Assembly: GCA_016839515.1 (NCBI GenBank)
Contig: JAEOUE010000188.1
Span: 1-26,209, forward strand
Direction: 5' to 3'
Length of the DNA stretch: 26,209 nt
From: Candidatus Hodarchaeum mangrovi
GTDB taxonomy: Archaea; Asgardarchaeota; Heimdallarchaeia; Hodarchaeales; Hodarchaeaceae
In this document: positions 1 to 26,209 of the stretch, piece by piece
Layout of the letters: each line of letters begins with the position of its first letter
How positions within the stretch are numbered: the stretch's first letter is position 1
Program-made: the position numbers and the translations under genes
Notes under the pieces: model-generated
What the model saw: only the letters and a program-made list of their open reading frames with translations
Told to the model about the DNA's origin: nothing
Database searches by the model: none

Positions 1-216
1 AATAAGGGATTTTCAAGATCGAATTTCAAATCTACTCACATTATTCTAGTCATTTTTACTATAGACTTACTAATGGAGTTGATCTTCTCTGTTTCAAAAA
101 GTATACTAATATGGTGTATGTGTTAAATACTATAATACTATATAGCATTTTTAATAATAAATTTTGATGTATGATTGAATTTTATAATCCTATAATTATC
201 GAGTGAATCCTGTAAA

Positions 217-929
217 ATGCCTAATTCTTCACTTTCTTTTATTAAAGCTCTCATATTTGATTTTGATGGGACATTAGTAGATAAAAAAGATATTATTTTC
301 AATTAATTGCCGATTATTTGAGCCTCGATATAAATCAAGTATTATATACAGCAGAACACACAACATTCTCAAAAATTAGTCATAAAGAAAGAAATGTAAA
401 ATGGATTATCATTAAAGCATCATTTAATGCATCAAGATCTCTCGGTTTTGGAAATTTCAAATCAATAAGAGCTGTGTTTCATTTAAGTAGAACCCATTCT
501 AAAAACTTTTCAAAAGCAAAGCCAACCTCTAATGTAAAAGATGCTATAGAAATATTGAGTTCGTTTGGTATTAAATTAGCTATTTTGAGTTATTCCTCAA
601 GAAAGAAAATTGACCTTTTTTTACAGAAATACCTTGAAGGAAATAGATTTTTCGAATCTGAGGATATTCTTACTTCCGGTGAATTTGGAAAGCATAAAAA
701 AGATGGAATAGATTACTTTATTAAGAAATTTGGGTTTGAAGCTTCAATGTGTGGAATTGTGGGAGATTTAGGAGGGGATATTCTGACAGGTAAATCTGTG
801 GGATTAAAAACTTTTGGTGTAACAACAGGTTATACGAATCAAAAAATTCTTGACATAGCTTCTCCTGATAATATTTTTGAAAATCTTTTGGATCTTGCTA
901 ATTACTTGGTGGAAGAAGAGGGAGAATAA
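217..929 (+). pseudogene. HAD-superfamily hydrolase (phosphoglycolate phosphatase-like), split by a -1 frameshift at ~283-288
   Basis: ATG217 frame reads MPNSSLSFIKALIFDFDGTLVDKK (HAD motif I, DxDGT) and stops at TAA304-306. The rest (motif II ILS, motif IV VGD..GD, GVTTG) is in the 318..929 frame, which is open from 285. May be an intact gene with an A6 homopolymer error. Confidence 0.75.
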
Positions 930-942
930 GGATAATATTCTA

Positions 943-2460
943 TCAAGGTTCAAGCCATCCACGAGACTTTGAAACAGCCTTTTTCCAATAATGAATCATT
1001 TTAAGTCGAATTTTATTATCCAATTTAGGTGTGAAGATGTAATCAATCTCCCACTTCTCTTTAAGCTCCTTTAAGGTATTCCAATAACCTGTAGCCAATC
1101 CAGCAGCATAAGCAGCCCCCAAAGCTGTAGTTTCCTCTGTCTTTGGCCTAATACATTCAATATTAAGTAGATCAGCTTGGATTTGCATTAATAGATTGTT
1201 TTTGGATGCACCACCATCCACTCTTAAACTTTTAAGTTTGATTCTGCTATCTTTTTCCATTACCTCAAAAACATCATAAGATTGAAAAGCAATTGACTCT
1301 AATACTGCACGCATTATATGTCCCCGATTACTTCCTCTAGTCAAACCTACTATAGTTCCCCTTGCGGTCGCATCCCAGTAAGGGGAAAATAATCCAACAA
1401 ATGCAGGTACAAAATAAACACCACCATTATCAGGAACAGATAAAGCTAAATCTTCACTTTCAGAAGCAGAAGATATAATCTTTAACTGATCACGTAACCA
1501 TTGGATTGCAGCTCCTCCAATTGCGATACTTCCTTCTAATGCATAATTTACACTATTTTTACCAATTCCATAAGCAACCGTGGTTATAAGCCCACTTTTG
1601 GATTCAACTATCTTATTACCTGTGTTCATTAACAAAAAGTTTCCTGTTCCATAGGTGTTTTTTGCATTTCCCACATCAAAACATGTTTGGCCAAACAAAG
1701 CTGCTTGTTGATCCCCTAAATCGCCTGCTACTGGAATTGTATCTTTAACATCTGAAAAGTTCATATAACCATAGAATTCAGGATCCGAAGAAGGTCTAAT
1801 TTCAGGTAAAATATCTATGGGTATTTTAAAGACTTCAAGAAGGTCATCATCCCACTTTAAAGTTTTCAAATTCATTAACATGGTTCTTGATGCATTTGAA
1901 ACATCCGTAACATGTGTACCATGATTTTTACCTCCAGTTATATTCCAAATAATCCATGAATCAATGTTTCCAAATAATATTTCTCCTTTATTGGCTAATA
2001 CTCGTGCATCAGGTAAATTGTTCAAAATCCATGCAATTTTAGGCCCTGAAAAATAAGTTGCGATTACTAAACCAGTTTTTTCCTTTATTAATGCTTCATA
2101 ATTTTCATTTTTTAATTTCTCACATATATTTGCTGTTCGTGTACACTGCCAAACAATTGCATTATGAATAGGTTTACCTGTTTTTTTATTCCAAACAATT
2201 GTTGTCTCCCTTTGATTTGTGATACCAATAGCATTTAATCTTTTGAAAGGTATTTTCGCTTTATTTAATGCTTCACGAATAACATAATCTGTATTCCTCC
2301 AAATTTCCAATGGATCATGTTCTACATATCCAGGTTTAGGAAAAATTTGTTTATGTTCTTTATAAGAAGAACTTAGTAGGTTACTAGCATTATCAAAAAT
2401 CATAAACCGTGTGCCAGTTGTCCCTTGATCAATAGCTCCTATATATTTCTCAGTTGTCAT
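943..2460 (-). CDS. glpK: Glycerol kinase
   Basis: FGGY motifs AIDQGTTGTR, GITNQRETT, TYFSGPK, TDVSNASRT, GDQQAALFGQ, KNTYGTG, VDGG; GGAG upstream. Confidence 0.97.
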   Translation of the reverse strand: MTTEKYIGAIDQGTTGTRFMIFDNASNLLSSSYKEHKQIFPKPGYVEHDPLEIWRNTDYVIREALNKAKIPFKRLNAIGITNQRETTIVWNKKTGKPIHNAIVWQCTRTANICEKLKNENYEALIKEKTGLVIATYFSGPKIAWILNNLPDARVLANKGEILFGNIDSWIIWNITGGKNHGTHVTDVSNASRTMLMNLKTLKWDDDLLEVFKIPIDILPEIRPSSDPEFYGYMNFSDVKDTIPVAGDLGDQQAALFGQTCFDVGNAKNTYGTGNFLLMNTGNKIVESKSGLITTVAYGIGKNSVNYALEGSIAIGGAAIQWLRDQLKIISSASESEDLALSVPDNGGVYFVPAFVGLFSPYWDATARGTIVGLTRGSNRGHIMRAVLESIAFQSYDVFEVMEKDSRIKLKSLRVDGGASKNNLLMQIQADLLNIECIRPKTEETTALGAAYAAGLATGYWNTLKELKEKWEIDYIFTPKLDNKIRLKMIHYWKKAVSKSRGWLEP

Positions 2461-2541
2461 TTGTTACTTTCTCCAATTTAAAATTTGAAAAATCTAGAGT
2501 TCAATTTTCCCAAAATAAGTGAGTTATTATTCTTTTTTTTT

Positions 2542-3078
2542 TTAGGATGAATTTTCAAGATTAAAGCATTTTTTAATACTTTCAAGTGGAAATTCAATAT
2601 TGTGATTAAAGACTTTAACGATTTCATAATCTTCAAGCATTGGATATTTCCTTATTAATTCCTTTAGAATTCTCTCTTTAACGACAAATATATTGCTTTG
2701 ACTTCTCTTCATAACTAAATCAAGGATTTCATAATATCCTTGAAATTGTAGCTCTAAGAAGCCAATTTCATCAATAAAAAGGAAATCTTTTCCTAAAGAA
2801 GCTCTTATACTTTGATTTGCAATTTGAAGATTGTTTTTACTTACCTTGTAATTACCTATAACGAGAAATTCCTCTGATTCTATTGCTTCAAATGAAATCT
2901 TTTTGTTTTCATCAATGAGATAAAACCATTTTTTTTCATTTTGTAAAGTAATGACTCCCCCTAGTGAATCTGTGAACCCTTTAAGATACTTATAGATCTC
3001 CCAACAGAGGGTAGACTTTCCTGCTCCAATTGCACCCGTTATTATTATAGAATATTGTTTCATTACTTTTTCCTTCAT
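2542..3078 (-). CDS. P-loop nucleoside-triphosphatase (THEP1/NTPase_1-like)
   Basis: Walker A ITGAIGAGKST, GGVIT, Walker B FIDEIGFLE; ~175 aa size fits the family. Start may be the second Met. Confidence 0.8.
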   Translation of the reverse strand: MKEKVMKQYSIIITGAIGAGKSTLCWEIYKYLKGFTDSLGGVITLQNEKKWFYLIDENKKISFEAIESEEFLVIGNYKVSKNNLQIANQSIRASLGKDFLFIDEIGFLELQFQGYYEILDLVMKRSQSNIFVVKERILKELIRKYPMLEDYEIVKVFNHNIEFPLESIKKCFNLENSS

Positions 3079-3207
3079 ATTTGTTGTAATAAATCAAAAT
3101 TCAAACCTAGGGTTGAAGGGAAGAGGAAGAATAAAGAGTAAATTAAATATTGGTTTAAAAATAATTCGTTAAAAACTTTGATTTCAAATGTTATACCTAA
3201 CTAGCTG

Positions 3208-3247
3208 AAGAAAAAAGAAAAAAGAGGGTGTAATAATAAAAACCCTC
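3208..3247 (-). terminator. Probable radA terminator (hairpin plus U-tract)
   Basis: Minus strand after the radA stop: GAGGGT-12 nt-ACCCTC stem (plus-strand 3224-3229/3242-3247) immediately followed by TTTTTTCTTTTTT. Confidence 0.6.
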
Positions 3248-3264
3248 ATGGAGAAAAGGAAAAA

Positions 3265-4398
3265 TTATCCAACATCAATAATTCCATCACTAGTAATTGC
3301 AAAAACTGTTTCATTTTCAGGAAGTAATGGAGAATCTGCTATTCTAGCTATACGTCGTTCACCTTTCGATTTCCGCAAATAGACTCTAGTTTGACTCGCG
3401 TGAGCAACAATATTCCCTCCTACAGGTGCTGTTGGATCTCCAAAAAACATATCTGGTTTTGAATGAACTTGATTCGTTACAATAACAGCTAAATTGCCTA
3501 CTTCAGCGATTTTAAGAAGAGTATGAATATGTTGATTGAGTTTCTGCTGTCTACCTGCGAGGGTTCCACGACCTACATATTCAGCTCTGAAATGCGCTAT
3601 TAAGGAATCAACAATAAGCAGACCAATAGGTTGACTTTGACTATCTTTGGCAACCTTTTCTGCAAGTACCATTTGATGATCAGAATTGTACGCACGGCCA
3701 TGCATAATATTCTTCAAAGTTTGTTTAATGTTTAGTTGTCCATCCCAGCGTTTACTCATATTTAATATCCTTTCAGGGCGAAAAGTTCCCTCTGTATCGA
3801 TATAAACGACTTTTATTGGCTCTTCTCCATCAATATTTAATCCCCCCATTTCTCGGGGAAGCTGAGCAGCAACACATAATTGATGAGCTATTTGGGTCTT
3901 TCCAGTCCTAAATTCTCCATAAAATTCTGTCATAGACCCAGTTTCAATACCTCCACCAAATAAATCATCAAGAGCTGAAGAACCTGTTGTAATTTTCAAC
4001 ATATTGCGTCTTCGCTCTAATACTTCCTCTGCAGTGACAAATCCAAAATCTAATGCGTCACGAGCGGATTGTATAATTTTACGTGCAGTAGCATCTCCAA
4101 GATTACCTACTGAAACCAATTCACCAATACTAACGGTAGCTAATGACTCTAAAGTTCCAAAACCAGCATCCTGTAGCTTTTTTGCAGTAGCAGGACCAAT
4201 TCCAGGAAGTTCAGAGATTTCTTTTCTTGGACCAGATGATGTTGTATAAGAAAAAGTTTCATTTTCATTTGAACCACTTGATTCAGTAGCTTCATTGTCA
4301 TCTATTTCTTCAACATCAAGGTCTGAAGAAGTCCTTTTTTTACGAGGGGGCAAATATTTCATCTCTATTACTCTGTTTTTTGTGAATATACCCTCCAT
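3265..4398 (-). CDS. radA: DNA repair and recombination protein RadA (true start probably ATG4362 or TTG4353)
   Basis: N-terminal HhH (LPGIGPATAKKL), FxxA polymerisation motif (FVTA), Walker A GEFRTGKTQ, YIDTEGTFRPER, LIVDSL, RQQKL, GGNIVAHAS. Confidence 0.96.
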   Translation of the reverse strand: MEGIFTKNRVIEMKYLPPRKKRTSSDLDVEEIDDNEATESSGSNENETFSYTTSSGPRKEISELPGIGPATAKKLQDAGFGTLESLATVSIGELVSVGNLGDATARKIIQSARDALDFGFVTAEEVLERRRNMLKITTGSSALDDLFGGGIETGSMTEFYGEFRTGKTQIAHQLCVAAQLPREMGGLNIDGEEPIKVVYIDTEGTFRPERILNMSKRWDGQLNIKQTLKNIMHGRAYNSDHQMVLAEKVAKDSQSQPIGLLIVDSLIAHFRAEYVGRGTLAGRQQKLNQHIHTLLKIAEVGNLAVIVTNQVHSKPDMFFGDPTAPVGGNIVAHASQTRVYLRKSKGERRIARIADSPLLPENETVFAITSDGIIDVG

Positions 4399-4400
4399 AA

Positions 4401-4417
4401 CTTAGTTTATAACTAAG
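4401..4417. promoter_or_regulatory. Perfect inverted repeat overlapping a TATA-like element upstream of radA
   Basis: CTTAGTT-TAT-AACTAAG; the minus strand reads TTATAAAC across the centre. Confidence 0.35.
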
Positions 4418-4971
4418 GAGAGTAATGAATCCAAATGAAAGATATATGATTTTGTCCATGCAGAATAAAAATGATTAAGGAATTGAATCTATAGTCTTTA
4501 TTATTAATGAGAAAAGACATAATGCTCGTATTAGCACTACTTCTCTAATTCTTTTGATTTAATTAACAGAATGGATGAAAACAGTTCATTTTTGTTATTT
4601 TCAATCTGGTCTCTCTGAGGGCTTCGATTTTAACTAATAATTGATCTAAAATTATTATCTTCCCAAATTTGCTTTTCCAAGTATGGGACTCATTAAAACT
4701 TATTCTTTCTTAAAAGATCTAGATCAATACTAAAGCAAAATTAAAAGCATATAGGTGTAAATTTGGGTAAAAAATCTTTATCTCCTTTCCTTATCCACAA
4801 TTTAAGAAGTAGTAAAACCTAATTTTAAATTGTAGAAGTGAATTATTTCATTCAATGTTTGATTGAACGGTGTTGTACTATTATTAATAAGGTATAGAGT
4901 TCATTTAGTAAGTCAGAGAGAAAACTGAAAATGGTGCTCCTCCCTCCGACAAAAAAAATTAGTGAATAAAG

Positions 4972-6252
4972 ATGCCTTCTCAAGAACCAACAAACTTCAC
5001 TACTTTATTTAGCTCACAATTAAGTGTATTCAAAGAGGATGGAGAAAATATTTTTACAGGTCATTATATTCCTGAACGGATATGGCATCGAGAAACCGAA
5101 ATGAAAACCTTAGCATCTTTTTTTAGATCAATTATTACTGAATCTACTTCATCAAGTCGAAAAGTGGTAATTTATGGTCCAGTTGGGACAGGAAAAACAG
5201 CTATTTCGCGAAGATTTGGAAGAGATCTTATCAAGTACATGAGGAGAGAGTGGAAGTATGGTAAACCACTTTTTAAATATTTTCACATTAATTGTCGAAA
5301 AACTAAAACACCACACTTAATATTAACAACACTTCTTAGACAACTTGTGCCTGGATTTCCACTTCGTGGCTTTGGGGTAGATGAACTTGTCCGTATGTTC
5401 AATCTCCTGTTATATGAGCAGAATCTTGTCGTTTTAGTAGTTCTTGATGAGATTGATTACTTGCTTCCAGAGGAAAGAACTGATTTTCTTTACTCACTCT
5501 CCCGTCTTGAAGAGGCTCCATCAGGAAGAGAAGATCTTGGGCAATCAAATGAAAAAATAGAGGCCCGTTTCAATCTCTTACTTATTACACGAGATGAAAA
5601 TTTTCGTCATTATTTAGATCTTTCTACTGCATCCTCTTTGGGTCAAAATTACATATTTTTCAAGCCTTACACGAGAGCTCAGCTCTATGATATAATTTAC
5701 AGCCGTGCAGAGGAAGGATTGAAGGAGGAAAGTTATGATGACGATCTTATTGATCTTATTGCAAGTTTAGCAGAAGAGAACGGTGACGCACGGTTTGCAA
5801 TCGATTTACTTTGGCGAGCTGCTAAAATAGCAGATCAGGAAAATGAAAATCATATAAAAAATGAGCATGTGAGAAATGCAATAGTAACTATTCTACCAAT
5901 AGAAAAGTCGTTACTAGATGATTTGAATACACACCAAAAAATACTCCTTTTAAGTACCGCAAAATTATTACAGAATGAAAAAAAATTGTTTGCAACCACT
6001 CCAGAAGTGAAACAATCCTACATTGAAATATGTGATGAAGCTGGGGTTAGACCACGACGACAGACTCAGGTATGGAGTTATTTGAGGGATTTAAATAAAT
6101 TAGGACTGATTCAACTAGAAGTCATGAATCGGCACAACCAAGGTCGTTCCATGGGTCGTGTAACATCAATCCGGATTTCTGATATTCCAGTGACAGAAAT
6201 TATAAACCGTTTGACACCTTTAAACTTTCGAATCGAAGAAAGTGTAATTTAG
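4972..6252 (+). CDS. cdc6: Orc1/Cdc6 replication initiator (AAA+ plus winged helix)
   Basis: YIPERIWHRE, Walker A GPVGTGKT, INCR, Walker B VLDEID, FKPYT, GDAR sensor/box VII, C-terminal wH (YLRDLNKLGLI...GR). Confidence 0.93.
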   Translation: MPSQEPTNFTTLFSSQLSVFKEDGENIFTGHYIPERIWHRETEMKTLASFFRSIITESTSSSRKVVIYGPVGTGKTAISRRFGRDLIKYMRREWKYGKPLFKYFHINCRKTKTPHLILTTLLRQLVPGFPLRGFGVDELVRMFNLLLYEQNLVVLVVLDEIDYLLPEERTDFLYSLSRLEEAPSGREDLGQSNEKIEARFNLLLITRDENFRHYLDLSTASSLGQNYIFFKPYTRAQLYDIIYSRAEEGLKEESYDDDLIDLIASLAEENGDARFAIDLLWRAAKIADQENENHIKNEHVRNAIVTILPIEKSLLDDLNTHQKILLLSTAKLLQNEKKLFATTPEVKQSYIEICDEAGVRPRRQTQVWSYLRDLNKLGLIQLEVMNRHNQGRSMGRVTSIRISDIPVTEIINRLTPLNFRIEESVI

Positions 6253-6871
6253 TTAAATATGTCTAATATTAAAAATTATGTGAAAAAACCAAAACAATTT
6301 TCATTCACAGAACTAAATTTTTAGATTTTATCTTTAACTCCTTGTCTCTGGCATCAGGATCATTTTGATACTCTGTCCATATCTGTATCCCCTAAGCTGA
6401 CTTAGTAGATGCAATTTGAAGTTCTTTTCCCAATCCTATCAATAATTCCTCTCCACGATTTGGCAATCCTTTATCTCGTCTAAAAAGAATGTTTAGTACA
6501 TGAATTAATTCTCTTTATTAAATTTAGTGAGTATTTCTTATACATAATTATTAGTAATTTACCTTTTGTCCATAAAAGTGGTTTTCGATCTTTATTAGAT
6601 CATTTTCTGTAAGCATTCAGAAGGAAATTATTATTGAACCTTAAAAAAATTTTCTAACTTAGCAAGTCAAGGAATAACGTTATTCGCATAAATAGAAGGT
6701 GAATAGATAAGTTCTATAGAAACTAATAAACTTTTAACCTTCTTTAGCGTATTTATTGATTATGGTAATTTTTTTCTTCTATGTTCTTGGATTAAAAGAT
6801 TTATAATAACTCACTTTGGATAATGTCATCTGAGCTATTTAATCTCATATTGCTATTTAAATTTAACATGA

Positions 6872-7861
6872 ATGATTAATGGAGATAAGAATCCTTTGTC
6901 AAGTAAAAAAGAGTTTTTAATTGAAGATTTGGATGCAATAGACGATGAATATGATACAATATCGTCGAAAGCATCTGTTAAGGATGCAGCTCTTAAAATG
7001 AAGGAGCTTGGTATTCCAGATTTAATTGTAGTTGATGATAATGAAAAAGTACTTGGAGTTATAGCTGATTTCGATATAGTTAGTGGAGCAGTCGCAGAGG
7101 GTATTGATACTCAGGTTGCCAAAGTAACTGATTTCATGTACAAAATCGAACCAGTCCAAAAAGTGACTCCAGTTTCTGTAGCATTTAATCGTATGCGTGA
7201 TCTAGATGTATCAGTCATTCCAGTTATTGAGAATGATAAACTTCTAGGAGTTGCTACGATCATGGATTGCTGGGGTTTTCTTCCAGAAAAATATGAGGAT
7301 CAAAAAGGATTAATTGCAGTATCTAATCCCAGATTAATTAATTTTCTCTTTTCAATGTTTATGACTATTATTTATCTCTTGTTTGGGATATTTGCTCCAC
7401 TGCTTGGAATAACAGGATTTCTAAAGGCACCACTAATTACCTCAGGAAGTTATGAGGCTACCTATTATCTCTTTGATGCTCATGGTCAAGGTTATTTCTT
7501 TAGATACATTGAATTTCCTACAAAATTTCAACTTTTAGGTTGGGGTCTCACGATTTATGGGTTTATTTTCCTTATTCTAGGACTTTTTAGCGTTTTTGCA
7601 CTTTATCAATGGTCATATGCTGATTATCAGTTAGTTAAAATTCGTCGGAATTGGAAAGGAATCGGATTTTTAGTTGGCCTAATCAATCTAATTATTCAAT
7701 GGAGCATATTTTTAGTTTTAATGGTTACTGACATTATTTCCGGGGCTTCGATTGATATTCTAGGATTAATTCTTGGTTTTATTGCAATTCTTGCACTTAT
7801 CCTAGCTGTTTCCAGAGAGTATTTCTTTCGTGAAACATCAGTAACCATAAAGGAGGACTAA
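6872..7861 (+). CDS. CBS-pair (Bateman) domain protein with four C-terminal TM helices
   Basis: Two CBS repeats (SVKDAALKM..LIVVDD..VLGVIADFDI; PVSVAFNRM..IPVIENDKLLGVATIMD) followed by four hydrophobic segments. Confidence 0.8.
   Translation: MINGDKNPLSSKKEFLIEDLDAIDDEYDTISSKASVKDAALKMKELGIPDLIVVDDNEKVLGVIADFDIVSGAVAEGIDTQVAKVTDFMYKIEPVQKVTPVSVAFNRMRDLDVSVIPVIENDKLLGVATIMDCWGFLPEKYEDQKGLIAVSNPRLINFLFSMFMTIIYLLFGIFAPLLGITGFLKAPLITSGSYEATYYLFDAHGQGYFFRYIEFPTKFQLLGWGLTIYGFIFLILGLFSVFALYQWSYADYQLVKIRRNWKGIGFLVGLINLIIQWSIFLVLMVTDIISGASIDILGLILGFIAILALILAVSREYFFRETSVTIKED
7851..7856 (+). promoter_or_regulatory. Shine-Dalgarno site for 7865..9553
   Basis: AGGAGG 8 nt before ATG7865, inside the end of the upstream gene (translational coupling). 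Confidence 0.6.
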
Positions 7862-7864
7862 ACA

Positions 7865-9553
7865 ATGCCTCGCGGTGGCGGTGGTGGATTCCGTGGAGGA
7901 GGAGGTGGAGGAGGCGGATTTCGAGGAGGAGGGTTTAGAGGCGGAAGTGGTAGCTTTCGAGTAGGCAGTGTGAGATCTTCAGGACGTCCATTTGGTCGTA
8001 CTGGAGCACGAAGGACAGTCTCACGATCACCTAGTCGTCAAAGTACAGGTCGTTCCACTTTTTGGAGACGTCCTCATAGACATTATTGGGGACCTTATTA
8101 TAGACCATGGTACCGACGTTGGTGGTATTGGAACTGGTGGTGGGGATATCCTGGAAGACCATGGTATTATGCTCCTGTATATTGGGGTGGAGGTGCAGCT
8201 TTAGCAATTATAATTGTCCTCCTAATAATACCAATTATTGGTCTGGCAATTATTCCATATCCATTTACTAATGCCTCATCAGATGGATTGGTTAATTATA
8301 GAGATACTCAGACATTATATTATAATGAATATTGGTATGAACGAGAAACTATGTCAACCGGTGGTTCTATAACATATTCGATGGAAGCTATCAGTCCTTC
8401 GGGTCAAGGAGTAACATTTATCATAGCAAATCATCCATTTGAAGCTTTTCCAGCAACTTCTCAACGTTCAGGAACCTATAGTGAAAATGATATGGTTGTT
8501 CAAGCAGATCATGACTATCAATACCTAGGGTATTTCTTGAAACCTGGGTCATCTTTGGATTATTCTTTTGAAGTGGTGTCAGGTGAAATAGAATTTTTCA
8601 TTGCAGACGCGAATGATCTAAATAAATGGAATAATTGGGAAACAATTGTACCTGAGGATGAATATATTGGTAGTGGGAATTATAGTAATCAATTTATCAT
8701 TCCATATGCTCAAGATTGGTACCTTGTATGGTATAACCCATATGCAACTCCTGCAGTCATCGATTTCATCGTTGATTATATTGCTGAAGATGTTTATGAC
8801 TTCAGTTCAGCTCCTGTTAATATTGGCCCTACTGAGACAGTTCCTGAGAGTACCTTTGTAGTACCCAGTAGTGGTACTTGGTATTTCTTTGTCTACTTGG
8901 ATCCGTTTGTTAATCCTGATTATTCTGTCGAAATCACGTTCGATGTTTCTTATGAGACTGGAGTAACCCATACAGATCGATGGACTGATTTTAGACCAAT
9001 TCTTTTAGTTATTGGAGCAATAATTGTAATTATTTTAATCATCGCGTTAATTCAACGCAGATCTAGAAAAAGTCAACCTCCAGATACTACAACAGTTACT
9101 CCAGTTACCCCCTCAACGGCTCCTTCTGCTGATGTTGTTACAACATCTTCCAGTGGTCAGTGTCAAAGATGTAGATATGACTATAGGGCAGGAGATATTT
9201 ATTGTAAGAATTGTGGGGCAAAATTGATCGGAAGGGACTATGGATCCTCCAACGTAACTACTCCTGCATCGTCGAATAATTGTACGAGCTGTGGACAAAC
9301 AATAATTCCTGGTAGTAAATATTGCAAACATTGTGGGGCAAAGGTCATCACTGAAAAAGGATATTCGTACTTCCCTGATGAGAGAAAATCATTCTATTGC
9401 CAATTAGATGGATCAAAACACCCTTCAACTGATTCAGCATATCAATGTACGCAGTGTTCTAGAATGATCTGTAAAAATTGTTATGATGATCTGAGTAGAA
9501 CGGAAGTTTCTGTTTGTCCGTATTGTAAAGGGTCTCTTCATCAAATTCAATGA
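7865..9553 (+). CDS. Two-TM membrane protein: RGG-rich N-tail, extracytoplasmic beta-sandwich region, two Zn ribbons, C-terminal RING-like finger (candidate E3 ligase)
   Basis: FRGG repeats; TM AALAIIIVLLIIPIIGLAII and TM PILLVIGAIIVIILIIALI; CQRC-x10-CKNC and CTSC-x10-CKHC; C-x2-D-x12-C-x2-C-x4-C-x2-C-x11-C-x2-C. Confidence 0.75.
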   Translation: MPRGGGGGFRGGGGGGGGFRGGGFRGGSGSFRVGSVRSSGRPFGRTGARRTVSRSPSRQSTGRSTFWRRPHRHYWGPYYRPWYRRWWYWNWWWGYPGRPWYYAPVYWGGGAALAIIIVLLIIPIIGLAIIPYPFTNASSDGLVNYRDTQTLYYNEYWYERETMSTGGSITYSMEAISPSGQGVTFIIANHPFEAFPATSQRSGTYSENDMVVQADHDYQYLGYFLKPGSSLDYSFEVVSGEIEFFIADANDLNKWNNWETIVPEDEYIGSGNYSNQFIIPYAQDWYLVWYNPYATPAVIDFIVDYIAEDVYDFSSAPVNIGPTETVPESTFVVPSSGTWYFFVYLDPFVNPDYSVEITFDVSYETGVTHTDRWTDFRPILLVIGAIIVIILIIALIQRRSRKSQPPDTTTVTPVTPSTAPSADVVTTSSSGQCQRCRYDYRAGDIYCKNCGAKLIGRDYGSSNVTTPASSNNCTSCGQTIIPGSKYCKHCGAKVITEKGYSYFPDERKSFYCQLDGSKHPSTDSAYQCTQCSRMICKNCYDDLSRTEVSVCPYCKGSLHQIQ

Positions 9554-9561
9554 TAGACCTT

Positions 9562-10536
9562 TTATTTTTTTTTATTCAATTCTGGAATTAAATTAGGAGG
9601 CCTATTTCCAGCCTCAATTGCTATAATATTATTTGCAACCATTACTGCCATTGCATTTCTTGCGTTGGTTGTTGCAGATCCTAAATGTGGTGTCATAACT
9701 ATGTTTTTCAGCTTTCTCATTCGCTCAGAAATAAAAGGTTCATCATAAAAAACATCTAATCCTGCTCCTGCTATCAATCCAGTCTCAAGTGCTTCAATCA
9801 GGTCAGTTTCATTTATTACTTTTCCACGAGTCGTATTAATTAAATAAGAAGAAGATTTCATTACTTCTAACTCATTTTTAGATATTAAATGGTGAGTCTC
9901 TTCAGTATAAGGAACATTTAAACTAAGAATATCAACATCCTTTAGTAGATTCTTTAAACTAGGATAATGAATGAATCCAAATTTTTCTTCTAATTCAGGT
10001 TTTCTTGTCCTTGAATGATAAATAATTTTCATGTCAAAGCCTATTCCTCGTTTTCCCACGGCACTCCCAATTCGACCTGCACCTATAATTCCCAGTGTTT
10101 TTCCTGTGACTTCATAACCTAACATATATTCTGGAAACCAACCAGAAAACGCATTTCGTCGACAAATGCTATCGCCTTCTATTATCCTTCGTGTAACAGC
10201 TAATATTAAAGCCCAAACTAAATCAGCTGTTGCATTGGTCAAAACATCAGGTGTATTTGTTACTTTTATACCAAATTCTTTTGCTGCTTCAATATCAATA
10301 TTATTATAACCTACAGCATAGTTAACTATTCCTTTAAGGTTAGTAGCGAGCTCCATATGATGTTTTGTGATTTGAATAGATAACAATGGTATTAAATACT
10401 TAGTTTCAGGCAATTTTTCTTTAAGTTGATCATCAATAGATAGATTTTTGTCTAAAACTTCTATTTCAAAGTTTTTTTCTAATAAAATAATACCTTCTTT
10501 TGGGATACGATGTGTACAAAGTACTTTAGGTTTCAT
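9562..10536 (-). CDS. D-glycerate dehydrogenase / glyoxylate reductase (D-2-hydroxyacid dehydrogenase)
   Basis: AVGYNNID, TNTPDVLT, Rossmann GIIGAGRIG, INTTRG, GLDV, TPHLGSAT. Start moved to MKPKVL (ATG10536) to remove the overlap with the upstream gene. Confidence 0.92.
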   Translation of the reverse strand: MKPKVLCTHRIPKEGIILLEKNFEIEVLDKNLSIDDQLKEKLPETKYLIPLLSIQITKHHMELATNLKGIVNYAVGYNNIDIEAAKEFGIKVTNTPDVLTNATADLVWALILAVTRRIIEGDSICRRNAFSGWFPEYMLGYEVTGKTLGIIGAGRIGSAVGKRGIGFDMKIIYHSRTRKPELEEKFGFIHYPSLKNLLKDVDILSLNVPYTEETHHLISKNELEVMKSSSYLINTTRGKVINETDLIEALETGLIAGAGLDVFYDEPFISERMRKLKNIVMTPHLGSATTNARNAMAVMVANNIIAIEAGNRPPNLIPELNKKK

Positions 10537-10558
10537 TTCATTAATAATTCCTTTAATT

Positions 10559-12115
10559 TTATTCTGATTGATAAATGATAGAGCCACCGACAACAGTAGA
10601 GTCAATTAAATTTGAGTTTATTTCTTCAGGATCAATTGAATTAAGAGGTTTTTTCAAAATAACAAAATCTGCGTACTTATTTTTAGTTATGCTACCTAGT
10701 AATGACTCCATAAACAAGGCATGAGCATTATTAATAGTATAAGCTTTTACAGCCTCCATCAGGGGTATTTGTACCTCATGAGATGGAAAAATTAATGCCT
10801 CTCTTATCCCAAAAAGTGGATCAAGGGGCATATTATCTGAACCAAAGCAAAGATGAGCCTTATGAGTCAAAATAGTGTTAAATCGATTGAGTTTCAGAAA
10901 ACGATCCTTTCCAAGTCTTTGTTCATACAACTGCCCTGGATATTGCCATTTTAAAAAGTTTGGTTGCATAGATAATATTATTCCAAGTTCTTTTGCTTTT
11001 TGAATTTGAGGATTTGAAATACATTCAGCATGCTCAATTCTATGACGTCTTTCAGTAAATGTTTTTCCTAATCCTTTTAACGCCTTCTCATAACAATTTA
11101 GCAAACGCTCAATTGCCTGGTCTCCAATTGCATGAATACAAATGGTATATTCATTTTCTTCAGCAAATTTGATTTGTGCTACTAATTCATCGTCATTTAA
11201 GAAAATTTCGCCATTCGTATCAATATCCTCATATCTAGAGCTCAATAAAGCGGTATAGGCCCCCAAAGCTCCATCATAAAAACCTTTGAATCCAGAGAAA
11301 CGGAGATAAGACGAACCCCAGTTTTGAGTCATTCCTATTGCATGAAATTGCTTAAGAGAATTTCGAGTCGGATTAAGAAAAATTCGAATTCCTAATTTCT
11401 TCCCAGTATCCAATGTAAAATAAGCTTTCAGTATATTTTTCTGTCCTTCAGGTGTTATAGTTAAATTATCAACAACAGATGTAATACCTTTTGATGCAGC
11501 GAAAGAAGCGGCTTTTTCAATACTATTGGGAATTAAATTTTGGTAAAATGGTGTCATATCAATCCAGACATCCTTTAATATACCTGAAGGAATTCTAGTT
11601 GAATCTTTGTCTACTCCAGGATGGTTTAAATCAAGATTTAAAGCTTTAAATGCAAGACTATTAACTACTACTAAATGTCCATCCTCTCTTTTCGCATACA
11701 CAGGGTTTTTTGGGGCAATTATATCTAAATCTACTTTTTGAATATATTTTTTAGAATCAAGCCATTTTGATTCATCCCAATTTGAAGCAAATAACCATTC
11801 ACCTGGTTTCTTCTTTGAAATCTCTTCTTCAATTTTATCTAATGTTTTTCTATAGGTTAATATATTTGATAAATCAACTGATAAAATTCCAGAATCCTTC
11901 CAAAGATGTGTATGAAGATCAATAAACCCAGGAATGATCGCTTTTTCAGCAAGATTGGTGAAATTTGTTGTATTTTTCAGGAATTTTTCTTTATGAGAAC
12001 CAACATAAACAAATTTATCATTCTTTACTGCTATCATTTCTACAGAAGGATTTATAGAATCCATTGTTTGAATATGATCACCAAAAAGAACCCAATCATA
12101 ATATTCTTTTGTCAT
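10559..12115 (-). CDS. Amidohydrolase family 3 (YtcJ-like) metal-dependent hydrolase
   Basis: PGFIDLHTH, DGH..VVNS, KGFYDGALG, IHAIGD, RHRIEH, SMQP, FGSD, ADFVIL. Confidence 0.9.
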   Translation of the reverse strand: MTKEYYDWVLFGDHIQTMDSINPSVEMIAVKNDKFVYVGSHKEKFLKNTTNFTNLAEKAIIPGFIDLHTHLWKDSGILSVDLSNILTYRKTLDKIEEEISKKKPGEWLFASNWDESKWLDSKKYIQKVDLDIIAPKNPVYAKREDGHLVVVNSLAFKALNLDLNHPGVDKDSTRIPSGILKDVWIDMTPFYQNLIPNSIEKAASFAASKGITSVVDNLTITPEGQKNILKAYFTLDTGKKLGIRIFLNPTRNSLKQFHAIGMTQNWGSSYLRFSGFKGFYDGALGAYTALLSSRYEDIDTNGEIFLNDDELVAQIKFAEENEYTICIHAIGDQAIERLLNCYEKALKGLGKTFTERRHRIEHAECISNPQIQKAKELGIILSMQPNFLKWQYPGQLYEQRLGKDRFLKLNRFNTILTHKAHLCFGSDNMPLDPLFGIREALIFPSHEVQIPLMEAVKAYTINNAHALFMESLLGSITKNKYADFVILKKPLNSIDPEEINSNLIDSTVVGGSIIYQSE

Positions 12116-12321
12116 ATTTTTAGAACAACCTATTAATTAATCCAAATCAAATCGAGGATATTTTTAAGTGGTTTTTCGTCTTTTCATTTAAGTATCAAAT
12201 GGTTAAATCAAGGATTAATTTTAACGAAGAAAAATTAAGAAAACTATTAATTTCTATAAATTAAGCTCTTTTCACTATATTTCGATAATATGTAATTATC
12301 AATGTATACAGGTGACTAGAA

Positions 12322-13362
12322 ACGACAGATAATACACGAATTATAGAGTTGGACATGGGTCATGGGGGTAAGAAGATGGACTTCTTAATTGAATTTATAG
12401 CCAATAGAATAGCAATAAAAAAAACTTCAGAAAATGCATTAGGGGTAGAAGCATTTGATGATGGAGCAATTATTCCTTTTGCTAATCAGAATTATAATAT
12501 TGTTGTTACAACAGATTCATATACTGTGACACCCATTTTCTTTCGCGGAGGAAATATTGGGACTCTAGCTATTTCAGGTACAATAAATGACCTCCTAATG
12601 ATGGGAGCAAAACCAATTGCTATAACATTAGCACTAATAATAAGAGAAGGATTTTCATTTCAGGAATTAGGGGAAATAATTAAAACAATATCCGATATTT
12701 CTTCAAAATATGGGATTGCTATTGTTGCAGGTGATACTAAGGTTATGCCAAGAACAGCAATGAATGAAGTTACATTAATTATTAATACAACTGGATTTGG
12801 TGTGATTCCTCCCAATATGAGAATAACTGACAGTTCTATAAAACCTGGCGACAAAATAATTTCCACAGGAACTTTAGGTGACCATGGATTTGCTATGTTA
12901 GCAATTAGAGAAGGTATTGAGTTAGAAACTACACTTGAATCGGATGTTGCCCCCTTAATTGACCTCATTCTTCCTTTGTTAAAGTATAGGATACATGCGA
13001 TGAAAGATCCTACACGAGGGGGGTTAGCCAGTGTTCTAAATGAATGGGCTAAAAAATCAGCTGTTTCTATCTGGTTAGAGGAAGCTACAATACCAGTTAA
13101 AGAAGAAGTAAGGATAATTTCTGAAATTTTTGGAATAGATCCTTTATTGGTCTCAAATGAGGGAAAAGCAATTCTCGCGGTTCATCCTGAGGACGCAGAT
13201 AAAATTCTTAATGAAATTAAACGTTCAAAATTAGGAAAGAAAGCTGCAATTATTGGTGAGGCAAAATCTAATAGAAAAGGCCAAGTATTACTTAAAACCC
13301 GAATTGGGGGTCATAGAATATTAGATAAACCTGTTGGTGAACCAATTCCTCGGGTTTGTTGA
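12322..13362 (+). CDS. hypE: Hydrogenase maturation carbamoyl dehydratase HypE (start uncertain: ACG12322 or TTG12349)
   Basis: TTDSYTVTPIFF.GG.IG, GTINDL, GDTKV, DPTRGGLA, NEGK, and C-terminal PRVC with the catalytic Cys. Confidence 0.95.
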   Translation, partial: TTDNTRIIELDMGHGGKKMDFLIEFIANRIAIKKTSENALGVEAFDDGAIIPFANQNYNIVVTTDSYTVTPIFFRGGNIGTLAISGTINDLLMMGAKPIAITLALIIREGFSFQELGEIIKTISDISSKYGIAIVAGDTKVMPRTAMNEVTLIINTTGFGVIPPNMRITDSSIKPGDKIISTGTLGDHGFAMLAIREGIELETTLESDVAPLIDLILPLLKYRIHAMKDPTRGGLASVLNEWAKKSAVSIWLEEATIPVKEEVRIISEIFGIDPLLVSNEGKAILAVHPEDADKILNEIKRSKLGKKAAIIGEAKSNRKGQVLLKTRIGGHRILDKPVGEPIPRVC

Positions 13363-13372
13363 GTCTTCCCCT

Positions 13373-13624
13373 TTAAGTTGAGGGTGTAGAAGATTCCTTT
13401 TCAGATGCCCATATTTCTTCCCAAAGTGTAAGAATCTCTTTAGCTTCTTGGGGTTCAATCTTAGATACTGCATAGCCAGTATGGATTAATATCCAGTCTC
13501 CTTGCTTCACCTCATCAGGAAGTAGAGCAATACTTATTTCTCTTTTAACACCTTGTCCAAAATCAGCTAGAATCATCGTCTTATCAATAAAATTAACAAC
13601 TTGAGCGGGAATTGCAAGACACAT
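13373..13624 (-). CDS. hypC: Hydrogenase assembly chaperone HypC
   Basis: MCLAIP N-terminus, GDWILIHTGYA; AGGGGT upstream. Confidence 0.95.
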   Translation of the reverse strand: MCLAIPAQVVNFIDKTMILADFGQGVKREISIALLPDEVKQGDWILIHTGYAVSKIEPQEAKEILTLWEEIWASEKESSTPST

Positions 13625-13772
13625 TCTTAATTATACCCCTTCTATTGGTCTAGAATCACTAAATATTGTAAATTTTTTATCTTTGATAAGTTTAATTATT
13701 TTTTTCATGTTCATCCATTAGTTTAATCTCGTCTTTTTTCCTTTACATGAGGAGATTATATACGGTAATAAT

Positions 13773-16193
13773 TTGATAAAATTTAGATTTCAGCCTAATT
13801 GTGGTTTTCCTTTGTATTGTACTATAACAATAACAGGTGTTGTGCAAGGGATTGGATTTCGTCCTTTTGTATATAATATTGCAGTAAATCATAATCTTCA
13901 AGGATTTGTATTAAATCGTGGGGATGCAGGAGTTGAAATACAGATTAAAGGAACTAGAACTAGCATCAATAGTTTTATAGCGGATCTTAAAAATAAAAAA
14001 CCTCCACTAGCTCGTTATGAATCCTTTCAAACAGCTTTTAATGTCCAAAATGATATTTTAGACAATTATCATTCATTTAAAATTGAAAAAAGTTCACTGA
14101 TGCAAGGATCTTCTGGTTATATTCCACCAGATCTACCTATTTGTAATATTTGTATTGAAGAAATGACTTCAGATCCTCGTCGGAAGTTTTATCCCTTTAC
14201 TTCGTGTGTTGAATGTGGCCCTCGTTTTACTGTAATTACGTCTCTCCCATATGATCGCCCACGTACAGTTATGGATCAATTTCCATTATGTAATGATTGT
14301 TTAACTGAATATTCTAATCCTAATGACCGTAGATTCCATGCACAAACTACATGTTGTTGGAACTGTGGTCCTAAATATTCATTAATTGATAAAAAAGGAA
14401 ATATAATTATTGATCCTCTTAGCTTTCAATCAAAATGGCAGGAGATTAATACTTTAATTAAAGAAGGGTATATTATTGCTATTAAAGGAATAGGAGGAAC
14501 TCATCTTGCTTGTAGTACACTACAAGATGATCCAATAATTCGATTACGTCAATGGAAGGGAGCTAGAGGGGAAAAACCGTTTGCTGTTATGTCTGGGAAT
14601 ATTCCAAAGGTTAAATCATTTGCTTATTGCAGTGAAGATGAAGAGAAAATTCTCCATAGCTTAGCAAGACCAATTGTTTTATTAAATAAGAATAAAGATT
14701 ATTTTCTTTCGCAATTTGTCTCTCCAAAACTTCATAACATCGGAGTTATGCTTCCATATGCAGGTATTCATGTGTTACTTGCGAATAATACTACTGAACC
14801 AGCCTTGATTATGACATCTGCAAATCCAAGTAATTTACCTACATTGATTAATAATTCACAGATTATTTCTGATTTATCCCCAATAGCAGATTATTTTTTA
14901 TTGCATGATCGAGAAATCTTTCAACGTGCTGATGATAGTGTATTAAGAATTCATGATCTACCAAGCTCTTCTCGGCCTTTGTTTATTCGTAAAAGTCGTG
15001 GTTATGTACCTGAACCGATTTCTCTTCCTTGGACTACTCCCTCTCCTAATGTATTAGCATTGGGAGCTGAAATGTATAATGTGGGAGCTTTAGGACTTAA
15101 AAATCAATGTTTTGCTACTCAACACATCGGTCATATGTCTACACTCGAAAACATTGATTTTTTTAACGATTCAATTCAACATTTCAGAAAGTTATTAGGT
15201 ATAAAGAATATCGAAGCCATTGGTGGTGATTTACATCCTGATTTTTTTACCACAAAATTGGGGTATCGACTCTCCGAGGAACTTCATGTGCCCTTTTATC
15301 AATTTCAACACCATCATGCTCACTTAAGCGGATTATCGTTGGATGGAAAAGCCAATCCAGATGATTTAATAATTTGTGTTGCATTGGATGGCACAGGTTT
15401 TGGATCTGATGGAAATATTTGGGGAGGTGAAATTTTATTGGGTAATTATGAAGAATTTACTCGGGTAGCACATTTAGAAAATCAAATACTTTTTGGAGGC
15501 GATAAAGCTATAGTTGATCCTCTTAGAGTTCTTCTTTCCATACTTCTGAAAGGATTCAATATTGATGACTTAACTGTTTGTCTTCAATCATTACCATGGC
15601 TAACTTGGATACCTCAACGTGATGATTATCAGATTCTTAGTACTCAAATCACCCATTCTTTATCTAAAAATACATCTAAAAAGATTATACAGACATCTAG
15701 TACAGGTCGTATTCTAGATACAATTAGTATTATGCTTGGAGCTTCTCGTGAAAGAACTTATGAAGGAGAACCCGCAATCAAGTTAGAATCTTTAGCTGAG
15801 AAGGCAAAAAAGCGTTCTAAAAATTTAGATTTTGATTTACCAATTTCTACTAAGTCAGGAGGTAAGATTATTATAGAAACTTCTCCTTTTATATTTGAAA
15901 TCTGGAATGAGATCCAATCCAATAGCTCTTTACCTGAAATAGCATATGCAGCTGAATTAGCAATAGCGAAATCCTTTGCAATGGTAGCAATAGATTGCTT
16001 AAATCAGCATGGAGCATCTAAGGTGGGATTATCTGGGGGAGTTGCATTCAATAGGGTAATATTTTCTGAATTTTATCGAATCTTGGAAGCGAATAACCTA
16101 GGAAAAAAGATAATTTACCATCATCAAATTCCCTGTGGAGATGGAGGAATAGCTATAGGTCAAGTCCCCCTAATCCAAGCAAAACTCCTTTAA
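13773..16193 (+). CDS. hypF: Carbamoyltransferase HypF (start may be slightly downstream)
   Basis: Acylphosphatase GVVQGIGFRPFVY, Zn fingers CNIC/CVEC/CNDC/CWNC, KGIGG, MTSAN, HHHAH, LDGTGFG, GDGG. Confidence 0.96.
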   Translation: MIKFRFQPNCGFPLYCTITITGVVQGIGFRPFVYNIAVNHNLQGFVLNRGDAGVEIQIKGTRTSINSFIADLKNKKPPLARYESFQTAFNVQNDILDNYHSFKIEKSSLMQGSSGYIPPDLPICNICIEEMTSDPRRKFYPFTSCVECGPRFTVITSLPYDRPRTVMDQFPLCNDCLTEYSNPNDRRFHAQTTCCWNCGPKYSLIDKKGNIIIDPLSFQSKWQEINTLIKEGYIIAIKGIGGTHLACSTLQDDPIIRLRQWKGARGEKPFAVMSGNIPKVKSFAYCSEDEEKILHSLARPIVLLNKNKDYFLSQFVSPKLHNIGVMLPYAGIHVLLANNTTEPALIMTSANPSNLPTLINNSQIISDLSPIADYFLLHDREIFQRADDSVLRIHDLPSSSRPLFIRKSRGYVPEPISLPWTTPSPNVLALGAEMYNVGALGLKNQCFATQHIGHMSTLENIDFFNDSIQHFRKLLGIKNIEAIGGDLHPDFFTTKLGYRLSEELHVPFYQFQHHHAHLSGLSLDGKANPDDLIICVALDGTGFGSDGNIWGGEILLGNYEEFTRVAHLENQILFGGDKAIVDPLRVLLSILLKGFNIDDLTVCLQSLPWLTWIPQRDDYQILSTQITHSLSKNTSKKIIQTSSTGRILDTISIMLGASRERTYEGEPAIKLESLAEKAKKRSKNLDFDLPISTKSGGKIIIETSPFIFEIWNEIQSNSSLPEIAYAAELAIAKSFAMVAIDCLNQHGASKVGLSGGVAFNRVIFSEFYRILEANNLGKKIIYHHQIPCGDGGIAIGQVPLIQAKLL

Positions 16194-16318
16194 AGCCCTT
16201 CTCTTCTTTTTAAAGGAATAAAAAAGTAACCCAAGTGTCATCATATTGAATACATTTAAAATATACATCACATAATTACCCGTAGTATATTCCTTAAAGA
16301 AACTTCATATCTTTCTTT

Positions 16319-16936
16319 ATGAAGAAAAAAGAGAGTCGATATAGAATGGCATTACCTGAAAAAAATAACGCTAAAATACCTTTATATCAGAATGGTCTTC
16401 GAGATTTATACCAATCACTAATAGAATTAAAAAAGATTCTTAAAACTCCAGATGATAAATCAGCAGATGAACTTTATAAACACCTAGTGACTATTGAAGA
16501 CGCTTTGGAGACATTATTGAACTGGATTAAGCTTGAAAAGAATGGTCTTCGCAATTTTGAAACTATTCTAGAATGGACAAATCAATTAGCACAAGATGGT
16601 TCAATGCATATAGATGAATTAAGAAGTCGATTAAGAACAATTCTACTCCCACAAGTTGAATCATTTACCCAAAACCTTGCTACTGGAGAAAAAAGTGCAC
16701 TAAAAGTGTTAGATGTAATTAAGAAAAATCTAGAATCTGTACAAACATTTTTAAAGATGGTTCAGCAACAAAATTTTAAGCTATTAACCATGATTGGTTA
16801 TGAACCTCAAGATGGTACCTCTCACTTAGATCTTGCCCTTTTCAATCTATATCAAGGTCGAATCCCGGATTTTAATAAGGAATTAAGTTATTTAAAACAA
16901 AACTTGCAGGTTAAGGAATCAAATGGATCGAGTTAA
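16319..16936 (+). CDS. Hypothetical alpha-helical protein with an internal ~50-aa repeat (start possibly ATG16346)
   Basis: 205-codon ORF, amphipathic helices, repeated NGLR...DEL...LxTI unit; no recognisable family. Confidence 0.7.
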   Translation: MKKKESRYRMALPEKNNAKIPLYQNGLRDLYQSLIELKKILKTPDDKSADELYKHLVTIEDALETLLNWIKLEKNGLRNFETILEWTNQLAQDGSMHIDELRSRLRTILLPQVESFTQNLATGEKSALKVLDVIKKNLESVQTFLKMVQQQNFKLLTMIGYEPQDGTSHLDLALFNLYQGRIPDFNKELSYLKQNLQVKESNGSS

Positions 16937-17049
16937 ATTTGCTAGAACTTAAAAAAGATCCAAAGAGGATTTGATTCCTTTGGTGTATTATCCACAATTT
17001 TAAATTTAAAAAGTACAAAAATTCATCAGAATAAAAAAAAAGTAGTAAG

Positions 17050-18819
17050 GTGTGTTTTTTGGCAAAAATAAACCCAAAACTAGCATTCATTCAAAGTATA
17101 GCAGAACAAGAGCGACTTCAAGATCAACAAATCTCTGCTGAAATCAAATCTGCTCTTAATATTCTTCAAAGATCCCCAAAGTCTTATTATACACTTCAAG
17201 ATATTGAAAAAATGCTCGAAGGATTGAAAGTAAAGATGCAGGAAATAAATAAATCAACACATACTGAATTTTCAAAGCGAGGTTTAAAAGAGGTAGATAA
17301 TCTCGACTTGATGGATACTAGTGTCACATTAATCACTATAGAGGAATTAGATCAGCTCAAACGCGAAAATACAGAATTGAAAGAACAAAACTCTGATATT
17401 ACCACTTTCGAGATGAAAATAAATGATTTAAATATTCTATTAGAAGAAAAAGAAGCTTTGATCTCCCAATTAAAAAGTAAACCAGAAATTGACTCTAAAA
17501 AGGTACAAGAAACTATTCAGGAGTTAAATCGTCTTCAAAAACTTTATGATGAATCACAACGTGAATTTAAAAAAGCAATTATGGAAAAAGAAAAGTTTGA
17601 AACAGAATTTGAGAATATTGGCAACACTCTTATGGCTACTCGATTAGAAATAGAAGAATTGCAGGAAGTCCTCGCCAAAAAAGATATTGAAATTGGAAAT
17701 CTTACCTCAGAGGTTCAAGTTTTATCCATACAGGCTGAAGAAAATATTAAAATTAAAGAAACATTAAACAATCGAGAGAAAGAACGCGAAACTATAAAAA
17801 ACGAACTGAGAGATTATAGAACGAGGATCTCTAACCTAGAAAAGGAACTCAAAAACCAAGAAGAGAAAATTGAGGAACTAGAACAAGAAAATGAGGATCT
17901 CCTTCTAGATTCAGGAGAAACAGCCCAAGAGGCTGTTGAATTAAGGAGAAAATTAACTGATTTACAAAAGAACCTTGATCAACGAGAAGCAGAATTTCGA
18001 GAATTATCAATTAAAGCTGAGAGAAGCGACCGAGACACACAGGAAGTGTCAGAACATTTACAGAATCGGCTAAATTCTTTACAAGAAGAACTTAATGAAA
18101 CTCGTAAGATTAATTTAAGTTTAGAATCAAAGATTGAGGAACTTGACATCGAAATCAAGAGCAAAAACGAAAGAATCACTATTATAGAAAAAGATAAAGA
18201 GAAACTCCTAGAATCATTCTCAAATTTGAAAATTGAACAAGAAAAACAAAAATCAACAATTAATGATCTTAAAACTCAACTTACAACTAAAGAAAGCGAA
18301 TTAGATGAAATTCAAAAAGAATTGGAAACACAAAGAGAAGCAAAGGAGGAAATTTCACATATAGCAGATAGTTCACGATCAAAACAAGCTGAAGCTCAAA
18401 GAGAACGCGATATTTTCGAAACAAAAATTAGAGCACTAGAAACGAGAATAAAGGATTTTGAATCAGCTAATGAAAGACTAGAAAAAAGAACGAATGAGTT
18501 ATCGAAAGATTTGGAAAAGATTTCTCAAGATTTAATGGCTACAACAAACCTTAACAAGAAATTGGAAAAATCTAACTTAAAACTTAAAGATGTGGTTGAG
18601 ACTTTACGAGTGAACCTTGCGAAAAATCCTAAATTTGCTTTATTATTTATTTTACAGGACATTCGACAAGCATCAGTTGGAGAACTGGCAAAATCAGCAG
18701 CAATTCAATTAGCCTTTGCAGCACGATTATTACAAGATCTTCATTCTGAAGGTTGGATTGAATTCAATGAAGAAACTGGAATTGCTTCACTAAAAAAATC
18801 ACTTCTTGAAGCAGAATAA
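17050..18819 (+). CDS. Long coiled-coil protein with C-terminal winged-HTH-like domain (start probably TTG17059)
   Basis: About 430 aa of E/K/L/Q-rich heptads without ATPase motifs; C-terminal PKFALLFILQ..ASVGELAKSAAIQLAFAARLLQDLHSEGWIEF. Confidence 0.8.
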   Translation: MCFLAKINPKLAFIQSIAEQERLQDQQISAEIKSALNILQRSPKSYYTLQDIEKMLEGLKVKMQEINKSTHTEFSKRGLKEVDNLDLMDTSVTLITIEELDQLKRENTELKEQNSDITTFEMKINDLNILLEEKEALISQLKSKPEIDSKKVQETIQELNRLQKLYDESQREFKKAIMEKEKFETEFENIGNTLMATRLEIEELQEVLAKKDIEIGNLTSEVQVLSIQAEENIKIKETLNNREKERETIKNELRDYRTRISNLEKELKNQEEKIEELEQENEDLLLDSGETAQEAVELRRKLTDLQKNLDQREAEFRELSIKAERSDRDTQEVSEHLQNRLNSLQEELNETRKINLSLESKIEELDIEIKSKNERITIIEKDKEKLLESFSNLKIEQEKQKSTINDLKTQLTTKESELDEIQKELETQREAKEEISHIADSSRSKQAEAQRERDIFETKIRALETRIKDFESANERLEKRTNELSKDLEKISQDLMATTNLNKKLEKSNLKLKDVVETLRVNLAKNPKFALLFILQDIRQASVGELAKSAAIQLAFAARLLQDLHSEGWIEFNEETGIASLKKSLLEAE

Positions 18820-18855
18820 AGAATTCAAACCGAATAAATAATTAGGTGTATCAGA

Positions 18856-19707
18856 ATGGATGTTGTTTCACTCCTAAAGCTATGTAAAAAGAATTTAATC
18901 GGTTTAGATTCAGAAATTAGTTTAATAATTTCAGCAATAGACAACCAAATTCCAGTAATGATAGAGGGAGACTCAGGAACTGGGAAGACTGAATTAGCAA
19001 AAACCTTAGCATCTGTTTTATTAAGGCCATTCTATAGAGTTGATGGGGATGAAAATCTTACTATAAATAAAATAAGGGGATGGTTTGATCCTCCATTAGT
19101 AATGAAATTAGGCTTTAGTAAACAAAGTTTTGTTGCAGGTCCATTAGTTAGGGCAATGCAAGAAGGAGGACTTTTTTTCTTTAATGAAGTGAATAGAGCA
19201 CCCAGTGAATCATTGAATGGTGTATTAGCAGCAATGGATGAAAGGAAAATTGACATCCCCCAAATGGATCGAATAGAAGCAACTAATACTTTTTATTCGA
19301 TCTTCACTTTAAATCCACAAGAATACGTTGGGACAAATCCACTTCCAGAAGCTTTTTTTGACCGCTGTATATTAATAAAATTATCACATAAGTCTGGTCA
19401 AGAGGCAGAACAAATTGTTCAGCTACGTACAAATTATAATAATAATGATCTAATTTCTAAAATTGTTAAATTTACAGACGAAACGAGAATTTCAAAGTAC
19501 TTTGAGAGAGGAGCTAGTGTAAGAGCTGCAATTCAATTGACTCAGCTTTTGAAAAGTCAAATATTATCTCCTGAAAATGTTCTTTCTGCAATTTTTGCAG
19601 TATATTCAGGAAAAGTAAAATTACACCCAGATATTGCAAAATCCGTGAATGAATGCTTGAAAGAACTCGCTGAACCGATTTTTTTAATCCCAACAAAAAA
19701 CTCATAG
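18856..19707 (+). CDS. MoxR-family AAA+ ATPase (CoxD-like)
   Basis: Walker A GDSGTGKT, FVAGPLVRAMQEGG, Walker B variant FFFNEVNRA, TLNP, LPEAFFDR, sensor-2 SVRA; SD AGGTG upstream. Confidence 0.88.
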   Translation: MDVVSLLKLCKKNLIGLDSEISLIISAIDNQIPVMIEGDSGTGKTELAKTLASVLLRPFYRVDGDENLTINKIRGWFDPPLVMKLGFSKQSFVAGPLVRAMQEGGLFFFNEVNRAPSESLNGVLAAMDERKIDIPQMDRIEATNTFYSIFTLNPQEYVGTNPLPEAFFDRCILIKLSHKSGQEAEQIVQLRTNYNNNDLISKIVKFTDETRISKYFERGASVRAAIQLTQLLKSQILSPENVLSAIFAVYSGKVKLHPDIAKSVNECLKELAEPIFLIPTKNS

Positions 19708-19726
19708 AGCGGGACGTTGATCCCGC
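19695..19726 (+). other. Putative -1 programmed ribosomal frameshift element
   Basis: In-frame A_AAA_AAC (19695-19701), 7-nt spacer, hairpin GCGGGA-CGTTGA-TCCCGC (19709-19726); the -1 frame is open into the VWA ORF. Confidence 0.72.
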
Positions 19727-19748
19727 AATTCTCTACTATCAAAAGCTG

Positions 19749-20735
19749 GTGAATTCCACCTTTAAAAGTTCGCTACTTGAACAAATTTATGAAGTTCAAT
19801 CCCAACAAAAATTTGACCAAAGTAAAGCTTTTGATTTCACACGAAAGGCGTTTCAGCATAAGGAAATCCACGTAGTAGAACTTATTTCTGAATCATTCCC
19901 TAAAATTGTTACAGAGGTTATTGAACTAGATAAAATTGATTTGAATTTAATCTTAGAGTCATCTACATTAATATTTCAACTTAAGGAATACTTAAGTGCT
20001 GAAGATCGCAAATTTCTCTTACAGAAAATTATTCCTCGCTTAATAAAACATGCAGAAAAAATATATAACACTATAAACAGATCTAAATACCCCAATGTTC
20101 AATCCTATTCTCCTGGTAATGAATGGGATACAGAACGTACTATAGAAAATTTTTTATGTTCAGGAGACTCGTATTTTTCTTATAAGCATGTTATTTGCAG
20201 CACAAGATATGAAAAACAGAAGAATGTGATCCTAATTATAGATAAAAGTCATTCAGTTTTACTCTACCTCAAATGGATTATATTAACCTCAATACTATTT
20301 TGTCGATCAATGAAACTTAAAGACATCTCGCTTATTGTTTTTGACACTTCAACAGAACTTCTTAAGTCATTTAATGACATTTCCATCAATGTTGATAGTT
20401 TAACGAATAGATTAGTTAATCTTGGGTCTGGAGGAAAAACAAATATTTACTCAGCTCTTGAGCTGGCAAATTCTGAATTTTTAAAACGTATAAGTCCTCA
20501 TAAATCTCTTGTGATGATTTCAGATCTCTTAGCAACTAGTGGAGCAGATTTTTTGCCTCTTTTAAAACGAATTGAGCATGTAAAGATTATCTTGACCCCA
20601 AGAAGACAGACACTCCAGTTAACAAAACCAATTTTAGGAGAATTAAGACGGATGGCTAATGTAAAAATTCATTTGATGCCAACAGATGAAAAAGATATCC
20701 CAAAAATGTTGGAACAAGTCCTATATGACTATTAA
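19749..20735 (+). CDS. VWA (MIDAS) domain protein, CoxE-like; probably made as a frameshift fusion with the upstream AAA+ domain (frame open from 19674)
   Basis: WDTERTIEN (D..RT signature), VILIIDKSHS (DxSxS), GGKTN, LVMISD. Confidence 0.82.
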   Translation: MNSTFKSSLLEQIYEVQSQQKFDQSKAFDFTRKAFQHKEIHVVELISESFPKIVTEVIELDKIDLNLILESSTLIFQLKEYLSAEDRKFLLQKIIPRLIKHAEKIYNTINRSKYPNVQSYSPGNEWDTERTIENFLCSGDSYFSYKHVICSTRYEKQKNVILIIDKSHSVLLYLKWIILTSILFCRSMKLKDISLIVFDTSTELLKSFNDISINVDSLTNRLVNLGSGGKTNIYSALELANSEFLKRISPHKSLVMISDLLATSGADFLPLLKRIEHVKIILTPRRQTLQLTKPILGELRRMANVKIHLMPTDEKDIPKMLEQVLYDY

Positions 20736-22243
20736 CTTCTCACACCTGAAATATTTTCCTTAATAGTTACGGAGGTAACACGATTCAAGATTTCTTCATA
20801 TTGTTGGGGATTGAAAAATCTAAAAACAGCTAAAACTCTTGTTCTGAAGTTAGGATGATCCTGATCCTGCTCATTAGTTCCTAATAATTCATGTTCAAAA
20901 ACCATTTTATCGGGTTGAGCAATTAATGTCTCAATAAAACTCTCAATTTCCTCTTCCTCTAATATAAAGTTCGAATCTGAATCAAAAAACCTCCAATCAA
21001 TAGTTTTTTGCTTCAAATCACTTGGTTTCAAATCTTTTGATTCTTCATCTAAATCAGCAAAATATTTACTCCTTTTTTCTAATAAAGCGGGAACAGCTTT
21101 TTCTATCAATTCATTTTTTATTTTCTCATCCAATTCAATTCCATAATTACTTATGAGCTCATCAAATTTCGCTTCAAGGAATACTTTAGGAGCATTTTCT
21201 CTTGCAATATCTTCATCAAGCTGATTTTTAGGGAATCTTTGATTCACCATACGAAGAAAAGCTGTTGTGGGCTTCCTCGAACCTGATAAACCTTCTAACC
21301 ACTCAATTTCACGATATAAGGTCTGCATTGCCTCACTTCTTTGACCCAAATGGATTAAAGAATTTATAAGGACATTAGGCCCAAATAATTCTGCAGCATA
21401 ATAATCTGCTAAAAATTCTGCATTCCTATTTGCTGAATAAAGAAAATGCACAGTAAATCTCATAACAAATGCTATTAACAAATATACAAATAAAAGAAAA
21501 ATTGCTCGATTCAGAGCTGCAAGATAATCCTGACTATCGAAAATTGCAGTGAGTATCCCAGTCCCAACTTGGAGATAAATAAAAAGATAAGCTAGAGTTA
21601 AAAAGGTTCGTGGTATTGATAAGACTAATCTGACCAAACTATCTCCATTTTTTACGTGAGCTAATTCATGTGCGATTACAGATTCAATTTCCTTATCATT
21701 AAGAATTTCTAAAACATTAGTATTAAGTACAAGGTAGGGGCGTCTTAAAAAAGGAATTGGAAGTAGATCCAAACTAAAAGCATTAGGCACAGCTTTTCGA
21801 TATACAAAGATTTTCGTTACTCGAATCTTTGCATGATTGGACACTTTAGTGACTAATGAAATTGTTTTTTCTACAAGTGGTGCTTCTTCTGGTGAGTGTG
21901 CAGGACCATAGAGTGGTTCAGGATATATTTGAACCATATTCTTATTTGAAAAAACAATATTAATCAGAAACGCTAAAAGTAGGATCTGTAATCCAGCTGT
22001 GAGTAAAACAAGAAGAGCTGTAAATCTAAGGTTTATATCTCCAGTTTCATCAAAAGGATTTAGGGTTATGTAAAAACCAAAAATATGAAGTGCTTTCATA
22101 GAAAAAGGGGTGTTAGTCGGTATTTGAGGAGGAATTTGGCGTATTGATACCCAAGAAACGAAAATCATCTGTAAATATGTGAGTAAAAAGAAAATTGCAG
22201 CATTAAACATTCGTGAAAGTCTTATTCTTAGGATAGATGTCAA
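20732..22243 (-). CDS. M48 (HtpX-like) membrane zinc metalloprotease with extended C-terminal insert
   Basis: Four TM segments, PNAF, VIAHELAH (HExxH), RNAEFLAD (third ligand), HP..RTR; GAGGA upstream of the TTG start. Confidence 0.87.
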   Translation of the reverse strand: MTSILRIRLSRMFNAAIFFLLTYLQMIFVSWVSIRQIPPQIPTNTPFSMKALHIFGFYITLNPFDETGDINLRFTALLVLLTAGLQILLLAFLINIVFSNKNMVQIYPEPLYGPAHSPEEAPLVEKTISLVTKVSNHAKIRVTKIFVYRKAVPNAFSLDLLPIPFLRRPYLVLNTNVLEILNDKEIESVIAHELAHVKNGDSLVRLVLSIPRTFLTLAYLFIYLQVGTGILTAIFDSQDYLAALNRAIFLLFVYLLIAFVMRFTVHFLYSANRNAEFLADYYAAELFGPNVLINSLIHLGQRSEAMQTLYREIEWLEGLSGSRKPTTAFLRMVNQRFPKNQLDEDIARENAPKVFLEAKFDELISNYGIELDEKIKNELIEKAVPALLEKRSKYFADLDEESKDLKPSDLKQKTIDWRFFDSDSNFILEEEEIESFIETLIAQPDKMVFEHELLGTNEQDQDHPNFRTRVLAVFRFFNPQQYEEILNRVTSVTIKENISGVRS

Positions 22244-22370
22244 AGAAAGATCCTCAATTACTCAAAACTTAATAGTTTATTTATATTCTCATAATTTTTG
22301 GTTTTCTTAAAAAAATTCACCTTGAAGTTTAAAGATTAGAATTATTAAAGGATTTATCGAATGTTAATTA

Positions 22371-25115
22371 TCACCAATATCCTGCTAAATGCCGAAAACG
22401 TGGGAATTTATGAGCAATAAAGGTACGAAGCTCATCTATTATAATTAATAAACTACCTACTCCAAAGATTACCATCCAATCCGTAATGGAAAGAGGTACT
22501 GTTTCAAAAAATGGATTAAAGAATGGTACGTAAATTACTAAAAAATGTAAGAATATGGAAGAGGAAATTGCTAGCAATAAATAGGGATTTCGAAAGAATT
22601 CTTTACCTAGAAGTGAGTGTTCTTCTTTTCTAATGTTCAGGGCTATAATCATTTGAAATATAATTAATTGTGAAAAGGCCATAGTTCTGGCATAAATTTC
22701 ATGTTCATGATCAATTGCAGGATTATATGCTAAGAAAATCATTAAAGTTAAGACCCCAATAATTATTCCAGAATAAAATATAAAATAAAGTGATTTTCTG
22801 GTCAGAACTGGTTCTTGCGGATTTCTAGGTTTTCTTATCATTACATCTGGATCAGGAGGATCAACACCCATGGCTAATGCAGGTAAGCCATCTGTAACTA
22901 AATTAACCCATAAAATTTGTATCGCAATTAATGGAAGAATAGGCCCATCATATAATAGAGACGTAATGACAATACCTACGAACATAACCATTATTTCACC
23001 TGCATTACAGGATAATAAATAAAGGATAAACTTCCTCATATTGTCATAAATTGTTCTACCTTCTTTAATTGCTCCAATTATTGTAGAAAAATCATCATCA
23101 GCCAAAACCATATCCGAGGCTTCTTTTGAAACATCAGTTCCTGAAATTCCCATAGCAACTCCTATATCAGCTCTTTTCAAAGCAGGAGCATCATTAACTC
23201 CATCCCCTGTCATAGCAACAATTTCATTTTTTGCTTTAAGGGCAGTAACTAATCTCAACTTGTGCTCAGGAGATACACGCGCATATATACTAGTATTATG
23301 AATTACTTCTTCTAATTCAGAAGAACCCATGTTTGCGAGCTGTTTCCCTTCAAGAAATTGGCTACTATCGGAAACATCATCAATTAATCCAATCTCCTGA
23401 GCAACAGCAACTGCGGTCTTTAAATGATCTCCTGTAATCATTATAGGACGAATTCCTGCCTTTTTACACGTTTCTATCGCTTTTTTAGTACCTTTTCTAG
23501 GAGGATCCATTATTGCTACAGCTCCTAAATAAATTAACTGTTCTTCAATCTTTTCTGTATCTTCAGATATTATGTTGATTTCCGCTTTAGCTTCTGGAAG
23601 CTTTTTATATGCCATACCAAGCATTCGAAATCCTGATTGGGCAACAGCTTGTTCATCGTCCTCTAACCTCTTTTTTGTCAATTCATCTAATTTTAAAACT
23701 TCTCCTTCAGAAAAATAATAAGTACACAAGTTTATGAGAACATCTGGAGCACCCTTAGTGAAGACAAAATAATTTCCACTTGGATCCCTAACTAGAACAC
23801 TCATTCGTTTAGAATTTGAATCAAAAGGAACCTCTAAATGTCTTTCATATTGAGAGTGAATTTTTAAGCGATTAGCGACTTTCAATAACGCTAATTCAGT
23901 AGGATCTCCTATTTCAGCTGTTTTTTTATTCCCTTTCGGTGAAAGTTGAGCATTATTACAAACCATTCCAACGGTAAGAATCTTAGAAATGTTTTCATTA
24001 ATCTCTAAATCGTCTGATATGGTGTATTGACCTACAGTGGTTAAAATTCTTCTAACTGTCATTTTATTTTCTGTTAATGTTCCTGTTTTATCACTACAAA
24101 TAACAGTAGTACTTCCTAAAGTTTCTACTGAGGGTAGTCGACGGATAATGGCATTACTTCGACTCATTCTCTGAACTCCTAAAGCTAGGGCAAGAGTAAC
24201 TACAGCGGGCAATCCTTCAGGTACTGCAGCTACAGCTAAACCTACCGCTACAATAAACATTTTAACTACTTCTTGTTTTAGCAAAATCCCCATAGTGAAT
24301 ATTACTCCACAAATAGTTAGGCTTGCAATACCTAACCACTTTCCTAAAGTAGTTAAACGCTTTTGAAGAGGAGTTTCTTCAACTTCATCTTCCATTAATC
24401 CTTTTGCTATCAATCCGAATTCTGTAGACATTCCAGTATTTACAATTAAAGCGTGTCCTCTACCACGAGTAATACTTGTCCCGCTAAATAGTGAATTTTT
24501 ACGATCACCAATAGAAACATTACTTAATATCCGATCAGACACCTCTTTTACTACAGGGAATGACTCACCTGTAAGAGGCGATTCATCAACAAACAATGAC
24601 ATTGCTTGAATTAATCGAGCATCAGCGGGGATTTTATCACCTTCCTCGATCAGAATAATATCACCTGGAACTAAAAATCGAGCTTCAATTCTTTGTTTAT
24701 TCCCGTCTCTAATAACAGTGCTAAAAGGAGCAGCCAAGGATTTTAACGCCTCAATTGATTTTTCAGCCCGATATTCCTGTATAAATCCAAATAAAGCATT
24801 AAATAAGACAATTGTTGAAATAGCAATTGAATCAATGAAATATTCTATCTGTTCATTTGGATTATGGGAAAATAATCCAATTAAAACAGAAATTCCTAGT
24901 GCCACAAGTAATATTATAACTAAAGGATCTTGAAACTGTGCCAAAAAAGTAAAAAAGGGATGTTTCTTCTTTTTCTTCTGAATTTCATTAAACCCATATT
25001 TGGTTAAGCGAAAGGATGCCTCTTCAGTAGAAAGTCCTAAGTCGGAACTATTTAGATCATTATAAAGATCTTTAAGAGGTTTAACGTACCACTGATCCAT
25101 ATTACTTTTCACCAC
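22371..25115 (-). CDS. P-type ATPase, type IIA Ca2+-transporting (SERCA/PMR1-like)
   Basis: TGES, VPEGL, CSDKTGTLT, KGAPD, MITGD, TGDGVNDAPAL, M5 SCNAGE, M6 LWVNLVTDGLPALA. Confidence 0.93.
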   Translation of the reverse strand: MVKSNMDQWYVKPLKDLYNDLNSSDLGLSTEEASFRLTKYGFNEIQKKKKKHPFFTFLAQFQDPLVIILLVALGISVLIGLFSHNPNEQIEYFIDSIAISTIVLFNALFGFIQEYRAEKSIEALKSLAAPFSTVIRDGNKQRIEARFLVPGDIILIEEGDKIPADARLIQAMSLFVDESPLTGESFPVVKEVSDRILSNVSIGDRKNSLFSGTSITRGRGHALIVNTGMSTEFGLIAKGLMEDEVEETPLQKRLTTLGKWLGIASLTICGVIFTMGILLKQEVVKMFIVAVGLAVAAVPEGLPAVVTLALALGVQRMSRSNAIIRRLPSVETLGSTTVICSDKTGTLTENKMTVRRILTTVGQYTISDDLEINENISKILTVGMVCNNAQLSPKGNKKTAEIGDPTELALLKVANRLKIHSQYERHLEVPFDSNSKRMSVLVRDPSGNYFVFTKGAPDVLINLCTYYFSEGEVLKLDELTKKRLEDDEQAVAQSGFRMLGMAYKKLPEAKAEINIISEDTEKIEEQLIYLGAVAIMDPPRKGTKKAIETCKKAGIRPIMITGDHLKTAVAVAQEIGLIDDVSDSSQFLEGKQLANMGSSELEEVIHNTSIYARVSPEHKLRLVTALKAKNEIVAMTGDGVNDAPALKRADIGVAMGISGTDVSKEASDMVLADDDFSTIIGAIKEGRTIYDNMRKFILYLLSCNAGEIMVMFVGIVITSLLYDGPILPLIAIQILWVNLVTDGLPALAMGVDPPDPDVMIRKPRNPQEPVLTRKSLYFIFYSGIIIGVLTLMIFLAYNPAIDHEHEIYARTMAFSQLIIFQMIIALNIRKEEHSLLGKEFFRNPYLLLAISSSIFLHFLVIYVPFFNPFFETVPLSITDWMVIFGVGSLLIIIDELRTFIAHKFPRFRHLAGYW

Positions 25116-25340
25116 ATTTAATACAAAGAAGAATAAAATAATATTTAAAAATTCTTGAAGCTATTAATCCTTGAATTCCTCTATTTTTAGTTTTAAAAGA
25201 ATATTTTTCAATAAGATATGTTGATTTCTACAATTGCATGATTAATGCAATCCCTTTTAAATTTCTCTGAAAGCTAATATGATATATCAAGAATAATAAA
25301 TAATTACGATAATCTGAAAACACAATGTTCTTAGGTGTTA

Positions 25341-26207
25341 TTATGCAAAAACTTGAATTATATCACCATCTTGTAGGATTCGATCTAATCCAACTTTTTC
25401 TCCATCATAATTTGCAGAAAAACCCCAAATCCGTGCAAAACGGAAGAATTTAAGCATTTTTTTTGATAGAACTTCTATAGCATTTTCAACAGTGCTACCT
25501 TTTTCTAAAATAATGGGTCTTTCAGCAATTTCACCCTTTATATTTCTAGTATAGACTCTAATTTTCCCCAGCTTTTGAAAAATGACTTCTTCAACATTTT
25601 CAAATCCTATCTTCTGGACTTGTGAAGTTGGTATTATATCAAATTTTAGACCATTTTCATCAATATATTGTCTTAGAGCAAAAAAACCTGCCTTTGATCT
25701 TTCTTCATCTCCTTTCGTAGCAATAATTAATGCTGGTAAATAACTGATTGAAAGATCTAGGGCATCTATAAACTGAGAAACACTTGTAGGACCATGAAAA
25801 CGAACAATAGCGTTCAAAAATCCATTAGATCGCATAAGATCAATTATTGCATCTTTTCCTTCACCCTCGAAAAAATGGTCATTAAATACTTGTATATTAC
25901 CTGCTCCAACTTTTTCAATACTTACAGGAGGTTTAGAAGAGTTTAATCGAATCCTTCCAATGTTAAGCTCTTTCATAATTATTTTGAGTTGATCTATAGG
26001 GTCAGTAGAAATATCTATAGCTATTATTATACAATCAGCGTTCCTTACTCCAGCAAGTACCAATTTCCCAGACATTTCACCTTTTGCACTACCATTAACT
26101 AGTGCTGGAAGTTCTACTAGCTGTAAACGTGCCCCTTTTGCTGTAGTAGACCCAACTTCGGGTTTTACTGTTGTAAAAGGATAAGAACCAACTTTTGCGG
26201 CTTCAGA
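25341..26207 (-). CDS. DRG/Obg-family GTP-binding protein with C-terminal TGS domain (5' end outside the window)
   Basis: Frame open to the window edge: SEAAKVGSYPFTTVKP (G2), QLVELPA, VRNAD, TKGD; TGS IRVYT..FARIWG.S..GEKVGLD..LQDGDIIQV. Confidence 0.88.
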   Translation of the reverse strand, partial: SEAAKVGSYPFTTVKPEVGSTTAKGARLQLVELPALVNGSAKGEMSGKLVLAGVRNADCIIIAIDISTDPIDQLKIIMKELNIGRIRLNSSKPPVSIEKVGAGNIQVFNDHFFEGEGKDAIIDLMRSNGFLNAIVRFHGPTSVSQFIDALDLSISYLPALIIATKGDEERSKAGFFALRQYIDENGLKFDIIPTSQVQKIGFENVEEVIFQKLGKIRVYTRNIKGEIAERPIILEKGSTVENAIEVLSKKMLKFFRFARIWGFSANYDGEKVGLDRILQDGDIIQVFA

Positions 26208-26209
26208 TT

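Follow-up and report, generated by a model that had tools for sequence, protein, structure and literature searches.

The window, the whole stretch of 26,209 nucleotides from Candidatus Hodarchaeum mangrovi analysed here, carries on its forward strand a gene for a MoxR-class AAA+ ATPase whose 3' end is overlapped, in the -1 frame, by an open reading frame (ORF) encoding a VWA protein. The features of the locus are as follows.

18856 to 19707, forward strand: moxR, encoding a MoxR-class AAA+ ATPase, with a zero-frame product of 283 amino acids ending in IPTKNS; defined from the ORF list, Pfam matches and orthologues
19674 to 20735, forward strand: ORF in the -1 frame, opening directly after a TGA codon (19671-19673) and ending with the stop codon at 20733-20735
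19680 to 19686, forward strand: T_TTT_TTA, a further potential slip site, read in frame with moxR and lying where the -1 frame is already open
19695 to 19701, forward strand: slippery heptamer A_AAA_AAC (pattern X_XXY_YYZ), in the moxR zero frame, with a run of six A residues (A6) at 19695-19700
19702 to 19708, forward strand: spacer of 7 nt, which includes the zero-frame stop codon TAG (19705-19707)
19709 to 19726, forward strand: putative stimulatory hairpin, predicted by RNAfold, with arms GCGGGA (19709-19714) and TCCCGC (19721-19726) and loop CGTTGA
19749 to 19751, forward strand: GTG19749, the earliest ATG, GTG or TTG codon of the VWA frame and a candidate separate initiation site

A match to AAA_5 or AAA_3 above the Pfam threshold was taken to mark a MoxR-class AAA+ domain, and the moxR ORF yields both, AAA_5 with an E-value of 2.8e-21 (76.4 bits, cut-off 22) and AAA_3 with one of 4.7e-15 (56.1 bits, cut-off 27). 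Its orthologues within the genus are 62-70% identical. The coding sequence that would be read after a slip (19701-20732) specifies 344 amino acids: a disordered linker of about 22 residues comes first, then a helical domain, and finally a VWA domain bearing a MIDAS motif, for which the Pfam matches are VWA_CoxE (39 bits, cut-off 26.4) and VWA_2. The MIDAS residues (DxSxS, T and D) show no variation across 25 VWA sequences, and the locus has the arrangement by which MoxR/VWA partner systems are recognised, namely an intact-MIDAS VWA protein adjoining MoxR. The AlphaFold model of the VWA part has a pLDDT of 85.8, with values below 50 at residues 1-5 and 13-22; sequence comparison of this part with solved structures gave no match at E ≤ 0.01. 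A scan for relatives of the single protein returned 18 close ones. Among annotated proteins of 603-2000 amino acids, a range that includes the 626-residue product, a search gave no relative of the VWA part at E ≤ 1e-8, which is weak evidence. The syntenic neighbours of the locus are a coiled-coil/wHTH gene and an M48 peptidase gene.

The junction and its predicted signal

The moxR gene ends CCA ACA AAA AAC TCA TAG, with the stop codon at 19705-19707, and the junction presents together the three elements of a canonical -1 frameshift site: a zero-frame X_XXY_YYZ heptamer, a stable structure after a short spacer and a conserved, open and coding -1 frame. An earlier note on this DNA had described the heptamer in the moxR frame shortly before the stop, the 7-nt spacer followed by the GCGGGA/TCCCGC hairpin, a -1 frame open from 19674 into the VWA ORF, whose annotated start GTG19749 has no evident Shine-Dalgarno sequence, and predicted products of 283 and about 626 amino acids. 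On re-reading, the sequence and the frame are as described and RNAfold finds the hairpin; the predicted sizes were recomputed as 283 amino acids for the zero-frame product and 282+344 = 626 for the trans-frame product; and inspection of the window sequence by eye revealed no Shine-Dalgarno-like purine-rich stretch upstream of GTG19749.

The predicted structure is a GC stem of 6 bp lying 7 nt after the heptamer. The fold of an 81-nt segment is unexceptional when compared with shuffled sequences (z = -1.66 only). For the 45 nt that follow the heptamer, however, the folding energy is -11.0 kcal/mol, whereas the background for the locus is -3.9 +/- 2.6, and this segment ranks among the lowest 1.2% of the 433 segments compared. 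The codons used in the hairpin arms are rare in the genome, CGG, GAC and CCC making up 6.1%, 15.8% and 12.8%, respectively, of the codons for their amino acids. The construction of the genus hairpin from rare synonymous codons points to selection on the RNA. An Rfam scan of positions 19500-19900 gave no match at E ≤ 1.

Two further elements were considered and set aside. The T_TTT_TTA sequence at 19680-19686 shows no conservation as a slip site: several orthologues have a broken T run and a -1 frame that opens no earlier than 0-3 nt ahead of the A heptamer. The earlier note had also proposed a pseudoknot between the loop UUGA and UCAA at 19739-19742. The letters are present, but the four pairs form in 27.4% of cells across 21 genus loci, no better than slid controls; as the downstream alignment is ungapped and variable, this amounts to a weak rejection.

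The overlap could in principle be spurious, either through a homopolymer assembly error that hides a fused gene or through decay of a fused gene into a pseudogene by deletion of one nucleotide. Homopolymers are error-prone in metagenome assemblies and the window comes from a 348-contig draft. However, contigs from three runs of three studies (assemblies rather than raw reads, one of which may be the window's own source) all read A6 across the junction and show neither insertion nor deletion; a fourth run gave no contig there. Moreover, 46 other genomes, single-contig ones among them, share this -1 phase, and both halves of the locus are intact and conserved. Among RNA runs none was listed as containing the locus, two such runs from one study having almost none of its sequence words. 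We consider artefact or decay highly improbable. The expectation that reads would contain A6 and not A7 is thereby borne out at the level of contigs, the reads themselves having been the check originally proposed.

The junction is also rare within its own genome. A scan of all its 4.0 Mb yielded 2791 ORFs of at least 150 amino acids, 179 of which continue into an open -1 frame 200 or more amino acids long. A canonical heptamer occurs in the last 30 nt of 8 of those 179, and only two of the eight combine the lack of a start codon at the overlap with a strong hairpin: the locus in the window and its paralogue on contig C295.

Conservation among relatives

The moxR-VWA type seen in the window was compared at 47 loci, 21 from the genus (the window, L003-L021 and L069) and 26 from a sister family, these related genomes being non-independent samples. 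Loci in which one gene was not found with the queries or was cut by a contig end were left out (L022, L027, L028, L030, L044, L060, L061, L063, L064 and L065). L001 and L002 are both the window's own locus, L002 being counted as the window; L095-L112, from the same genus as L003-L021, stand outside the counts and were used for synteny.

The VWA frame lies in the -1 phase at 21/21 genus loci and 26/26 sister-family loci, far from the random phase that would have told against a frameshift, and a canonical A-rich heptamer occupies the same place in the zero frame at all 47. The earlier expectation of a conserved phase and heptamer across orthologous junctions is thus upheld. Genus heptamers are A_AAA_AAA, A_AAA_AAC or A_AAA_AAT, while those of the sister family are A_AAA_AAA without exception, and the zero-frame stop falls 0-15 nt past the heptamer at every genus locus. 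At the heptamer the -1 frame is open in 47/47 cases in a genome of 33% G+C, where stop codons are frequent; at 6/21 genus loci it opens just 0-3 nt upstream. The length from slip point to stop is 339-344 codons at all 45 complete loci.

These observations bear on one alternative to recoding, namely that moxR and VWA are two cistrons, translation of the VWA protein beginning at GTG19749 or through reinitiation once the moxR stop has been passed and the hairpin serving in coupling or mRNA stability. In the window's genome GTG19749 lies upstream of the conserved VWA block LLEQIYE, so that an independent VWA protein could be made there without recoding, and 17/26 sister-family loci have an ATG at +75/+78. 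No conserved VWA start codon is found, however, among the 21 genus loci: the first starts scatter from -51 to +576 nt relative to the slip point and fall within +30 nt of it at just four, while some loci lack any start for 96-192 codons (192 in L007). Also at odds with two cistrons are the constant length counted from the heptamer, the uniformly open -1 frame at this base composition, the conserved heptamer and the lack of a visible Shine-Dalgarno-like stretch before GTG19749.

The paralogous moxR-VWA type also counts in favour of recoding, with some qualifications. The pair on contig C295 of the window's genome has its own signal, T_TTT_TTA plus a hairpin, and the type as a whole is characterised by T_TTT_TTA/C slippery sequences and hairpins, unlike the A heptamer of the window type. 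It is in the -1 phase at 5/5 genus loci, 9/9 class loci and 20/20 loci sampled across the phylum. Overlaps of the ATGA or TTGA type can produce a -1 phase by themselves, and 6 of those 20 phylum loci do have a start codon that coincides with the moxR stop or shortly precedes it, so ordinary coupling can also account for the phase there. One paralogous locus (L031, family f4) is in the +1 phase and has its own ATG, making its VWA ORF a normal separate gene.

Against separate cistrons may also be set the related family f6, in which AAA+ and VWA parts form a single colinear, in-frame gene of 638 amino acids, represented by four database clusters from three sources. MoxR aligns to residues 7-272 of this protein and the VWA part to residues 320-637, the junction sequence being CCG AAA AAA CGC. 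This natural fusion lends support to the suggestion, made in the earlier note, that the locus may stand midway between split and fused systems. Taking the evidence on both sides together, we regard expression without any recoding as very unlikely.

The structure predicted after the heptamer is likewise maintained. A stable fold, defined as 45 nt within the lowest 5% for the locus concerned, is present at 18/21 genus loci and 20/26 sister-family loci, and the hairpin arms are kept at 17-19 of the 21 genus loci. Compensatory, both-sided changes occur in 7/7 pairs of the inner helix of the sister family, which is 90.9% paired; its covariation score was matched by none of 500 shuffles, and pairing in slid controls is 27-58%. 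Within the genus the hairpin core gave no covariation, since it is nearly invariant there, the sole switch being GC/AU at pair 20:39 at three loci. This weighs on the other side, as does the coding of RD.DPA by the arms in the -1 frame. Of the hairpin conservation with compensatory changes that was anticipated, the structure therefore holds in both groups and the compensation in the sister family, not in the invariant genus core.

Variation in the A run raises a second alternative, that the slip takes place during transcription, RNA polymerase adding one A on the run so that some mRNAs encode the fusion in frame. A single added A would yield an identical product, and such slippage has a precedent in dnaX of Thermus, with its A9 (available text of PMC3711429). 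Runs of 9-13 are present at 5/21 genus loci, reaching A13, and three of the five lack the hairpin: L019, L020 and L021, with A10-A11, are exactly the three genus loci without a stable structure, as expected if long runs make a hairpin dispensable. The window, however, has just A6 and 16/21 genus loci have A6-A7, while the T run of the paralogous type is often just T4-T5. Furthermore, a hairpin that begins 3-8 nt further on typifies a ribosomal stimulator and would be untranscribed while the polymerase stood on the run, yet it is kept at 18/21 genus loci and covaries in the sister family. As the general explanation of the junction, transcriptional slippage seems decidedly unlikely, while both it and separate initiation at GTG19749 might contribute alongside ribosomal frameshifting.

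Comparison with known systems

The closest parallel is provided by the chlD genes (Mg/Co chelatase medium subunit; Antonov et al. 2013, Kuznetsov et al. 2022), in which, according to the available parts of PMC3711429, PMC5009743 and PMC9227772, a -1 shift on A_AAA_AAR lets a single locus encode two subunits, a short AAA+ form and a long AAA+-VWA form. The same sources describe a poly-A length that varies among members, in-frame fused homologues and predicted archaeal members. The moxR-VWA locus resembles chlD in the -1 shift predicted on an A-rich heptamer between AAA+ and VWA parts (compare the accessible text of PMC5009743 and PMC3711429), in its variable poly-A and in having in-frame fused homologues. 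It differs in its AAA_5/AAA_3 type of AAA+ domain, in a CoxE-like VWA domain with a helical domain ahead of it, in its Asgard lineage and in a compact, conserved hairpin. Membership of the chlD family itself was rejected, there being no Pfam Mg_chelatase match at E ≤ 0.01 and the NCBIfam model TIGR02031 (BchD-ChlD) scoring 22.5 bits against a cut-off of 499.55.

In E. coli dnaX the -1 shift is ribosomal, whereas in Thermus it is replaced by the transcriptional slippage mentioned above (PMC3711429, in the portion available). As here, an AAA+ gene would give two products by means of an A-rich heptamer and a downstream hairpin, and the replacement of a ribosomal signal by a long A run in a relative looks much like the hairpin-less A10-A11 genus loci. 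The shifted product of dnaX is the shorter one, however, whereas the shift in moxR-VWA would add a whole domain.

By sequence the MoxR protein, of AAA_5 type, matches NorQ (E 1.2e-8), and the best fold matches of the VWA model are NorD chains in NorQ-NorD complexes (E 3.3e-7, TM 0.41-0.59). The curated GvpN model scores 78.2 bits against a cut-off of 266.8, and the protein is therefore no GvpN equivalog; no NorQ or CbbQ model was present among the curated models. To our knowledge, the NorQ/NorD, CbbQ/CbbO and GvpN MoxR-VWA systems are encoded by separate genes and use no recoding. In the NorQ-NorD complex, as described in the part of PMC13036017 available, a finger of the VWA protein enters the central pore of the hexamer, a geometry that implies few VWA domains per ring.

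Midasin (Rea1/MDN1) resembles the predicted fusion in that its AAA_5 modules are joined covalently to a MIDAS/VWA domain at the C-terminus, which docks onto the ring of the same molecule (PMC13036017, same part), and the MIDAS domains of Rea1 and MDN1 are among the fold matches of the VWA model, at ranks 11 and 14. It differs in carrying six AAA modules in a single chain of about 4900 amino acids. A special kinship of the MoxR part with midasin was rejected: the overall E-value of 9e-44 is a sum over eight stretches, the best of which scores 39.9 bits, less than the 45.4 bits obtained for the bacterial MoxR structure 2r44.

Within Archaea, the accessible text of a 2021 review (PMC8211752) gives fucA1 of Saccharolobus solfataricus as the sole -1 frameshift reported as shown. 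Like the shift predicted here, it is an archaeal -1 frameshift, but fucA1 is an unrelated gene, for an alpha-L-fucosidase, in a single species, whereas the predicted moxR-VWA signal is conserved in dozens of species and in both paralogous families.

Proposed mechanism and significance

The moxR 3' end probably carries a programmed -1 ribosomal frameshift site, a reading based on sequence comparison. In that comparison the predicted signal is conserved together with its phase and the predicted structure, the trans-frame ORF keeps a constant length, and a natural in-frame fusion exists; that the slip is ribosomal we infer. Most ribosomes would read AAA AAC TCA and stop at TAG, releasing the free 283-residue ATPase. 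Some would pause at the GC hairpin, which lies 7 nt further on; with their tRNAs slipping back by one base on A_AAA_AAC, they would go on reading in the -1 frame and give a 626-residue product made up of a complete AAA+ module, the flexible linker of about 22 residues, the helical domain and the VWA/MIDAS domain. Such fused chains may join free MoxR subunits in a hexamer, and the frequency of slipping presumably limits each ring to a small number of tethered VWA domains. By analogy, a small number would match the one-VWA-per-pore geometry of the NorQ-NorD complex.

A broader reading, which we put forward tentatively and rate as doubtful, is that recoding of moxR/VWA is ancient across Asgard archaea, with two paralogous systems moving between four modes of expression (coupled separate genes, ribosomal -1 frameshifting, slippage of the polymerase on long A runs and fusion in frame) so as to tether about one MIDAS domain per AAA_5 hexamer. 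Given a lineage labelled Hodarchaeota/Heimdallarchaeota, the fused product could be an archaeal counterpart of the covalent AAA_5-MIDAS architecture of midasin and VWA8.

A literature search at the level of titles, abstracts and selected main texts found no report of frameshifting in MoxR/VWA genes or in Asgard archaea, with the qualification that Supplementary Table S1 of PMC3711429, a paper available in part, lists further frameshift clusters and might hold an AAA/VWA cluster. One match combining MoxR and frameshifting (PMC7911831) concerns a virus tail-chaperone shift. The sole Asgard match on frameshifting concerns IS982 transposases.

If the proposed frameshift is real, it would give a domain in which -1 frameshifting is nearly undemonstrated, with the single example of the 2021 review in its accessible part (PMC8211752), a case that extends over a family and is strongly supported by comparison, and it would fall in the archaeal group nearest to eukaryotes. 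It would also mean that the chlD-type solution, with free AAA+ and AAA+-VWA proteins from one locus, arose again in a different AAA+ family. Split, recoded and fused forms would then constitute a natural series for the engagement of VWA adaptors by MoxR rings. The VWA ORF in these genomes is likely to have been annotated as truncated or as beginning at an arbitrary internal start. The predicted signal is compact, spanning about 32 nt, and is directly testable in reporters.

Conservation of the moxR/VWA junction

The earlier note had proposed that a −1 frameshift at the end of moxR yields both a free AAA+ subunit and an AAA+-VWA fusion. Comparative evidence on phase, heptamer, hairpin and length lends support to this interpretation, and the shift at the window junction is probably a programmed, ribosomal one. 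The junction and the neighbouring genes comprise the following features.

17050-18819, plus strand: gene for a coiled-coil protein of 589 aa whose C-terminus gives a weak MarR-like match, 36 nt upstream of moxR
18856-19707, plus strand: moxR, ending CCA ACA AAA AAC TCA TAG
19674-20735, plus strand: −1 open frame, closed on its upstream side by TGA at 19671-19673
19695-19701, plus strand: slippery heptamer A_AAA_AAC (A6 run), in the zero frame of moxR
19709-19726, plus strand: hairpin GCGGGA-CGTTGA-TCCCGC, seven bases 3' of the heptamer
19749, plus strand: GTG, the earliest ATG, GTG or TTG of the −1 frame
20732-22243, minus strand: M48-type peptidase gene, convergent, 3' of the VWA ORF

A slip on the heptamer gives a predicted product, computed from the window, of 282 + 344 = 626 aa. 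The earlier description of the sequence matches the window base for base, save that its pseudoknot is not borne out. Logan contigs from three runs in three studies have zero inserted or deleted letters at the junction, which supports the A6 run at the level of assembled contigs rather than raw reads, one run being possibly the window's own source; one run has a synonymous A>G at 19692. Inside moxR, position 19398 is T in the window and G in all three covering run assemblies, a mismatch due either to strain variation or to an error in the consensus. The zero frame of moxR also contains, at 19680-19686, another canonical heptamer, T_TTT_TTA (T7 run), which lies 9 nt upstream of the A heptamer where the −1 frame is already open; as a slip site it shows no conservation among orthologues.

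The VWA query recovered orthologues from 20 of the 21 other genomes of the genus; the genus counts refer to 21 rows (the window and loci L003-L021 and L069). Phase and heptamer are both conserved, as the frameshift proposal had anticipated: in 21/21 rows the VWA frame is shifted by −1 against that of moxR, and in 21/21 the moxR frame carries a canonical A-rich heptamer 0-15 nt upstream of its stop. Every row has the −1 frame open by the time the heptamer is reached, and in six it opens just 0-3 nt upstream, as would be expected in AT-rich DNA if selection acts on the slip point alone. The first VWA-frame start codon ranges from −51 to +576 nt, falling within +30 nt in only four of the 21 rows, and the slip point is 339-344 codons from the stop in the 19 complete rows.

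Hairpin conservation likewise holds within the genus, with the arms GCGGGA/TCCCGC kept in 17-19 of 21 rows and the 45 nt 3' of the heptamer among the lowest 5% of their own locus's folding energies in 18. The core is invariant and so offers no covariation. Its codons are rare in the window's own genome (CGG, 6.1% of Arg; GAC, 15.8% of Asp; CCC, 12.8% of Pro), which argues that the RNA itself is constrained, over and above the RD.DPA that it encodes. Of 36 genus loci, a set including the same genomes twice, 35 contain the coiled-coil gene and 33 the peptidase.

Within the same genome (a 4.0-Mb draft in 348 contigs, 32.9% G+C), 2791 ORFs reach 150 aa or more. In 179 of them a −1 frame no shorter than 200 aa stays open across the stop, and eight of the 179 carry a canonical heptamer in their final 30 nt. 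In six of these (−1 overlaps on contigs C40, C123, C149, C154, C202 and C266) a start codon sits in the overlap or shortly ahead of the stop (2 to −28 nt) and the downstream RNA folds weakly (−2.5 to −6.3 kcal/mol); they are probably ordinary overlapping genes. The others are the window locus (first start +44 nt, downstream fold −11.0 kcal/mol) and a second moxR-VWA pair on contig C295, with its first start codon 191 nt past the stop and a GC hairpin (−14.5 kcal/mol) after a short spacer.

Hairpin covariation and possible transcriptional slippage

The sister family f3 was sampled at 26 loci containing both moxR and VWA genes. All 26 have the −1 phase and CGA/AGA/TCA AAA AAA G.. (A_AAA_AAA) at the junction, with a trans-frame length of 340-344 codons. 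Their hairpin is variable and unlike that of the genus in sequence (e.g. CCTTACA/TGTAGGG, CCCTAC/GTAGGG, CTCTATCA/TGATAGAG). Here the compensatory changes looked for in the hairpin are found: in alignment A1, all 7 of the 7 inner-helix pairs have changes on both sides, 90.9% of cells in the whole structure are paired, and the covariation score was reached by 0 of 500 shuffles. With partners slid 1-3 columns as a control, pairing was only 27-58%. Counting against a frameshift, an ATG at +75/+78 in 17 of the 26 rows makes a shorter free VWA protein possible. Flanking the variable hairpin, A1 columns 22-26 and 50-56 hold invariant GGTGA(C/T) before and ATGA(A/G)CC after it; these could form a 3-bp outer helix GGU/ACC and also encode G-D and D-E-P. 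Since this helix never varies, it is neutral on pairing, for or against.

The same protein would result if the polymerase, rather than the ribosome, slipped on the A run. Transcriptional slippage of this kind fits three genus rows with A10-A11 (L019, L020 and L021), which are also the only genus rows to lack a stable hairpin, but 16 of the 21 rows carry only A6-A7, and the position of the hairpin, downstream of the run, and its covariation both fit the ribosome; together these features favour ribosomal slipping. The three exceptions, from genomes G016, G001 and G008 respectively (L021 retaining the 3' arm only), suggest that a switch to slippage by the polymerase took place at least twice, but draft assemblies give homopolymer lengths with some uncertainty. 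The same change is known for dnaX, according to the accessible text of PMC3711429.

The second moxR-VWA paralogue

The pair on contig C295 of the window's genome has a T-rich site.

G000:C295:37541-37547 (L070 1742-1748), minus strand: slip site T_TTT_TTA (CGT TTT TTA TAA)

Its trans-frame part is 356 codons long. Together with orthologues in four genus genomes it shares CGT TTT TTA TAA/TAG (T_TTT_TTA), a hairpin (TCCCGAG...CTCGGGA or a covarying variant) 5-6 nt downstream of the slip site, and a −1 VWA frame of 355-356 codons. Loci of families f5 and f7 group with this paralogue in alignment A3; the phase is −1 in 9/9, and most have T_TTT_TTC. Of 400 genomes of the phylum searched with a profile, 343 contain the family. 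The 20 high-scoring loci sampled, from 13 families, all have −1 phase; each has a T-rich site where moxR stops, and their hairpins vary. Plain coupling is possible in six of these 20, where a TTG or ATG overlaps or just precedes the moxR stop (TTGA/ATGA-type: L080, L081, L083, L086, L089 and L093). In locus L031 (G035:C58) of family f4, the VWA gene has +1 phase and an ATG of its own, 7 nt past the moxR stop. These seven loci are members of the paralogous type in which recoding is not needed.

Known systems, protein domains and an in-frame fusion

In chlD, frameshifting on A_AAA_AAR yields two subunits, a short AAA+ one and a long AAA+-VWA one, and members in archaea have been predicted (accessible portions of PMC3711429, PMC5009743 and PMC9227772). 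A 2021 review of archaeal recoding has one −1 case in the portion available (PMC8211752). The window gene failed the family test for chlD (Pfam, NCBIfam), and the full-text literature, exclusive of supplements, yielded no report of frameshifting in MoxR/VWA genes or in Asgard archaea.

The first ORF matches Pfam AAA_5/AAA_3 (MoxR class) and the second VWA_CoxE/VWA_2; NCBIfam matches to GvpN, MadB and BchD-ChlD are all below threshold. Among PDB sequences MoxR matches NorQ (E 1.2e-8) and bacterial MoxR 2r44. Midasin, ranked top, was rejected as an artefact of a score summed over eight stretches. An AlphaFold model of the post-slip part (mean pLDDT 85.8) has a helical domain to about residue 128, followed by a VWA fold. 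Over the first 20 residues, the stretch for which the hairpin and variable linker code, pLDDT averages about 49, and it drops below 50 at residues 1-5 and 13-22. The model's top PDB matches are NorD chains of NorQ-NorD complexes, with the Rea1/MDN1 MIDAS domains at ranks 14 and 11. In NorQD the VWA domain inserts a finger into the hexamer's central pore (PMC13036017, accessible text); as one pore can take one finger, a ring in which a minority of the chains carry a tethered VWA would be a sensible design.

Family f6 has both parts in a single 638-aa ORF (G041:C74; L056 192-2108, minus strand), residues 7-272 aligning with the window MoxR and 320-637 with the window VWA part. The junction reads CCG AAA AAA CGC in frame, and so retains both lysine codons of the slip site. 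Its database relatives, four clusters at 87-100% identity from three sources, are fused in 4/4; one bears the name Candidatus Kariarchaeaceae archaeon.
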